The notes beneath the pieces are model-generated. The model worked only from the letters and a program-made list of their open reading frames with translations, ran no database searches and was not told the DNA's origin. Positions 1 to 64,000 of a stretch of 64,000 nt of DNA are shown here, in pieces. A program made the position numbers and the translations under genes. Positions within the stretch are counted from its first letter, which is position 1. Every line of letters starts with the position of its first letter. The stretch spans positions 33,308 to 97,307 of the forward strand of contig CAKOHR010000004.1 of NCBI GenBank assembly GCA_934085825.1. Reading direction: 5' to 3'. Source of the stretch: an uncultured Bacilli bacterium. GTDB lineage: Bacteria; Bacillota_I; Bacilli_A; RF39; UBA660.

Positions 1-8508: not shown

Positions 8509-9060
8509 TCCAGAATATTTTCCATCCTTAGTTGAAATTATAATTTTTTCTCCTTCATTTATAAATAAAGGAACTTTAACTATATAACCAGTTTCAATTT
8601 TAGCATCTTTACTTGCATTTGTTGCAGTATTGCCTTTAACTGCTGGTTCTGTTTCTACTACTGTGTATTCAACCTTTTCAGGTAGTGTAATACCAATTAT
8701 TTCTCCATCATAATTGTCAATATCAATTTCTAATCCTTCTTTAATGAAATTAACATTGTCCCCTAAAACTGATGCAGGAAGTTCTATTTGTTCATATGTA
8801 GAGTTATTCATAAACACGTAAGTATCTCCCATAGCATATAGGTAACCAGCTTTAACTTTTTCGATATGAGCTTTAGTTATTTTAATATTGGTATTAAAGG
8901 TATCTTCTGTAACTGCTCCAGTTCTTAAATTTCTTCTTTTAATTCTTACAAAAGCAGGTCCTTTTCCAGGTTTTACATGTTGAAATTCAACGATAGTATA
9001 TAAGTTACCATCCATGATAATTGTCATACCATTTTTGATATCATTAATATTAATATCCAT
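8500..9060 (-). CDS. efp: Elongation factor P
   Basis: 186 aa; VEFQHVKPGKGPAFVRIKRRNLRTGAV... canonical EF-P with KPGKG loop. Confidence 0.9.
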   Translation of the reverse strand: MDININDIKNGMTIIMDGNLYTIVEFQHVKPGKGPAFVRIKRRNLRTGAVTEDTFNTNIKITKAHIEKVKAGYLYAMGDTYVFMNNSTYEQIELPASVLGDNVNFIKEGLEIDIDNYDGEIIGITLPEKVEYTVVETEPAVKGNTATNASKDAKIETGYIVKVPLFINEGEKIIISTKDGKYSGRA

Positions 9061-9078
9061 ATCTAATCCTCTTTTCTA

Positions 9079-9243
9079 TTATTTCTTTTCTTTAGCAGTT
9101 ACTGTCTTTCTACATTTTGGACAGTATCTATTTAATTCTAGACGGTCTGGAGTATTCTTTTTATTTTTACTAACTGGGCGTAATTCAAAACCACAAACAG
9201 AACATCTCATAGTTACTTCACTACGATTTTCCTTTTTTGCCAT
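9079..9243 (-). CDS. rpmG: 50S ribosomal protein L33 (not in ORF track, <60 aa)
   Basis: Minus-strand translation MAKKENRSEVTMRCSVCGFELRPVSKNKKNTPDRLELNRYCPKCRKTVTAKEKK; CxxC...CxxC zinc ribbon and NKKNTPDRLEL signature of L33; AGGAGG RBS (rc of 9251-9256). Confidence 0.8.
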   Translation of the reverse strand: MAKKENRSEVTMRCSVCGFELRPVSKNKKNTPDRLELNRYCPKCRKTVTAKEKK

Positions 9244-9358
9244 AATTATTCCTCCTCACTTAAATAATTCTTTTTAATTATACCAAAATTACAACATTTT
9301 TCAACTAATTTAATGTAATTTTGTTTAAAATTGCTAAATTTCTTATTTATTTAATTAA

Positions 9359-10228
9359 TTATTTCTTTACATATAATTTTATATTACCATTTTGGTATTC
9401 TTTTATAATATTAATCCAAAGATCATTGATAACATTTCTTTCTTTTTTAGGATGTACTAAAAATCTTATAGTAAGTTCAATGTGATCTTCATTATATTCT
9501 GTATATATAATTGGCTTTAGATTATTATAATATATTCTATATGATCCACTGGCTTCATCAATTGCTCTATCCATTTTTTTAGGGATTGAACTTATAACAG
9601 TATTTTTATTAACTATTTCATATAATTTTTTCTTGTGAACATCTATATCTGCATCAGGATCAACACTTACTATCATCTCTGACCAAATATATTTAAAAGC
9701 TGCGGTATAGTTTTTTAGTGGTTCAGCAAAGATTTTGGAATTGGGTATGTTTACAATAATTCCACTACTTTGTTCTCCATTTACTCTATCTCCAAGGGAT
9801 AATACTTTAAAGCTCATACTACTTATTAAAACTACATCACCTTTAACATCATTTATTTCAATACGATCTTCCACGGTAAAAGGCTTAGATACTTTTATAT
9901 AAAGACCAGCAATTAAATTAAGTATTACTTCCCTTAAAGCAATAGTTGCTCCAGCAGAAATAAATGATATGATGGTTACTACATTTTGTAAATGACCTTC
10001 CCAAAGAAGAAATATACAGAAAAACATAACTATGTTGCTAATCACATTTATAGATTGGTTAAATTTAAATACATTTCTACTTGAATGATTACTTAAAGAA
10101 TATAACCTACTTACTATTTTACTAAAAATTTTAATTCCTAGCACAACAATTAATGAAATGATAACTAATACAATATATTCGTTATTTATACCGGTTGCCC
10201 CCTTTAGATCATTTATAATACTATTCAT
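9359..10228 (-). CDS. mscS: Small-conductance mechanosensitive channel (MscS family)
   Basis: 289 aa, three N-terminal TM helices then AGATIALREVILNLIAGLYIKVSKPFTVEDRIEINDVKGDV beta-domain signature. Confidence 0.8.
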   Translation of the reverse strand: MNSIINDLKGATGINNEYIVLVIISLIVVLGIKIFSKIVSRLYSLSNHSSRNVFKFNQSINVISNIVMFFCIFLLWEGHLQNVVTIISFISAGATIALREVILNLIAGLYIKVSKPFTVEDRIEINDVKGDVVLISSMSFKVLSLGDRVNGEQSSGIIVNIPNSKIFAEPLKNYTAAFKYIWSEMIVSVDPDADIDVHKKKLYEIVNKNTVISSIPKKMDRAIDEASGSYRIYYNNLKPIIYTEYNEDHIELTIRFLVHPKKERNVINDLWINIIKEYQNGNIKLYVKK

Positions 10229-10334
10229 TATTATTCACCCCTCCATGTAAGGACTACTATAATAACATATTTTAGTACTTTTGTAAGTAAAAAATAGTTT
10301 ACTTTACAAATAATATGTAAAACAAACTATTTTA

Positions 10335-11219
10335 TTAACTATCTTTTTTTACTGATGCATCATAAATTTCTGCAATTGTGCTATTTAATGTTTTTTCAAA
10401 TTCTTCATCACTCATGGTTGCATTTAATCCTTCTAGTAATGCTCTGGAAAATGATGCTATCATTTTCTTATTTTGTTTTAATTTTTCACAAGCTATGCTT
10501 CTTTCATAACCTCCAGATAAGGCTACAATTCTTAAAACATTTTTATGACGAAGTAATTCATTATAATAATTTGGAACATCTGGTAGTGTAAATTTAAATA
10601 TTAAGTAATCTTCTTTTTTGGTTTTATCTAAATTTCTTAAAATTTCACTTCTCATATAAGTTTCAATTTGCTTTTTACCCGGAGAATTAATGTCTACCTC
10701 TGGTTCTATAATAGGAATTAAACCATGAGAAATTATAATTTTTGCTAGTTTAAATTGCTCATCAATTACTTTTTTTATTCCATATTCGTTATATTCTTTT
10801 ATAACTGAACGCATCTTAGTTCCAATTATCCCATAACTTTTAGCTTTTTCTAGTCTTTCTTCTAAATTAGGTATTTCTTTTAAAAGTTGAACTCCTCCAT
10901 CTAAATCTTCTAAACCAACATCGATTTTTAAGAAACTAGGAATTCCTTTTTGTTTTAGATATTCAACCGTGTTTATACCATTAATATCTCTTTCCATTGT
11001 ATTTTCAAATAAAATTACACCTAGTATTCTATCATCAAAAGCCTTGTTTGTAATTACTCTAGAACGCATCTTATGAATGTAATCAAACATTACTTCATCA
11101 CTAGTTATTAACTCTTCACTTATTCCATACCTAGCAAGTGTTTTTTTACTACTTCCTCCACTTTGGTCTAGTGCTGCTATAAATCCTTTCTTATTTTTTA
11201 AAGTTTCAATTATTTCCAT
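10335..11219 (-). CDS. fda: Class I fructose-bisphosphate aldolase
   Basis: GFIAALDQSGGS...ILFEQTM...IIEPEV...VALSGGY motifs as in staphylococcal/clostridial class I Fda. Confidence 0.9.
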   Translation of the reverse strand: MEIIETLKNKKGFIAALDQSGGSSKKTLARYGISEELITSDEVMFDYIHKMRSRVITNKAFDDRILGVILFENTMERDINGINTVEYLKQKGIPSFLKIDVGLEDLDGGVQLLKEIPNLEERLEKAKSYGIIGTKMRSVIKEYNEYGIKKVIDEQFKLAKIIISHGLIPIIEPEVDINSPGKKQIETYMRSEILRNLDKTKKEDYLIFKFTLPDVPNYYNELLRHKNVLRIVALSGGYERSIACEKLKQNKKMIASFSRALLEGLNATMSDEEFEKTLNSTIAEIYDASVKKDS

Positions 11220-12162
11220 TTCTTACCTCCATTTTTATTAATTTTGCATGTAATACAACTCTGTCACTTTCTTTATAACATGTTGATAGAGTTAGTATTT
11301 TGTCTTTTTCATTTAAGTTTACATCAAATTTAAATTCACTTCTATTTTGAATCATATTTAAAAAGTCTATATATTTTTCATTATCATTAAAAGTTGTCTT
11401 TAGATAGTCACTTGTTTCTGGTATTCGATAAATACTAAATACTTGCCACATCGTATTTTCATATTCTGTAGAAATCTTAACAATGTGATTATTTTTATTG
11501 CTATACCAGTTGCTTTCAATTATATTTTTCAAAGAACCAAACATGGTTCCATTTATTCTTCCATGGGCATAAATTATAGTATTTTGGTCAAAGTTTTGTA
11601 AATTATTACGATAGTCCATAAATACCCAGCCTGCTGAATTATATTTCTTATTGAAATCTTTTTTTAAATAGTAGCTGTTATCAGATGTTTGAACAAATGG
11701 ATAATTAATATTTGTTCCATTTACTTGAATCCATCCTGCAGTATCATTATTTTGAACTTTTAACTGCGCAAAATCAACATTAATTAAATTCATTTTAATG
11801 TAATCCCAATATGGATTATCTAATTTCTCTTCTGGAGGATTTATTATTTGAGTATTTACTGAATCTTCTACCTCATCAACTTCTACATTTTCATTTATTT
11901 TTTCTAATTCTTTAGCAGTATTTTTATTATCAAATATCCATCTAATAATATTGCTAACTGAATAAATACTAAGTGTAGCAAATAATATAAATAACACAAT
12001 AGCATATTTCTTTTTTAATATTAGTTTCTTTTTCTTTCTTTTTAAACAAATTTCTTTGGAATTATCTTTTTCTTTTATAGTATTTTTTTCTAAAAGTCGG
12101 TTCCTTGTTTTAACCTTTTTTTTATTTGATTTATTTTTATAACTGTTTCTTTTAGCATTCAT
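11206..12162 (-). CDS. srtB: Class B sortase, membrane-anchored
   Basis: TAGWIQVNGTNINYPFVQTSDNSYYL...NTIIYAHGRINGTMFGSL...ILTLSTCYKESDRVVLHAKL (TLSTC catalytic Cys, conserved His/Arg); N-terminal basic tail plus TM. Confidence 0.8.
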   Translation of the reverse strand: MNAKRNSYKNKSNKKKVKTRNRLLEKNTIKEKDNSKEICLKRKKKKLILKKKYAIVLFILFATLSIYSVSNIIRWIFDNKNTAKELEKINENVEVDEVEDSVNTQIINPPEEKLDNPYWDYIKMNLINVDFAQLKVQNNDTAGWIQVNGTNINYPFVQTSDNSYYLKKDFNKKYNSAGWVFMDYRNNLQNFDQNTIIYAHGRINGTMFGSLKNIIESNWYSNKNNHIVKISTEYENTMWQVFSIYRIPETSDYLKTTFNDNEKYIDFLNMIQNRSEFKFDVNLNEKDKILTLSTCYKESDRVVLHAKLIKMEVRNGNN

Positions 12163-12178
12163 AACTATTTGCTCATTT

Positions 12179-12685
12179 CTATTTATCTAATTCTATTTCA
12201 ATTTTATACCCTATTTTACTATCAAGTTTTCGATAAACAACACCACATTCATCAAATAATTTCCTTGAAGCGATAAAGTTTACATCATCATGATACTTAT
12301 CACTTAAATATACAACTTCTTTTATACCACTTTGAATAATAGCCTTAGCACATTCATTACAAGGAAAAAGAGCTACATATATTTTTGATTCTTCTAAATC
12401 CCTTTTGCTACCACGAAAATTAAGGATTGCATTTAGTTCTGCATGACAAACATATAAGTATTTGGTTTCTAAAGGATTTCCTTCTCTATCCCACGGGAAA
12501 GCATCGTCATGGAAACCATTCGGAGCGCCGTTGTATCCAATAGATAAAATTCTGTTATCATCACTTACAATGCAAGCTCCGACTTGAGTTGATGGATCTT
12601 TACTTCTAAGCGCAGATAATTTAGCAATTCCCATGAAATATTCATCCCAAGACAAATAATCTGTTCTTTGTTTCTTTACATTCAT
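12179..12685 (-). CDS. comEB: dCMP deaminase (ComEB-type)
   Basis: CHAELNAI ... PCNECAK zinc-binding cytidine/dCMP deaminase motifs. Confidence 0.85.
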
Positions 12686-12742
12686 ATTTTCACATCCTTA
12701 CTTCTCTATTGTACCAAATTTTCTAAAAAAAAAGAAGTTGTT

Positions 12743-14041
12743 TTAACACAACTTCACATATTCTTTGACTTTTTCTGGCTTTTTCAAATCAATTTCAAAG
12801 TTATTTTGATTTAGCATATCTTTTACTATTACTTTACCACTTGTAATTTCATTTTCACCAACAATGATGACATATGGAATATTTTCTCTATTAGCAAAAT
12901 CTAAACTTTTTTTAAGTTTTCTATTTCGCATTTCTATATCAACATTGTAACCATAGCTTCTAAGTTTATCTGCTAAAGACAAAGCTTCCATGTCAACTCC
13001 CATTGGAATTATATAAAACTTTATATCGGATGTATTTTTGAATTCATCACGTTTTTTTAAAATCTCATAAATAGATGTTAAACCAAAACTAATGCCAACA
13101 GCAGGATAAATTTCTCCATCGTTAATATATTCGGTAATCATTTTATCATATCTGCCGCCGCCACCAATTGAACTGGTTAAATATCCTGATTTGTCATATA
13201 CTTCAAAAACATTACCAGTATAATAATCTTGACCACGTGCTAAAGTTAAATCTAATGCACATTTATCACTAAAACCTAACTTTTCTATGTAATTCTTTAG
13301 TGTCTCAACTTCCAATAATCCTTTATTTAATTCTTCATTATTGGAACTGTTAAATTTTTCTTTTAAAGCTAATATATCCATTTTAAATATCTCTAATAAT
13401 TTATCTATTTGGTCATTTTCAAGGGTAAGCTCAATTAAGTAGGTTCTAAGTTCTTTTTCAGTAATTTTATTCATTTTATCAATTACTGTTATAACTTTGC
13501 TGATAAGTTCATCGCTTACACCAACTTCTTTTATAAGCCCACGCATTAAGTTTCTATTGTTATATTTAATTATAATATCAATGTCTAACTTTTTAAAAGC
13601 TGTTACATATAAACTTAATAATTCGGCTTCAACAAATTGACCTTCAATACCTACAACATCAGCATCGCATTGTGTAAATTCTCTATCTCTTCCCACTTTA
13701 ACTGGACCATCTCTAAAAACTTTTGATATTTCATATCTTTTAAATGGCATTGTTATATTATTTTTATTTAAAGCAATAAACTTAGCAAATGGTACTGTTA
13801 AATCATATCTTAAGCCAAGCTTTCTATCTCCTTGATCAGTTAATTTATATATTTCTTTAAGTAAATCATTATTCTCATCATACTTGTCTACTAACATATC
13901 TAAGTAGCATAAAATCGGAGTTTCAATTGAATTATAACCATACTCCATAAAAGTTTCTTTGAGTATATTATTTATGTAATTTCTAATTTTTTGTTCTTTA
14001 GGTAAAAAATCATAACCACCTTTTACATTTTGTATTTTCAT
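12743..14041 (-). CDS. hisS: Histidyl-tRNA synthetase
   Basis: 432 aa class II aaRS with HisRS motifs incl. GGGGRYD. Confidence 0.9.
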   Translation of the reverse strand: MKIQNVKGGYDFLPKEQKIRNYINNILKETFMEYGYNSIETPILCYLDMLVDKYDENNDLLKEIYKLTDQGDRKLGLRYDLTVPFAKFIALNKNNITMPFKRYEISKVFRDGPVKVGRDREFTQCDADVVGIEGQFVEAELLSLYVTAFKKLDIDIIIKYNNRNLMRGLIKEVGVSDELISKVITVIDKMNKITEKELRTYLIELTLENDQIDKLLEIFKMDILALKEKFNSSNNEELNKGLLEVETLKNYIEKLGFSDKCALDLTLARGQDYYTGNVFEVYDKSGYLTSSIGGGGRYDKMITEYINDGEIYPAVGISFGLTSIYEILKKRDEFKNTSDIKFYIIPMGVDMEALSLADKLRSYGYNVDIEMRNRKLKKSLDFANRENIPYVIIVGENEITSGKVIVKDMLNQNNFEIDLKKPEKVKEYVKLC

Positions 14042-14070
14042 ATTTTTTTAATCCTTCCTAACATTAATTA

Positions 14071-14107
14071 TTTAAAAAAAGCTATACAAGTAGTTACTTG
14101 TATAGCT
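14071..14107 (-). terminator. Leader-region intrinsic terminator ~30 nt upstream of hisS start (putative attenuator)
   Basis: AGCTATACAAGT-AACT-ACTTGTATAGCT hairpin plus U7 on minus strand; alternative pairing possible with upstream GCACTTGT/ACAAGTGC; candidate promoter TTGACA-18-TATAAT at ~14262-14296. Confidence 0.5.
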
Positions 14108-14303
14108 TATATATACAAGCACTACAATAAGCACTTGTATTTACAACCTTTAATGTCGAAGTAACAAGTGCATGATTTTATGATGATGAACTAATCTTAC
14201 TAAGTATTCTTTCATAAAATACATCCCTTTCAAAGTAAGTACATTATAACACAACTATATTATATTTGTCAAAACCTATATCAATATCATATGATTTTTA
14301 AAT

Positions 14304-14450
14304 AGAACAAAACTAAATTTCTAACGAAATTCAAGTATCAGTGTTACCTCACGGTAACACTTTTCTGTTTTGCTGAAAACCAAGGCTTCCTAAGCAGATC
14401 AACTTCGGATGGTCGCCACCCTACTATTACGATTTTTTTGTTCTTATTTA
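14304..14450 (-). ncRNA. Putative TnpB omega-RNA / IS right-end region
   Basis: Region immediately 3' of and overlapping tnpB stop on minus strand, containing stable hairpins (14341-14360 and others); position matches where omega-RNAs are encoded in IS605 elements. Confidence 0.4.
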
Positions 14451-15503
14451 CATCATGCTTTCTTTCATATATATTTTCAAACCCTCAAACATTATATTTT
14501 CACTTGCGTTTATATCTCTATCATGTTCAAATCCACATCTTGGACATATCCATTTTCTTAAACTTAAATTTTTTACTTCTTCATTTTTATATTCACATCT
14601 ATTGCAAACCTCGCTACTTGGATAATATTTATTTATATTAATTACTTTTTTACCTAACCAATCTGCTTTGTATTTTAATGCGCTAAGTAAATCTCCCATT
14701 GTTACCTTATTTAAGTGTTTGGCTATGCTATGGACTTGATACATGCTTTTGACATCTAATGTTTCTACTGCTACGGTGTCATTTTCTTTTAATATTTTAT
14801 TTGCAAGTTTATATATCATATGTTTTCTGGCATTTTATATCTATTCTTACTTCCAGGTTTACATCTAGCTAAGCCTTTTTGTTATCCTTTTAATCTTTTT
14901 TCTTTTACTTTTACCTCATTTTTTAGTTTTTCTCCATATGAAGTAATTATAAAATCTTTGATGCCTAATCTAATCCCAGGATTGATGTTGGATTTATAGT
15001 TGGTTTAGTAAATAGCGTTTCTATTAATACGCTTACAAAGTATTTTTTTGCATCTTTACTAATTGTTGCTGACTTTATTTTTTTAATGTTTCTATATCCT
15101 CGAAACTTTACTTTTTTTAGTTTTGGTAATGTTATTACTTTATTTTTTAAATCTATTCTTATACTTTCATATTTAATATTTTTGTATTCATTTAATGTGT
15201 TATTTGTTGTATAACTTTCATGTTCTCCTTTTCTTCTAAATCTTGGATAAGCATTTCCACGAAAAAAGTTCTTAAATGCACCATCTAATTTAATACACAT
15301 TTTTGAAGCACACATGAATCCACTTCTTTAAGCCATTTTTTTCTTTCTTTAAATCAGTAAGTTCTTTTAACTCATCATAAGCACTTAATTTAATTTTGTT
15401 TTCTTCATATTTCTCTTTTCTTTCTGATAGGAATTTATTGAAAACAAATCTCGTACTTCAAAAATTTTTATCTATCATTATCTTTTGCTTTATATATAGT
15501 CAT
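14448..15503 (-). pseudogene. tnpB: tnpB (IS605 OrfB / RNA-guided nuclease) disrupted by frameshifts and in-frame stops
   Basis: Pieces in three frames: MTIYKAKDNDR*, ...LDGAFKNFFRGNAYPRFRRKGE...PTSILGLDLGIKDFII (RuvC-I), ...LARCKPGSKNRYKMPENI..., C-terminal piece with zinc ribbon CNRCEY...CPRCGFEHDRDINASENI. Confidence 0.7.
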
Positions 15504-15757
15504 TATAATGCCTCCCTGATAATTGAATTATATCATATGTTCGGTCACATAACCAGATTTATTTTTACAAAATTTTGATGACTTTCTTATTATACAAAAA
15601 AAATAAAGCTTAATTTGTAAGCCCTATTTTTAAAGTGAATTGGAAACCAATTTCACACTATCCCTTTTATTCTAGCTACTGCTAGCTTAGTTATATTATA
15701 TTCTATTTACTTTTACTTTGCAATATAATTTACACACTGTTTTACAATCTATTTACA

Positions 15758-16441
15758 TTATCTAATCATAACTTGTTTTAATTTTCTAACAACCTTCTTT
15801 TCAATTCTGGAAATATAAGATTGGCTTATTCCTAGCATTTCAGCTACTTCCTTCTGAGTATATTCTTTAGTGTTATTTAGTCCATATCTAAGCGTCATTA
15901 TCTCTTTATCTCTATCTGGAAGTTCTTTTATTTCTTTAGATAAAACCTCTTTATCCACTTGTTTTTCATATTCACTTGGAACTAAATCAATTTCTGTACC
16001 AAGAATATCTTCAAGATGAAGTTCATTGCCATCAGCATCATAGTTTAAGGCATCTTCCAAGGATACTTCGGCTTTTTTACGTTTATTTTTTCTTAGAAAC
16101 ATTAAAATCTCATTAGAAATACATCTTGATGCATAAGTTGCTAGTTTAATATTTTTATCAATTTTATAGGTATTAATTCCCTTGATCAAGCCAATGGAAC
16201 CAATACTTACTAAATCTTCAATATCATAAGTGGTGTTTTCATACTTTTTAGCTAAAAATACCACTAATCGTAAATTATGTTCAATTAAAATATTTCTAGC
16301 TTCTTCATCTCCAGCTTTAGCACGAATTAAATATTTTAATTCCTCTTCTTTGGAAAGTGGTGGTGGTAATTTATCTGTTGCTCCCACAAAAAATACTTCA
16401 TTGTACTTACTTAACAGCCATTCAATTAATTTTCTAAACAT
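15758..16441 (-). CDS. sigE: Sporulation sigma factor sigma-E (pro-sigma-E)
   Basis: 227 aa; ...EVFFVGATDKLPPPLSKEEE...NLRLVV...ATYASRCISNEILMFLR...ISQSYISRIEKK; immediately downstream of spoIIGA. Confidence 0.9.
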   Translation of the reverse strand: MFRKLIEWLLSKYNEVFFVGATDKLPPPLSKEEELKYLIRAKAGDEEARNILIEHNLRLVVFLAKKYENTTYDIEDLVSIGSIGLIKGINTYKIDKNIKLATYASRCISNEILMFLRKNKRKKAEVSLEDALNYDADGNELHLEDILGTEIDLVPSEYEKQVDKEVLSKEIKELPDRDKEIMTLRYGLNNTKEYTQKEVAEMLGISQSYISRIEKKVVRKLKQVMIR

Positions 16442-17238
16442 ATATCCTCCAATAATTTATAATTAAGTAAAACGTCTACTCCATTTAAATTAAATTTTTC
16501 ATTACTTACTCCTACTAAGTAATTTGTAAAAATTTGATTATTTACTTTTATATACTTAATTTTAAAGCATTCAATCAATCCACATTTATTAAGAGCCCTA
16601 TATGGGACATACATTGGACTTCTTATATTTATATAACTAGATAAAAGTTTTTTAGACATGATAATAACATATTTTTTACTTATGGGATCACGAAGTTTAT
16701 TTCCTGAATCTATGAAACCACTACATGATAAAACTTTACCATTATTAAATATTATTTCTAACTTACAATTAAAATTATATGTTGATTTGTACTTTTTATG
16801 TTCATAAATATATAATCCAAGTATTATAGGTCCAAGTATTAAAAGAAGTAGATAGTTTATGTTCATTTTATCAAAATAGAAAACTAATCCTTCTCTTTTG
16901 TAACTAAATTCAATATCTAATAGATAAAGAAAACCTCCTAATATGACACTGCACATATATAAGTATAATAAATTAGTAAATGTATATTTAATATTTTTGT
17001 ATTTGAAGGCTACTAGGATCATTATGATACTTACTAAAATTTTTAGTACAAATAAAATTAGTTTATTAAATGGTAAAAATAAAATAATTAGTGATAAAGA
17101 CCCGATTATACTTGATATTATGAGTCTTATAAAGTTCATATGTCTTTTAAGTGTTATATCTATTGTCATAAGAAGTAGTAAATCATAGATAAAATTAAGC
17201 ATAAAAACTAAATCTAAGTATATCTTCATCTTTATCAC
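16426..17238 (-). CDS. spoIIGA: Sigma-E processing peptidase SpoIIGA
   Basis: Polytopic membrane N-terminus and C-terminal aspartic protease motif GFIDSGNKLRDPIS. Confidence 0.8.
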   Translation of the reverse strand: MIKMKIYLDLVFMLNFIYDLLLLMTIDITLKRHMNFIRLIISSIIGSLSLIILFLPFNKLILFVLKILVSIIMILVAFKYKNIKYTFTNLLYLYMCSVILGGFLYLLDIEFSYKREGLVFYFDKMNINYLLLLILGPIILGLYIYEHKKYKSTYNFNCKLEIIFNNGKVLSCSGFIDSGNKLRDPISKKYVIIMSKKLLSSYINIRSPMYVPYRALNKCGLIECFKIKYIKVNNQIFTNYLVGVSNEKFNLNGVDVLLNYKLLEDICLEN

Positions 17239-17301
17239 CAGTTTAATTATACAAAAAAAAACAACAATAATTTGTTGCTTTTTGTCGATGTTCTTTAATT
17301 T

Positions 17302-18363
17302 TTAATAATTGTCACTTCTTAAGAATGGTGGAATTTCATATTCATCATCTATTTCTGGAGTTTGTCTTCTTTTTTGAACATGAACTTCATCACTAAATAA
17401 AGCTTCTTCACCAACTTCTTCATCAAATCCAGTTGCTATTACTGTAACAATTACTTCATCAGTTAAATTGTCATTTTTTATAGCTCCGAAGATTATATTG
17501 ATATCTGAGTTTGCAGCTTCTCTAACTGTTTCTACAGCATCTTCAATTTCAAATAATGTAAGATTTTTACCACCAGTTACGTTAACAATTGCATTTGTTG
17601 CTCCTTCAATTGTAGCTTCCAAAAGTGAATTTGATACGGCTTGTCTAGCAGCCTCAATTGCTCTATTTTCGCCAGCATTGCAGCCAATACCAATAATAGC
17701 AGTTCCACTTTTTTCCATAACTGTTTTAACATCTGCAAAGTCTAGATTGATAACTCCAGTAACTGCAATCAAATCTGATATTGATTGAACACCTCTGTGA
17801 AGTACATTATCTACTTCTTTAAATGCATCTTCAAAACTTGTAGTTTTATCAATTAATTCTCTTAATCTATCATTTGGTATAATAATTAAGCTATCAACAT
17901 GAGTTCTAAGTTCTTCTAAACCGCATAGTGCATTTTCCATTCTCTTTTTTCCTTCAAATCTAAATGGCTTAGTTACTATTCCAACAGTTAAAGCTCCCAT
18001 ATCTTGAGCAATTTCAGCAATAATTGGGGCAGCACCAGTACCTGTTCCACCACCAAGTCCACAGGCAACAAATACCATATCTGCTCCTTGTAAAGCTTCT
18101 TCTAATTCATTTTTACTTTCTAAAGCCGCACTTCTTCCAACTTCTGGGTTAGCTCCAGCACCTCTTCCTCCTGTAATATTTTTTCCTATTTGTATTTTAT
18201 TTTGACATAATGAAGCATTTAAAACTTGTAAATCTGTATTAACTACATAAAATTCAACACTTTTAACTCCTTCTTCTATCATTCGGTTAACAGCGTTACA
18301 TCCACCGCCACCTACACCAATTACTTTAATCTTGGCTATTTGATCCATCTGTAATCCATTCAT
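17302..18363 (-). CDS. ftsZ: Cell division protein FtsZ
   Basis: [17 protein letters not shown]...[13 protein letters not shown] tubulin signature. Confidence 0.95.
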
Positions 18364-18377
18364 AATTTTCTCTCCCT

Positions 18378-19619
18378 CTAGTTATCAAAAAAGTACCCAA
18401 ATAATTTTCCTAATAAGGAATCGTCTGAAATGTTTACTTTTTTATGTATTCCACTTAATTCTTCTTGTTCATCAATACTAAATATTGAAAAATCTCTATT
18501 TCTTAGTTTTAACCTACTATCATAATATTTAATTAAACCTACCCCAGTAGAATATTTATTATGTCTAGCGCCAATTTCTGTAACAACTCCAAGTGTAGCT
18601 GTTTTAAAAATATAATTCATTACACTTTTAAAGTCAGCCATTTCTGTTACTCCCCCTGTAATAATTATATAACTAATTTCCTTTTTTGTTAAGAGATTTA
18701 TTTGTTTTTTTGCTAAATTTAGCAATTCTTCTAGTCGTCCCATCACTATTTCACTAGCATCATATTGATTGATTTTAATCTTATCCCCATTTTTGTTTTC
18801 TAAAACTACTGATTCATTAGGCTGGGCATTAGTTTTATTAGCAAGAGCAATAGACTCTTTTAAATAAAGTGCATCTTTTCTGGATATTTTATAAACAAAA
18901 CCAAGATCATAATCTATAGTTTCACCACCCATATCAATTGCTTCACATCCAGTTAAAATTCCTTTATTAAATATAGCAACTGTTGTTTTAGCAGCACCAA
19001 TATTTATAACTGCTCCCACTTCTTCACTATTCTTACTGTTTTTAAATTCATAGTAATCCCCTATTGGGCCAACAGTAACATCTACCGTCGTAACGCCTAT
19101 TTTTTCTAGGCACTTTATTATTGCACTAACATTTTTTTTAGGCACAGTGGCTACAACAACTTTTACTTTGATATTTTCCGCACGCATATGTAATGGATTA
19201 TCCGTTACATCATTATCATTAATTAAAAATTTTGTAGGCAATATTCCTACTATTTCCCTGTTATCCATAACTTTATTATATACAGCAGTTTGCATTGACT
19301 TAATAATATCAGCACCAGTTACTATGTGCTCTTCATTTGTAATAGAAGCATATCCTTCACTTAAGAAACATTCTAAATCATTTGTTGGGCTACTGACAAT
19401 TACTTTTGTTATCTTAAGTCCTATTTGTTCTTCTCCTTTTTTAAAAACATCACTTAAGGCTTCAATTGCACTTTCAGGATTTACGATAAATCCTTTTTTT
19501 ATGCCACGAGCTGGGGTATCTACACAGGCTAATATATTTAGTTTATTACGCATTATTTCGCCTACTACAAGTTTAATAGTATGACTACCGATATCTAAAC
19601 TAGCTATTATCTTCCGCAT
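18378..19619 (-). CDS. ftsA: Cell division protein FtsA
   Basis: Actin-like ATPase [21 protein letters not shown]...; start set at ATG 19617-19619 with GGAG RBS (track ORF extends to 19676). Confidence 0.9.
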
Positions 19620-19858
19620 GCAAACATCTCCTATTACCTTATAGAACATTATATCTAAAAAAGGCTTTTCGTGCAAGCTATTTTAAAAATTTTTTTAGAA
19701 ACTTGCGACGTTCTAAATTAATTTTAACTATTTTTTGTACAATGACATTTTAAAAATTTCAAAGAATTATAGACAAAGGAGCTTTTTTTTGTTATAATTA
19801 GGTCAGTTCAGTAACTTTATGAATTAATTTATTTTTTAAGAAAGAGGGAATTTTTTTT

Positions 19859-21535
19859 ATGGAAAAGAAAAATAATATTGCCACGAAAGTTATTGCTTTA
19901 GGTGGCTTAGGTGAAGTTGGAAAAAATATGTATGTTGTTGAACACAATGATGAACTACTTATTATTGATGCTGGAGTTATGTTTCCAGAAGATAATTTAC
20001 TTGGTGTTGATTATGTTATTCAAGATATTTCATATTTAAAGAAAAATGCTGATAAAATTAAAGGTTTATTTATAACCCATGGGCATGAAGACCATATTGG
20101 TGGCATTCCATTTTTACTTCAAGCAATTAATATACCTGTTATTTATACACCAAAAATTGCTAAAGATTTAATTGAAAAGAAACTTGTGGAACGTAATATA
20201 AAATATGAAAATTATCAAATAATTACACCAGATTTTAATGTTAAAACTAAGTATTTTGATATTTCATTTATTAATACTACCCACTCTATACCTGATAGTT
20301 TTGCTATTGTTATAAAAACACCAAATGGTACTATTTTTGAAACTGGAGACTTTAAATTTGACTTAACTCCAGTTGGGCCAATGGCTGATATTCATAAAAT
20401 GGCTAAGTTTGGTCAAGAAGGTGTTACTCTACTTCTTAGTGACTCAACTAACGCTCTTACTAGTGGTTACTCTAAAAGTGAAAGCGCTGTTGATGGAACA
20501 CTTAATGATATGATTAGTAAACATCATGGCAGAGTTATTATTGCAACATTTGCTTCTAATATTTATCGTATTAAACATATTGTTGAAAGTTGCAAAAAGT
20601 ACGGCAGAAAAATCATAGTTTTTGGTAGAAGTATGGATAATAGTATTGAACTTGCCCTAAACAATGGACTTATTAATGATAGATCTATGTTTATTGATGC
20701 CAATGAAGCTAAAAGTCTAAAAAGAAATGAAATATGTATACTATGTACCGGTTCTCAAGGTGAACCACTGGCAGCCTTATCTCGTATTGCTAATGGACAA
20801 CATAAACAAATATCACTTTTAAATGATGATTTAGTAATATTTTCATCTAGTCCAATACCTGGTAATGCTGAAAGTATCAACAAAATTATCAATAAACTAT
20901 ACTTAAAAGGTGTTCGTGTATTTACAAATTCTGAATTTAGTGATGTTCATACTTCTGGACACGCGAAAGAAGAAGAATTAAAATGGATGCTTAGAATTAT
21001 TAAACCTAAATACTTTATGCCAATGCATGGTGAATATAGAATGCTTAAAAAACATACTGAAATTGGTGTAATGTGTGGAGTTGCTCCAGAAAACACATTT
21101 ATTTGTACTAACGGTGATGTTATAGAACTTTTAAATGGTGAAGTTAAAAAAGCAGGGACTGTTCAAGCTGGTGATGTTTATGTTGATGGTTCTCGTGTCG
21201 GAGATATTGGTTCTGTAGTTATTAAAGACCGTAAACTTATGAGTCAAGATGGAATACTTATTACTATTTTAAATATTAATACATTACAACGTAAACTGTT
21301 ACTTAAACCTAATGTAACTGCTCGTGGATTTGTTCTTGTTAATGAAAATCAAGAATTAATGCAAAAAATAGAAAGAAAAATTAGTGAAATTGCTAATAAT
21401 GCTTTAAGTAAAGCTCCATATAGTTATATAGATTTAAAGAATCAAATTATATTAGAATTACTTCCATTTATTAATAATTTAACTGGTAGAAAACCTATTA
21501 TATTACCCGTTATTATGGAAGTAAATCAAGCATAG
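19859..21535 (+). CDS. rnj: Ribonuclease J
   Basis: 558 aa metallo-beta-lactamase/beta-CASP; HGHEDHIGGIPFLL motif. Confidence 0.9.
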   Translation: MEKKNNIATKVIALGGLGEVGKNMYVVEHNDELLIIDAGVMFPEDNLLGVDYVIQDISYLKKNADKIKGLFITHGHEDHIGGIPFLLQAINIPVIYTPKIAKDLIEKKLVERNIKYENYQIITPDFNVKTKYFDISFINTTHSIPDSFAIVIKTPNGTIFETGDFKFDLTPVGPMADIHKMAKFGQEGVTLLLSDSTNALTSGYSKSESAVDGTLNDMISKHHGRVIIATFASNIYRIKHIVESCKKYGRKIIVFGRSMDNSIELALNNGLINDRSMFIDANEAKSLKRNEICILCTGSQGEPLAALSRIANGQHKQISLLNDDLVIFSSSPIPGNAESINKIINKLYLKGVRVFTNSEFSDVHTSGHAKEEELKWMLRIIKPKYFMPMHGEYRMLKKHTEIGVMCGVAPENTFICTNGDVIELLNGEVKKAGTVQAGDVYVDGSRVGDIGSVVIKDRKLMSQDGILITILNINTLQRKLLLKPNVTARGFVLVNENQELMQKIERKISEIANNALSKAPYSYIDLKNQIILELLPFINNLTGRKPIILPVIMEVNQA

Positions 21536-21555
21536 AAAAAAGAAAATTAGCTCAT

Positions 21556-22539
21556 CTAATTTTCTTTTTTTGTATTAAATTTTATTAAAAATAAACTTAG
21601 AATAAGCATTATAATATCTATTATTACTTTGATTAATATTATATGTGATTTAACTAAGGATAGAATAATAACACTTATTACATAATTAATTATTACATAT
21701 TTTAAATTAACATGATTATTAAATATCATTTTTATTATACATGATACTATTTTACTTAAAAGTAAGAATAAAGGGATTACATAAAATGCACTATTTATAT
21801 CATAAACTCTAGCAAATATAACTGTTTCTATAATATAAGCGAGTAATGTAAATAGAATATATGATGCAAATAAACGATATACTCTGATTGAGTCTTTAAC
21901 GGGATTAAAATGACTTGTTTCATTATCATTAATATAAATCGTTTCAATAACTACTTCTTTTATGGGTATATTTTTTATCTTTGTTTCTATTAAGACATTT
22001 GTTTCATACTCATATCTTTCTCCGGATACAGCAATTAACTCTTTAGCAATATCTAAACTCATTGCTCTAAGTCCTGTTTGAGTATCACTTACGTTTTGAC
22101 CTACAAAAGAATATAAAACATTTCTAGTTATTACATTACCAAATTTTGAACGTGCTGGTACTTTTTTATCAGAGAAATTTCTTACCCCGAGTACTAGACT
22201 ATCCAAATTTTTCTTGCCAACGTCTGCACATTTTTTTATATCTTTAACACTGTGTTGACCATCACAATCTGCAGTTACTATAACTTTGGCATCTGGATAA
22301 TTATTTAAAATATAATTTATACCATTTTTTAAACCTCTTCCCTTACCTAAGTTAACATTATGTTTTACAACTGGATATTTCTTAGCTAACCTTTTCATGT
22401 ACTCATCATGTTTTTTACTGCATCCATCATTTATAAATACAATATTTTCAAATTTTTTAGTTAATTTTCCTAAAAACGTATCCATTATTTCTTCATTTGG
22501 ATCATATGCTGGTATTAATACCACAATATCTTTATTCAT
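21556..22539 (-). CDS. Family 2 glycosyltransferase with C-terminal membrane domain
   Basis: VLIPAYDPNEE...VIVTADCDGQH (DxD) then 4 TM helices. Confidence 0.75.
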   Translation of the reverse strand: MNKDIVVLIPAYDPNEEIMDTFLGKLTKKFENIVFINDGCSKKHDEYMKRLAKKYPVVKHNVNLGKGRGLKNGINYILNNYPDAKVIVTADCDGQHSVKDIKKCADVGKKNLDSLVLGVRNFSDKKVPARSKFGNVITRNVLYSFVGQNVSDTQTGLRAMSLDIAKELIAVSGERYEYETNVLIETKIKNIPIKEVVIETIYINDNETSHFNPVKDSIRVYRLFASYILFTLLAYIIETVIFARVYDINSAFYVIPLFLLLSKIVSCIIKMIFNNHVNLKYVIINYVISVIILSLVKSHIILIKVIIDIIMLILSLFLIKFNTKKEN

Positions 22540-22540
22540 A

Positions 22541-23629
22541 TCATTCCCCTGCCCTTATATTTGTAATTTTCCATGTATTATTATCTTTTATAAAGTATAT
22601 GTAGTCGTGTAGTGTATCTGTTTGATCTTGATTATTAACTAACATATTTTTTTCTGAATAAACTTCACAAGAAAACGCGTCTTTGCTGTATATTATAAAA
22701 TTATTTAATTTTTCATTAGTAAATATCGGATCTTTTAAAGTGTGTTTACTGGTAAAAGTAATGTCGACTTCATGAGCCCAATTGTAAGCTCTACGACTTA
22801 TTTCTGAACCATCTATAAAGTACTCTTTTATTTTATTATAGCCGTGGGCTAATCCTCCTAGGTCATCTGTCAAAAATAAACTCCAATCATGAACAAAAGT
22901 CCAAATGTCTATTTCACTACTTAAATATTTTTTTGCTTTTTCATAATTATCAAATTTCAAGTAATTGTCTTTAACTTTATATGAAAATTTATTTTTTTCT
23001 AAATTCACTTTTTCTCCGTATTCATCAATAGCTTCAACATTCACTTCTTTTGTTAAATTATTAATTTCATAAGTTTTTATGTATGGCATTGATGTATTTA
23101 AGTACATAAAATCTAGATTCTTATATTTTTCTGTTTTTGCTGCCTGTTCTATTTCTTTTCCATCCACGATAATTTTATATGTTGATGGTGCTGTTATATC
23201 ATAGTAAATTAAACCACGGTCTAGATTTGGAATAATTTTTGTTATTTTGCGTATTTCATAACTAAACATACCTAATTTAGTTTCAGTTTTTAAATATTTA
23301 GTTTCAATATCAAATAGTGTTCTTTCATTTAATGTTGCTTCAAAATTATTCTCATCTTTCTTTTTTATTATAATATCTTTGTCTCTTATTAACTCTTTAT
23401 AATCTTTTAAAAGTGACTCATCTAGGTTATTATCTTTTAAATATTCTTTCAAAGTTGAATCATCTAAATTTGCTATTGACGTTTTTATAAAATTTGTTAT
23501 CTGATTTTTTTCATAAGTCTTTAATGTTATAAATATATAAATTAAAAATACAACACATAAACACATAGCTATTATAGTATAAATGAGTAATATCTTCTTA
23601 TACTTTCTTTTTCTCCTTGATCTTGTCAT
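22541..23629 (-). CDS. Membrane-anchored hypothetical protein (envelope cluster)
   Basis: ORF with basic N-terminus MTRSRRKRKYKK plus one TM; start chosen at internal Met to avoid 40-nt overlap with upstream gene. Confidence 0.45.
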   Translation of the reverse strand: MTRSRRKRKYKKILLIYTIIAMCLCVVFLIYIFITLKTYEKNQITNFIKTSIANLDDSTLKEYLKDNNLDESLLKDYKELIRDKDIIIKKKDENNFEATLNERTLFDIETKYLKTETKLGMFSYEIRKITKIIPNLDRGLIYYDITAPSTYKIIVDGKEIEQAAKTEKYKNLDFMYLNTSMPYIKTYEINNLTKEVNVEAIDEYGEKVNLEKNKFSYKVKDNYLKFDNYEKAKKYLSSEIDIWTFVHDWSLFLTDDLGGLAHGYNKIKEYFIDGSEISRRAYNWAHEVDITFTSKHTLKDPIFTNEKLNNFIIYSKDAFSCEVYSEKNMLVNNQDQTDTLHDYIYFIKDNNTWKITNIRAGE

Positions 23630-23631
23630 AA

Positions 23632-24666
23632 TTAATTTTCCTTTACTACAAATGCGGTTGGTAATTTCCAAGAAGAATTGGAACGATAAAAGGTTACACT
23701 ACTCATTAAATATTCACTTTTATAGTACATTGACGAGGAGCTACCACCATCAATATTAGCTGCATTGATAGCATCATATTCTGACATTATCTCAATTAAA
23801 TCTGAAGCTGTTGCACCAAGGTGTCCATTTTTACCTCTGCCATCAGTTACTAATATTAATACACTTCCATCTTTTCTTTGACCTATCGCAGTTCGGGGAT
23901 TTGCTCCACTTCCTAATCCATTTAATTCTCTTTTTTCACCATTTATTATAAGTTTAACAAAATGATTATTTTTATCTGATGCTTCTTCTTGAAAGGAAAT
24001 GGCATCTCTAATTTTTTCTTCTTTTAACATTTTTTCAACACTTTCGTTTGTCATGCCTTCTAAGTTTATTATTCGAAGCAAATTATTTGCATCAAAACCA
24101 ATTAAATATAAACCAATCACCCCAAGATTTATATCTTGTATTTCACCATTACTAACTGTTACTCCAAGTGGTTTACCACCTTTATTTCCACTTGAATAAT
24201 AAATTCCGCCATTTACCCCAGCAATGGCACCTGATTCTTTAACTAAAACATCCAGTTCTTTGCCATACTCACTCCATGGGTATGTTGTTGCTATACTCAC
24301 TTTGGAAGGATCATTTACTATCATCATTGTGCCTTCAAAATTATTGCCACTTATTTTATGGATTTCAATTAATTCTTTTTCTTTACTAATTTCAGTTTTT
24401 ATCAATTCCGTATTTACCTCTTCATCCATTTGCGATAAAGAATTTTTGTTTACTATTTCTTCTAATTCAGTTTTACTTAAAAATACATTTGCTAAAAATT
24501 TTAATTGACCAGTTTCAAGAATAGTTGTGGCAAATAATTCTTTAGCACTTTTGCTTGGGCCATGACATATTAATATTAACGTAGATATTAAAGCCACGAA
24601 AAGTACACCTAGAGTTATACCTAGAAATGATGCTATTTTGCCTAAAATACTTAATACTTTTTTCAT
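23632..24666 (-). CDS. Phosphodiester glycosidase-family (NAGPA-like) exported protein
   Basis: N-terminal TM, then GVNGGIYYSSGN...ANIDGGSSSSMYY motifs typical of DUF2233/phosphodiester glycosidase domain. Confidence 0.6.
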   Translation of the reverse strand: MKKVLSILGKIASFLGITLGVLFVALISTLILICHGPSKSAKELFATTILETGQLKFLANVFLSKTELEEIVNKNSLSQMDEEVNTELIKTEISKEKELIEIHKISGNNFEGTMMIVNDPSKVSIATTYPWSEYGKELDVLVKESGAIAGVNGGIYYSSGNKGGKPLGVTVSNGEIQDINLGVIGLYLIGFDANNLLRIINLEGMTNESVEKMLKEEKIRDAISFQEEASDKNNHFVKLIINGEKRELNGLGSGANPRTAIGQRKDGSVLILVTDGRGKNGHLGATASDLIEIMSEYDAINAANIDGGSSSSMYYKSEYLMSSVTFYRSNSSWKLPTAFVVKEN

Positions 24667-24760
24667 ACCTATATTTACTTCTCCTTATCCTTTTCTTACC
24701 TATCTATAATATCATAAAACATAATGTAAATAAAGCTTTTTTGGTATAGAAAAGAAGAAA

Positions 24761-26314
24761 CTATTTAGCTTCTTCTTGTACTCTTGTCTCACGAATAACT
24801 GTTATTTTTATTGTACCTGGATATTGCATTTCATTTTCAATTTTTTCCTTAATATCTCTAGCCATTTTATAACTTTTGGCATCATCAACTTCTTGAGGTT
24901 TTACAATTACACGTAGTTCACGGCCAGCTTGCATAGCAAATGTTTTTTCAACACCTTCATAAGAATTGCCAATTTCTTCAAGTTGTTCTAGTCGTTTAAT
25001 GTAATTTTCTAATGAGTCATTTCTTGCACCAGGTCTTGCTGCTGATAATGTATCTGCGATAGCTACTAAAACAGCAATTGTGGATTTGGCTTCTGTATCA
25101 CCATGATGTGATGCTATGGCATCTAGTACAACTTCTGGTTCACGATGTCTTTTAGCAAATTCAAAACCTATTTCTACATGACTTCCTTCAACTTCAAAGT
25201 CTATAGCTTTACCAATATCATGAAGTAGGCCTGCTCTTTTAGCTAGTGTTACATTTTCACCAAGTTCTGCAGCCATAAGACCACAAAGATTTGCTACTTC
25301 AATTGAATGTTTTAAAGCATTTTGACCATAGCTTGTTCTAAAATTTAATTTACCAACTAATGTAACAAGTTCTGGATCCATCTTTGTAATGCCTAAATCA
25401 TTAATTGTTTGATTACCAATTTGGATTATTCTAGCATTAACATCCTTGAGAGTTTTGTCATAAACTTCTTCAATACGTCCCGGATGTATTCTACCATCTT
25501 TGATTAATGTTTCAATTGTAATCTTGGCTATTTCTCTTCGAAGTGGATCAAATGATGATAAACTAATGGCTTCTGGTGTATCATCAATAATTAAATCAAC
25601 ACCTGTTACGGATTCAATAGTTCTAATATTTCTTCCTTCACGTCCAATTAGTCTTCCTTTCATATCATCATTAGGTAGATCAATTGTACTTACTGTTTGA
25701 TTGCCCACAACATCATCAGCATATCTTTCCATGCTATTTACAATAAGTTGTTTAGCAATTTCATGAGCTTCTAATCTGGCTTTAGCTTCTTCTTCCTTGA
25801 TATAGTTTGTTATTTCAAGTTCCATATCATTTTCAACACGTTCCATAATGACCTTGCGTGCTTTTTCTTTACTATATCCAGCAATTTTTTCAAGTTGCGC
25901 TATTTCTTCTTTCATTAGCACATCCATTTTGTCCTCTTTTTCTTGTAATTTTTTTTGTTTTGCTAATAAATCGTTTTCTTTTTCTTGTAGAGAATTATCT
26001 CTTGTTTGTAACATTTCTTCTCTTTTATCAAGATTATTTTCTCTAGTCAAAAGTCGATCTTCGGATTGTAAAATTTCGGCTTTTCTTTGTTTTATTTCAG
26101 CATCGGTTTCTTGCTTGATGCGATATGATTCTTGTTTTAATTCAAGTAAGGCATCTCTTTTGCTTTTTTCAGCTTCTTTTTTAGCATCTTCAATTAATTT
26201 ATTAGCATTTTTCATAGTTTTTGAAGCTTTATTCGAAAGAATAAAATAAAGTACTCCACAACCAATAAGAATTCCAACAATAAGGGATAAAATGGCGAAT
26301 AATATTTTATCCAT
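24761..26314 (-). CDS. rny: Ribonuclease Y
   Basis: N-terminal TM, coiled coil, KH domain, HD domain (HSIEVANLCGLMAAELG...LLHDIGK). Confidence 0.9.
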   Translation of the reverse strand: MDKILFAILSLIVGILIGCGVLYFILSNKASKTMKNANKLIEDAKKEAEKSKRDALLELKQESYRIKQETDAEIKQRKAEILQSEDRLLTRENNLDKREEMLQTRDNSLQEKENDLLAKQKKLQEKEDKMDVLMKEEIAQLEKIAGYSKEKARKVIMERVENDMELEITNYIKEEEAKARLEAHEIAKQLIVNSMERYADDVVGNQTVSTIDLPNDDMKGRLIGREGRNIRTIESVTGVDLIIDDTPEAISLSSFDPLRREIAKITIETLIKDGRIHPGRIEEVYDKTLKDVNARIIQIGNQTINDLGITKMDPELVTLVGKLNFRTSYGQNALKHSIEVANLCGLMAAELGENVTLAKRAGLLHDIGKAIDFEVEGSHVEIGFEFAKRHREPEVVLDAIASHHGDTEAKSTIAVLVAIADTLSAARPGARNDSLENYIKRLEQLEEIGNSYEGVEKTFAMQAGRELRVIVKPQEVDDAKSYKMARDIKEKIENEMQYPGTIKITVIRETRVQEEAK

Positions 26315-26423
26315 TTCAATCCTCCATTTTTCTATAGAATATATTTTTATTTATATCTCTATAAGTCTATTATAAGGGTAAATCAATAAATAATCAAGAG
26401 CAAATTAAATATTGATCAAATAC

Positions 26424-26453
26424 AAAAACGCTAGCATTTGAGCTTAGCGTTTT
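26424..26453 (-). terminator. Terminator downstream of nrdD small ORF
   Basis: AAACGCTAAGCTCAAATGCTAGCGTTTTT on minus strand. Confidence 0.5.
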
Positions 26454-26467
26454 CATATTCTTTTTAT

Positions 26468-26650
26468 CTATTTACTGCAAGAACAAGTTTTGAAAGTATG
26501 TTTTACTCTGTCATGTTCTTCAGCTTTTTTACCATTGTTAAAACGATCTACTGTACCTACCAAATATCCCGTTATTCTTCTAATTCTTTCAAACTCTACT
26601 CCTTCACCTGTAACTTTTTTTGATTTTACTTCTTCTTCTACTTTTTCCAT
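26468..26650 (-). CDS. nrdD: Separate small ORF encoding the C-terminal glycyl-radical segment of anaerobic ribonucleotide reductase
   Basis: MEKVEEEVKSKKVTGEGVEFERIRRITGYLVGTVDRFNNGKKAEEHDRVKH matches the NrdD C-terminus (RRVCGYLG...RPFNAGKQEEVKRRVKH in E. coli; the radical Gly is in TGY); RBS AAGGAAAGGAA; starts 5 nt after stop of large ORF, different frame. Confidence 0.7.
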   Translation of the reverse strand: MEKVEEEVKSKKVTGEGVEFERIRRITGYLVGTVDRFNNGKKAEEHDRVKHTFKTCSCSK

Positions 26651-26655
26651 ATTTT

Positions 26656-28974
26656 CTATTCCTTTCCTTCTAATCTTTTTAGTAAATCAACACTAACTGG
26701 TTCACCAGTTTTTCTTCCACATCTTGGACATACGTCTTTAATAATTCCAACATATCCACAAACTGGATCTCTATCTACTGGGTGGTTAATTGCTCCATAA
26801 CCAATGTCACTTTCTTTCATAATTCTAACAACGCTTTCAAATGCTTCAAGATTGTCTGATGGATCTCCATCAAGTTCAATATAACTGATATGACCTGCAT
26901 TTGTAAATTTATGATATGCTCCCTCAATTCTCAATTTATCGGCAATAGAAATATTGTAATAAACTGGAACATGGAATGAATTTGTGTAATAAGCTCTATC
27001 TGTTACGCCCTTAATCTTTCCATATATATCTCTATCTATATTTACAAATCTACCAGATAAACCTTCAGCTGGAGTAGCTAAACATGTAAAATTCAAATTA
27101 TATTTCTTGCTGTATTCATCACATTTTTCTCTGATATGTCCAATAATTTCTAAACCTAATTTTTGGGCTTCTTCAGATTCACCGTGATGTTCACCAATTA
27201 AAGCTTTTAAACATTCTGCAAGTCCTATAAAGCCAATTGAAAGTGTACCATGTTTTAAAACTTTCTTTAATTTGTCGTTTGGTTTTAATTTGTCACTATC
27301 AAGCCATACACCTTGACCCATTAAGAATGGGAAGTTATATACTCTTTTGTTACATTGAATGTCATATCTTTCAAGTAATTGGTCTTTTACAAGTTCCATT
27401 AATTCATCGAGTTCTTCATAAAAACCTTTCATGTCAGCTTCATCTAATGCATCTTTACCAACTATACCATGTTTAATACCTATTCTTGGCAAGTTAATTG
27501 ATGTAAATGATAGGTTTCCTCTACCTGGTGTAATTTGCTTATCTGGATCAACTACATTACCTATTACTCTTGTACGGCATCCCATATAGCCAACTTCAGT
27601 ACGGAAGTCTCCCGCTTTATAGTACGGTTTGTTAAATGAACTATCTAAGAATGACCAATTTGGAAATAATCTTTTTGCTGAAACTCTCAAACTTAATTTA
27701 AATAAATCATAATTGGGATCACCAGGATTATAGTTAACTCCTTCTTTTACTTTAAATATTGAAATTGGGAATATTGGAGTTTCTCCTTGACCAAGTCCTG
27801 CTTCACTAGCAAGCATATAATTTTTAGTAACCATTCTACCTTCACTAGATGTGTCTGTTCCAAAATTAATTGATGAAAATGGTACTTGAGCTCCAGCTCG
27901 TGAATGCATAGTATTTAGATTGTGTACAAAAGCTTCCATAGCTTGATATGTTCTTCTATCAGTCTTTTCAAGTGACTTTGTTATGGCCATATCAAACATT
28001 CTTTTCATTAATTCTGAATTTTTATAATATTTTTCAAAATAATCTACTGTTATATCAATTGTACTTATTTTAGCAATGTCTTTTTCAATAGTTGACATAT
28101 TAATGTAATCATTTAAGTCTTCTAAATCAACATAATCTTTTATTGAAGTTTTTAACATTTTTTTAAATGTTTTTAGTACTCCTGGTGCTAGATAATAGTC
28201 AAATGCTGGTATTGCTTGTCCACCGTGTTGATCATTTTGATTTGATTGAACTGCTATTGCGGCAAGTGCTGAATAACTCATTATATCATTTGGCTCTCTT
28301 AGATGACCATGTCCTGTTGAAAACCCATTTTTAAATAGTTTATCTAAATCAATTTGCATACAGGTTGTTGTTCCCATTGCTTCAAAATCCATATCATGAA
28401 TGTGAATGTATCCTTCATCGTGGGCATCTGCAAACTTTTTCTTCATTAAATAAGATTTTGCAAATTCTCTTGAAACATTTGAGCCAAATTGAAGCATTGT
28501 TCCCATTGCGGAATTTCCATCTATATTTCCATTTTCTCTTTTAGCATCGTCTTCGGCAGCACTTTTTAAGGCTAAACCTTCTAATGTTTTTAAAAATTTG
28601 TGACTTCTTTTATCTTCTGTAAATGTTTCTCTGGCTTTTGCTCTGTTTTCTCTATAATTTGCAAAATTTTCGTAAACATCATCATATTTGTCTTTCTTTA
28701 GTGTATCTTCAATAATATCTTGAATATCTTCAATTTTGATACTAGCCTTTTCGGCATAATCTTTTTCAATTTTTTTAATAACATGTCCAAAAACTTTTTG
28801 GATGTCATTTGATGAATATTTCAAAATTTCTTCTTCATCTTCGTTAGTGACTTTAATACTATCAAAGCCTTTTTTAATTGCCATGGCTATCTTAGTTTCA
28901 TTAAAACTTACTTTAGAACCATTCCTTTTAACCACTTTAATTGTTTCAAAAAATTCTTCTTCTTTATTCGGCAT
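26656..28974 (-). CDS. nrdD: Anaerobic ribonucleoside-triphosphate reductase, catalytic large part (ends after Zn-ribbon CPRCG)
   Basis: 772 aa; ATP-cone N-terminus, class III RNR core, C-terminal ...DPVCGYVGIIKDVCPRCGRK then stop TAG. Confidence 0.9.
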   Translation of the reverse strand: MPNKEEEFFETIKVVKRNGSKVSFNETKIAMAIKKGFDSIKVTNEDEEEILKYSSNDIQKVFGHVIKKIEKDYAEKASIKIEDIQDIIEDTLKKDKYDDVYENFANYRENRAKARETFTEDKRSHKFLKTLEGLALKSAAEDDAKRENGNIDGNSAMGTMLQFGSNVSREFAKSYLMKKKFADAHDEGYIHIHDMDFEAMGTTTCMQIDLDKLFKNGFSTGHGHLREPNDIMSYSALAAIAVQSNQNDQHGGQAIPAFDYYLAPGVLKTFKKMLKTSIKDYVDLEDLNDYINMSTIEKDIAKISTIDITVDYFEKYYKNSELMKRMFDMAITKSLEKTDRRTYQAMEAFVHNLNTMHSRAGAQVPFSSINFGTDTSSEGRMVTKNYMLASEAGLGQGETPIFPISIFKVKEGVNYNPGDPNYDLFKLSLRVSAKRLFPNWSFLDSSFNKPYYKAGDFRTEVGYMGCRTRVIGNVVDPDKQITPGRGNLSFTSINLPRIGIKHGIVGKDALDEADMKGFYEELDELMELVKDQLLERYDIQCNKRVYNFPFLMGQGVWLDSDKLKPNDKLKKVLKHGTLSIGFIGLAECLKALIGEHHGESEEAQKLGLEIIGHIREKCDEYSKKYNLNFTCLATPAEGLSGRFVNIDRDIYGKIKGVTDRAYYTNSFHVPVYYNISIADKLRIEGAYHKFTNAGHISYIELDGDPSDNLEAFESVVRIMKESDIGYGAINHPVDRDPVCGYVGIIKDVCPRCGRKTGEPVSVDLLKRLEGKE

Positions 28975-29334
28975 AATACTTACCTTCCCTTCACAATTTC
29001 ATTATAGTATACTTCAAGATAATTGTCTATAAAAAATTAATTTTTATTTTTTTAGAAAAATTGTATTTTGCTTTTTTAGGTCTTATTTTTCGTTGTTCGT
29101 ATTTTTTCACAACTTTAAGCAAAGTTAGATATTTACTGGTCAAAAACATCTTTTTCCATTTTTTATTAATTTTTACATTTTTTTACTTTTTTACTTTTTT
29201 CAATTTTCACAAAATTGACATATCAAAATTTTACACTAAAAAATCTTGCAATAAAACTACTAATTTTTACCAAATTTTTCACTTATGCTTGCGAATTTTT
29301 AAGTTTTTGCTATAATATATAAGGAAGTGATTTT

Positions 29335-30693
29335 ATGTTTAATAATAAAAAAATTCATTTAATTGGAATCGGTGGCATCAGCATGAGTAGTATTGCCCTT
29401 ATGCTAACTAATATGAACGCAGTTGTAACCGGTAGTGATATAAATGAAACAGAAATAACTAATAATTTGGAAAATCAAGGAATTAAGAGTTTATATGGAC
29501 ACCATCCTGAGTTAGTTTCGGATGCTGATATTGTAGTATACACTGCAGCTATTCATGAAGATGATCCAGAAAGAAAAGCTATAACTGAATTTAATAAAGT
29601 ATCTTATGAAAGAGCAGAATTTTTAGGAATATTGATGAAAGAATTTGAAAATTCTCTATGTATATCTGGGACACATGGTAAAAGTACTACGACAGGAATG
29701 GTAAGTTTAATTTTCTTAGAAGCAAATCTTAATCCAACTATTCAAGTCGGAGCCATTATGCCTGAAATAAATGGTAATACACATTTAGGAAATCATAATT
29801 TCTTCATCATGGAGGCTTGCGAATATGTTGATTCATTTTTACATTTTCACCCTACTAGTGCAATCATAACTAATATTGATAATGATCATCTTGATTATTT
29901 TAAAAATTTGGATAATATAAAGAAATCTTTTTCAAAATATGTGGGATTACTTCCTGCAGATGGATATTTAGTCAAAAATAATGATGATGAAAATTCTAAA
30001 TCTCTTGAAGATTATACTAATGCTCATGTTATTACATATGGTATTAATAATGATTCCGATTATATGGCTAAAGATGTTAATTATAATGGCTTGGGACATT
30101 ATTCTTACAAACTATATAAAAATCATAACTATTTGACAACTATCAATTTAAGTGTTAATGGTTACCACAATATATATAATTCATTGGCAGCTTTTGCTCT
30201 AGCTAATCAATATATCAAGGATACTAACATAATTAGAAATGCTTTGGAAAAATACCATGGTGTTGGACGTAGATTTGAATATATAGGTAAGTACAATGGA
30301 GCTTATGTTTACGATGATTATGCACATCATCCATCAGAAATAAAAACTACTTTAGAAAGTGTTAAAAGCGTTAGACATAATGAATCGTGGGCAGTTTTTC
30401 AATCACATACATTTTCTAGAACTAAAGAACATTTAGATGATTTTGCCGATGTTCTTAGTTATTTTGATCACATTGTTATAGCAAAAATATACCCAGCACG
30501 CGAAGTTAATACTTTTGGGGTTTCAGAAGAAATGCTTGTTGAAAAAATAAAAGAAGAAAATAAAAATGTTGTATATATTGATGATTTTAATAAGATTGTT
30601 GATTATTTAAAAGAAAATGTTAAGCCAGAAGATTTGGTTATAACTATTGGAGCTGGACCAATAAATGATGTTGCAAAAAAACTTGTAGATTAA
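29335..30693 (+). CDS. murC: UDP-N-acetylmuramate--L-alanine ligase
   Basis: IHLIGIGGISMSSIA...GTHGKSTTT Mur ligase motifs; promoter TTGCGA-16-TATAAT upstream. Confidence 0.9.
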   Translation: MFNNKKIHLIGIGGISMSSIALMLTNMNAVVTGSDINETEITNNLENQGIKSLYGHHPELVSDADIVVYTAAIHEDDPERKAITEFNKVSYERAEFLGILMKEFENSLCISGTHGKSTTTGMVSLIFLEANLNPTIQVGAIMPEINGNTHLGNHNFFIMEACEYVDSFLHFHPTSAIITNIDNDHLDYFKNLDNIKKSFSKYVGLLPADGYLVKNNDDENSKSLEDYTNAHVITYGINNDSDYMAKDVNYNGLGHYSYKLYKNHNYLTTINLSVNGYHNIYNSLAAFALANQYIKDTNIIRNALEKYHGVGRRFEYIGKYNGAYVYDDYAHHPSEIKTTLESVKSVRHNESWAVFQSHTFSRTKEHLDDFADVLSYFDHIVIAKIYPAREVNTFGVSEEMLVEKIKEENKNVVYIDDFNKIVDYLKENVKPEDLVITIGAGPINDVAKKLVD

Positions 30694-31679
30694 TCTTTAC
30701 AAGTTTTTATTTGATTTCGATACTCTTCTAAAATATTTATTATTTCTTCTTTGCTTTTTCCTTTACATACTAAATTTTTAGTGTTACTTGCATCCGGCAT
30801 ACCTTTTAAATAATTAAGTAAATGCATTCTCATTTCTAAAACGGCAGCTTTTTCACTTTTATCTTCACAAAGTTTATTAAGATGATATTCCATCATATCA
30901 AGTTTTTCGTCATAGTTTATTGTTCGTGGCTGAGTACCATTTTCTAAATAATCAACGCATTCTTTTATAAGCCACGGATTACCTAAAAGTCCTCGGCCTA
31001 TCATTACAGCACTACATTTTGTTTCTTCAAGCATCCTCTTAGCATCATAACATGATAAGATATCACCATTTCCTATAACTGGTATCGATACTGCTTCCAC
31101 AACTTTTTTTATGATGCTCCAGTCAGCTTTGCCAGAATAACCTTGTGCTCTTGTCCTAGCATGAATTGTTATGGCACTTGCTCCATTTTTTTCACATATT
31201 TTGGCAATTTCTACAGCATTTATACTATTTGCATCCCAACCACTTCTAATTTTAACTGTAACTGGAACCCTTACAGCTTCTACGACGGCCTTTACTATTT
31301 GTCCGACTTTCTCTGGATTTTTTAAAAGCGCACTTCCGGCTTGATTTTTTATTGCAACTTTAGGTACTGGACATCCCATATTTATATCTATTATATCTGG
31401 ATGCATCTTTTTCTCAACAATTTTGGCAGCTTCCACAAAAGAACTTATGTCACTACCAAAAATTTGTTGACTAATTGGCCTTTCATCCTCATTCATCTTT
31501 AGTAGTTCAAATGTTTTTTCATTGCCAAAAGTTATTGCTTTGTCACTAACCATTTCTGCTACAACTAAAGAAGCACCCATAGACTTGCAAATTCTTCGAA
31601 AAGTCATGTTACTTATGCCAGCCATCGGAGCTACTACAATACAACCGTTTATTTTGACATCTCCAATATAAAAACTCAT
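30690..31679 (-). CDS. dus: tRNA-dihydrouridine synthase (DusB-like)
   Basis: VVAPMAGISNMTFRRICK...INMGCP...catalytic Cys; TIM barrel Dus family. Confidence 0.85.
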   Translation of the reverse strand: MSFYIGDVKINGCIVVAPMAGISNMTFRRICKSMGASLVVAEMVSDKAITFGNEKTFELLKMNEDERPISQQIFGSDISSFVEAAKIVEKKMHPDIIDINMGCPVPKVAIKNQAGSALLKNPEKVGQIVKAVVEAVRVPVTVKIRSGWDANSINAVEIAKICEKNGASAITIHARTRAQGYSGKADWSIIKKVVEAVSIPVIGNGDILSCYDAKRMLEETKCSAVMIGRGLLGNPWLIKECVDYLENGTQPRTINYDEKLDMMEYHLNKLCEDKSEKAAVLEMRMHLLNYLKGMPDASNTKNLVCKGKSKEEIINILEEYRNQIKTCKD

Positions 31680-32236
31680 TTTCTTAAAACTCCAATATCT
31701 CCAGGTGTAATTAAAAATGCGTTGGCATCATCTGTATCTAAATGAGCTTCATAAAATCCATCTTCACTCACCTTGGCATAAACATCTATTATTCCTGGCT
31801 TAATGCCACCAATTTCTAATTTTAATATTTCTTCATCTTTTACATTATACTTTTTAGCATCACTCTGACTAAAGTGAACATGTCTTTCAGCAATTATAGC
31901 AAAATTGCCGGTGATTTCTCCAAGATTAGTTTCAATCGTTATTTTTGCAGCACCATCCAATTTTCCACTTTTTTTTACCGGAGGAATAATTCCTAGCTTT
32001 CTGGCGTCATAAGCAGATATTTCTACTTGATTGTAACTTCTTGCTGGGCCAATAATCCTAACATTTTCAATTTTACTTTCACCATTTCTGATTGTAACAG
32101 TTTCTTCGGATGCGTACTGGCCAACTTGATTAAGCATATTTCGTACATGAAGTTCATGGCCAAATAAAATTTCTATTGCTTCTTTAGTCAAATGCACATG
32201 TCTGGCACTAATATTTAATGTAACTTTTTCTTCCAT
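31676..32236 (-). CDS. pduL: PduL-type phosphotransacylase (phosphate propanoyl/acetyl-transferase)
   Basis: Two PduL repeats with SARHVHLT and AERHVHFS motifs. Confidence 0.7.
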   Translation of the reverse strand: MEEKVTLNISARHVHLTKEAIEILFGHELHVRNMLNQVGQYASEETVTIRNGESKIENVRIIGPARSYNQVEISAYDARKLGIIPPVKKSGKLDGAAKITIETNLGEITGNFAIIAERHVHFSQSDAKKYNVKDEEILKLEIGGIKPGIIDVYAKVSEDGFYEAHLDTDDANAFLITPGDIGVLRK

Positions 32237-32237
32237 G

Positions 32238-32906
32238 CTAATCCTCCATATCTATAATATCACATTTTACTATTTTTCCTTTTTCAAAATATAACTTTAT
32301 AATGTTAATACTTTGCTCTGCATCATCTATTATAACTCTATCATCAAAACTTAAAATTAATCTATCATCTAAATTATACCCTTTTTCAAGCTTATCTAAT
32401 AAATAAGCCATTATTGCACTTTTTTGTGTAAATATAACAGTATTTCTATATCCTTGTTTCTTAATTATTCTATCTATAGCTATATTCATTCTTTTATTTA
32501 CATCCGAAAGGCTTTCTCCGTGATTAAATTTAAACTCAAAATTTCTTTCTTGCATAAACCTTAGCATTTTTATATTTCTTTTTCCTAGATCTCCCAGCTT
32601 TAAATCGTTTAAAAAAGAATTTATAATAATATCACATTTTTTTAATGAAGCATAATATTTAGCACAATCTATACTTGATGCGTAGCTTGATGAATATATA
32701 ACATCTGCATCTATTTTTTTGGCTAATTTAACTGCTAGCTTTTCTCCAGCGATTGAAAGAGGTCTGTTTATTCTTTTTTCTTCTAACCTTTCATCAGTTT
32801 CATAAACTATATCATCTATTACTAAATTATTACTAACTAGGTACAGTATCATCTTTATCACCTTCTTAATTTTACCAAATAAATTAATTATTGACAATAC
32901 TTTCAA
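32238..32906 (-). CDS. Hypothetical protein, possibly degenerate histidine-phosphatase/phosphoglycerate-mutase-like fold
   Basis: ORF in operon with pduL and dus; catalytic RHG not evident; true start probably internal Met (MILYLVSNN, ~32852). Confidence 0.4.
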   Translation of the reverse strand: MKVLSIINLFGKIKKVIKMILYLVSNNLVIDDIVYETDERLEEKRINRPLSIAGEKLAVKLAKKIDADVIYSSSYASSIDCAKYYASLKKCDIIINSFLNDLKLGDLGKRNIKMLRFMQERNFEFKFNHGESLSDVNKRMNIAIDRIIKKQGYRNTVIFTQKSAIMAYLLDKLEKGYNLDDRLILSFDDRVIIDDAEQSINIIKLYFEKGKIVKCDIIDMED

Positions 32907-32940
32907 AATAATCTATAGTAGTAGTTGAAGGCGGTGTACT

Positions 32941-35424
32941 ATGAAAAATACTTTAATTGAAATTTTTAAACCAAATCCTAAAAGTTTAACATTAAATGAT
33001 ATCAAAGAAGCTCTTGGTTACAAAAATATTACAAACGTTCAAAAGCGTCATCTTGTTAAAAAACTGTTAAAATTAGAATTAGACGGAAAAATATATTACG
33101 ACTTTGTTGGTAATTGTTATTATGTGTTTCCATCTAATTTTTTTGTATCAAAAGTTAATAAGAATGTAGATGGTAAAATTATTTTTGGTATCAATGGTGA
33201 ATTACAAGAAATGAATACTAATAATGTTAATGCTAAAAAGAAAGATTTTATAATTGTAAAAAAAGAAAATGATGGTTATAAACTAGTCAAAGTTATAGGT
33301 AAAGCACAAGAGTTAGAAAGTGAGGAAGATTTAGAAAAAATATATAATTTATTTAATCCATATTCAGCTTCTTACAAATTTAAAGATCTTCTTAAAATTA
33401 CAAAAGCTTCTGAAGATGATTTAAAAGATACTTTAAATGAGCTTGAAAATGAAGGAATTGCTTATTATGATCCCCAACAGGATTTATATAAAACAATGCC
33501 TTCAAATTATTTTATTGCAACTGCTGAAGTGACAAGAAAAGGTTTCTATAATGTTAATTTTAATGGAATAATGTATTGTTTACCATATGAAAGTACATCT
33601 GGAATCTTACCATTTGATAAAGTTCTATTAAAAAAAGAAGGAAAAAATATTTCTTTAGTAAAAATTATAAAAAGAGCTAATCCTCAAGTAGTTTGTGAAA
33701 TTTTAGATGATAAAAAAATAAAAATAGTTGGTTATAATAATATTAATGTAAGATGTACTGATCAGGAATTTCAAAAATTAAATCTTCCAGTTGGGACAAG
33801 ATTTTTGGCAAATATTGATTGTATAGAATTTAATAATGCTTATCCAGTTCAATTTTTAGGGGTTCTAGGACATAAAAATGACTTAAATGCTGAGCTTGAA
33901 GCTATCACTTATAATAATGGTTTTAAAGTTCGTTATTCAAAAGAGGAATTAGATCAAGCATATAGTTTACCTACAGAAGTAACTGAAGAAGATAAAAAAG
34001 ATCGTATTGATTTAACAGAAGAAAATATATTCACTATAGACGGAGCTCATACTAAAGATATGGATGATGCTGTATCAATTAGAAAACTTGAAAATGGTAA
34101 TTATGAATTAATGGTGTCTATTGCTGCTGTGTCGCATTATATAAGATATAATAGTCCGCTTTACTTAAGAGCTGCTTATAATACTACAAGCGTTTATCTT
34201 ATTAATGGCGTAAATCATATGCTTCATCCACAAGTGTCTAATGGTATTTGTTCTTTAAATCCTAATGTTGAAAGACTAGCTAAAACTTATAAAATTGAAA
34301 TAAATCCTAAAGGCAATATTGTAGACTTTTCTTTCTTTGATAGTGTTATAAAGTCAAAAAAGAAAATGACTTATGAAGATTGTAATGAAATATTTGAAAA
34401 TAATAAAATTCCTAATGGTTATGAACCATTTGTAAATGATTTATTAATAATGCAAGAACTTGCTCAAATTATTGAAAATCGTCGGCGAGAAAATGGAGCA
34501 CTTGATTTTGGAAACAATGAAATTGAATTTGTCTTAGATGATAATGGCACAATTGTAGATGTTGTTCATCGTAAGCAAGGTGCGGCAGAAAAATTAATTG
34601 AAAATTTTATGGTTATAACTAATGAAGGAATTGCTGAATATATGTATAATTTAGGAATTGAATTTGTTTATAGAAATCATGAAATTCCATACGATGATAA
34701 AGTAAAGGAAACTATTAAATTGATAACTTCAATGGGATATAGGGTTAATGCTTTAGAAAATAGTGATGATCCACATGTTATGCAGACGGTCATTAATAGT
34801 TTAAACTCTAGAGAAGAATTTTTCATTTTATCTTCCCTACTTTTAAGGTCTATGCAAAAAGCTTATTTTAGTACGGAAAATAAAGGACATTATGGTTTAG
34901 CATTAACAGCTTATTCTCAAACTACTTCACCAATTAGAAGACTTATGGATTTAATTATAGAATACATTCTTGATAATATAGATAAAATATATGATGGAAC
35001 CTTGGATATGGAAGAACTTAAACCTTCACTTAATAGTTTGTGTGAAAGAGCTTCAATGATGGAAAGATGTGCTGATAAAGCTGAATATGAAGCTAATAAA
35101 CTTTATATGATTGATTATGTTTTAAAACATCAAGATGCTATTTACGAAGGATATATTCAAGAAATTACACCACGTTATATGATTGTAAAAACTAAAGAAT
35201 TAATTGAAGGGATTGTCTTTTTTGAAGATATTGAAGATGGATCTTATGTTTATAATCCTGATTGTAAATGTTTGGAAAATCCTAAAACTAGACATAAAAT
35301 TATGATTGGTAGTAAACTTAAACTTAACTTTAAAGATGCTAATCGAGAATATAGAATTTTGAGATTTAATGCAGAAGTTAATACTCTAGAAAAAGAAATA
35401 ACACTTGCAAGAACAAAGAACTAA
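32941..35424 (+). CDS. rnr: Ribonuclease R
   Basis: 827 aa with RNB catalytic domain (TIDGAHTKDMDDAVS) and C-terminal S1 domain; promoter TTGACA-17-TATAGT. Confidence 0.9.
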   Translation: MKNTLIEIFKPNPKSLTLNDIKEALGYKNITNVQKRHLVKKLLKLELDGKIYYDFVGNCYYVFPSNFFVSKVNKNVDGKIIFGINGELQEMNTNNVNAKKKDFIIVKKENDGYKLVKVIGKAQELESEEDLEKIYNLFNPYSASYKFKDLLKITKASEDDLKDTLNELENEGIAYYDPQQDLYKTMPSNYFIATAEVTRKGFYNVNFNGIMYCLPYESTSGILPFDKVLLKKEGKNISLVKIIKRANPQVVCEILDDKKIKIVGYNNINVRCTDQEFQKLNLPVGTRFLANIDCIEFNNAYPVQFLGVLGHKNDLNAELEAITYNNGFKVRYSKEELDQAYSLPTEVTEEDKKDRIDLTEENIFTIDGAHTKDMDDAVSIRKLENGNYELMVSIAAVSHYIRYNSPLYLRAAYNTTSVYLINGVNHMLHPQVSNGICSLNPNVERLAKTYKIEINPKGNIVDFSFFDSVIKSKKKMTYEDCNEIFENNKIPNGYEPFVNDLLIMQELAQIIENRRRENGALDFGNNEIEFVLDDNGTIVDVVHRKQGAAEKLIENFMVITNEGIAEYMYNLGIEFVYRNHEIPYDDKVKETIKLITSMGYRVNALENSDDPHVMQTVINSLNSREEFFILSSLLLRSMQKAYFSTENKGHYGLALTAYSQTTSPIRRLMDLIIEYILDNIDKIYDGTLDMEELKPSLNSLCERASMMERCADKAEYEANKLYMIDYVLKHQDAIYEGYIQEITPRYMIVKTKELIEGIVFFEDIEDGSYVYNPDCKCLENPKTRHKIMIGSKLKLNFKDANREYRILRFNAEVNTLEKEITLARTKN

Positions 35425-35440
35425 ATTCTTTGTTTTTTTG
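35414..35440 (+). terminator. rnr terminator
   Basis: CAAAGAACTAAATTCTTTG hairpin plus T7. Confidence 0.5.
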
Positions 35441-35468
35441 AGCAAGAAAAAAAGACTTGAATTCAAGT

Positions 35469-36560
35469 CTAATGAGTTTCTATTTCTAAATGTTCTTCTT
35501 TAGCTCCTAACTTATCTAAGTCTACACTATTGATACTATCAAATCTTTTAGTTATTTTTTCACTAGTTGTATGAAGTTCATCGATACTTTGGTTTACTGT
35601 TTTAACACTTCTTGCTAGTTTATCCCAGCGTTCTTTATATCTTCCAAATTCCACACTTAATTTGTTTAACTCTTCATGAATTACTTTAGCATATTTATCT
35701 CTTTCCATATTTTTAAGTATCATACTTATGATGGAAAGTGTACTTATTAAAGTTGTAGGTCCAGCGATCCACACCTTTTTGCTATATGCATAATTAAGAA
35801 GTTCTGGGTGATATGCATTTATTTCTGCAAATAATGCTTCCGCGGGTAAAAACATAATGGCTTCATCGGTCGTTTCACCAGGTATAATATATTTTTCACT
35901 AATAGCATTTATATGTTTTTTTACATCTTGAACAAACATCTTTTCATAGTATTCTCTTTCTTCTTTAGTTTTTGTTCTATCTGTCATTCTTTGGTAGTTT
36001 TCTAAAGGAAACTTTGAATCAATAGCAATTGTTCCAAGGGGAGATGGTGCATAAAGAATGGCATCCGCTATAACACCGGTGGAAAGCTTAACTTGAGTCT
36101 TGTAAATGCCATTTTTGTTACTGCCAAAGGCATTATTTAAAATATATTCTAAGTTTACTTCTCCGAAAGTACCACGAGTTTTTTTGTCTGTCAAAACCCC
36201 TTGAAGTGATACTATTTCTCCATTTAAACTATCTATTTTTTTCTGAGCTTCATCTATTTTACTTAATCTTTCTAAAACATTCATAAATGTTTTATTACTT
36301 TTTTCAAAATTTTGATCAAGTCGTTCATTAACTCTATCGTTGATAATGGTTAGTTTCTTTTCTATTCTTTCATTTAAAAGTTCAAAATCTTGAGTTAGTA
36401 CTTTGGAAAAGCCAAATTTAAATTCACCTATTTCTTTATTAATGTTAGCTTCAAAATGTCCAAGCCTTTCTGTCATTTCATTATTGTTATTTTTTCTTAA
36501 AATCAGTACTAATAATAGTATTATTACTATTATTAGTAGTCCTACAATTACATATTCCAT
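35469..36560 (-). CDS. rmuC: DNA recombination protein RmuC
   Basis: N-terminal TM, coiled coil, RmuC domain (KTRGTFGEVNLEYIL...). Confidence 0.85.
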   Translation of the reverse strand: MEYVIVGLLIIVIILLLVLILRKNNNNEMTERLGHFEANINKEIGEFKFGFSKVLTQDFELLNERIEKKLTIINDRVNERLDQNFEKSNKTFMNVLERLSKIDEAQKKIDSLNGEIVSLQGVLTDKKTRGTFGEVNLEYILNNAFGSNKNGIYKTQVKLSTGVIADAILYAPSPLGTIAIDSKFPLENYQRMTDRTKTKEEREYYEKMFVQDVKKHINAISEKYIIPGETTDEAIMFLPAEALFAEINAYHPELLNYAYSKKVWIAGPTTLISTLSIISMILKNMERDKYAKVIHEELNKLSVEFGRYKERWDKLARSVKTVNQSIDELHTTSEKITKRFDSINSVDLDKLGAKEEHLEIETH

Positions 36561-36576
36561 ACTTCCTCCTTAGATT

Positions 36577-38391
36577 TTAACTTTCAAAAAATACTTCATA
36601 CCACTTAATAAATGTATAAATAGTCCATATTTTACGATAATTGTCTTTTTTGCCATCTACATGTTCTTTAAACATTTTATTTAATATGTCAATATTAAAG
36701 TATTTTTTAGCAATTTCACTATTTAATGCTCTTTCTACTTCTTCTTTGAAATTTCCCTCTTTAATCCATTCACGAACTGGAACTGGAAATCCTAACTTTT
36801 TCTTTTTGTATGCTTCAGTTGGTATAACTTCTTTTGCTGCTTCTCTTAAAGCTACTTTTGTATTTTCTTTTGTAACTTTATAATCGAATGGAAGATGAGA
36901 TGCAACTTTAAATACTTCCTTATCAATAAATGGTACTCTTCCTTCAATAGATGATGCCATTGTCATTCTATCAGCTTTAAGTAAAATATCTTTCATAAGC
37001 CAAAAATTTATATCAATAGCTTGCATTTTATCAATATTGCTATAGTTTTTAAATTCGTTGTATACATCCTTAGTTACATCTATGGCTTTTAAGTCATAGC
37101 TACTTTTAAGAACCTTTTTAGCCATTTTGGTTGAAAAATTTCTGTTAACTCCAATATAACTATTTTCTAACTTTTCTCCTCTTCTTACAAGGAAGTTAAA
37201 ACCTCTTCCTTCAGGGAAAATACTAGCAATTTTGCCAATGGCGTGTCTTATACAATAAGGCAATTTATTGTATAATTTGTAATCTACTTCTTCTCTATAA
37301 TAGTTGTAGCCACCAAAGAATTCATCAGCACCTTCGCCAGATAAAACTACCTTTAAATCCTTACTTGCAAGTTTTGCAACAAAATATAATGATATAGCTG
37401 CTGGGTCACTTGTTGGTTCATCTAAATGATACATTATTTTACTTATATTCTCTAAATATTCTTCTTTAGTTATTATTTTACTTTCATTTTTAATACCTAA
37501 TTTGTTTGCTAAATCTTTGGCATACATTGTTTCATCATATTTTTTATTTTCATATCCCACTGTGTATGTTTTATCAGGCTTAGCTAAAGATACTATGTAT
37601 GATGAATCTATTCCACTTGATAAAAATGAACCTACTTCAACATCTGATATTAAATGTTTATCTACACTATCTTTCATAACAGCACTAATATTTTTAACGG
37701 CATCTTCAAAACTCATATCTTCTTCTTTAAAATCTAATTTAAAATATTTATTTATTTTAATGTCTTCATCCTTGTATAAAAGACTACATCCAGCATCTAG
37801 ACGATATACACCTTTAAAAAAGGTTTCATTTGTTGGTACAAAACTAAATTCAAGATAAGTTTCTAAAATGTTTTCATTAAATTCTTTTTTAAAATCTGGT
37901 ACGTCTAAAAAAGATTTAATTTCTGATGCAAACATAAATGTATCATTCATTTTTGCATAATAAAGTGGTTTTATACCAAAGTTGTCTCGTGCTAAAAATA
38001 CCTCTTTTTTATTCTTATCATAAATTGCAAATGCAAACATTCCTCTTAAATGTTTGGGAAGATCCGTATACCATTCTTCAAACCCATGAACTAATACTTC
38101 TGTGTCGCTCTTTGTTTTAAAATCATGACCAAGTTTTATTAGTTCTTCTTTTAATTCTTGATAATTGTAAATTTCACCATTAAAAACTGTTACAACAGAT
38201 TCATCTTCATTAAACATCGGTTGATTTCCTGTAGATAAATCAATTATAGAAAGACGACGATGACCTAGAGCCACATCATTATCTATAAAGTACCCTTCTC
38301 CATCTGGTCCACGATGTTTAATTCTATCATTCATTAATTTAATTGTATTTTCTTTTTCTTTTTTTGTTACTAACCCTACGATTCCGCACAT
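36577..38391 (-). CDS. asnB: Asparagine synthetase B (glutamine-hydrolysing)
   Basis: MCGIVGLV N-terminal nucleophile Cys2, SGGIDSS PP-loop. Confidence 0.9.
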   Translation of the reverse strand: MCGIVGLVTKKEKENTIKLMNDRIKHRGPDGEGYFIDNDVALGHRRLSIIDLSTGNQPMFNEDESVVTVFNGEIYNYQELKEELIKLGHDFKTKSDTEVLVHGFEEWYTDLPKHLRGMFAFAIYDKNKKEVFLARDNFGIKPLYYAKMNDTFMFASEIKSFLDVPDFKKEFNENILETYLEFSFVPTNETFFKGVYRLDAGCSLLYKDEDIKINKYFKLDFKEEDMSFEDAVKNISAVMKDSVDKHLISDVEVGSFLSSGIDSSYIVSLAKPDKTYTVGYENKKYDETMYAKDLANKLGIKNESKIITKEEYLENISKIMYHLDEPTSDPAAISLYFVAKLASKDLKVVLSGEGADEFFGGYNYYREEVDYKLYNKLPYCIRHAIGKIASIFPEGRGFNFLVRRGEKLENSYIGVNRNFSTKMAKKVLKSSYDLKAIDVTKDVYNEFKNYSNIDKMQAIDINFWLMKDILLKADRMTMASSIEGRVPFIDKEVFKVASHLPFDYKVTKENTKVALREAAKEVIPTEAYKKKKLGFPVPVREWIKEGNFKEEVERALNSEIAKKYFNIDILNKMFKEHVDGKKDNYRKIWTIYTFIKWYEVFFES

Positions 38392-40358
38392 TATTTATCA
38401 CCTAACACTTTCTTATAATAATCATTTACTATGATATTTTTACTCATATTCATTTTATTATTCACTAAATTATTCATATACGATATGTATTCATCACTTA
38501 TTTTTTCATCTTTGTTTTTAGAAATAAATTTGCCTGATGCTGCAAAATAAGTTCCTTTATCACTAACCCAACTTCTATTTCCAAATATTGCGAGTCCTGG
38601 TTCTGTACTTAAAATATCTTTACCGATAATAAGTCTTGAATCATAGCTTGCCCCAAATAAATTATAAATTGTTGGTAATACATCAATTTGACTTCCCACT
38701 TTATCAATATTTACGGTTTCCATTTCACTATTCCATAGAATAAAATTACTTTTGTTTACTTCAACAACTTCATCTTTTTTATAACTTGATATTTCATTTA
38801 CTTCATCAATACTTAAATAATATGGGTAGTGATCTCCAACTAATGCTATCACTGTATTATCTAATTTACCTGCCTCTTTTAATTTATTTATTAAGGTTTC
38901 TAAAGCCCTGTCAAGTTCTATTTGAGCAGCTAAATAGGCTTTAGGCTTTTCACTATATTTTAAATTTGCTACTTCTTCTTGGTGTTTTTTAGCCATTGCA
39001 CTTTGACTAAAAGTATATCCTCCATGTCCACTAACTGTTGCATAATATGTAAAGAATGGCTTATCACTCTTTATATAGTCATCAAATGTGGCATTAATCA
39101 TTTCAACATCTGATTCTGGCCACTGATTACAATTAATACTTTCTTCAAGGCCATTTAAACAACCTTTGAAATTATCAAATCCTAATGCTTTCAAATATTT
39201 GTATCTATCTTGAAAATATATGCTATGATCATGATACGCATATGTGCTGTAACCTAAATTTTTAAAGACTGTAGCTATTCCCATTGGATATGTATTTGTA
39301 CCACTTTTCCAGGGGCTTACAAAACCAGATGCTGCCACTAAACCTGTAAGTTCTTGAAATTCTCCACCAATCGTACTAGAAATAGTTGGTGTATAATAAT
39401 TATTAAATTTAAATCCACTATTTACAAGTTTATAAAGTGTTGGAGTTAAATCTTCTCTTACAGCTATTTCATTGAAACTTTCTGCCATAAAAAGAATTAA
39501 ATTCTTGCCTTCAAAATATTTTGTATATTTATTTTGTTTAGTACCACTTTCATTTTTGAAATATTCATGCATACTTTTAATAGTATCGTCACTTTCATTT
39601 TTTATTAGATCATCAAAATCAATATCTAAGTTATTATATTCATAGGCTATGTCATTTACATTATTTGTATTTTTATTTGTTTTGTCATCATTAATGTTTT
39701 CTATAATATCTACGCTTTCTTTAAAGTTAAATACAAGGCGATAAGAATCTATAAAAAATGTATTTAAAACTCCAAAAGTTCTAACGTTTAAATCAACATT
39801 GTTTATTTTATAATAAAGTTTATATGGAGAATTAATTTCATTTTTATTTATTCTTAAAAATAAGTAAAATGAGCCAATACTTGCCAAACATAAACTACTT
39901 TTAATAAGAGTTATTTTCTTTGCTTGTTTCTCAATTATAATTAAGTAATTTAGTATGGAAAACAATATAAACGGTAAAAATAATAAAATGACGCCGATGA
40001 TGTTATTTAATACTAAATTAATACCATCTTTGGCAAAAGATACAACTTGACCAGAAGCACCAAGCAAACCAAAGTCAAAATAAAAACTAAACATCCTAAA
40101 TACACAAAATTGAATACTATATAGTAAACTTACTAAAAATATATTTACAAGAAATATTATTTTATTGGTTTTTCTGTTAAATATTCTGCCTAATAAATCA
40201 TAAAATAAACTGATAGATAAGTTAAATATTAAAACATAAATAATATTTTTACTAAATATAGTATTTCCAGTTAATATTCTAAATGTTATTTCCATGTATA
40301 ATAATATTATAAAGGTTACTAACCCTAAATAAAACTTTCTTAATCTGAATTTTTTCAT
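38391..40358 (-). CDS. ltaS: Lipoteichoic acid synthase family protein (LtaS-type sulfatase domain)
   Basis: 5 N-terminal TM helices then extracellular sulfatase-like domain (...MAESFNEIAVREDLTPTLYKL...). Confidence 0.85.
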   Translation of the reverse strand: MKKFRLRKFYLGLVTFIILLYMEITFRILTGNTIFSKNIIYVLIFNLSISLFYDLLGRIFNRKTNKIIFLVNIFLVSLLYSIQFCVFRMFSFYFDFGLLGASGQVVSFAKDGINLVLNNIIGVILLFLPFILFSILNYLIIIEKQAKKITLIKSSLCLASIGSFYLFLRINKNEINSPYKLYYKINNVDLNVRTFGVLNTFFIDSYRLVFNFKESVDIIENINDDKTNKNTNNVNDIAYEYNNLDIDFDDLIKNESDDTIKSMHEYFKNESGTKQNKYTKYFEGKNLILFMAESFNEIAVREDLTPTLYKLVNSGFKFNNYYTPTISSTIGGEFQELTGLVAASGFVSPWKSGTNTYPMGIATVFKNLGYSTYAYHDHSIYFQDRYKYLKALGFDNFKGCLNGLEESINCNQWPESDVEMINATFDDYIKSDKPFFTYYATVSGHGGYTFSQSAMAKKHQEEVANLKYSEKPKAYLAAQIELDRALETLINKLKEAGKLDNTVIALVGDHYPYYLSIDEVNEISSYKKDEVVEVNKSNFILWNSEMETVNIDKVGSQIDVLPTIYNLFGASYDSRLIIGKDILSTEPGLAIFGNRSWVSDKGTYFAASGKFISKNKDEKISDEYISYMNNLVNNKMNMSKNIIVNDYYKKVLGDK

Positions 40359-40599
40359 AGACTACCTCTACATGTTCTATTATACCACTAATTATTGCTT
40401 TTATATAATAGATTGTACGAAAATTTACACTTTCAAAGTAAATAAAATTATTAATCAAAAAACTAGATATAAAATCTAGTCAACTTTTCTTAATTTTCAC
40501 TGTAGCTTGGGTACTTCCGCTTTTTTATAAATCATATTTTTGAAGTTTTCCTCATCAATACAGATTTTAATATATCATATCTTTGTGTGTTTGTGATGC

Positions 40600-41061
40600 T
40601 TTTTTAATTGACTTGCATAATTTTTGAATATTCTTCGCACTTTTCCTTTAACAATTTGAAATTACAGCATCTTCTAGCAATGTTATTTTCAGGAACCAAA
40701 TTCTTTAAAACATATATAATTTTTTATCTCTCTGATTATCAAATATTCTAAATTCTTCAAGATTGTCAAATGTTACTCGAGTATAGTTTGATGATGTAAC
40801 AGGTATCATATTATTTAAATCTATTGCTCCATATATTTTTCCAGTTTTGTAATTCACAATTTTAAAAAAGTCTAAATCGTTTTTCATGTTATCAAATTTT
40901 TTCTTATATGATGTTAATGGTGCAAAAAAATCAGTTCCATCTAATCTCAAAATAATACCTAAAAAACATTTCATCTTGTTTTTATATTCAACATTTGGTA
41001 CAAATTTATCATATTTCTTTAAGTATTTTATGTAATCATTGTTTATTGAATACCAAAACAT
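40600..41061 (-). pseudogene. toxN: toxN/abiQ-family type III toxin gene, disrupted (premature stop after residue 118; C-terminal homology continues in another frame)
   Basis: MFWYSINNDYIKYLKKYDKFVPN...KCFLGIILRLDGTDFFAPLTSYKK...IDLNNMIPV resembles ToxN; stop after ...DKKLYMF; the +1 frame encodes LKNLVPENNIARRCCNFKLLKEKCEEY matching ToxN C-terminus (LRNLVLQGKMQGTCNFSLLEEKY); strong RBS AGGGGGAG. Confidence 0.65.
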
Positions 41062-41081
41062 TTTATCTCCCCCTAAACAAA

Positions 41082-41108
41082 GGATTATTTTCGTATAGAA
41101 AATAATCC
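41082..41108 (-). terminator. Terminator between ToxI repeats and toxN
   Basis: GGATTATTTT-CGTATAG-AAAATAATCC hairpin followed by U-rich tract on minus strand. Confidence 0.55.
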
Positions 41109-41226
41109 CACTTTTAATGTCACTTTTGAACTGGATGTGAGAACCACTTTATTGTTCACTTTTGAACTGGACGTGAGAACCACTTTATTGTTCACTTTTG
41201 AACTGGATGTGAGAACCACTGTAAGG
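41108..41226 (-). ncRNA. toxI: ToxI-like antitoxin RNA: tandem 36-nt repeats (3 full-length copies plus a partial)
   Basis: CACTTTTGAACTGGATGTGAGAACCACTTTATTGTT at 41121-41156, again 41157-41192 (one T>C), third copy 41193-41226 diverging at the end; partial copy 41108-41120; candidate promoter TTACAA-16-TATATT at ~41240-41275 (minus). Confidence 0.7.
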
Positions 41227-41312
41227 AAACTTTGTTTCCATATATTTTATGAGATATACCTCATTAATACATATTTAATATAGCATATTGTTGCGTGCTT
41301 GTAAAGCTTTTT

Positions 41313-42635
41313 TTATTTTATTTCCACTTTCTTCAATGTGCCATTTTCTAATATAAATAAATCATTCGTATAACTTTTTACTAAAGGGTATTTTATATTG
41401 TCATCATTACTATAAAGATAACCCACGCTAGTAACCATTGGTATTTCTAGGGTCTTAAATTCATCTTTTATATTATTTAAATCTTTATAATATAAAGTAT
41501 CTTTTGTGCTATCATTTGCAACTATAAGTAAATAATTATCAATAACTACTACTCTATCCACATTATCTATATCAAATGTAATATTTATTTGTCCAGTATT
41601 ATCTTCAAGTATTGCTTTATCTTTCTTTTTATAAATGTGATAAACAGATCCATCTTCTAAAGCAAACTTGAAATCATCATAACTGTAATAATGTGTTTCA
41701 ACTTGAGAAAACTTCTTGGTATCATAATTTGTACATATGTAATAGTCTTCCGCACTTGCTCCAAATAAACCAAATAAAATATTTGATGTAAATAAAAGGC
41801 CAATAAGAAGAAATATACCATTATTACATATCTTTTTTTTCTTTTCTTCAAAAATAGATGCTGAATAGAGTAAATAAATTAGACTTAGTATTAGTGATGC
41901 CACCATACTTGCCGCTGTTATACTAATTGGAACATTATCAGCATAGCCACAATTAGTTATTAAATTAACTTCACTAAGTAAAACAGAAAAATCATAAAAA
42001 CTATGAATAAAAATCATGGCCCATATATTACGAGTTTTGTAATATACTGTACCAAATAAAATTCCTATTGCCATTGTTTGTACAAATTGCATCATCGTTG
42101 TAAGTAAATCTTGACCAGCAAGTAAATTAGTTAAGTGAACGGTTCCAAATATTACTCCACTTATTATAATAGATACTATTACTTCTTTTTTATTACTGCT
42201 ATATTTTTCTAAAAGTTCATTTTCTATTATTCCTCTAAAAAATATTTCTTCAAATAGGCCAATTAATATAACATATACTATTAAGCTTACCAAATTGCTA
42301 GTATTTATTTTTGTACCAATTAATTGTCCGGCATTGGAAAATAATACTATAATTGATAATATGACAATTGGCAAACATGTTTCTACAGATTTTGTAAAGG
42401 GAATTTTTCTTTCTTTAAATATATAACTTTTTTTTCTTATTTTTAAAAGAATAATAGATAAAATAAATACTACAAATTCACTTGTGGCATATATCATATA
42501 TTTGCCATTTAACATGCTGGCATACACAACTGAGTTTATTACTCTTCCCACAGTATTTATTAGAAATTCAAATATTATAAAAATAAATACAACTTTGGCT
42601 ATAATCGGCCAAATATTATTTTTCTTTTCTTCCAT
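41313..42635 (-). CDS. CPBP-family (CAAX/Abi) intramembrane metalloprotease with C-terminal extra domain
   Basis: Polytopic membrane protein with LFEEIFFRG and FGTVHL motifs; ~180-aa C-terminal soluble domain. Confidence 0.75.
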   Translation of the reverse strand: MEEKKNNIWPIIAKVVFIFIIFEFLINTVGRVINSVVYASMLNGKYMIYATSEFVVFILSIILLKIRKKSYIFKERKIPFTKSVETCLPIVILSIIVLFSNAGQLIGTKINTSNLVSLIVYVILIGLFEEIFFRGIIENELLEKYSSNKKEVIVSIIISGVIFGTVHLTNLLAGQDLLTTMMQFVQTMAIGILFGTVYYKTRNIWAMIFIHSFYDFSVLLSEVNLITNCGYADNVPISITAASMVASLILSLIYLLYSASIFEEKKKKICNNGIFLLIGLLFTSNILFGLFGASAEDYYICTNYDTKKFSQVETHYYSYDDFKFALEDGSVYHIYKKKDKAILEDNTGQINITFDIDNVDRVVVIDNYLLIVANDSTKDTLYYKDLNNIKDEFKTLEIPMVTSVGYLYSNDDNIKYPLVKSYTNDLFILENGTLKKVEIK

Positions 42636-42636
42636 A

Positions 42637-43359
42637 TTAACCTATATTTGAGACATTTGTATAAATTTGAGATACATCTTCAATATCTTCTAGAATATTA
42701 TAAAGTCTATCAAATATTTCTTTATCTTCTCCTTCTAATGTAATTTTATCTTTGGCATACATACCAATTTCATCAACTTCATAATCAACATTTGGCACTA
42801 ATTTTTCTATTTCATCCTTGGCACTATTCATATCACTTGGATTTAAACTAATAGTTACATATCCATCTTCTTTTTCAATATCCACTACCTCAATGCCTGC
42901 ATTAAGTAGCACTTCAAGTATCTCATCATCATTTTCACATTTAAATGAAATAATTCCTAAATGGTCATAATTATATGATACTGAATTAGTAACACCTAAA
43001 GATTTGTTAACTTTATTAAATGCTGCTCTTACCATTCCAACAGTTCTATTAACGTTATCTGTTAAGCATTTAATGATTAAAGTACTTGCTCCAGGGCCAA
43101 AGCCTTCATAAACTACTTCATGATATTCATCTTGTCCTACACCTTTTGCTTTATCAATTGCTCTAGTAATAATATCGGATGGCACTTGATTTTTCTTAGC
43201 TTTATCAATTAATCTTTTTAAAGTTACATTTGCTTCTGGATTTGGACTTCCTTTCTTCGCAGCTAAATAGATTTCTTTTGCAAATGTTGTATAAAGTTTT
43301 CCTTTGGCTGCTCCTGTTTTTTGTATACTTGCTTTTCTTACTTCATAAGCTCTTCCCAT
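42637..43359 (-). CDS. yebC: YebC/PmpR-family transcriptional regulator
   Basis: MGRAYEVRKASIQKTGAAKGK... highly conserved family. Confidence 0.9.
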   Translation of the reverse strand: MGRAYEVRKASIQKTGAAKGKLYTTFAKEIYLAAKKGSPNPEANVTLKRLIDKAKKNQVPSDIITRAIDKAKGVGQDEYHEVVYEGFGPGASTLIIKCLTDNVNRTVGMVRAAFNKVNKSLGVTNSVSYNYDHLGIISFKCENDDEILEVLLNAGIEVVDIEKEDGYVTISLNPSDMNSAKDEIEKLVPNVDYEVDEIGMYAKDKITLEGEDKEIFDRLYNILEDIEDVSQIYTNVSNIG

Positions 43360-43374
43360 AAATAAATTCCTCCC

Positions 43375-44418
43375 TTAAACACTCATATTTTTTACAAACT
43401 TATAAACTCCATAATTTTTATCTACATATCTTATTCTTTTTATTACATCTTTTGCTTTATAAATATTAAAATATGTAAAGTTTTCTTTTTTCATCACAAA
43501 TTCTAGTGCCTTTATAACAAGTCTTTTAGCATTTTTAGTGCCAAAAAACTTCATCATTTCCTCTTTATCCTTTTTGTTTACATTTTTAAGTAAATATTCA
43601 TAGTACCAAAGTCCTCTTTTTTTAAAAATATATTTTCTACCATCAAATTCTTTTAATACTCTTAGGGTATCATAATATCCAAGTTTTATGTTATCCCTTA
43701 TATTCTCTTCCTTAAAATTTAAAATACTTCCTAGCTTTCTTGATGACTTTATAACTGTTATTTTCTTTTTATCTTTGTATGGTCTTCTTATTCCTATAGC
43801 TTCTAAGTCTATGACATATACTTTATCATATCCCTTTTCTAGCAAACTATTCGCAGGTATATAATCATGAAAACCTCCATCAAGATAGTAATTATCATCA
43901 ATTATCTTTTCAAACTTAAATATAGGCAAAAAACATGATGCTATTAAATAATCATTAAGTTGATCTTTTGGTATATCTTCTTTAAATAAATACTTTGGTT
44001 TAAAATCATTAAATCTTACAGTTACCAAACCAAAGTCTTTGGAACTTTTATATAGATCTTTACTAATATTTAATCTTTCGAATAAGCTTCGCAAATCTCT
44101 TGTGCTTATTCCTTTATTTGCTACGATATTTTTAATATTGTTTAATATTTCATTAAGCATTTCTAAATCGTATTCATCATTATTAGTCTTTCTTACTAAT
44201 TTTTCACTAAATCCAAGGATTGTTCCAGCATCTAACTTAAACCATAAATCATATAATTCATTAAATCTACCACTGGCACACATTGCAGCATTAAACGAAC
44301 CAATTGATGTGCCAACAAATCCATCAATTTTTACGTGAGCGTCTAAAAATGCTTTATAAGCACCGACCTCGTAAGCACCTCTTAGACCTCCACCAGAAAA
44401 TGCTATTCCTCTTTTCAT
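43375..44418 (-). CDS. Patatin-like phospholipase
   Basis: GIAFSGGGLRGAYEVG (oxyanion) and GTSIGS (GxSxG) motifs. Confidence 0.8.
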   Translation of the reverse strand: MKRGIAFSGGGLRGAYEVGAYKAFLDAHVKIDGFVGTSIGSFNAAMCASGRFNELYDLWFKLDAGTILGFSEKLVRKTNNDEYDLEMLNEILNNIKNIVANKGISTRDLRSLFERLNISKDLYKSSKDFGLVTVRFNDFKPKYLFKEDIPKDQLNDYLIASCFLPIFKFEKIIDDNYYLDGGFHDYIPANSLLEKGYDKVYVIDLEAIGIRRPYKDKKKITVIKSSRKLGSILNFKEENIRDNIKLGYYDTLRVLKEFDGRKYIFKKRGLWYYEYLLKNVNKKDKEEMMKFFGTKNAKRLVIKALEFVMKKENFTYFNIYKAKDVIKRIRYVDKNYGVYKFVKNMSV

Positions 44419-45338
44419 TTATGATTCACCAAAAATCTACCAACCTTTTTTTGAAATTTACGTTTTTTATTCTTAACTTTTAGTCTATTAAAATAATTAT
44501 TTAAATAATCATTTCTAAAATGCAACAATTCTTCAAGATCATCTCTATCACTGCATACTGGACTATAATAATCTTTTTCTAAAAACATTCTGCTTGCAGC
44601 ATATTTAAAACTTATACCATTTATTTCTAAAAATTTGTCTAATAGATCACCATATTTAATTGTTTCTTCACTTGCTAAATTAAATGTTTTGTGATTTAGT
44701 TTGTCACTATGCTTAATTCCCTTTACAAATGCATAAGCGCAATCTTCTTTTGTAATTACATCCATTATATCTTCTCTATTACCATGGTACATAAAAGTTT
44801 CTTCTAATGGATTAGATAATACTAAAGGAACGCGATAAATTGTGTAATTTTTCAACTTTTCTTTAACTAATTTTTCACATTCAACTTTGGCATTTTCAAA
44901 ATAATCATATTCGTCTAGTTTTAATTTACTTTTTATACTCGGGTTTTTTATTTGTTTATAAATACTTGTTGATGAAGCTAAAAACATATGACACTTTGGA
45001 TTATAATAACTAATGGCTCTGACAATATTTTCACACCCACCATAATCAACTGCCATAGCTAAGCCTTTTTTCATATTTGAAAGTGGTGGCATTGCACTTG
45101 CTAAATAGATAACGTAATCGTGATCTTTAACGAGTGCTTCCATTAGTATTCTATCAGTTACATCCCCATAAAGAATATTAACTCTTTTTCTAAATCTTTT
45201 TAGTCTTCGAACATTATACTTATTATTTAAATCTAAAATTGTTATTTCATACTTACCTTCACTAAGCAAATATTTAACAGTATGAAATCCAACACTACCC
45301 GCGGCACCAACAACTAATACTTTTTTCACTATGATCAC
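44415..45338 (-). CDS. NAD-dependent epimerase/dehydratase family protein
   Basis: VLVVGAAGSVGFHTV Rossmann motif, SDR-extended architecture. Confidence 0.75.
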   Translation of the reverse strand: MIIVKKVLVVGAAGSVGFHTVKYLLSEGKYEITILDLNNKYNVRRLKRFRKRVNILYGDVTDRILMEALVKDHDYVIYLASAMPPLSNMKKGLAMAVDYGGCENIVRAISYYNPKCHMFLASSTSIYKQIKNPSIKSKLKLDEYDYFENAKVECEKLVKEKLKNYTIYRVPLVLSNPLEETFMYHGNREDIMDVITKEDCAYAFVKGIKHSDKLNHKTFNLASEETIKYGDLLDKFLEINGISFKYAASRMFLEKDYYSPVCSDRDDLEELLHFRNDYLNNYFNRLKVKNKKRKFQKKVGRFLVNHK

Positions 45339-45341
45339 CTC

Positions 45342-46109
45342 TCAAATAATATTTATAACTATTAATATTACTATACCTATAATTATACCATAAATAGTTT
45401 CTTTTTTATGTATTTCTTCATAAACTTCTTTTAAAAGTTCAAATAATAAAATATGAAGGAGCATTCCACATGTTAAAGAAAGAATTAGGACTTCAACTGT
45501 ATCACTTAAACTACCAAATATATTAAATATTAGTCCCCCGATAAAACCAGATAATACAAGTAATATAACGAGTGTAATATTTTTTTTATTTTTAAGAGAT
45601 GGAGCTATTTGAAAACCAAATGGTAAATTATGTAAACCAATTCCTATTAACATTATTAATCCACTTTTTATATTATTTATGGATACTCCGTATAATGCCA
45701 TACCTTCGATTATATTATGAAGCAAAAGAGCAATTATCGTTATAAGGCTAACATGCTCCATATGTTCTATGTGTTCTTTTTTTTCTTCATCATTTTCATG
45801 ATGTTCATGTTCATGATGAGGAAGTAATTTATCAATAAAAATCAGTGTTAATAAGCCCAATACTATAAAAAGAATTGAATAAATATTTCCTTTTTCCATA
45901 ATTTCTGGAGCTAAATCAAATAAAATCAAGCCTAATATAACTACGCTAGCACAAGATATTGACATGCGTGAAAAGATAATTTTATTTGTAACTAATTTGT
46001 ATATTACAATCCCCACTAAAAAAAACAAACCACTAAACAAGGTTAACAACAAAGCCATAATTACTCCTCTTTTCTTAAGTATTTTATCAAAATTATTGTA
46101 TTTAATCAA
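45342..46109 (-). CDS. ZIP-family metal (zinc) transporter
   Basis: Polytopic; His-rich loop HHEHEHHENDEEKKEHIEHMEH; HNxxEG motif. Confidence 0.8.
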   Translation of the reverse strand: MIKYNNFDKILKKRGVIMALLLTLFSGLFFLVGIVIYKLVTNKIIFSRMSISCASVVILGLILFDLAPEIMEKGNIYSILFIVLGLLTLIFIDKLLPHHEHEHHENDEEKKEHIEHMEHVSLITIIALLLHNIIEGMALYGVSINNIKSGLIMLIGIGLHNLPFGFQIAPSLKNKKNITLVILLVLSGFIGGLIFNIFGSLSDTVEVLILSLTCGMLLHILLFELLKEVYEEIHKKETIYGIIIGIVILIVINII

Positions 46110-46164
46110 GAAAATTTATAAATTGAAACAATTTTTACTACCATAATGTTATTTTTATTTGCAA

Positions 46165-46190
46165 AAGAAAAAGGACCGAAGTCCTATGTT
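46165..46190 (-). terminator. Terminator after TasA-like gene
   Basis: AGGAC-TTCG-GTCCT plus U-run on minus strand. Confidence 0.5.
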
Positions 46191-46203
46191 TATCGTTAAC
46201 TAA

Positions 46204-46845
46204 TTAACAGTCAACTTTTGTAAATTTAACTGCGCCAGAGAATGATTTTCCAGTGTTGTCATTTTGATCAACAGCAAGATTCTTTAATGTAACAGTTAAT
46301 GTCCAATTTTCAGTAGCAGTTTTTCCAGCTTCAGCTATTAATTTATGTTTATAATCAGTTCCACCAGCAGTTGTTGGAATTTGAACATCTGATTTAGTTG
46401 TTGTGATATTCATATCTTCAATAACCTTAGTACTACCTTTTTGAGCTGTAAATACTAATTCTGGGTCACCAGTTGTATTTTTGCTAGAAACTACGAAAGT
46501 ATTACCCGTAACATTTAAAGTTGCTGTGTAGCACATTGTTCTTTCAGCCTCTGTTGGTGTATACTTATCTGTAGCACCTGGAGCTGTCCAAGTAACTGTA
46601 CCAGTACTTGATCCAGTTTGATCTCCTTTATCTTCTGCAAAATTATTTTGGTCAGCATAAATGCTAATAGCAGTATATGTACCAAATGCTGAACTTGCAG
46701 CAGTACCAGTTTTAACAATGATATCCGCTTGTGAAGTACTTCCTCCTTGTGCAGTGAAGTATGCAAATGTTGCACCTACAACAGCAACTAATAATGTTGC
46801 AACTGCAATTACTGTTAATAGGATAGTGTTCTTTTTGTTATCCAT
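46204..46845 (-). CDS. TasA/camelysin-like secreted protein with SipW-cognate-type signal peptide
   Basis: MDNKKNTILLTVIAVATLLVAVVGATFAYFTAQ matches the SipW-cognate signal class (..GATFAYF..); Thr/Gly-rich beta-rich body. Confidence 0.6.
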   Translation of the reverse strand: MDNKKNTILLTVIAVATLLVAVVGATFAYFTAQGGSTSQADIIVKTGTAASSAFGTYTAISIYADQNNFAEDKGDQTGSSTGTVTWTAPGATDKYTPTEAERTMCYTATLNVTGNTFVVSSKNTTGDPELVFTAQKGSTKVIEDMNITTTKSDVQIPTTAGGTDYKHKLIAEAGKTATENWTLTVTLKNLAVDQNDNTGKSFSGAVKFTKVDC

Positions 46846-46998
46846 TGTTTCTTATCTCCTCTCTATCTTAATATTACCATTTTATATTCTAAAAATCAAC
46901 CCTTAAGCTACAATTTTTTTAAATTTTTTTTACTTTATTTTCACATACAAATTTTTACCCCAAAAAACGAATTTACACATTTGTGTAGACCTTTTCTT

Positions 46999-48126
46999 CT
47001 ATATAGACATTGAGTATGTTTTGTTTGTTGTATCAAGTACTATTTTTATACCTGAAACGGATGCTGTTGCTCCGCCAGTAAATTTATATGTTGGATATAA
47101 ATTTCCACTTGAGATACTAGCGGCACTGCTATATGTGTTGATATTATTTTTCTTAATTATTTTACTTATTGTGGTTCCATAGTTATTGGCAACACTATAA
47201 ATGTTACTTCCACTAAATGTTGCACCCAAGCTGGTTAAACTATTCGTTGTGCTTTCTTCAATTGTTAAATTCCCACTATAAACTTCATTATTGTAAGTTA
47301 CATCTAAATTGTAAACTCCGGGATATATATTTGCTAAAGTAAAAGTTCCACTTGCATCTGTGGTACTTACTACCGAACCATTTTGCAAACTTACAGTTGC
47401 CCCGCTTAGATTATTTGTACCATCAGTTAATGTGCCTGTCAATGTATAACTCATTTTTGCATTTACAACTTCAGCTACAACTTCAGCATTTACATAAAAA
47501 TAAGAATAACTGGCTGCCGCTATAGCTTTATCACTTAACCACATTTTTATTTTATACGTTTTTGTTGAATTTGCTGTTGATGTACTACCTAACGTATTAA
47601 ATAATATTGCATATCTATTATTTCTACTATCATTTGTATCTATTTTATAAATTGGGAGATCGGTAACACTTAAAGGACCAGCTACTAAAGTATCTTCACT
47701 ACCAGCACCATTGTATTCATATACAGCAAACATTACATAGTCAAGAGGTGTTAATGTATCGCTGTCCTTATAACCTGTTCTTGTTTTAAAATTTTCCATA
47801 TCATAGCCAATATTCAAGACATAGGTTGAATCTAATGAACCTGTATTTTGTATATATATAACACTTACATCACTTTGATTCATGCCTTCTCTATTTGACA
47901 TTGGTGTTAAACTATTGGTTCTTTGTATAGCAGATGTTTCACTACCATATGATACTTTTAGTGTTCCTGTTGTGATACTTTGGTTAGTTGCATTAGTTTT
48001 AACAGAGAAGAATGAAGCATAACTAAAACCTATAGATGCCATAGTTAAACAAAACACACAAACTGCTATTATAAAGTTTTTATTTTTAATAAATTTATTA
48101 ACTTTTTCCCAATTTATTTTCTTCAC
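46999..48126 (-). CDS. TasA/camelysin-like secreted protein (second paralog-type), SipW-type signal
   Basis: ...MASIGFSYASFFSVKTNATNQSITTGTLKVS resembles TasA N-terminal region (TFASGTLDLS); 375 aa. Confidence 0.55.
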   Translation of the reverse strand: MKKINWEKVNKFIKNKNFIIAVCVFCLTMASIGFSYASFFSVKTNATNQSITTGTLKVSYGSETSAIQRTNSLTPMSNREGMNQSDVSVIYIQNTGSLDSTYVLNIGYDMENFKTRTGYKDSDTLTPLDYVMFAVYEYNGAGSEDTLVAGPLSVTDLPIYKIDTNDSRNNRYAILFNTLGSTSTANSTKTYKIKMWLSDKAIAAASYSYFYVNAEVVAEVVNAKMSYTLTGTLTDGTNNLSGATVSLQNGSVVSTTDASGTFTLANIYPGVYNLDVTYNNEVYSGNLTIEESTTNSLTSLGATFSGSNIYSVANNYGTTISKIIKKNNINTYSSAASISSGNLYPTYKFTGGATASVSGIKIVLDTTNKTYSMSI

Positions 48127-48187
48127 TATCTATCACCTAATATTATAATACCACAAAATATTTTTAAATAAAAGAAAAAATTAGTTT

Positions 48188-50275
48188 TTACCTAACTTTT
48201 GTCTTTTTTGATTTTAGATACTTATCTAAACCTCTAAATCCTTGATTTTCATAGTCAAAGTCTTTAGCAAGATCGAAATTTAAATTCTTTTTGTTTAAGT
48301 ATTCTTTTATCATTTCTTCTGTAATGTTATTATAATTTATTTTGGCTGTAATTCTGGCTAGAAACTCCTTACTAAAGCTATTTTGATAATTACTTTTTCC
48401 TTTCATAAAACCTATTTTTTGATTTGCTTCGGCATTACTTGTCATAAATATATATGTATTCTTAAAATCTATTTTATCTCCTTTAGAATTAGTTACATAA
48501 CCTTCATCTAGAATCTGTAAGAATAAATTAATAACACTTGGATGTGATTTCTCTAATTCATCTAATAAAATAATAGAATATGGGTTCATTCGTACTTTTT
48601 CAAATATATTCTCGTCATCATAACCAATATAACCGGCACTGGCACCAATTAATCTAGTAATTGAAACACTTTCATTGTATTCGCTTAAATCCAATCTTAT
48701 TAATGGTATGTCTAAGTAACTAGCAATTTCTTTAACAGTTTTAGTCTTTCCTACTCCAGTTGAACCGGTTAAAAGTATTGAAACTGGTAAATCTTCTTCC
48801 TTTTCTTTTAAAGCATTTATTATTTCATCTATAGCCTTATCTTGGCCAATTATCTTGTCTTGTAAGTATTTATTTAAATCCTCAAAATTATTTTCTATAA
48901 AAGGAATATTGCTTTTTCTTTGTAGTACCATTTTTATATCATCTTCAGTTATTTTCTTAGGCATATTTTCTTCATCATCTATTTTTTCATGCAATTTTAT
49001 TTCTAGGGTTCTATATTTCATTGCTTCTTCAAAGTTATTTTTCTTTACCATGCTTTCTTTTTTATTTATAATATTGGTAAGTTTATTTTTTAATTTAGAT
49101 ATTTCTTTTTCTTTAGTACACTCTACTTCTTTCATTGCACATACACTATCTAATAAATCAATTGATTTATCAGGATTAAATCTATCTAAAATATATTTAT
49201 CTGTTAAAGCCACGATTTTTTTTATATTGTCTTCGGTTATTTTAATATTGTAGTGTTTTTCAAATGAAGGACGAATTTTTGATAGTATATTCTCCGTTTC
49301 TTTAATATTTGGTTCATTAATTTTAATAATCTCAAATCTTCTAGATAAAGCTTTATCTTTGGATATAAATTTGTTGTATTCATTAGTTGTTGTGGCTCCG
49401 ATTATTTTAACCTTGCCACGCGCTAAGTATGGTTTTAATATATCACTAGCATTTATAGCTCCCTCTGCTCCGCCGGCATTAGCCATGGAATGAATTTCAT
49501 CAATAAATAAAATTATTTCGGGATTTTCTTCAATTTCTTTGATTACTTTGTTTAATTTTTCTTCAAATTCACCACGATATTTGGTTCCTGCTACTAAAGA
49601 TGACATCTCGAGTGATACAATTTTTTTACCTTTTAATTTATTTGGTACATTACCATTTTTTATTCTTCTAGCTAATTCTTCAATTATAGCACTTTTACCC
49701 ACTCCAGCAGGTCCAAGTAAAAGTGGATTATTTTTATTTTTACGAAGTAGTGTTTCTGTTATTAAATTTAGTTCTTTATCTCTTCCAACTAAAATATCAT
49801 CATTATCTAAAAGTGACATGTCTTTACCAATATTGTATAATTCAAGTTTTGTATTTCCTTTTTTATCTTTTCTTTTTACTTCATCGTATAGTTTATCAAC
49901 GTCAATTCCCATATTAATTATTATTCTAATAGCTATTCCTTCGCCTTCTTCTAAAATGGCTTCCAGTAAATGCACAGGCTCTATAGCCTTACTTTTACAT
50001 ATTTCATCTGCTGTTTTTATAACCCTTTTTAAAAGTGGCGTATATATATTAGTACATTTTTTATTATTACTCGTGCCTACTGCTAATAGAAGTTCTTCTA
50101 AAAAATCTTCGTATGTTAATTCATATTTTATTAACATTTGTTTTATTTTTTCATCATTTTTAATTAAACTTAATAGTAAATGTTCTGTACCAATATATGG
50201 ATGATTTAAATCAATTGCTATTTTTTCTGCTTCTTTAAATATTCTTTTTACTTCTAAACTATAATTATTGTACAT
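48188..50275 (-). CDS. clpC: Clp-family AAA+ ATPase (ClpC/ClpE/ClpL-like, short form)
   Basis: Clp_N repeats, two AAA modules (GPAGVGKSAI; TGSTGVGKTKT); 695 aa. Confidence 0.8.
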   Translation of the reverse strand: MYNNYSLEVKRIFKEAEKIAIDLNHPYIGTEHLLLSLIKNDEKIKQMLIKYELTYEDFLEELLLAVGTSNNKKCTNIYTPLLKRVIKTADEICKSKAIEPVHLLEAILEEGEGIAIRIIINMGIDVDKLYDEVKRKDKKGNTKLELYNIGKDMSLLDNDDILVGRDKELNLITETLLRKNKNNPLLLGPAGVGKSAIIEELARRIKNGNVPNKLKGKKIVSLEMSSLVAGTKYRGEFEEKLNKVIKEIEENPEIILFIDEIHSMANAGGAEGAINASDILKPYLARGKVKIIGATTTNEYNKFISKDKALSRRFEIIKINEPNIKETENILSKIRPSFEKHYNIKITEDNIKKIVALTDKYILDRFNPDKSIDLLDSVCAMKEVECTKEKEISKLKNKLTNIINKKESMVKKNNFEEAMKYRTLEIKLHEKIDDEENMPKKITEDDIKMVLQRKSNIPFIENNFEDLNKYLQDKIIGQDKAIDEIINALKEKEEDLPVSILLTGSTGVGKTKTVKEIASYLDIPLIRLDLSEYNESVSITRLIGASAGYIGYDDENIFEKVRMNPYSIILLDELEKSHPSVINLFLQILDEGYVTNSKGDKIDFKNTYIFMTSNAEANQKIGFMKGKSNYQNSFSKEFLARITAKINYNNITEEMIKEYLNKKNLNFDLAKDFDYENQGFRGLDKYLKSKKTKVR

Positions 50276-50321
50276 AGAGGCCTCCCTTTATAATTCTATG
50301 TACGTTATGGTAAAAATTTTA

Positions 50322-50993
50322 TTATTTTATACAATTTTGTTTATTATCACCAATTATCTTTATACTGGCTGGATATCTGTTTAAAATCATATACGCTTCA
50401 AGAAATTTAAAATTATTTAAAAGTCTTTCAATATGATTTAAATCGTTTTTTAACATATCATGATTGATAGTAAATTCATATGATTTTTCCATAGTGTCAT
50501 TTTGATACTTTACTTTAATATTCATATGCTTAATTGGATATTTTTGCGATAGAATTCTTCTTTTTAAATCTTCTTTATTTGTTATTTTAGTTAAATTATA
50601 TATTATTTGTTCGTCATTTTTACTTATAATTGTATATTCATCTTCATAAACATTATTTTCATCCTCAGTTTTAATATAATGATCTACGGTTATCTTGTCT
50701 TTCGAAAAATGTACCACTGTTGGTGATACTTTTGAATATATTTCTATTTCATCTGTTTCTAAACTTTCCATGTTCGGAGATACAATTATTCTGGTATCTT
50801 TTAATAAAAATAAGTCTTCAATTTCTTTAGTAATATCACTGGTTAATAATCTCAAATCTAATCCAATGATTTCTAAATAATTTAATGTAGTTATTTCTAA
50901 CCTTTTTAAGGCATCACTTAAACAAATGTCATCTCTACTACATTTTCTGTTTATTTTATTAATAATACTTTTTACTTTTATAATATCTTCCAT
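50322..50993 (-). CDS. Hypothetical cytoplasmic protein
   Basis: ORF only, no recognisable motifs. Confidence 0.4.
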   Translation of the reverse strand: MEDIIKVKSIINKINRKCSRDDICLSDALKRLEITTLNYLEIIGLDLRLLTSDITKEIEDLFLLKDTRIIVSPNMESLETDEIEIYSKVSPTVVHFSKDKITVDHYIKTEDENNVYEDEYTIISKNDEQIIYNLTKITNKEDLKRRILSQKYPIKHMNIKVKYQNDTMEKSYEFTINHDMLKNDLNHIERLLNNFKFLEAYMILNRYPASIKIIGDNKQNCIK

Positions 50994-51082
50994 ATATTTA
51001 TTATACTATAATTAACTAAGAAAAAAAACTATAAATTTTAAAAGTTTTCTCACTCAAAAAAAAGAGTTCATTTTCTGAACCC

Positions 51083-52687
51083 TTAGATATAAGTTACTAC
51101 TGTAAATAATACTAGTAGTATAATGATCATACCAACTACGTATAACCAAATATATTTGAACCAATCTTTGTAACTTATCTTCATCATTGAAAGACCTATG
51201 ACAAGGATTGCACTTGTTGGTACGAATATTTGAACAATACCATACATTGATGTAAATATTGTATGAACAATTTCAATATTGTCAGCATAAACAGAGCTTA
51301 AGAAACTTCCAATTGTATAAGCAACATATCCAAAGTCATTATGGAATATTGAAGTTATAAATGCTACGATTGAAGTTAAATATGGATTAAATCCTTCGAC
51401 AAGATTTAAAATCCAATTAAATACGGAATTAAGTGGTGAACCAGATATATAACTTGCTGCAAAAATCATATTTGCAAATAACAAGAATAATAATGGTTTA
51501 AACATTTTCTTAGTTCCTTCATAGAAACTTTCAACGTATTTATCAAAACTCATCTTATATAAGAATGCAAGTATTCCACTGGCAAGTAGTAACACAATTA
51601 ATATGTTAAATACATATTGGAAATTACCTAAGGCATTAGTGTTAGCACCTAAAATATATTGAATAATATAAAATTCTTTGCCAGCTTCTAATCCTGTTAA
51701 CCATTCATGGAATTTATCAAAGGCTTCAATACCAAAAATAGTATTCCAATTGATATAACCAAGAACTGTAATTATAACTGATATTGCTAAAACTATGATG
51801 GCAGGTAACATTTTTGTTTTACTTTTGTTAGATGCTTTTCCAACTTCAAATATGTCATTTTCTTTAGTAGCTGATTTTACATTTTTCTTCATAGTATCAG
51901 CAATTTTACGAACACGCATAGCAATAAAGAAGTTGTATAGAACTATAGCAACTGCAGCAATCATATAACGATAATTCAAGCCTAGTTCAATATCTTGTCC
52001 TAAATAATTGTTAAAGGCTGTTATACTGTCTGTTCCATAAGTACATCCAAGAACACCAACTAAAGCACTACCGAATGTTATAGTAAATACAGTTAATTTG
52101 TCCATACCCATTTTTGTTAAAATAGTTACAAAGAATGGGATGAATAGCAATACTATAAATGTTTGTGAGAATAATGATGTAAATACAAATAATATTACAC
52201 TTATTATTACACTTGTAACAATTGGATGTTTGCTAAATTTATTAGCTAAACTATCAGTTAATTTTTGATATCCACTTATATTAGATAGAACGCCATAAAA
52301 ACCACATAATACAAGTAGTAATGGAACTTTATCCATCATGAAATATACTGAATAATATAGCATAAAACCAATATCAGTTAGCCCTATACGAGTAAAGTTC
52401 TTATCAACAAAATCTGAACCTTGGAACATACCACTTGTAAATAACCATGAAGCTAAAATTCCTGCTATTACAAAAACTAAAATACTTTTGGCTAGTGTAT
52501 GTTTTTCACTCTTAAGTGCAATCATCATACTTCCAACAATAAATAGAACCATTCCTATAACTTTTAATATCATGTCAGGGTTAGTTCCATCAACAAATGC
52601 TGCAACTATAAATAATATAAATGCAACAATGTCCATTAAAGCACCTATACATCTTAATACGCCTTGTTTTTCAAATATTTTTTTCAT
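51083..52687 (-). CDS. Polytopic membrane protein, putative transporter (YfcC/AbgT/NhaC-like superfamily, uncertain)
   Basis: 534 aa, ~12-14 predicted TM segments. Confidence 0.55.
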   Translation of the reverse strand: MKKIFEKQGVLRCIGALMDIVAFILFIVAAFVDGTNPDMILKVIGMVLFIVGSMMIALKSEKHTLAKSILVFVIAGILASWLFTSGMFQGSDFVDKNFTRIGLTDIGFMLYYSVYFMMDKVPLLLVLCGFYGVLSNISGYQKLTDSLANKFSKHPIVTSVIISVILFVFTSLFSQTFIVLLFIPFFVTILTKMGMDKLTVFTITFGSALVGVLGCTYGTDSITAFNNYLGQDIELGLNYRYMIAAVAIVLYNFFIAMRVRKIADTMKKNVKSATKENDIFEVGKASNKSKTKMLPAIIVLAISVIITVLGYINWNTIFGIEAFDKFHEWLTGLEAGKEFYIIQYILGANTNALGNFQYVFNILIVLLLASGILAFLYKMSFDKYVESFYEGTKKMFKPLLFLLFANMIFAASYISGSPLNSVFNWILNLVEGFNPYLTSIVAFITSIFHNDFGYVAYTIGSFLSSVYADNIEIVHTIFTSMYGIVQIFVPTSAILVIGLSMMKISYKDWFKYIWLYVVGMIIILLVLFTVVTYI

Positions 52688-52760
52688 TCTCTACCTCCTT
52701 AATAAAATTATAACACCCAAATAAAAGAAAAAAAAGTATTTTCATACTTTTTTCACATAT

Positions 52761-53723
52761 TTATCTCCTAAAACTTAAATATTGAGGAATTTTTTCATCT
52801 AATTCCCTGGCATTAAAAATTACCTTAAATAAATTGTATGCTATTTTTTGATTGGAATTCTTTTTTAAAGCTTGCATTAAAATATCACTATTATCTTTAA
52901 GGCTTTTTACGCATTCTATGGGGGCTAAAGCAAAAGCAGCTCTTAAAATACAACTATCAAAAATAATTTTACTTAAAAAAGTTTTATCATGATAAATGTT
53001 ATCTTGTATTTTTTCTATTTCCTCTCCTATTATTACGAATAAACTTATAGTTTCTGATTGTTTAATCATATCGGTATATGATATTTCTGATTCATCAAGT
53101 ATATATAGACCACTTGATATGTAAGGACTTAAATTTACTTCAAAATTATTACTCATTAGTTCTTTTTCAATTGTTGGCATTACCAGTGCCATTTTATATT
53201 TGTTTTTTATCTTTTCATTTGATTCTATTAAGTATTTATTTTGTTCAAAAATACTTAAAGCAACTTTCATAATATCTGTGTACATTTCTAATATGTATAA
53301 AGAACTAGGAAAATCCTCTTTGGATGCTTTTTCATTGTTTATAGCAATTTTAACAGCGTGAATATCATTGGATACTCTTGTTTTTATCATATCATTTTCT
53401 TCATCTTTGGCAGTTGAGTGTATACCTACAGTTAAATTGTATTTTTCTTCATCTTTGGCAGTTAAGTGTATACCTACAGTTAAATTGTATTTTTCTTCCA
53501 CATAGTCTATTATCTCATTAATTTTACCAGATAATTTTAATCTTTTTAAAATATTTGTTTCTATTAATTTATTATCTTCTAAATTTTTTAATTCTACGTT
53601 GTACTCATTACTGTTTTTTAAATTGTTAATTTCTAAACGTGATAAATTTTCGTAATTTTTATATATATTACTTGCTACATTCATTAACATTTCTACATCA
53701 TAAATAATTTCTTTACTTATCAT
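52761..53723 (-). CDS. Hypothetical protein, paralog of the next gene; contains in-frame 48-nt tandem duplication
   Basis: Weak similarity to 53742-54767 product (EKYNLTVGIH vs EKYNLPISLY and surrounding). Confidence 0.5.
   Translation of the reverse strand: MISKEIIYDVEMLMNVASNIYKNYENLSRLEINNLKNSNEYNVELKNLEDNKLIETNILKRLKLSGKINEIIDYVEEKYNLTVGIHLTAKDEEKYNLTVGIHSTAKDEENDMIKTRVSNDIHAVKIAINNEKASKEDFPSSLYILEMYTDIMKVALSIFEQNKYLIESNEKIKNKYKMALVMPTIEKELMSNNFEVNLSPYISSGLYILDESEISYTDMIKQSETISLFVIIGEEIEKIQDNIYHDKTFLSKIIFDSCILRAAFALAPIECVKSLKDNSDILMQALKKNSNQKIAYNLFKVIFNARELDEKIPQYLSFRR
53397..53492. repeat. In-frame 48-nt tandem duplication (EEKYNLTVGIHLTAKD / EEKYNLTVGIHSTAKD)
   Basis: Two adjacent 48-nt units differing at one base. 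Confidence 0.8.
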
Positions 53724-53741
53724 AATTAAATATTCCTTTCC

Positions 53742-54767
53742 TTATCTTATTAAACTTACATGTTTGGGAAGTGTTCGATCATCATCTGTTTTTTCTATTA
53801 AAGATTCTATTTTATTGATCATGTATTTAGCATCATCACAATTTTCTAGTGAATCAGTTAGATCAGTTAGAAGCGCTAATAAAAATTCTTTGTTAAATTT
53901 TAAATTTTCAGGTAAATTATAATCGCCTTCGCCATTTAGAAAATCACTTATTTTATTAATTACAATATTTGACGTTGTTTGATCAAACATTGCTAAACAG
54001 GCTCTAATACTGGATTGTAAAAATAAAGATTTCTTTTTATCTTCAGAATCATCTATTGAAAATAAATTTTGTAAATAAACATTTAAAGTTTCAATTAGAA
54101 GATTGTTAGTTAAATACTCTCCTCTTTCTTTTAATTTAGGACTATATAAAAGTACATCTCTAACTAAATAAGGATTTTCATTGATTGTGAAATTACTATA
54201 TAAAAGTTCACTTTCAATATCAGCAAGTGTAAATGATAAATTGTATTTTAACTTAATAGCTTCTTCTATATTATTTTCTGCTAATAAACTTATTGTTAAT
54301 CGAAGTAAATCTAAATGAATATTTAATTGGTATAAATAACTTGAAAATTCATATCCTTCATAGACTTCGTCTGGTAACATTTTATATAAATCTATATAAA
54401 TTTGATTCATAATTCTAGTTTGTTTTAGTTTGTCTCTTTCGGCAAATGGACTAACATATAAAGAAATTGGTAGGTTGTATTTTTCACTAAAGTGTCTATA
54501 AACATCCTCAATATGGACTGGATTTAGCAAAAAATCTAAGTGTTTTCCTTCTATTTTCAAAGCAGATTTCACTAATTTTATACCTTCTTCATATTCTTTT
54601 GTATTATTTTTACTTTGTATTTCTAAATTACATAAGCAATTATAAACATTATATAAATTTTCTACATCACTTTCTAATTCTTCCATAATTTTGATAATTT
54701 CATTATTAAGCATATTTATCCCCCTTAAATTGGCATCTATTCTACCATAATAAAAGATTAAAGTCAA
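53742..54767 (-). CDS. Hypothetical protein, paralog of 52761-53723
   Basis: ORF; similar architecture. Confidence 0.5.
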   Translation of the reverse strand: MTLIFYYGRIDANLRGINMLNNEIIKIMEELESDVENLYNVYNCLCNLEIQSKNNTKEYEEGIKLVKSALKIEGKHLDFLLNPVHIEDVYRHFSEKYNLPISLYVSPFAERDKLKQTRIMNQIYIDLYKMLPDEVYEGYEFSSYLYQLNIHLDLLRLTISLLAENNIEEAIKLKYNLSFTLADIESELLYSNFTINENPYLVRDVLLYSPKLKERGEYLTNNLLIETLNVYLQNLFSIDDSEDKKKSLFLQSSIRACLAMFDQTTSNIVINKISDFLNGEGDYNLPENLKFNKEFLLALLTDLTDSLENCDDAKYMINKIESLIEKTDDDRTLPKHVSLIR

Positions 54768-54772
54768 ACACT

Positions 54773-56257
54773 TTAATCTCTTGGTTTCATTGTTGGGAAT
54801 AATATTACTTCGCGAATTGTTTCTTGTTCTGTGAAAAACATTACAAGTCTATCAATACCATAACCGATGCCTCCAGCTGGTGGCATTCCATATTCTAAAG
54901 CTTCAATGAAGTCCATATCTATATCATTGGCTTCATCATTTCCTAAATCTCTTTCTTTTAATTGTTCTTCAAATCTTTCTAATTGATCAATTGGATCATT
55001 TAATTCTGTATAGGCATTGGCAAATTCTTTTCCTCCAATAAATAATTCAAATCTATCAACAAATCTTGGATCTTTTGGATTTTTCTTGGTAAGTGGTGAT
55101 ATTTCTACTGGATGGCCATATAAGAATGTTGGCTCTATTAATGTTTCTTCAACATATTTTTCAAAAAATAAGTTAATTATGTGCCCAACATTTTTTTCAT
55201 GATCTGCTACTTCAATTTTGTGTTCTTCTGCAAGTTTTAGAGCTTCATCTACTGTCATTTCTTTTGAAAAGTCAATTCCAATTTTTTCTTTTATTGCATC
55301 AACCATAGAAATTCTTTTCCAAGGTCCTTCAAGGCTAATTTCATTTCCGCCCCAGTTATATGTCATTTTGCCTATTACTTCTCTAGCTATCTTCGTAAAC
55401 ATAGCTTCAGTCATATCCATCATGCCTTCAAGATTGCTATAAGCAAGGTAGGCTTCCATTAAAGTAAATTCTGGATTATGTTTTGTATCCATTCCTTCGT
55501 TTCTAAATACTCTACCTATTTCATATACGGCTTCCATCCCTCCTACTAAAAGTCTTTTTAGTGGAAGCTCTAGTGCAATGCGTAAATACATATCTATGTC
55601 TTGTGTATTATGATGGGTTACAAACGGTCTTGCGCTAGCTCCAGTTAAAAGTGTTGTTAAAACTGGTGTTTCAACTTCTGTAAATCCACGACCATCCATA
55701 AAGTTTTGAATGCATCTAATAATTTTAGGTCTAGTAAAAGCTACATTTCTAGCATCTTCATTCATTATTAAATCAACGTATCTACGACGATATCTTTCTT
55801 CAGTATCTGTTAGGCCATGGAATTTTTCTGGAAGTGGTGTTAAAGCTTTAACTAAATGTGTATATTCTAGGCATTTAATTGTTACTTCTCCAGTTCTTGT
55901 TTTCATAATCTTTCCATGTACACCAACTATATCCCCTAAATCAGCTGATTTAAATAGGTTATAAACTTCTTCTCCAACATCGTTTATTGATATATATATT
56001 TGAATACTTCCTGTTTTGTCTTGAATTGTAAAAAATGACGCTTTTCCCATTTTTCTTATAAACATTATACGTCCTGCAACTGTTGCAGTATCTTCCATAT
56101 TTTCAAAGTCATCATGAGGAACATCAATATATTTTTCTTTTAAATCCTTCGAATAAGCATTTCTTTCAAATCTATGTCCAAATGGATCTATTCCCATTTC
56201 ACGAATTTTTTCAGCTTTTTCTCTTCTAACTAATTGTTGTTCTGTTAATTCTATCAT
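54773..56257 (-). CDS. lysS: Lysyl-tRNA synthetase (class II)
   Basis: 494 aa with OB-fold N-domain and class II catalytic core motifs. Confidence 0.9.
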
Positions 56258-56327
56258 ATTTTATCCTCCATCTGGTGTTATTTTAACACAAAAAAACAAT
56301 CTTGCAAACAAGATTGTTAAAAATTTG

Positions 56328-56885
56328 TTATATTTTATACATTTTTTTATTTTTCTTAGTTACGCTATAAATTACTCCAGCTCCTATAACTCCACAACCA
56401 ATAATTGCAATTGGAAGTGCAGCTCCTGTTTTAGTTTCAGTAGTAGTTTCAATAGTTACTGTTACTTCGTTACCTACAGATGGATTAGTTAATTTCAAAC
56501 TACAATCAGCTGCTGATGATTCAAGTTCCAAAGTTATTGTTGCTAATGTAAAGTTTGATTCTGTTACACCGTCAGTTGATACAAAGTTGATTGGAATAGT
56601 TGAATTTGCAAGATCTGAATCAGTTGGAGATACTTTTGTCCATCCATCGCCAGGAGTAAAACTTGTTATTGTTGCACCTTCCCCAACAACTACAAGATTT
56701 GCTTGAAATGTTGTCATTGTTGCATTGTTGTCTTTTACTGAAATAGTACATGTTGATGTACACTTTCCTTCACTAGTTGGACAACTTTTAGAACACTTAT
56801 TATCCAAACTTGTTGCACTAACGCCCATAGGCATAATAACTATAGCCATAACTAATGCTATAAATCTAATAAATTTTTTCACCAC
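56328..56885 (-). CDS. Small Cys-rich cell-surface protein with C-terminal sortase sorting signal (TETKTG + TM + KKNKK)
   Basis: Signal peptide, ...TETKTGAALPIAIIGCGVIGAGVIYSVTKKNKKMYKI; terminator CAATCTTGTTTGCAAGATTG+U downstream. Confidence 0.6.
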   Translation of the reverse strand: MVKKFIRFIALVMAIVIMPMGVSATSLDNKCSKSCPTSEGKCTSTCTISVKDNNATMTTFQANLVVVGEGATITSFTPGDGWTKVSPTDSDLANSTIPINFVSTDGVTESNFTLATITLELESSAADCSLKLTNPSVGNEVTVTIETTTETKTGAALPIAIIGCGVIGAGVIYSVTKKNKKMYKI

Positions 56886-57014
56886 TATATCTCTCCTTAT
56901 CTTTAGTATGTCTAAATTATATCATAAAAATACAAAAAACAACATATTTTTTACAAAATTATATTAAAAAATGTAAAATTGTGTTATTATAATAAAGTAA
57001 TAGGATTTGAGAAT

Positions 57015-58595
57015 ATGAAAAAATTATTGTTTAAAATTAAAGATAATGCTTTAGTTATTAAAGAAAAGGTAAGATTAAGTAATACAAATAAAAATTTACT
57101 TAATACTAATGTAATTAGTTCTGATGAACTAATATTTTCTCTTGATTATTTAAATAATAATATTAAAATTACTTCAACGTTTATAAAAGAATTAACTAAT
57201 GATTATAATATTGATACATTGATTGTTGAAAAAATGGAATTTGTAGAAACACTACTTAATATATTAAAAAATAATACCAATATTATAAATATGGTAATTA
57301 AAGAAGATGTTCAGCTAACTTTTAAACTTTGTGAACTTATAGTTAAAACTAGTATTAAGAACGTTGATTGTTATAATTTACAACCTTTTATGATTGAATA
57401 TTTGGATAAATATAACGTCTTGGTAGAGTCAAGAAATGAAATTCTCTATTTATCTAATTTCATGATTCAAAATAATTTGAGTGTTTTTTCAAGTATGTTT
57501 TATAAAATGACTACTCAAATTGATCTACCTATGTCTCATCAAGATGAAGAAGATTTTGAAGCTTTTATAAAAATTAATAAATATTTAAAAACAATTAATG
57601 TTAATTATGTAAATAAAAATGACCTAGAATATATAATTGGTATTTTAAGAAAAAACAATAAGAAAAACATTAAAATTATTATTCATGATAATATTTCTAA
57701 TGAAGAAACAATTGATTACCTTAGAGAATTTAATAAAAGAAAAAGTAAACGTTATAAAATATATTTTAGACTTGAGTATAGTAATGAATATTTAAAAGAT
57801 AATCTTTTGAAACAAACTAATAATAGTATTTTAAAGACATGTGGTTATATTATTATTTTAATTATTTTGGTATTATTTATATATGTTTTTTATGATAATT
57901 ACCGATCAATGAAAAATGATGAAGATACTAAAGCCAGTATTAAAAAAATCATAAATTTAGAAGATACGGAAACTATTATTAACGATATGAATAAAGATGT
58001 AACAGATGATAATAATAAAGTTATTAATAAGGATGTTGCAAGTGTTTTCAAAAATATAAATCCTCAGACTGTTGGATGGCTTAAAGTACCAAATACAAAT
58101 ATTGATTATCCAGTAGTACAAGCAGATAATAATAGCTATTATCTAAATCATAACCTTTTTATGAAAGATGATAAAAATGGTTGGGTTTTTATGGATTTTC
58201 GAAGTGATGCTGTAAATTTAAGCGACAATGTTGTTATTTATGCACATAATAGATATTATAATGGTATAATGTTTGGAAATTTACAAAATATGATGAGATA
58301 TAATTGGTATAGTAATCCTGATAATCAGATAATTAGTTTTAAAACTTTAACTGAAACTTATGAATATCAAATATTTTCTCTTTATAAAATAGAAACAACA
58401 GTTGATTATCTTGACGTTATATTTCCGAATGCTGAAAGTAAAATGAAAATGTTTAATTTAGTAAAGAGTCGTAGTATTTATAATTTTAATGTTGATTTAA
58501 ATGAAAATGATAAAATAATCACTCTTTCTACTTGTGCAGATGAAAATAATAAGTATGTTGTTCATGCTGTTCTTAAACAAACGAAAACTAGCTAG
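57015..58595 (+). CDS. srtB: Class B sortase with ~290-aa N-terminal cytoplasmic extension and single TM
   Basis: C-terminal domain VGWLKVPNTNIDYPVVQADNNSYYL...NVVIYAHNRYYNGIMFGNL...IITLSTCADENNKYVVHAVL; TM ILKTCGYIIILIILVLFIYVF; track ORF begins 56979. Confidence 0.75.
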   Translation: MKKLLFKIKDNALVIKEKVRLSNTNKNLLNTNVISSDELIFSLDYLNNNIKITSTFIKELTNDYNIDTLIVEKMEFVETLLNILKNNTNIINMVIKEDVQLTFKLCELIVKTSIKNVDCYNLQPFMIEYLDKYNVLVESRNEILYLSNFMIQNNLSVFSSMFYKMTTQIDLPMSHQDEEDFEAFIKINKYLKTINVNYVNKNDLEYIIGILRKNNKKNIKIIIHDNISNEETIDYLREFNKRKSKRYKIYFRLEYSNEYLKDNLLKQTNNSILKTCGYIIILIILVLFIYVFYDNYRSMKNDEDTKASIKKIINLEDTETIINDMNKDVTDDNNKVINKDVASVFKNINPQTVGWLKVPNTNIDYPVVQADNNSYYLNHNLFMKDDKNGWVFMDFRSDAVNLSDNVVIYAHNRYYNGIMFGNLQNMMRYNWYSNPDNQIISFKTLTETYEYQIFSLYKIETTVDYLDVIFPNAESKMKMFNLVKSRSIYNFNVDLNENDKIITLSTCADENNKYVVHAVLKQTKTS

Positions 58596-58596
58596 A

Positions 58597-59631
58597 TTAA
58601 TTAAACCTGCTAGTTTTTTTTATTCTGTTATAAACAAATTCTTCAGTATCGTAATAAGGATTTAATCTTCTAAGTAATGTTATATTACCATTTTTTTTGA
58701 AATTATCTCTTTTATCTTCAAGTTCAAATTCTTCTAAATTACCGTTGCTTTCAATAAATATATTTATTATTTTAAGACCAAATTCACTTTTATTTAAAAA
58801 TTTATTACGTAATTCATAAATGTCACAGCGTTCAAAATATGGAAGTAAATCAAAATATTTAGCAAATTCACTATTTTCTTTGTTCTTTTCAATTATTAAT
58901 AGTTCATAAACATTTGACATTATATAACTTAAAAATAAAGTCATTTGAGTTTCATTATTTCTAAATTGTTCCTTTATATTTTCAACTATTAGAGTATACT
59001 CATATATATCTTTTGTTTCATGGTTTTCTTTTTTCCCATCTTTATTTTCTAGAGCATCAGATAAAGATTTATAGTAAATGTCAAAGAAAATTTGAATATA
59101 CTTTTCTGATTCTATTAATTTATCATCTGGTATATAATCCCATATATCTAGAATTTCCAAAGGATTTATTTTTAGTAAATTCTTTAATTTATTATTTTCA
59201 ATGATTGCTTCCTTAGCTTTAGATTTAAATATGTATGGTCTTTCTGTGTATGTTAAAAAATCTTCAATAATATCATCTGTTGTAGATGTTGGTCTATAAA
59301 ACATATCTATTATCTCATTTTTATCTGAGTTTTCTAATTCTTTAAGTGTATTTTCACAGTATGAAATATTTATTTTATGCTGATACTCATAATGGTTTAA
59401 TATATAAGCCTTACTTGCTATTATAAACATCATTATTTTTTTACAAACATTTATGTCTATGTTGCTTTGTTTTAAATGTTTTTGCCATTCATTATTAAAC
59501 ATGCTTTCTTTATTTGTTAACACATCTGTAATAATTGCTTTTATAATTTTTACATTATTTGTATATTTGTTATTGATGCTGTATAAGAAAAATATAAATG
59601 AATCGTAACTTATGTTATATAAATTTTGCAT
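58597..59631 (-). CDS. Hypothetical cytoplasmic protein
   Basis: ORF only. Confidence 0.4.
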   Translation of the reverse strand: MQNLYNISYDSFIFFLYSINNKYTNNVKIIKAIITDVLTNKESMFNNEWQKHLKQSNIDINVCKKIMMFIIASKAYILNHYEYQHKINISYCENTLKELENSDKNEIIDMFYRPTSTTDDIIEDFLTYTERPYIFKSKAKEAIIENNKLKNLLKINPLEILDIWDYIPDDKLIESEKYIQIFFDIYYKSLSDALENKDGKKENHETKDIYEYTLIVENIKEQFRNNETQMTLFLSYIMSNVYELLIIEKNKENSEFAKYFDLLPYFERCDIYELRNKFLNKSEFGLKIINIFIESNGNLEEFELEDKRDNFKKNGNITLLRRLNPYYDTEEFVYNRIKKTSRFN

Positions 59632-59651
59632 AAATCCCCCATGCCCTTTAA

Positions 59652-60431
59652 CTAAATTTGTTTGGTGCTTTCATATCTGTAATGCCCATCTTCATAACAA
59701 AATTTATGTTCATATTTTTTTAATTTATCTTTATAATCTTTAATATTTAGGTTCTCACTATAAGTTATATTATTATTTATGCTCTCACTTTGTCCTTCAT
59801 TATCATAACATAATTTAGTTGTTTTGTTGCATTTTAAGAAGTATTCAATTATTTTGATTGATTCATTTCCATTTTCCACGGTATAGCTTTCTAATCCTTT
59901 AAAGTATACTATATTGGAATCATAACTATTATTTGCTTCATAAATATATATATAATTATAATCATCTTTTATTTTTGCACTCTTTGTTTCATCAATTTTA
60001 AAATCTATAATATAATAGTTCGTTTTTCCAAATATATATTCCACTGTTTTTAAAAAATATTCTTTATCAATTTTATAAAGAAGTTTATATTCTTCCCCTA
60101 CTAAATTTTCATCTTCTTTGGTTATGCTTTCAAATTTAAAATTGTCAGTTCTTTCAATGTAATTGTAGGCAATTAATGACATATCTGTATAGTTTATATT
60201 AGTGTTAGAAACATAGCTTCCCATATAAAATGTGGTATTATTATTTATATTTTTTTCAGGAAATAATTTGTATAGCTCATTAATTTCTGTTTCAGTAACT
60301 TCGGGGTATTCTGTTGTTATTTTTTTATCAAATTTGAATATTTTTGTAAATAAAAATACTATGAGTAATGCTGTTATAAATACAATAATATATAATACAG
60401 ATTTTTTTCCATTTTTCATTTTTATCACCAT
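59652..60431 (-). CDS. Hypothetical membrane-anchored/exported protein
   Basis: N-terminal TM VLYIIVFITALLIVFLF. Confidence 0.45.
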   Translation of the reverse strand: MVIKMKNGKKSVLYIIVFITALLIVFLFTKIFKFDKKITTEYPEVTETEINELYKLFPEKNINNNTTFYMGSYVSNTNINYTDMSLIAYNYIERTDNFKFESITKEDENLVGEEYKLLYKIDKEYFLKTVEYIFGKTNYYIIDFKIDETKSAKIKDDYNYIYIYEANNSYDSNIVYFKGLESYTVENGNESIKIIEYFLKCNKTTKLCYDNEGQSESINNNITYSENLNIKDYKDKLKKYEHKFCYEDGHYRYESTKQI

Positions 60432-60481
60432 TAAATTAATTTTATCATGAACAACTTATCATTACAAGAAAAAAAAGAAGA

Positions 60482-61834
60482 TTACTCTTCATTTTCTGTT
60501 TGAGTATAACTTCTTATAAATGATGGCGTATATCCTTTTGAATCTTTGTATATTGTTTGAATGTCTTGGTATGCAGTTGGAAATTCTCCGCCATTTTCTG
60601 TTTTTAAAGTATCTAAACTTAAATCAGTAGAAATTTCCAAAGTATATTTATTATCATTATATTTGGCTGTACCTGTTATACCATCAAATGTAATTGTACT
60701 TTCTTTATCTTTAACTACTTCATTATACGCTGCGGCACTTTCAAAAACGTACTTGTAATCACGACGTGCTACGCCTTGAAAAGCTAAAGTTTGATTTATT
60801 GGGAAAATATCACTTATAGTCTTTTTAGCTTTATAATCCGTCAAATTTTCTTCTACACTTGTAAAGTTAGCGAATAAAGAAATTGGATCTGGTGTTACAT
60901 ATAATGTAGCGGTATAATTTGCTGTATTTCCAGCGTCATCTTTGGCTTCAATAACTATATCATATGGTCCTCCAGCAGTAGCTAAATATTCTTTTAACTT
61001 AGTTTCATCAGCAAAACTAGTTTTACAATTTGATGGATCTGTACAACTTTTAACAAAGTCTTCTACTACTGTGGTACTATTTAATGATTTAAATACTACA
61101 TTTAAAGTTACTTCGGGAGCTGTTTTATCACTTACTATTACTTTAGTAGTAAAACTTTCCTTTCCACATACTATAGTGGCTTCATATTCGCCTATTGTTG
61201 ATGTATCAACATTTCTGGTATTGACACTGCAGGCACTGGCATCACCTTTATTTATTGTTGCATATTCTTTGATACCATCTGGTACTGATTCTCCTACACC
61301 TATACTTACAGTTTTAGGAGTAAGCTTTACCATATTATTACTAATACTTAAGAAATAATAAACACCAAATGCTACAGCCCCAATTAATACTATTATTAAT
61401 ATTACAAATAAAAATTTACTCATCGGCTTCTTTGGCTTTGTTTCATTATTTTGAGGTGGAACAATACCAATATTTTCCATTTTATTTGAATTTGTAAAGC
61501 CATTTATATTTCCGCTTGGTGTAAAACTATTATTAGCACCAACAGTATTACCAGTTAATGTTCCTTCTGTACCAGGTATTGGCCTTGCAACTGGTTCACT
61601 TGGTGTAACTGGGTCTAAACTTTCAACTGACGATGCCATATTTTGTGGATTATTAGGCATTTGCATCGGATTTGGTACACTATTTCCTACTACATTTGGT
61701 GTTGGTGTTGGATTTATATTATTTTGACCCATGTTAGGTACATTTTGAGCCATACCTAATGTAGTGGATCCTAAAGTTTCGCTATTTAGTCCATTATTTG
61801 TGCCATTATTTAAATTAGAATTTTGCCCATTCAT
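60482..61834 (-). CDS. Bitopic membrane protein: Asn/Pro/Gly-rich disordered cytoplasmic N-terminus, TM, extracellular beta-rich domain
   Basis: Low-complexity first ~140 aa, TM FLFVILIIVLIGAVAFGVYYF. Confidence 0.5.
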   Translation of the reverse strand: MNGQNSNLNNGTNNGLNSETLGSTTLGMAQNVPNMGQNNINPTPTPNVVGNSVPNPMQMPNNPQNMASSVESLDPVTPSEPVARPIPGTEGTLTGNTVGANNSFTPSGNINGFTNSNKMENIGIVPPQNNETKPKKPMSKFLFVILIIVLIGAVAFGVYYFLSISNNMVKLTPKTVSIGVGESVPDGIKEYATINKGDASACSVNTRNVDTSTIGEYEATIVCGKESFTTKVIVSDKTAPEVTLNVVFKSLNSTTVVEDFVKSCTDPSNCKTSFADETKLKEYLATAGGPYDIVIEAKDDAGNTANYTATLYVTPDPISLFANFTSVEENLTDYKAKKTISDIFPINQTLAFQGVARRDYKYVFESAAAYNEVVKDKESTITFDGITGTAKYNDNKYTLEISTDLSLDTLKTENGGEFPTAYQDIQTIYKDSKGYTPSFIRSYTQTENEE

Positions 61835-61899
61835 TTTATCAGCCCCTTATTTATTATATAAGTTATTATACATTGTTATATAGTTTTTTTCAAGTATTT

Positions 61900-62577
61900 T
61901 TAATCATTTGTAATATTACCATCACCAAAAACTGAAATCGTATCCCCTAAATATTTTGGCTTTGGTTTAAATATTGTTTTAACAAAATCCTTATTTCGTG
62001 CTAGTATTTCTCTTATTTCAAATTTTTTTGCATCTGAGTATGATCTTAAAGTGGATGATATACCATGAGCTTTCAATCCCAATTTTTGAGATATATATAA
62101 ACTTCGATATAAATGATACTCTTGAGTTACAATAAGTATATTATTAGTTAAAAATACATTTTTGGCTCTATAAATACTGTCATATGTTGAAAAACCTGCA
62201 TGGTCCATAAAAATATCTTCACTTGGTATACCTTTATCTACTAAATAATTTTTCATGACATTTACTTCGTCATAGTATTTAGTTCCATGATCTCCACTTA
62301 CTATTATTTTAGATGATGCTCCTTTTAAATATGCCTCATAGGCTGTATCAAGTCTATCTTTTAAAATCGGACTTGGCTTTCCATTTCTTAAACCAGCACC
62401 TAAAACCAAAATGGCATCATAATCGTTACTTATATTGGTCATTTTGATTATGTCATGTTTTACACTCAATTTTACATAAAAATTTATTAATAAAATTGTT
62501 AATAAACCTATAAATAGTAAAATTACTAAAATTATAATTACTTTTTTAAATATCTTCTGCATATTTATTCTCCTCAT
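61900..62577 (-). CDS. DUF218 (SanA/YdcF/ElyC) family protein
   Basis: N-terminal TM then AILVLGAGL...PSPIL..R...IIVSGDHG motif arrangement. Confidence 0.7.
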   Translation of the reverse strand: MRRINMQKIFKKVIIILVILLFIGLLTILLINFYVKLSVKHDIIKMTNISNDYDAILVLGAGLRNGKPSPILKDRLDTAYEAYLKGASSKIIVSGDHGTKYYDEVNVMKNYLVDKGIPSEDIFMDHAGFSTYDSIYRAKNVFLTNNILIVTQEYHLYRSLYISQKLGLKAHGISSTLRSYSDAKKFEIREILARNKDFVKTIFKPKPKYLGDTISVFGDGNITND

Positions 62578-62729
62578 AACAATAATGTTACTCTTTTCTT
62601 TAATTTTACATTTTTTTCTAATTTAAAACAACATATATCATTTAATTATTAAAAGTCGACACTTTTTAACATTTTATATACAAATTTAAAAAAATATATT
62701 ATACTTATTGTATAGAAAACGAGGTAAAA

Positions 62730-63923
62730 ATGAAGATAGCTATATTTACAGATGCTTATGAACCCCATATATCTGGAGTTACTACAAGTATTAAAATGTT
62801 AAAAACTGCTCTTGAAAAAATGCACCATGTTGTTTATATTGTTACAGCAAATTTAGAGGGAAAAGGTTTTAAATATGATGAAGAAAATAGAATTGTGTAC
62901 TTACCTGGTATTAAAACTGGAATCTATCAAACTAAATTAACCGGGATTTATTCAAGTAAAGCGATGAAAATTATTAAAAGTTGGAATTTGGATGTAATAC
63001 ACTCTCAAACTGAATTTGGAATTGGTTACTTTTCAAGAATCGTGGCTAAAAAACTTAATATACCAGTTGTTCATACTTATCATACTTTATATGAAGATTA
63101 TGTTCATTATGTAACTCATGGGCATTTTAATAATGTTGCTAAGAAGTTTGTTGTTAAAATGACTAAATATTATTGTGAAAAAAAGTGTAATGAACTTATT
63201 GTACCTACGGATAAAATTAAAGAATTATTTGTTAATAAATATGATATAAAAAAATATATAAATGTTATTCCTACAGGTATAGATATAGATAAATTTAAAG
63301 TTACTTCAGAGATGAAAAAAAGAATTGATGAAATAAAGAAAAAATATAAAATAAAGGATACTGATTTTGTTATTGGTTCTGTAGGTAGAATTGCGCCTGA
63401 AAAAAGTTTTGATAAATTACTTTATAATATTAAAGATATGATTAAAGTAAATAACAATATTAAAGTAATGTTAGTTGGAGGTGGTCCTGATTTAGAAAAT
63501 CTTCAAAAATTGAGTAAAGAATTAAAACTAGATAATTATGTGATATTTACTGATAAGGTTGATTATGCAGTTGTACCAGCTTATTTTAATACTTTTGATG
63601 TTGTAGTTTCATTTTCCACAACAGAAACTCAAGGTCTTACAATTATTGAAGGCTTGGCGGCTTCTAAACCTACGATATGCATTGATGATGAATCATTTAA
63701 AGCAATGATTGAACCAAATTATAATGGGTACTTATTTAAAAATAATGATGAATTTAAAGATTGTATTTTTAAACTTATGAATGATAATAAACTTTATAAG
63801 GAAATGTCTATTAATGCTAGAAATAGTACTTATAAATATTCAAAAGAAGTATTTGCTTCAGATGTATTAAAAGTTTATCATAAAGCTATTAAAAACTCAA
63901 AGAATAATGAAGTCACTCTTTAG
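62730..63923 (+). CDS. Family 4 glycosyltransferase (glycolipid-synthase-like)
   Basis: MKIAIFTDAYEPHISGVTT N-terminus and C-terminal GT4 E...E motif region, similar to MGS/CpoA-type enzymes. Confidence 0.8.
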   Translation: MKIAIFTDAYEPHISGVTTSIKMLKTALEKMHHVVYIVTANLEGKGFKYDEENRIVYLPGIKTGIYQTKLTGIYSSKAMKIIKSWNLDVIHSQTEFGIGYFSRIVAKKLNIPVVHTYHTLYEDYVHYVTHGHFNNVAKKFVVKMTKYYCEKKCNELIVPTDKIKELFVNKYDIKKYINVIPTGIDIDKFKVTSEMKKRIDEIKKKYKIKDTDFVIGSVGRIAPEKSFDKLLYNIKDMIKVNNNIKVMLVGGGPDLENLQKLSKELKLDNYVIFTDKVDYAVVPAYFNTFDVVVSFSTTETQGLTIIEGLAASKPTICIDDESFKAMIEPNYNGYLFKNNDEFKDCIFKLMNDNKLYKEMSINARNSTYKYSKEVFASDVLKVYHKAIKNSKNNEVTL

Positions 63924-63930
63924 GGTAGTT

Positions 63931-64000
63931 TTAGAACAAAACTTAAATTTCTAACGAAATTCAAGTAGCAGTGTTACCTCACGGTAACACTTTTCTGTTT
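63931..64000 (-). mobile_element. Second copy of the IS605-family right end (element continues beyond window)
   Basis: 63932-64000 matches 14303-14371 (2 mismatches), including hairpin GTGTTACCTCACGGTAACAC; inserted directly after the stop codon of the GT4 gene. Confidence 0.55.

Follow-up and report, generated by a model that had tools for sequence, protein, structure and literature searches.

Glycyl-radical proteins are cut by oxygen at the glycine, and this damage is irreversible. For pyruvate formate-lyase (PFL), the oxygen-cleaved enzyme can be rescued by small autonomous glycyl-radical cofactors, namely GrcA/YfiD in E. coli and Y06I in phage T4 (PMC8683613; PMC13450708). According to papers from 2021 and 2026, such spare-part radical proteins were known only for PFL, and the existence of a spare part for other glycyl-radical enzymes was posed as an open question (PMC8683613; PMC13450708). 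[quoted passage not shown] Division of a reductase between genes has been described for the class II enzyme NrdJa/NrdJb of Pseudomonas aeruginosa and Thermus phage phiYS40, which is encoded by consecutive ORFs that are sometimes only 12 nt apart (PMC3653736; PMC9669993). Phage nrdD genes may also be interrupted, by introns, inteins or homing endonucleases or in ways left unexplained, and in none of those described is the radical glycine moved to a small protein of its own (PMC3653736). In the open-access full-text literature, no report of an NrdD divided at its glycine loop was found, although this absence is not proof.

The nrdD locus in the window (the whole 64-kb stretch of DNA that was analyzed) spreads an RNR catalytic chain over two consecutive ORFs, as do NrdJa and NrdJb. 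The large ORF, of 772 aa, ends in ...CPRCGRKTGEPVSVDLLKRLEGKE with a TAG stop codon at 26656-26658. The ATG of a 60-aa ORF, translated as MEKVEEEVKSKKVTGEGVEFERIRRITGYLVGTVDRFNNGKKAEEHDRVKHTFKTCSCSK, lies 5 nt past this stop in the +2/-1 frame and has GAAGGAAAGGAA ahead of it; the glycyl-radical motif RRITGYLVGT sits on this second ORF. The original prediction had placed nrdD and its glycyl-radical motif on two ORFs in different frames and had given the small ORF a ribosome binding site of its own, and both points hold. From the sequence comparisons below, we consider it very probable that the product of this locus is a class III ribonucleotide reductase naturally divided into two subunits.

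Table 1. Features of the split nrdD locus, in positions of the window.
Feature	Coordinates	Strand	Basis or remark
nrdD large (catalytic) subunit, 772 aa	26656..28974	(-)	ATP-cone aa 12-112, alpha/beta barrel and zinc ribbon; radical glycine absent
Small subunit, 60 aa, stand-alone NrdD-type glycyl-radical peptide	26468..26650	(-)	Profile and homologue evidence
Sigma-70-like promoter, best upstream of nrdD	29001..29029	(-)	TAGACA-17-TATAAT, 11/12 matches; consensus only, function inferred
Zinc-ribbon segment CGYVGIIKDVCPRCG, aa 739-753	26716..26760	(-)	Alignment to 8P23
Vestigial tail RKTGEPVSVDLLKRLEGKE, aa 754-772, large subunit	26659..26715	(-)	Degenerate duplicate of KVTGEGVEFERIRRITGYL in the small subunit
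Purine-rich, Shine-Dalgarno-like stretch GAAGGAAAGGA serving the small ORF, within the end of the large ORF	26660..26670	(-)
Conserved core GEGVEFERIRRITGYLVGTVDRFNNGKKAEEHDRVKH, aa 15-51 of the small subunit	26498..26608	(-)	Gly loop, next helix and tail
Gly28 codon, predicted radical glycine (= Gly711 of P. copri NrdD)	26567..26569	(-)	Alignment
C-terminal Cys pair C56-S-C58, small subunit	26477..26485	(-)
Intrinsic terminator hairpin and U-run, directly 3' of the small ORF	26419..26460	(-)	Direct folding

The hairpin that follows the small ORF folds at -21.3 kcal/mol (z = -5.3), and none of 200 shuffled sequences folded equally well. It was missed by a consensus scan, probably because its loop exceeds the 3-8 nt limit of that scan. 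Its position shows the terminator closing a predicted two-gene transcription unit, made up of the promoter-like site, the large ORF, the small ORF and the terminator. Rfam gave no match across the whole window, and there is therefore no riboswitch ahead of nrdD among the Rfam families. Matches to the NrdR-box pattern in the window occurred at chance level, with none close to nrdD. The lack of an adjacent nrdG, also part of the original prediction, was true of the entire 64 kb, in which no ORF with the radical-SAM pattern CxxxCxxC was found.

The large ORF consists of an ATP-cone and an NRDD domain (PF03477, 48.5 bits; PF13597, 625 bits against a cut-off of 26) and covers positions 3-711 of the 746 in NF005497, scoring 1020 bits against a cut-off of 764. 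Its residues 14-755 align to residues 9-705 of P. copri NrdD (8P23), the closest solved enzyme. C205 (in TTTC), C466 (MGCRTRV) and N487 (RGNLS) all align with that enzyme and are invariant in 15 relatives. Partly from what is known of NrdD in general, we take these to be the catalytic residues, with C466 as the thiyl-radical cysteine and the Cys/Asn set as that of the formate-dependent type. The same roles were assigned partly from the description of the P. copri enzyme (PMC11226230). The zinc ribbon has three cysteines and an aspartate (D736-x-x-C739...C749-x-x-C752), where Asp736 aligns with the first Cys of CLDC in 8P23 and so replaces the first Cys of the usual CxxC...CxxC; all four cysteines are present in a distant split relative (L088) and in an Eggerthella phage. 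The RxxGY motif is absent from the large ORF, which ends ...KRLEGKE. As judged by these alignments, the features that define a class III RNR are found on the pair together and on neither chain alone.

The small ORF takes up the family where the large one leaves off. It covers positions 710-744 of NF005497, abutting the large ORF in the same model, and its residues 20-51 align to residues 707-738 of 8P23, including the radical Gly711, with RITGYLVGT on both sides. Its identification as the glycyl-radical C-terminus of NrdD was thereby confirmed. In a Pfam scan of the small ORF (E <= 0.1) only PF13597 (NrdD C-terminus) was matched and the PFL-type Gly_radical domain was not; in NCBIfam only NrdD models were matched. 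Neither of these databases nor PHROGs holds a dedicated model for the peptide. The best 120 homologues of the small ORF are all 53-87 aa long, and the best 150 cluster representatives are all stand-alone proteins of 51-174 aa, which are named "hypothetical" in databases. Members of a 92-120 aa subtype have an extra N-terminal region in which Pfam finds nothing. Ten columns are invariant in 53 diverse members (G15, F20, R22, R24, R25, T27, G28, Y29, L30 and G32). The peptide also keeps every residue that, in the P. copri enzyme, makes contact with the barrel and flap, namely the Tyr after the Gly and the Arg of DRF/DRW. Purifying selection on the peptide core is strong, with a median dN/dS of 0.077 (2564 pairs). 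A C-terminal Cys pair occurs on one of the two subunits, either the large or the small, and very rarely on both.

The original prediction had called for a comparison with nrdD in close relatives, and the same split was found in 79 of 80 relatives whose nrdD is 67-95% identical. The exception, L072, has a fused gene, and the split of nrdD is thus not indispensable. Together with the window, the 79 relatives give 80 split loci for comparison of the junction. The distance from the large-subunit stop to the small-subunit ATG ranges from -4 to +83 nt in these loci, with the ORFs overlapping in two of them, and the relative frames 0, +1 and +2 occur 26, 33 and 21 times, respectively. The stop codon of the large ORF is TAA in 56, TAG in 22 and TGA in two. 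What is retained is an SD-like motif within 20 nt upstream of the small ATG, present in 78 of the 80. At least 22 contigs (53 index blocks) encode the identical 60-aa protein, and all four of the independent metagenome places shown have the same pair of called genes, of 772 + 60 aa. Among the best 120 large-subunit homologues, the 119 that are not chimeric all end, past the zinc ribbon, in a short ...LEGKE-type tail with no glycyl-radical motif. P0396 (786 aa) was considered as a fused relative and rejected as a chimeric short contig whose C-terminus comes from another type of NrdD. Among split relatives at greater distance (L046-L084, L085 and L088), nrdG lies directly downstream of the small ORF, and phages and a gammaproteobacterial MAG also show the split architecture. 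Many bacteria thus share the arrangement, and these comparisons show a split that is ancient as well as conserved and under purifying selection.

The two chains together have about 36 residues (17 + 19) more than 8P23, in agreement with the surplus of about 35 over single-chain enzymes that had been predicted. These residues are not a linker. About half of them, the 19 between the zinc ribbon and the stop codon of the large ORF, form a vestigial duplicate of the strand that precedes the radical glycine. When this tail was compared with the pre-glycine strand, only register 0 scored positive, at +0.92 per position, as compared to -0.7 to -1.7 for the other eight offsets; the positive register is the one set by the zinc ribbon. 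The similarity has a mean z of 3.8 over 62 distinct pairs, and HMMER aligned the large-subunit tail onto ...KTVDVVKRT of PDB 9d3x. The tail stops two residues past the position formerly held by the radical Gly. Of 63 distinct tails, only 22 still have Gly at this position, and others have Asn, Cys or Ser. In L085, for example, the tail reads ...ERIRRIKSYKV* and the Gly has become Ser. The tail is thus a degenerate paralogue of the strand leading to the radical glycine, and this relationship shows how the split arose: the segment from zinc ribbon to glycine was duplicated, and the upstream copy then decayed to a short tail. The locus represents a route of gene fission by duplication and decay, with re-fusion possible via recombination between the duplicated segments.

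An out-of-frame continuation of the same family that begins 5 nt after a stop codon is a classic indel signature, and the original prediction had offered as alternatives a sequencing or assembly frameshift in one continuous nrdD and programmed recoding into one fused chain. The comparative data exclude an error with near certainty. The same pair was recovered from independent assemblies, the small ORF recurs on many contigs, junction sequences, spacings and frames differ in 79 relatives, and the tails of the large homologues end without the motif. Moreover, removal of the stop codon does not give a normal NrdD, as about 36 extra residues remain, including the duplicated strand. Ribosomal frameshifting or stop-codon read-through would be favored by the 5-nt spacing, and read-through is formally possible in the 26 of 80 loci with the small ORF in frame 0. 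However, no feature of the junction is conserved and the shift needed would be 0, +1 or +2 depending on the relative, across gaps of up to 83 nt, two overlaps and all three stop codons. A start codon and SD-like motif are conserved instead, gene order and distance vary in the phage versions, and some peptides are orphans without a nearby nrdD. These data exclude recoding as well, leaving it very improbable.

Loss of the C-terminus in a decaying pseudogene, with both pieces non-functional, would account for the glycine missing from the large ORF. It would also suit a reduced-genome lineage, with which the labels of the MAG records (Tenericutes, Mycoplasma or Bacilli) from this lineage of uncultured gut Bacilli are consistent. 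We give this explanation next to no credence, as both pieces are intact in genomes down to 67% identity, a dN/dS of 0.08 is not near 1, frequent disruptions were not observed in relatives, the Cys and Asn taken as catalytic are invariant, and the gammaproteobacterial MAG and phages share the architecture. The small protein could instead leave the large subunit uncompleted and have its main role elsewhere, for example as a decoy or competitive regulator acting on NrdG or NrdD, or as radical donor to some other glycyl-radical enzyme. Orphan phage copies do show that the peptide can be selected apart from a linked nrdD, and the vestigial tail of the large subunit could itself fill the loop site. 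This role is nevertheless unlikely: the large subunit would be dead without a donor because it has no radical glycine of its own, the peptide keeps every barrel and flap contact residue of the P. copri enzyme, and the genes are predicted to be co-transcribed and form an operon with nrdG in relatives.

The split locus most likely encodes an NrdD that depends on both of its subunits, of which the radical subunit is cheap and exchangeable, GrcA-like in function and outside the GrcA family. The 60-aa peptide is predicted to be obligate because it alone carries the radical glycine of this genome's NrdD. NrdG, whose gene presumably lies elsewhere in this genome and directly follows the small ORF in relatives, would abstract a hydrogen from Gly28 of the peptide. 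The peptide loop would then enter the barrel of the large subunit and lie beside the thiyl-radical Cys466, like the covalently attached loop of single-chain NrdD, with Tyr29 and Arg36 holding it through the same contacts as in the P. copri enzyme. The vestigial strand may also pair with the peptide and help to hold it. Docking of the peptide into the large subunit is predicted from homology; AlphaFold2 models of the two chains concatenated reached a pLDDT of 34 from the single sequence and 46 with a 73-row alignment of close homologues, and both were unusable. With the split, oxygen would cost the cell a 7-kDa peptide instead of a 96-kDa enzyme, and the activase may reach a free peptide more easily than a loop still to be flipped out of the barrel. 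By analogy with GrcA and PFL, cheap replacement and easier activation may be the selective advantage.

Relatives of the peptide are encoded on more than 551 viral contigs. No NrdD barrel was detected within 6 kb by tblastn and HMM in 74 of the best 80 of these. In viral loci with a truncated nrdD, the small gene lies 0.7-1.7 kb downstream or is upstream of it (L126, L143 and L163). Genes for terminase, portal and endolysin mark one of the contigs (L091) as a bona fide phage, and the small subunit on the chromosome of Ca. Anaerobiospirillum shares 88% identity, variable ends included, with one phage peptide. The glycyl-radical module probably works in trans, and this would be why phages can carry it alone. 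The distribution suggests that phages manipulate the dNTP supply of the host with a gene of 50-70 aa, and the phage-borne peptides may be a "spare-part" radical protein of the kind known so far only for PFL. There may thus be a large unrecognized family of autonomous class III RNR glycyl-radical cofactors, serving many anaerobes as the obligate, replaceable subunit of a glycine-less NrdD and phages as an auxiliary gene, often copied from the host, that re-arms host NrdD for dNTPs during infection or after oxygen damage. We regard the chances for and against this broader reading as evenly balanced. If true, it would answer whether spare-part radical proteins exist beyond PFL, and part of the 'NrdD' signal in viromes would be these peptides.

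Compared to single-chain NrdD (P. copri 8P23, T4 1H79 and the formate-dependent group) with NrdG, the split pair shares the ATP-cone, barrel, zinc ribbon and conserved Cys/Asn residues as well as the radical loop and tail, RITGYLVGT...DR(F/W)N..K.AE..DRV.H, and nrdG also follows the genes in split relatives. It differs in being cut between the zinc site and the glycine loop, with the loop as a separate 60-aa product, in the degenerate duplicate of the pre-glycine strand retained by the large chain, and in the Asp in place of the first zinc-ribbon Cys. NrdJb, unlike the small subunit here, holds the C-terminal redox and zinc domains and not the radical site. Unlike interrupted phage nrdD genes, this locus has no intervening mobile element and its radical-bearing piece is autonomous.

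The likeness to GrcA/YfiD and Y06I that was originally proposed stands in part. In each case the radical glycine of a glycyl-radical enzyme sits on a small protein that stands alone, phage-borne versions exist, and the sequence of the small protein overlaps a strand kept in the truncated enzyme, as in GrcA (review PMC13450708). The comparative data support a detached and separately translated module, as had been suggested, but it is not a spare for a complete enzyme. GrcA is a back-up for a complete enzyme, whereas the partner of the NrdD peptide never has its own glycine and the peptide is its only carrier here. The peptide is also derived from NrdD and not PFL, and is smaller, with 50-70 aa and a core of about 35 aa as compared to 127 aa for GrcA. 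A 35-residue core without a zinc ribbon is much smaller than the folded domain of GrcA and may not bind tightly enough on its own. The locus and its relatives are a concrete candidate for a spare-part system serving an essential DNA-precursor enzyme of strict anaerobes. The core is also a small natural candidate for studying target recognition by the activase, and the peptides that contain it are labeled 'hypothetical' by annotation pipelines.

The original prediction of a class III ribonucleotide reductase (RNR) split into a catalytic ORF and a separate 60-aa glycyl-radical ORF is accurate. The large ORF carries an ATP-cone and an NRDD domain (PF13597, 625 bits). On the 746 positions of NF005497, the large ORF covers 3-711 and the small ORF 710-744. 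On Prevotella copri NrdD (8P23), the closest solved enzyme, they correspond to residues 9-705 and 707-738, the latter span containing QRITGYLVGT with the radical Gly711. The predicted excess of about 35 residues over single-chain enzymes was also correct. The radical glycine is absent from the large subunit. Throughout the clade, in split and fused members alike, aspartate stands where a Zn(Cys)4 ribbon normally has its first cysteine; CxxC is retained in the versions from Anaerobiospirillum and the Eggerthella phage. The best promoter-like site lies 5' of the large ORF and a strong hairpin with a U-run (-21.3 kcal/mol, z -5.3) directly follows the small ORF; the two thus form one transcription unit. 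As predicted, nrdG is not adjacent, and none was found anywhere in the 64-kb window; no Rfam family reached its gathering score over this length. Neighboring genes are housekeeping (RNase Y, MurC, Dus, RNase R, RNase J). A 16-kb stretch around nrdD (19859-35424) includes three genes for RNA degradation.

Coordinates of the split nrdD pair, its neighbors, and related loci (window positions unless another record is named).
Feature	Position	Strand	Details
Large ORF (nrdD), 772 aa	26656..28974	minus	C-terminus ...CPRCGRKTGEPVSVDLLKRLEGKE, then TAG
Small ORF, 60 aa	26468..26650	minus	Starts 5 nt past large-ORF stop; frame +2/-1; preceded by GAAGGAAAGGAA; protein MEKVEEEVKSKKVTGEGVEFERIRRITGYLVGTVDRFNNGKKAEEHDRVKHTFKTCSCSK
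Asp in place of the first zinc-ribbon Cys	26752-26769		aa 736-739, D-P-V-C; DRDPVCG...CPxCG
C56-S-C58 of small ORF	26477-26485		
RNase J	19859-21535		
RNase Y	24761-26314		
RNB-domain RNase R-like ORF	32941-35424		
Fused nrdD, relative L072	L072, 4001-6400		CPGCGRTEEDGVHFERIRRITGY...
Second nrdD, relative L083	L083, 539-3213		Single-chain, divergent type (...CPKCGSSDLTKIDRMNGYLS...)
Small ORF, distant split system L085	L085, 5001-5285		P0124; 92-120 aa subtype
Peptide ORF, Eggerthella phage EL753P1	OP172808.1, 5932-6140		Annotated hypothetical

A sequencing or assembly error, frameshift or read-through recoding, and gene decay were each considered as explanations for the divided gene. Error was rejected because 22 or more independently assembled contigs of human gut origin (e.g., Hadza metagenomes) encode an identical small protein, with the 772 + 60 aa pair called in four of the four places shown, and because the split recurs in relatives. 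Searching a single genome from each species yielded 80 loci with nrdD 67-95% identical, all from uncultured gut Bacilli (record names include "Tenericutes", CAG:460, CAG:609, and Ca. Coprovivens), and 79 of these are split at the same place. Across these 79 loci and the window (n = 80), the gap between the large-ORF stop and the small ATG ranges from -4 to +83 nt, the relative frame is 0, +1, or +2 in 26, 33, and 21 cases, and the stop codon is TAA, TAG, or TGA in 56, 22, and 2. Recoding was rejected on the basis of this variation, which is explained by independent initiation but by no frameshift or read-through mechanism; an SD-like motif precedes the small ATG at 78 of the 80 loci. Pseudogenization is excluded by the low median dN/dS of the small-ORF core (0.077; 37 codons, 2564 pairs) and by the invariance of C205, C466, and N487, the conserved large-subunit residues taken as catalytic. 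The split pair is a real, widespread variant of a known enzyme.

Among homologues of the small ORF (clustered at 90% identity), the best 120 all fall between 53 and 87 aa. A full phmmer search of 1.84 billion cluster representatives gave 2044 matches at E < 1e-3, 593 of them below 1e-10; the best 150 of the 2044 are all 51-174 aa. These share the core (V/I)GEGVxFERIRRITGYLVGTxDRFNNxKRAEExDRVKH and have highly diverse tails. In relatives L046-L084, nrdG directly follows the small ORF. In two of them, L083 and L084, the split nrdD-small-nrdG set is immediately preceded by a second, single-chain nrdD of a divergent type that has an nrdG of its own. The gene order in the distant split system L085 is nrdD (751 aa), small (94 aa), nrdG, nrdR, and in Ca. 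Anaerobiospirillum pullicola (L088; Gammaproteobacteria) it is nrdD (754 aa), a 324-nt gap, small (59 aa), nrdG; NCBI names the latter small protein "hypothetical protein". A subtype of 92-120 aa (P0124, P0166, P0230, P0234, and P0269; viral loci L116, L151, L157, L162, L166, and L168) has an extra N-terminal region of ~50 aa (MKINVxGG...DGxYVDMxYTF) ahead of the radical motif, in which Pfam found nothing. The L085 member still lies downstream of a truncated nrdD (tail ERIRRIKSY).

More than 551 viral contigs in IMG/VR encode a relative of the peptide, and gene context was counted for the best 80 of these (within L090-L169). In 74 of the 80, the peptide ORF is an orphan, with neither an NrdD barrel (tblastn or profile HMM) nor nrdG within 6 kb. 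Four carry a fused nrdD. In three, nrdD is truncated and of the split type, and the peptide gene is found 0.7-1.7 kb from it or upstream of it. One orphan (L091) has a DNA methyltransferase gene on one side and endolysin-like, terminase, and portal genes on the other; a further locus (L087) belongs to a prophage that includes baseplate and integrase genes. In one phage group, the peptide is 88% identical to the Ca. Anaerobiospirillum chromosomal small subunit, variable ends included. Evidently, the peptide module is under selection by itself and moves between hosts and phages. The cultured Eggerthella phage EL753P1 (L170) encodes a split-type nrdD of 952 aa with no radical glycine, followed by a 102-aa hypothetical gene and the peptide ORF. 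In the record, this ORF has a frameshift exactly inside RRI|TGY, where ATCTGACC is present in two copies; either an error in sequencing or a genuine disruption could account for the frameshift.

The 19 residues past the zinc ribbon of the large subunit, RKTGEPVSVDLLKRLEGKE, resemble KVTGEGVEFERIRRITGYL of the small subunit. Over 62 distinct pairs, this similarity scores +0.92 per position (BLOSUM62) in the register anchored on the zinc ribbon and is negative, -0.7 to -1.7, at each of eight other offsets (mean z vs shuffles, 3.8). HMMER places the tail on ...KTVDVVKRT of PDB 9d3x, and the large subunit of L085 ends in ...ERIRRIKSYKV, the radical motif with Gly changed to Ser. From these observations, the fission arose by duplication of the segment from zinc ribbon to glycine, the upstream copy having decayed and the downstream copy having acquired a start codon. 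The end of the large subunit lies close to the point at which oxygen would cut a single-chain enzyme. Only one of the 80 relatives, L072, has a fused nrdD; in a neighbor-joining tree (no bootstrap support), it falls within the split genes, with the split L085 and L088 outside. This position would tentatively be explained by a secondary re-fusion in which the duplicated segments recombined.

The locus matches class III RNR in every feature except the placement of the radical motif on another chain. The known RNR split NrdJa/NrdJb (PMC3653736, PMC9669993) and phage nrdD genes cut by introns or homing endonucleases (PMC3653736) differ from it in position and nature. In its mode of action, the peptide may be likened to the spare-part proteins GrcA/YfiD and Y06I of pyruvate formate-lyase (PFL), but it is not a family member (Pfam: PF13597 only), and those proteins are back-ups whereas this peptide is obligate. 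No description of an NrdD split at the radical glycine was found in full-text searches of open-access papers, and Pfam, NCBIfam, and PHROGs hold no model for the peptide; the variant is apparently undescribed so far. According to papers from 2021 and 2026, spare parts are validated for PFL only, and whether other glycyl-radical enzymes have them is undetermined (PMC8683613; PMC13450708), a question on which split NrdD offers a direct lead.

The comparative data demonstrate two predicted gene products, co-transcribed, separately initiated, complementary, and constrained, the larger without the radical glycine. In glycyl-radical enzymes generally, the loop must exit the barrel to reach the activase; with a free peptide, this step would no longer be needed. 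Given what is known of NrdD biochemistry and of the structures from P. copri, NrdG would be expected to form the radical at Gly28 in the peptide, whose loop would enter the large-subunit barrel beside Cys466. Tyr29 and Arg36 would take the contacts described for P. copri Tyr712 and Arg719 (PMC11226230). The glycyl-radical domain of single-chain NrdD is already highly mobile (PMC11226230). Oxygen damage would cost a 7-kDa peptide and not the whole enzyme, and we infer a selective advantage of the split. Efficient YfiD rescue of cleaved PFL needs an overlapping strand (PMC13450708), which the overlap between the vestigial tail and the peptide parallels.

One subunit or the other often ends in a C-terminal cysteine pair (CSC, CC, NSCNC, or CGC): the small one in the window (C56-S-C58), the large one in loci among L032, L046, and L050-L084. 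In 67 distinct systems, it is on the large tail only in 24, the small tail only in 20, both in 2, and neither in 21. Cysteine makes up 4.2% of the C-tails of small proteins vs 0.9% of the N-tails. The two C-termini could share the pair as a site for redox chemistry or metal binding.

Follow-up and report, generated by a model that had tools for sequence, protein, structure and literature searches.

A chromosomal ToxIN-family type III toxin-antitoxin locus, very probably in decay, in an uncultured gut Erysipelotrichaceae bacterium

The minus strand of a 64-kb stretch of DNA (here, the window) carries what is very probably a chromosomal type III toxin-antitoxin (TA) system of the ToxIN family in a state of decay, in an uncultured gut Erysipelotrichaceae bacterium. 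Members of this family have been studied in Pectobacterium, Bacillus thuringiensis, E. coli, and, as AbiQ, in Lactococcus. No complete toxin open reading frame (ORF) combining the beta-core with the RNA-binding kinked helix is left; therefore, the locus is a decayed member of the family rather than a working one. The appropriate annotation is a ToxIN-family type III TA pseudogene with an intact ToxI-like array, and neither a working defence system nor a CPBP Abi island. The locus offers a clean natural example of asymmetric TA decay, in which the toxin was lost first and the antitoxin RNA was left, and for which the ancestral allele, an 11-nt microhomology deletion, and the spread of the allele are all visible in public metagenomes.

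Layout and family assignment

Read on the minus strand, the region from 41305 to 40457 runs from a promoter-like site through 36-nt repeats, a terminator, a ribosome-binding site (RBS), and a broken toxin gene (toxN-1) to the remnant of a second unit:

41277..41305 (-), promoter-like site P_A: -35 TTTACA, 17-nt spacer, TG-extended -10 TATATT
41225..41264 (-), leader with two small hairpins, 5' of the repeats (MFE and centroid folds of 41270-41070)
41108..41220 (-), ToxI-like antitoxin array A, unit AGTGGTTCTCACATCCAGTTCAAAAGTGAACAATAA (TRF)
41081..41109 (-), Rho-independent terminator or attenuator between array A and the toxin gene (hairpin scan and folds)
41067..41074 (-), RBS AGGGGGAG, 5 nt 5' of the ATG (read from the sequence)
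40705..41061 (-), toxN-1 5' fragment, a 118-codon ORF (ORF list, profile matches, alignment to 2xd0)
40721..40725 (-), deletion junction in toxN-1, with 70 nt missing relative to intact alleles
40604..40724 (-), toxN-1 3' fragment, out of frame: codons ~141-175 plus stop, encoding ...NIARRCCNFKLLKEKCEEYSKIMQVN
40569..40597 (-), promoter module P_B remnant: -35 TTTACA changed to ATCACA, -10 TATATT with TG kept
40483..40520 (-), array B, one remaining unit (GCGGAAGTACCCAAGCTACAGTGAAAATTAAGAAAAGT), from comparison with the array at 6602-6719 of locus L001
40457..40482 (-), AT-rich hairpin and T-run 3' of array B (TGACTAGATTTTATATCTAGTTTTTT), from comparison with relatives

Every element of the layout claimed in the original prediction (promoter, repeats, terminator, RBS, and toxN-family ORF) can thus be recognized on the minus strand. 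P_A scored 10 of 12 matches with the TG present in a consensus scan, which makes it a consensus match only, and the AT-rich DNA here yielded 10 promoter-like sites where 8.7 were expected from shuffles. The site belongs to a promoter module of approximately 50 nt (AAAGCTTTACAAGCACGCA...) that is conserved across alleles of the locus and occurs in two copies in the window and three in L001, L089, and L109. Within the leader, the first hairpin is formed by ATGAG-N6-CTCAT (41264-41249) and the second by GGAAAC-AAA-GTTTCC (41239-41225); the terminator scan also detected the latter on the opposite strand. The terminator itself (41109-41081) consists of a 12-bp stem and a 5-nt loop followed by TTGTTT and appears in both the MFE and centroid folds. 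The scan gave three terminator-like sites, compared with 0.1 expected from shuffles.

By sequence, the locus is an ordinary member of the ToxIN family, a known phage-defence type III TA system. The ToxIN/AbiQ reading, for which a profile search against PF13958 had been proposed as a check, is borne out by profile matches, by matches to solved structures, by the defining layout, and by the same layout elsewhere. The 118-aa ORF matches positions 1-102 of 159 of PF13958 (ToxN_toxin) significantly (E=1.8e-29, 103 bits against a cut-off of 25), and the PADLOC AbiQ model matches it at E=4.5e-23. In another frame, an ORF at 40604-40699(-) that contains CCNFKLLKEKCEEY matches ToxN positions 139-159 (E=0.0035), and tblastn recovers toxN-1 residues 137-175 in the 3' fragment at 40604..40724(-). 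One intact relative (P0002) matches the ToxN structure 2xd0 at 2e-15 as well as 7d8o, 4ato, and AbiQ 4glk, and the AF2 model of another intact protein (P0043, pLDDT 91) matches the same four structures with TM 0.71-0.77. The 118-aa ORF retains Y26, K31, T50, S51, and K53, which align to Y29, K33, T52, S53, and K55 of ToxN_Pa, listed as active-site residues in PMC5086642. The order of promoter, repeats, terminator, and toxin defines the type III class according to the criteria set out in Blower et al. 2012 (PMC3401426), and in most of 80 other genomes or species the toxN homologue is likewise preceded by an array, of 32-40 nt in 2-4 copies.

In its intact form, to judge from the family, one promoter would drive transcription of the 36-nt repeat array, and the hairpin terminator would stop most transcripts, with read-through giving the toxN mRNA. 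The ToxN endoribonuclease would then cut the precursor within its A-rich linkers and so release 36-nt pseudoknots; a single pseudoknot would bridge two ToxN molecules and block their active sites. Phage infection would disturb this balance, releasing free ToxN and aborting the infection. Cleavage at A/AAAA and A/AAA has been reported for B. thuringiensis ToxIN and AbiQ (PMC5086642).

The ToxIN systems of Pectobacterium atrosepticum pECA1039 (2xd0/2xdb/2xdd) and of E. coli (7d8o) have the same arrangement of promoter, 36-nt repeats, terminator, and toxN. Alignment of the intact relative with these two toxins spans its whole length (E 2e-15 and 4e-15, 31% identity, TM 0.71-0.77), active-site residues and a predicted kinked helix are shared, and the repeats would share a-b-a'-b' pairing with A-rich linkers. 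However, the repeat sequence of the window is unrelated, its locus lies on the chromosome of a Gram-positive gut anaerobe and not on a plasmid, and its toxin is truncated at residue 116. The P. atrosepticum system has 5.5 repeats, compared with 3.1 in the window. ToxIN of B. thuringiensis pAW63 (4ato) and AbiQ/antiQ of Lactococcus lactis (4glk) are systems of Firmicutes in the same Pfam family with about three repeats of 34-36 nt, as in the window, and with a similar fold (TM 0.73-0.77). Identity to these two toxins is only 22-24%, and both belong to intact systems whose ability to abort phage infection has been proven.

The lesion in the toxin gene

The original prediction described a toxin that stops after 118 aa, with its C terminus in another frame and about 18 residues deleted; the stop and the frame are as described, but the deletion amounts to 70 nt. 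Compared with the intact alleles in L001, L089, and L094, toxN-1 has lost 23 1/3 codons (W117 to ~Y140), and the intact allele, found on a syntenic contig, encodes 175 aa where the window's product has 118. Residues 1-116 of the window ORF are native ToxN, followed by M-F-stop past the deletion junction. The missing 70 nt fall between two copies of an 11-nt direct repeat, AAAAATTATAT, and the exact breakpoint is therefore ambiguous within the repeat. On this alignment, the lesion is a slippage-type microhomology deletion.

The deletion took codons 117-140, among them the invariant W117, L119, L120, and E123, and shifted the reading frame. In the AF2 model, the deletion removes predicted helices 110-126 and 129-145, and helices 110-174 are lost from the product. 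A kinked helix spanning Pro109-Gln141 is described as crucial for ToxI binding (PMC8860590), and the deleted codons correspond to this antitoxin-binding helix. After the deletion and frameshift, the gene can yield no more than a 118-aa beta-core fragment. This fragment is most likely inactive, in which case the locus no longer defends or addicts its host. We infer inactivity only, since the fragment keeps the five residues aligned with the active site and since Blower et al. 2012 (PMC3401426), where they treat partial toxins, state that it is unknown whether these stay toxic.

The kind of system is known, and truncated toxins next to complete arrays have been on record since 2012. For example, among the partial toxins that Blower et al. 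2012 (PMC3401426) describe beside full arrays is cptIN of Bryantella formatexigens, with toxins of 66 and 45 aa, where full repeats and a terminator lie beside a shortened toxin gene as in the window. Those examples, as far as that account of partial toxins goes, are cptIN and tenpIN loci from single genomes, whereas for the window's locus one can see the intact ancestral allele, exactly how the deletion arose, and how frequent several independent lesions are in the population.

The antitoxin array and its exchange between lineages

Array A comprises 3.1 copies of the 36-nt unit (TRF, 93% matches, score 196); the repeat is as originally predicted, with the copy number revised from 3.3. Full units occupy 41220-41185, 41184-41149, and 41148-41113, followed by 5 nt, and the array stops 47 nt ahead of the toxin ATG on the same strand. 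It is the only repeat of its kind that TRF detects in the 64-kb window, and homologous arrays were found 5' of toxN in other genomes. Unit for unit, array A equals the arrays beside intact toxN-1 in L001, L089, and L094; together with its terminator, it is 97-100% identical to loci with intact toxins, the terminator itself being 100% identical. As far as sequence can tell, array A is not decayed, and nothing in its promoter, repeats, terminator, or RBS sets it apart from loci with an intact toxin. A ToxI-like RNA is therefore probably still made, presumably as an unprocessed orphan.

For the repeat unit, a pseudoknot with a-b-a'-b' pairing between A-rich linkers is proposed. For helix a (UGG/CCA), compensatory changes occur at two of the three pairs within the window's repeat family, with 98% of cells paired, a value equalled by one of 500 shuffles, and slid controls reaching at most 36%. 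Helix b is invariant in that family and covaries in one sister repeat family; in the Lachnospiraceae-type family (A6), helix b had no covariation, and an alternative long-range helix is present. Since a MAFFT alignment joining every repeat family (A2) does not keep a consistent register between families, the covariation counts come from gapless families only (A3, A5, and A6). A brute-force pseudoknot search on single sequences performed no better than shuffles for most units. An Rfam scan of 40300-41500, even at E<=10, gave no relevant match, its sole overlap being a chance hit to RsaE (E=0.9), as would be the case if the curated models were built on ToxI sequences unrelated to this one.

Lineages that share 75-88% identity in the flanks have an array-plus-toxin tract with 97-100% identity. 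This near-identity against diverged flanks suggests, at the level of sequence comparison, recent transfer followed by repeated loss. A broader scheme can be drawn in which array and toxN form an exchangeable cassette that was recently swapped between lineages with a 12-25% flank difference and then repeatedly disabled, often in homopolymer runs, so that an abortive-infection toxin cycles on and off at the population level while orphan ToxI arrays are kept as immunity against incoming cognate toxins. We consider this scheme as a whole unlikely; if it were true, the window would represent one irreversible "off" state of the cycle.

Selection might by itself retain the orphan array A so that it neutralises, in trans, ToxN arriving via plasmids, phages, or recombination with sister lineages, as a form of anti-addiction or immunity. 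The unaltered promoter, three repeats, and terminator beside a dead toxin fit this idea, as does the evident exchange of the unit between diverged lineages, which makes incoming cognate toxins plausible. However, the toxin remnant is as well conserved as the array (98.5-98.8%), and recency thus explains the intact array without selection. Moreover, arrays have contracted to a single copy in other dead-toxin alleles (L084, L086, and L109-113). The vehicles that were searched do not help either. Viral contigs, screened with two repeat patterns and the toxin, contained neither the toxin nor a pseudo-ToxI mimic of the repeat and so give no evidence for a phage-carried decoy or a phage-borne cassette. 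The plasmids of PLSDB held only distant ToxN proteins of at most 33% identity, and neither this toxin nor its repeat turned up on a plasmid, so that no plasmid vehicle was found. Retention of array A by selection is, on balance, very unlikely.

Distribution of the lesion and gene neighborhood

The prediction of a disrupted toxin beside an intact array holds, and the lesion is real. Thirteen contigs encode exactly this 118-aa product; they come from several samples (in the Hadza, MERR22, and Logan assemblies) and from different assemblers (SPAdes, MEGAHIT, and Logan), and the flanks in L097 and L098 are 100% identical. Across the uncultured gut Erysipelotrichaceae group, the same toxin gene has been broken independently at least seven times, and several other alleles differ by single bases in homopolymer runs. 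A JGI metagenome scan with the intact toxin returned one locus (L082), from the same species group and with two frameshifts. Judging from these alleles, loss of the toxin is tolerated in the population. The many independent toxin lesions, taken with a cassette that is nearly identical across diverged lineages, hint that abortive-infection systems come and go rapidly in a human-gut commensal.

Alternatively, the 118-aa product might be a functional short nuclease or regulator (a "mini-ToxN") and not a pseudogene. The beta-core (strands to residue 95 in the AF2 model), the five residues aligned with the active site, the RBS, and the start codon are all kept, and other type III loci repeatedly show a short toxin next to a complete array, to go by the examples in PMC3401426. 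Such a role is nonetheless highly improbable. The product lacks 59 of 175 residues, including invariant W117/L119/L120/E123 and the antitoxin-binding helix, and the nearly invariant RCC..L..KC motif is also gone. A toxin beyond neutralisation would kill its host cell, but this allele is common. In addition, toxN-1 is broken elsewhere at codons 10, 48, and 66, among other positions, which argues for tolerated loss rather than a selected short form.

It is scarcely credible that an error of assembly or sequencing produced the stop and frameshift and hides an intact system: although the source is probably a metagenome assembly and several population alleles differ at homopolymer runs, which are typical error sites, the lesion is a 70-nt deletion between direct repeats and no homopolymer slip, its 11-nt flanking repeat is below any assembler's k-mer, and the identical allele on 13 contigs across samples and assemblers led us to reject sequencing error as its cause.

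The gene adjoining the promoter-like site (41313-42635) had been pointed out as a CPBP/Abi-type protease. It is indeed adjacent and matches the Rce1-like family (PF02517, E=2.7e-22), with no match in PADLOC, but the association amounts to plain synteny. In the window's species group a CPBP homologue is found within 3 kb of toxN; among about 80 other toxN loci, one weak partial match (L044) is the only case. Its absence beside toxN elsewhere means that the gene is not evidence for an Abi island, and we rejected the protease as a functional partner, since it is a conserved neighbour in one species group only.

Immediately downstream of toxN-1, relatives carry a second ToxIN unit in tandem, of which the window retains a remnant at 40597-40457 that the first reading of this DNA had missed. 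P_B is intact in L001 (6535-6563). The third promoter module and toxN-2, which come next in relatives, are absent from the window, and tblastn of all 64 kb gave no trace of toxN-2 and no second toxN. The hairpin 3' of array B fell under the G+C threshold of the terminator scanner. What is left of the second unit in the window is a weakened promoter, one repeat, and a terminator. Array B has one unit here, compared with 3.3 copies in relatives that keep toxN-2 (L001, 6602-6719), and across alleles it has three copies only where toxN-2 is present and one or two where toxN-2 is absent.

The ToxIN locus and its antitoxin array

The ToxIN system in the window is a decayed member of a well-described family, with all features on the minus strand between an Rce1-like/CPBP gene and a sulfatase-family gene. 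It is very probably a ToxIN-family type III toxin-antitoxin locus in which a real 70-nt microhomology deletion killed the toxin gene (toxN-1), beside the stump of a tandem unit. The deletion would have inactivated toxN-1, and the 36-nt ToxI-like repeats before it (array A) and the regulatory elements would have persisted unchanged because the event was recent.

Features of the locus and its neighbours
41313-42635, neighbour gene: Rce1-like/CPBP membrane protease, 440 aa
41305..41277, minus: promoter-like site, TTTACA-17 nt-TATATT with extended TG (consensus scan)
between promoter-like site and array A, minus: leader with two small hairpins (RNA fold)
41220-41108, minus: array A, 36-nt repeat in 3.1 copies (TRF, 93% matches, score 196)
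41109..41081, minus: 12-bp hairpin, then TTGTTT, terminator-like (terminator scan)
between hairpin and toxin ATG, minus: ribosome-binding site AGGGGGAG (sequence reading)
41061-40705, minus: toxN-1 5' ORF, ATG start, 118 codons (ORF call)
38391-40358, neighbour gene: sulfatase-family (PF00884) membrane protein, 655 aa

The 118-aa product scores 103 bits against Pfam ToxN_toxin (PF13958; cut-off, 25; E = 1.8e-29), aligned to profile positions 1-102 of 159, and is also hit by PADLOC AbiQ (E = 4.5e-23). The original prediction of a toxN-family ORF preceded by repeats, terminator and ribosome-binding site was borne out in every element, but the repeat copy number is 3.1 rather than 3.3. The toxin C terminus, which it had placed in another frame, was found there as a 31-codon ORF (40699-40604) that contains CCNFKLLKEKCEEY and aligns with the final 21 positions of the profile (E = 0.0035). 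Terminator-like sites are enriched relative to shuffles (3 found versus 0.1 expected) and promoter-like sites are at background (10 versus 8.7), so the promoter call rests on position and conservation, not on statistics.

Protein search identified a relative of 175 aa, allele P0002 (98% identical), whose contig, L001, is syntenic with the window (patatin, YebC, Rce1-like, toxN, ..., sulfatase). An AlphaFold2 model of another intact allele, P0043 (mean pLDDT, 91; pTM, 0.87), confines the beta-strands to residues 4-95 and has helices at 110-126, 129-145, 150-153, and 158-174. Over its full length it resembles ToxN of E. coli (7d8o), P. atrosepticum (2xd0), and B. thuringiensis (4ato) and AbiQ (4glk) at TM scores of 0.71-0.77; all four are also recovered by sequence search (E = 2e-15 to 2e-7). 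Among 25 aligned full-length homologues, W117, L119, L120, and E123 never vary, and A136, R154, C155, C156, L161, K164, C165, and Y168 are nearly invariant. Of the full-length alleles, P0002 alone comes from an NCBI genome; it carries R50 (L001 6145-6150) where all other homologues have T50, the aligned counterpart of T52 in the active site of P. atrosepticum ToxN. Going by sequence, R50 may be a further loss-of-function allele.

The promoter module, three repeats, terminator, and ribosome-binding site of the window match those of intact-toxin loci (L001, L089-L096) unit for unit. The lone A-to-G difference, in the second unit of array A, is common to these loci, so the array shows no decay and is intact, as originally predicted. 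Array A has two to three copies at intact-toxin loci. One-copy arrays, some of which may reflect assembly collapse, were confined to loci with dead toxins (L084, L086, L109-L113), and three copies are kept with the same dead alleles in L083, L088, and L114. Retention of an orphan array as anti-toxin immunity is an improbable account of the locus.

Array A is presumably transcribed. Most toxN homologues in 80 other species representatives have a 32-40-nt repeat in 2-4 copies ending just upstream, and every repeat unit starts with an invariant AAG behind an A-rich linker. Reported ToxN/AbiQ cleavage specificities are AA/AU, A/AAAA, and A/AAA (PMC5086642), and by analogy the A-rich linker ...ACAAUAAAG... 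is the likely, predicted processing site. We tested for an H-type pseudoknot (pairing order a-b-a'-b') on gapless alignments within repeat families. In the window's family (eight distinct units), helix a changes from UGG/CCA to AGG/CCU and CAG/CUG, with compensatory changes at two of three pairs and 98% of cells paired; 1 of 500 column shuffles equals this pairing, and sliding the 3' partner by 1-3 columns reduces it to 25-36%. Helix b (UCAC/GUGA) is invariant there, hence uninformative, and covaries in a sister family of nine units (UA to CG and CG to UA in both directions; 1/500). A third family gave no pseudoknot covariation signal and has an alternative helix, and no Rfam model matches the array. 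The fold is thus consistent with the predicted ToxI-like pseudoknot, which gains partial, not conclusive, support from covariation; single-sequence searches did no better than shuffles.

A 70-nt deletion in the toxin gene

In a DNA alignment, the window lacks 70 nt (L001 6338-6407) at position 40725/40724. In intact alleles AAAAATTATAT flanks this segment on both sides, and the window keeps one copy; such a direct-repeat boundary is a signature of slipped-strand or microhomology-mediated deletion. The loss of 23 1/3 codons removes W117 to ~Y140 and shifts the reading frame from there on: the product closes with ...KKLY-MF-stop, and of codons ~141-175 only an out-of-frame remnant is left.

PMC8860590 describes the kinked helix Pro109-Gln141 of E. 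coli ToxN as crucial to its grip on ToxI pseudoknot edges. The modeled counterpart of this helix, helices 110-126 and 129-145, falls in the deleted part, and the frameshift takes the remaining C terminus. [quoted passage not shown] The activity of such partial toxins is explicitly left open in PMC3401426; we consider it very unlikely that the 118-aa product is a functional short toxin, and the beta-core without its 59 C-terminal residues is presumably nonfunctional.

The identical 118-aa product is encoded by 13 contigs that differ in sample and assembler (Hadza gut SPAdes assemblies, MERR22 scaffolds, MEGAHIT k141 contigs, and Logan unitigs), and L097 and L098 share the deletion, a three-copy array, and 100% identical flanks. 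Assemblers at k>=21 are not misled by an 11-nt repeat, so the predicted disruption is a real, segregating allele, and an artefactual stop or frameshift is scarcely credible.

The stump of a second, tandem unit

Downstream of the toxN-1 stop, L001, L089-L093, and L109-L112 carry a second ToxIN unit, absent from the original prediction: a second promoter module copy, array B (a different 36-nt repeat, 3.3 copies), a hairpin, a third module copy, a terminator-like hairpin, and toxN-2 (168 aa, 36% identical to toxN-1). Compared with L001 6530-7374, the window retains a stump (40457-40597) of this tandem ancestry and no trace of toxN-2.

Elements of the stump
40597-40569, minus: promoter module, -35 mutated to ATCACA
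40520-40483, minus: single array B unit
40482-40457, minus: hairpin and T-run

In a comparison of 50-odd loci, three copies of the array B unit coincide exactly with the presence of toxN-2, and loci that lack toxN-2 have one or two; this supports array B as the cognate antitoxin of toxN-2. The toxin gene does not directly follow array B, since the third promoter copy and terminator-like hairpin intervene (L001 6766-6837, within 6535-6868; likewise L089 and L109). RNA and toxin therefore appear to be separately promoted, from what looks like one duplicated promoter, an arrangement unusual among type III systems. The ~50-nt module (AAAGCTTTACAAnCACGCA ... TGnTATATT) occurs two to three times per locus (41310-41292 and 40602-40584 in the window; 5751, 6530, and 6761 in L001) and was not found at the toxN loci from 79 other species. 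Units may be gained and lost by recombination at this module.

Toxin alleles, possible cassette exchange, and neighbouring features

The organism is an uncultured Erysipelotrichaceae (GTDB representative, MAG RUG14232, with locus L002), and most contigs of the group come from human-gut metagenomes (Hadza and other). Toxin loss is recurrent, with at least seven independent inactivating toxN-1 lesions in the species complex.

Disrupted toxN-1 alleles (lesion; product; contigs; loci)
70-nt deletion at nt 338; 118 aa; 13; window, L097-L101
1-nt deletion, A-run at nt 345; 119 aa; 8 for allele P0044; L002, L102-L108
3' end replaced after nt ~404, plus stop; 109 aa; 16; L083-L088
1-nt deletion at nt 132 and 1-nt insertion at nt 192; 48 aa; 9; L109-L115
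1-nt deletions at nt 27 and nt 159; 10 aa from original start; 9; L123, L124
1-nt insertion at nt 192; 66 aa; 8 jointly with next allele; L126, L130, L132
stop at codon 67, no indel detected; 66 aa; counted with preceding allele; L127, L129, L131

In L082 an additional insertion of 1 nt accompanies the deletion at nt 345, database allele P0039 (117 aa) represents the C-terminal portion of the nt 27/nt 159 allele, and a further allele, P0033, ends as a fusion to the array B region. Disrupted alleles looked up account for at least 63 contigs and intact ones (P0002, P0043, P0048, P0041) for 16, counts that are only indicative given uneven sampling. Several lesions lie near apparent homopolymer runs (around nt 132, 192, and 345); either phase-variation-like switching or plain mutational hotspots could underlie this pattern. 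The lineage that shares the window's flanks yielded no intact toxN-1; both alleles seen there (the 70-nt deletion and the 109-aa form) are dead.

Nucleotide identity of the window's lineage to the L001/L002/L094 lineages
patatin: ~88%
yebC: ~94%
CPBP gene: 79-83%
sulfatase gene: 79-85%
toxN-1 nt 1-345: 98.5-98.8% in five of six, 96.5% in L089

In 60-nt sliding comparisons with L002 and L094, identity rises to 95-100% (mostly 97-100%) at the first repeat (~41202) and drops back to ~87% just past the toxN-1 stop (~40612); the promoter is only 83-86% identical, and the flanks (41860-41203 and 40611-39900) only 75-88%. Purifying selection was rejected as the cause, as it cannot account for 99% identity at synonymous sites or in a pseudogene next to housekeeping genes that have diverged by 12-21%. 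A near-identical tract between diverged flanks suggests recent exchange of exactly the array-plus-toxin unit, and the simplest reading would be inter-lineage exchange followed by repeated inactivation. Neither repeat nor toxin was found on viral contigs, nor a plasmid vehicle, plasmid ToxN homologues being at most 33% identical. Shortened toxins beside full antitoxin arrays are already on record in a 2012 survey of type III loci (PMC3401426); new here are a well-resolved gut Erysipelotrichaceae case, with ancestral state, mutational mechanism, and allele spectrum all visible, and the hint of cassette exchange.

The adjacent protease was predicted as CPBP/Abi-type, and it does have an Rce1-like/CPBP domain (E = 2.7e-22), but a functional partnership was rejected: the adjacency is synteny, with a homologue near toxN only within the species group and one weak partial match among ~80 other loci. 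The protein has no PADLOC match, and its C-terminal half (~220 aa) no significant Pfam match; its gene is one of those that differ most from lineage to lineage. Elsewhere, the window holds tandem repeats at 53395-53498 (48 nt, 2.2 copies, 98% matches, score 201) and 23386-23516 (42 nt, 2.0 copies, adjoining a 24-nt repeat of 2.0 copies).

Follow-up and report, generated by a model that had tools for sequence, protein, structure and literature searches.

A class B sortase with a predicted N-terminal solenoid and a divergently encoded candidate substrate in an uncultured member of the Bacilli

Sortases are treated as simple ectoenzymes: the extracellular pentapeptide of the sorting signal is thought to set the choice of substrate, and the short cytoplasmic stubs of the enzymes are ignored. 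The window studied here, the whole of a 64,000-nt stretch of DNA from an uncultured Bacilli bacterium, holds a sortase that raises the question of why such an enzyme should carry a large folded domain on what is probably the inner side of the membrane, and whether the small surface protein encoded next to it, on the opposite strand, has any part in the answer. An initial annotation had described both genes, which we find where it placed them, and had proposed that they form a regulated or signal-responsive module of sortase and substrate. On balance, we favour the view that this is a dedicated class B sortase-substrate module in which the cytoplasmic solenoid serves as a docking site.

A large N-terminal domain ahead of a class B sortase

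The sortase gene (57015..58595, forward strand; 526 aa, stop codon included in the coordinates) is a single open reading frame with no internal stops. Its reading frame, its Pfam and TIGR03064 matches and its full-length homologues divide the product into a predicted N-terminal solenoid domain (residues 1-272, 57015..57830), one transmembrane helix and a class B sortase domain. The helix core at residues 276-293 (CGYIIILIILVLFIYVFY; 57840..57893) lies in the only hydrophobic segment of the protein (residues ~270-298), is its sole Kyte-Doolittle peak and is found in relatives as well. A signal peptide is absent, and we infer that the N-terminus lies inside and the catalytic domain outside, which would make the N-terminal domain cytoplasmic. 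The initial annotation had likewise seen a class-B-type sortase, marked by TLSTC, with a large domain across the membrane from its catalytic part, and this picture holds; its estimate of ~290 residues for that domain falls to ~272, since the transmembrane core begins at residue 276.

In a search of 1.84 billion proteins, the N-terminal domain defines a family of ~160 clusters at 50% identity, and the sortases that carry it all come from uncultured low-GC bacteria, many of them from the human gut. The word-index homology search with the alignment of this domain returned chiefly fragments; two multi-stretch matches were dropped, P0249 being a eukaryotic insect-allergen repeat protein and P0269 spurious. 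Each of the 53 full-length representatives at 50% identity (486-565 aa) has the same order of domain, helix and sortase, from 100% down to ~24% identity in the N-terminal domain, and all except P0180 retain the catalytic-Cys motif [TS][LI][ST][TS]C. The initial annotation had allowed that the N-terminal region might prove to be a separate gene, and one relative (locus L130, protein P0311) does have an in-frame TAA between the region of the helix and linker and the sortase domain. This is a single codon beyond which the frame continues, however, and it suggests a pseudogene or an error in sequencing; in the window the frame is continuous, more than 100 clusters align over 99-100% of the query, and the layout, at 510-565 aa, recurs in over 150 clusters that come independently from many samples. 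We therefore reject both a separate gene and a mis-assembly of two genes, either of which would be scarcely credible, and treat the sortase as one gene because all 53 full-length relatives share its layout.

As checks on the N-terminal domain, the initial annotation had proposed HMM and structure prediction, and both were run. The HMMs of Pfam and NCBIfam gave no match, nor was any Pfam match consistent in 40 members of the family, and the sequences of the PDB and a PDB profile search likewise returned nothing. A PF13306 (LRR_5) match in the relative P0325 was discarded as evidence for leucine-rich repeats (LRRs), since it falls within the C-terminal portion, unrelated to the domain, of a protein that is probably chimeric. 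The AF2 model (pLDDT 88, pTM 0.75) predicts strand-helix units every 20-30 residues, about eight in all, with strands at residues 68, 92, 116, 136, 166, 193, 219 and 249 and a helix after each. The best Foldseek matches of this one model are the LRRs of NLRP3, NLRP1, NLRP7, tropomodulin, RNase inhibitor and SKP2, with low TM-scores of 0.25-0.29 to the solved structures. The model suggests an LRR-like solenoid of the RI type, protein-binding in look; the earlier impression of a repeat-like domain is thus upheld for the predicted fold and fails for the sequence, in which hhalign comparisons of segment with segment gave probabilities of <=5%. Conserved features include an acidic motif (D177/D180), Asn and hydrophobic positions, and a face of the juxtamembrane helix formed by Y255, Y259, N263, K266 and Q267. 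Because this last helix runs directly into the transmembrane helix in the model, the domain would abut the membrane on its inner side. A literature search for N-terminally extended or LRR-fused sortases found nothing relevant. These observations suggest a previously undescribed domain, and a sortase coupled to something inside the cell.

The catalytic domain (residues 346-520, 58050..58574) is matched by PF04203 (Sortase) at residues 356-520, above the gathering score (E 1.7e-14; 54 bits, cut-off 26.6), and by TIGR03064 (srtB) at residues 274-512 with 145.5 bits, marginally under the cut-off of 153.75; NF040525 (LPKTxAVK-specific SrtB) gives 47.8 bits for a cut-off of 200. In a phmmer search of the PDB, the SrtB enzymes of B. 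anthracis, S. aureus, C. difficile and Listeria match it with E 2e-28 to 5e-26. The counterpart of His411 (58245-58247) in B. anthracis SrtB is the His of ILYGH, and Cys507 (58533-58535) lies in TLSTC at residues 503-507. The position of the canonical catalytic Arg is taken by Lys513 (58551-58553), which the phmmer alignment sets opposite the Arg of GRLVVHA in the B. anthracis enzyme. It also stands opposite the Arg of a second, conventional SrtB encoded in the same window (11206-12162; TIGR03064 166.1 bits), to which the catalytic domain is 46% identical. This ordinary SrtB, which the genome carries besides the fusion sortase, has no N-terminal extension, as the initial annotation had said of housekeeping sortases in general.

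Among relatives, position 513 is Lys in 29 clusters and Arg in 140, and it is Lys in all 27 scored clusters of the window's clade. To our knowledge the catalytic Arg is otherwise near-universal among sortases, which leaves the activity of this clade's enzymes in some doubt; a literature search for R197K-type Arg-to-Lys variants found nothing relevant. One could imagine an enzyme crippled by the exchange, a mere holder or slow releaser whose substrate stays anchored in the membrane through its C-terminal helix. The uniform presence of Lys in the clade would agree with this, as would the loss of the motif Pro from most substrates of the same clade. Yet His411, Cys507 and the remainder of the catalytic domain stay strongly conserved, the T-G-A..LP part of the sorting signal is invariant in the alignment of substrate homologues (A1), and Lys keeps the positive charge. 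Nor is there joint decay: the Lys enzyme of locus L004 is paired with a canonical NPSTG, and Arg enzymes (L100, L115) occur with the Pro-less EVETG, which rules out a coupling of Lys513 with the loss of the motif Pro. We consider a crippled enzyme very unlikely.

The divergent neighbour as a candidate substrate

The neighbouring gene (56328..56885, reverse strand; 185 aa, stop included) begins with a GTG preceded by an AAGGAG ribosome-binding site, has 33 homologue clusters, and is followed directly on its 3' side by a terminator-like hairpin and T-run (56295..56318, reverse strand). The initial annotation's reading of its product as a small Cys-rich exported protein ending in TETKTG, a hydrophobic stretch and KKNKK is confirmed. 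Residues 1-24 (MVKKFIRFIALVMAIVIMPMGVSA; 56814..56885), conserved in A1, form a predicted signal peptide with a basic n-region, a hydrophobic core and a VSA cleavage site; the boundary, MVKKFIRFIALVMAIVIMPMGVSA followed by TS, was read from the sequence by eye. The passenger (residues 25-149, 56439..56813) has cysteines at 31, 35, 42, 46 and 128, with a CxxxC...CxxxC hairpin near its N-terminus in which K33 and K41 are invariant in A1. It belongs to no sequence family, has no match in sequence and profile searches of the PDB and contains no SpaA or pilin domain. The AF2 model (pLDDT 80-89 in the core, 68 overall) is a beta-sandwich for which Foldseek finds cohesin modules and the CLIPPER domain in the PDB (E 2e-5 to 1e-3, target TM <=0.68), which suggests a cohesin-like or CLIPPER-like fold. 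The likeness to the cohesin and CLIPPER adhesin domains is one of predicted structure and not of sequence; the passenger differs from them in its extra N-terminal hairpin and in having no known dockerin partner.

The C-terminus has the parts of a tripartite cell wall sorting signal, and the protein the N-terminal signal peptide, described for such substrates (PMC4155245). The pentapeptide ETKTG (residues 150-154, 56424..56438), whose predicted cleavage site falls between Thr153 and Gly154, is located 32-36 residues before the C-terminus and is followed by 21 hydrophobic, presumably membrane-spanning residues (155-175, 56361..56423) and by the cytoplasmic tail KKNKKMYKI (residues 177-185, 56331..56357), with which the protein ends. 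A1 shows no variation at T153, G154, A155, L157 or P158. In relatives, ETKTG aligns with NPSTG, PPKTG, SPKTG, TPNTG and NPxTG, and we regard it as a probable Pro-less derivative of the NPxTG or (S/P)PxTG signals of those relatives. Pentapeptides beside the LRR-sortases, as we call the fusion enzymes, are degenerate (ETKTG, EVETG, DVDTG, STETG, NVPSG and NPxTG).

The pairing of sortase and substrate extends across the relatives. In the ten loci L001-L005 and L007-L011 the order is lysS, substrate, sortase, u344, u259, with u450 next wherever a locus of L001-L011 reaches that far; L006, a 4-kb contig, holds the sortase, u344 and u259 only. L001-L014 share the pair as such, and so do 8 of the 10 more distant lineages that were examined; two distant LRR-sortases, those of L019 and L022, lack an adjacent substrate. 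[quoted passage not shown] The cargo of the distant neighbours is non-homologous (for example TED+SpaA, Flg_new, and SpaA/pilin-like proteins) and sits in the equivalent divergent position. Outside the close clade, the loci compared show no conserved third gene that accompanies the module. The proposal of the initial annotation that the neighbour is a dedicated class B substrate is plausible in the light of this pairing and of the aligned motifs.

We also asked what the sortase would do with such a substrate. The class B sortase Spy0129 assembles the pili of S. pyogenes, and the enzyme described here might act as a polymerase, instead of or as well as anchoring proteins to the wall, by joining copies of its substrate. 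Some partners in the distant lineages are SpaA, TED or pilin-D1-type proteins, the invariant K33 and K41 of the substrate hairpin could serve as nucleophiles, and the conventional SrtB would be available for final anchoring. The locus has only one substrate gene, however, neither a pilin motif nor an E-box was identified, and the passenger resembles cohesin rather than pilin. Polymerisation thus seems to us unlikely. From the class of the enzyme, we would expect the fusion sortase to cleave its divergent neighbour between Thr153 and Gly154 of ETKTG and to transfer the cohesin-like passenger to a peptidoglycan precursor, while the ordinary SrtB would handle other surface proteins.

The intergenic control region

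The distance from start to start is 129 bp (56886..57014), and not the 90 bp of the initial annotation; a gap of 93 bp results only if the sortase is started at a TTG at 56979, which is not conserved, and every homologue begins with MKK at the ATG. This DNA, with a near-invariant core at 56899-56952, is 85-99% identical across loci, against 70-84% for the sortase gene and 54-73% for the substrate gene, and identity reaches only 69-71% in another divergent spacer taken as a control (62578-62729). The spacer is under stronger constraint than either of the genes that flank it. It contains a candidate extended -10 element for the substrate gene (TGATATAAT; 56924 to 56916, reverse strand) and a TATAAT (56988-56993, forward strand) that may serve the sortase gene; promoter-like sites in the region are in no excess over shuffled expectation. 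A riboswitch or structured leader was considered and rejected, since the spacer has no Rfam match at E <=1 and no significant RNA fold (z-scores -0.25 to -1.45). Its inverted repeats are short and consist of A and T only, and its conserved core does not recur within the 64-kb window. The conservation of the spacer, like Lys513, the second SrtB and the conservation of the substrate tail beyond the pentapeptide, had gone unmentioned in the initial annotation.

So strong a constraint makes some form of regulation of the module probable, and of the two parts of the earlier proposal, the regulated one draws on this observation and on no other. The signal-responsive part would require something further, namely that the N-terminal domain act as a sensor that switches sortase activity on a cytoplasmic signal. 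The domain is large and well conserved, and the probable regulation of the module would accord with such a role. On the other hand, it resembles a protein-binding LRR-type solenoid, with no ligand-binding, kinase, cyclase, receiver or enzyme signature in Pfam or NCBIfam (or in Pfam for 40 members); a regulator gene adjacent to the module is absent, as is a riboswitch or structured leader; a single transmembrane helix offers little means for allosteric transmission; and conserved DNA points to transcriptional control rather than to gating of the enzyme. We find a sensor improbable, and nothing observed here points to a signal-responsive domain.

What the solenoid may recognise

The best-conserved part of the substrate, ahead of the pentapeptide, is its cytoplasmic tail: KKNKKxYKI is invariant bar position -4, though its codons vary synonymously, and it recurs on other cargo families that adjoin LRR-sortases. 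In a metagenome scan for this tail, an LRR-sortase was divergently adjacent in 26 of the 32 tail-bearing CWSS genes with 500 bp or more of sequence upstream, comprising at least two cargo families, an association that is partly circular because the scan was seeded with the substrate family's own tail. One family with this tail (NPQTG, 235-246 aa) is encoded far away from any sortase, and in distant lineages the tail diverges (KKKDLFRQL, KKTDKRSAFSRI, KSNKFTKI). The tails of C. difficile SrtB substrates vary among themselves (PMC4155245).

We tentatively suggest that the N-terminal domain recognises this invariant tail, so that specificity would be determined inside the membrane as well as outside it and the tail would be a sortase-specific address rather than a generic stop-transfer signal. 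The domain would be a protein-docking module that binds KKNKKxYKI-COOH, holds the precursor beside the enzyme and supplies the specificity lost from the degenerate extracellular pentapeptide. If the tail is read in this way, the pentapeptide would have been free to decay to ETKTG, EVETG, STETG or NVPSG, and even the Arg could be Lys. It is also possible, though we would not call it probable, that the solenoid localises or scaffolds the sortase: it would tether the enzyme to a machine such as the divisome, a wall-synthesis complex or the Sec translocon and so define the site of anchoring, with no contact to the substrate tail. LRR-type solenoids are generic protein-binding modules, the domain is kept with very different cargo, as would fit a cargo-independent partner, and the two LRR-sortases without an adjacent substrate retain it. 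Cytoplasmic basic residues, moreover, reportedly direct the focal localisation of E. faecalis sortases. Such a tether, however, leaves unexplained why the tail is invariant and the pentapeptide drifts, and finds no third gene conserved with the module beyond the close clade.

With the class B sortases (S. aureus and B. anthracis SrtB; NPQTN/NPKTG; TIGR03064; MEROPS C60B) the enzyme shares the homology of its catalytic domain, the His, the TLSTC Cys, an N-terminal membrane anchor and an adjacent substrate gene, and its relatives use NPxTG, including NPKTG in L130. It differs from them in a 272-aa folded, probably cytoplasmic domain where theirs is a short stub, in a TIGR03064 score just below the cut-off and Lys513 for the catalytic Arg, and in a substrate motif that lacks Pro and a context free of iron/haem (isd) genes. 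Known dedicated pairs, such as the class C pilus sortases and NF040525, likewise combine a specialised sortase and its own substrate with a general sortase; the locus described here has no pilin operon, and we know of no dedicated sortase with a large cytoplasmic domain. The RI-type LRRs (NLRP3 LRR, the C-terminal domain of tropomodulin, SKP2) share the predicted solenoid, its period of 20-30 residues and the conserved Asn and hydrophobic positions, whereas the present domain is bacterial, membrane-tethered, fused to an ectoenzyme and without LRR sequence similarity. C. difficile SrtB, which likewise belongs to class B and comes from an anaerobe of low GC content, cuts xPxTG between T and G, and its SPKTG and PPKTG are found verbatim in the LRR-sortase substrates of L020 and L013; it is, however, a single housekeeping sortase with several scattered substrates and variable tails (PMC4155245), whereas the LRR-sortase is a specialised enzyme that exists alongside another sortase, has its substrate encoded next to it with a tail that does not vary, and bears an additional cytoplasmic domain.

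That each member of the family carries a conserved, folded cytoplasmic domain of 270 residues suggests that the anchoring of a particular surface protein is coupled to something inside the cell. Should the tail indeed be read by the N-terminal domain, it would constitute a second, orthogonal determinant of specificity for sortase-mediated sorting and ligation, would account for dedicated pairs with degenerate motifs, and would provide a natural Arg-to-Lys active-site variant for study. The module is also an initial point of entry to surface display in those gut Bacilli with reduced genomes of which no representative has been cultured.

Architecture and class B affinity

The gene for the LRR-sortase, a class-B-type sortase with a predicted LRR-like N-terminal domain (N-domain), is an uninterrupted open reading frame at 57015-58595 (+) encoding 526 aa. 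A Pfam Sortase domain at residues 356-520 (E 1.7e-14), a match to TIGR03064 (NCBIfam class B sortase) over residues 274-512 that scores 145.5 bits, slightly below the 153.75 cut-off, and the single hydrophobic segment found in a hydropathy scan (core 276-293) divide the protein into a 272-aa N-domain, one TM helix, a variable linker (residues about 294-345) and a catalytic domain (residues 346-520) containing His411 and, within TLSTC, Cys507. The ORFs, the domain matches and the sorting signal next door bear out the initial annotation in its view of a sortase with an N-terminal extension and a divergent exported neighbour, with sizes amended from 290 to about 272 aa for the N-domain and from 90 to 129 bp for the spacer between the genes. 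The window has a G+C content of 27%; closest to it are MAGs recovered from human gut and rumen, under the labels uncultured Bacilli, 'Tenericutes', Erysipelotrichaceae and Firmicutes bacterium CAG:460.

The possibility raised at the outset that the N-terminal region is a separate gene fails, since all full-length relatives share the layout of N-domain and sortase. A whole-protein search returned more than 100 clusters at 99-100% query coverage and 54-100% identity, all 504-588 aa long. An exhaustive HMMER search with residues 1-275 only, against 1.84 billion representatives, found 160 proteins at E <= 0.001; in 53 of the 53 full-length relatives (486-565 aa; lowest N-domain identity about 24%) the N-domain spans residues 1 to about 275 and is followed by the sortase region, the other matches being fragments on short contigs or spurious repeat matches. 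All 53 carry a TLSTC-type catalytic motif except P0180 (519 aa); its TLTTF, with Phe replacing Cys, reflects a sequencing error or else an inactive pseudo-sortase. The LRR-sortase of locus L130 (P0311) has one in-frame TAA between linker and catalytic domain (L130 6075-6101), beyond which the frame continues; a pseudogene or a sequencing error, rather than a split system, is the likely reading. Another protein, P0325 (496 aa), joins roughly the first 225 N-domain residues to a BspA-type LRR_5 region with no TM helix or sortase there, and shows a distinct architecture or else an assembly chimera. Public annotation of relatives, where any exists, reads just 'class B sortase', and our literature search turned up no sortase described as having a domain folded on the cytoplasmic side.

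The catalytic domain matches the solved SrtB enzymes of B. anthracis, S. aureus, C. difficile and L. monocytogenes at E 2e-28 to 5e-26, and is 46% identical to the second sortase of the window (11206-12162, -), a conventional class B enzyme of 318 aa that passes TIGR03064 at 166.1 bits. In this paralogue a 50-aa N-terminal stub, which is highly basic, precedes one TM helix and a catalytic domain with TLSTC and the canonical Arg; its gene is flanked by class I fructose-bisphosphate aldolase and dCMP-deaminase-like genes, with no substrate gene adjoining it. Class B sortases are among the closest known systems to the LRR-sortase, which differs from SrtB in its marginal shortfall at the TIGR03064 cut-off and in lacking the active-site Arg; since both are formal features of SrtB membership, we class it as a class-B-type variant and not an equivalog.

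The Arg is replaced by Lys513 (NKYVVHA; 58551-58553), which aligns with the active-site Arg of B. anthracis SrtB (GRLVVHA) and of the paralogue (DRVVLHA). That Arg is otherwise near-universal in sortases, and its change to Lys or Ala strongly lowers the activity of S. aureus SrtA. That the LRR-sortase is a crippled pseudo-enzyme we regard as very unlikely. Among 170 scored relatives, position 513 is Arg in 140, Lys in 29 and His in one, the Lys forms comprising the window's own clade (27 clusters, about 66% identity or more) and two distant members, and Lys513 shows no correlation with loss of Pro from the substrate motif. Because the substitution is fixed and the remaining domain conserved, we presume that the Lys513 enzyme is active.

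Divergent pairing with an exported protein

The adjacent divergent gene (56328-56885, -), which starts at GTG behind an AAGGAG ribosome-binding site and has a terminator-like hairpin on its 3' side, encodes the putative substrate, an exported protein of 185 aa with a typical signal peptide (...MPMGVSA/TS), a CxxxC...CxxxC segment and the C-terminus ETKTG-AALPIAIIGCGVIGAGVIYSV-T-KKNKKMYKI. Its homologues form 33 clusters at 36-98% identity, in whose alignment the passenger domain is variable and T153-G154-A155, L157-P158 and the final nine residues differ little or not at all; the ETKTG position is occupied in relatives by TTKTG, TVKTG, QTKTG, NPSTG or PPKTG. The passenger is modelled as a beta-sandwich, at pLDDT 80-89 in its core and 68 over its whole length, which matches cohesin modules and a CLIPPER adhesin domain.

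Loci L001-L005 and L007-L011 share the gene order u320/u341, lysS, substrate (-), sortase (+), u344, u259, after which u450 and u225 come next if the locus is long enough; L006 is a short contig holding just sortase, u344 and u259. Divergent neighbours are also found beside the LRR-sortases of relatives outside this clade: 183 aa with PPKTG...KKNKKLYKI at about 60% N-domain identity (L013), 192 aa with TPNTG...KKNTKLYKI at 55% (L012), 192 aa with SPKTG...KRKTKIHHI at 44% (L020), 288 aa with ENTITG...KKNNRLQKI and 273 aa with NPGTG...KSNKFTKI at 37% each (L021, L025), 242 aa with NPKTG...KKKKFI at about 31% (L130), two Flg_new proteins with NPTTG...KKKDLFRQL and KKKKGYLQF at 31% (L023), a 665-aa SpaA / pilin-like protein with NPRTG...KKTDKRSAFSRI at 26% (L024) and a 494-aa TED+SpaA adhesin with NPDTG...NKKNKFKKI at 25% (L016). 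L019 and L022 have no adjacent substrate candidate. The role of a pilus-like polymerase we consider quite unlikely. Judging from the signals on divergent neighbours across lineages, the ancestral signal of the family is NPxTG or (S/P)PxTG, of class B type, and ETKTG its Pro-less derivative. The closest parallel for the motif is C. difficile SrtB, which cuts after the T of SPKTG, PPKTG, SPSTG and SPQTG, before the G (PMC4155245); dedicated sortase-target pairs are the closest for the logic.

The surroundings offer observations of their own. The window's lysS (54773-56257, -) is 96% identical in L001-L003 and just 41-43% in L004-L011, in the same position throughout L001-L011 and beside a sortase 70-82% identical; the pattern suggests an exchange of lysS for a distant homologue in situ. 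The tandem paralogues at 52761-53723 (-; 320 aa) and 53742-54767 (-; 341 aa), which share 28% identity across about 200 aa (E 2e-14) and have no Pfam/NCBIfam match, are syntenic with the module in close relatives. Convergent with the sortase gene, three conserved downstream genes occupy 58597-61834 (-): u344, encoding a cytoplasmic protein of 344 aa, its stop codon 1 nt from the sortase stop; u259, with an N-terminal TM helix; and u450, whose product has a TM helix, an outside domain and an N-terminus rich in Asn and Pro. Their synteny is kept to about 60% sortase identity and lost beyond. Elsewhere in the window, a TnpB / Cas12f-like (IS605 OrfB) gene appears to be in pieces, at 14448-14819 (-; TNB zinc-ribbon domain, E 4.6e-21) and 14965-15315 (-).

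Constraint on the spacer

The 129-bp spacer is 97-99% identical to the window in L001-L005, 86-90% in L007-L011 and L035, and 85-86% in L013, L100 and L115; the corresponding nucleotide identities are 70-84% for the sortase gene and 54-73% for the substrate gene, and codons at identical amino acids match in just 56-73%. The divergent spacer at 62578-62729, a control of similar size, has 69-71% identity to L001-L003, and short spacers nearby 71-94%. The almost invariant 54-nt core (56899-56952) contains, on the substrate strand, TGATATAAT, a candidate for a textbook extended -10 element; a consensus promoter scan gave no more matches than shuffled sequence. Since the spacer has no Rfam match and no RNA fold better than its shuffles, and the core occurs just once in the window, the constraint most likely acts on DNA, as back-to-back promoters and a site for a putative factor. 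On the initial idea that the module is regulated, this constrained DNA is the sole evidence that we found, and an N-domain serving as a sensor or gate seems quite unlikely.

The N-domain and the substrate tail

No consistent Pfam/NCBIfam family was found in the window N-domain or in 40 diverse members, and the family profile matched no PDB sequence. A confident AlphaFold2 model built from a 76-sequence alignment (mean pLDDT 88, pTM 0.75) opens with a beta-hairpin, passes through a low-confidence loop (residues 23-34) and continues in eight strand-helix units, with strands starting at 68, 92, 116, 136, 166, 193, 219 and 249; the final helix (257-274) runs straight into the TM segment. Its top Foldseek PDB matches are the LRRs of NLRP3, NLRP1, NLRP7 and NLRP2, the tropomodulin C-terminal domain, ribonuclease inhibitor and SKP2, with probabilities of 0.8-0.99 but E of only 6.5e-4 to 3e-2 and TM-scores of 0.25-0.29; other alpha/beta repeat folds rank lower, and no internal repeats are detectable in the sequence. 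We read the model as probably an RI-type LRR-like solenoid, RI-type LRRs being the closest known likeness of the extra domain. Conserved family-wide are N49, N153, N188, D177 and D180 as an acidic pair, Y255, Y259, N263, K266 and Q267 on one face of the juxtamembrane helix, and the motif L-N-N-T-N-[VI]-I (28-34; NTNVI, residues 30-34, at 57102-57116). The motif, among the best conserved parts of the N-domain, falls within the model's only low-confidence loop, which makes the motif a candidate interaction or hinge site. With one TM helix, no signal peptide and sortase chemistry outside the membrane, the N-domain would be cytoplasmic.

The final nine substrate residues read K-K-N-[KT]-K-[MIL]-Y-K-I across 13 loci, and since the codons for N, Y, K and I differ synonymously, the constraint acts at the protein level. 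[quoted passage not shown] An LRR-sortase is divergently adjacent in 26 of the 32 such genes with at least 500 bp upstream, an association that is partly circular, the bait tail deriving from the same family; two further genes with shorter flanks also adjoin one. The cargo includes cohesin-like proteins with ETKTG, EVETG or DVDTG as well as a family of 307-318 aa with STETG, ETETG or NVPSG. Among the six exceptions, five form one family of Cys-rich exported proteins (235-246 aa; NPQTG, hydrophobic stretch, AKKNTKIYKI) with the same tail as the window substrate, encoded beside rpsF-ssb in L047, L063 (6129-6836), L075, L087 and L102, loci that contain no sortase of any kind; these could be extra substrates encoded away from the LRR-sortase. 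Within these signals conservation is highest in the tail, and the pentapeptide is unusually loose; in the most distant lineages tails diverge, yet most end in a basic residue plus I, L or F. The tails of C. difficile SrtB substrates are unlike one another (...CKIKRN, ...KRRKMKKS; PMC4155245).

By analogy with its class, the LRR-sortase would sit N-in, cleave the substrate after Thr153 and transfer it to a wall precursor, with the modelled solenoid forming a protein-binding surface against the inner membrane face. Such a surface might serve localisation or scaffolding through another cytoplasmic partner, the main alternative and a possible one. Our preference, held just as tentatively, is that the solenoid binds the substrate's nine-residue tail: the tail is invariant and accompanies these sortases across different cargo, the pentapeptide is degenerate, a tail of nine residues can reach only a membrane-apposed domain, and a conserved acidic motif faces its charge of +5.
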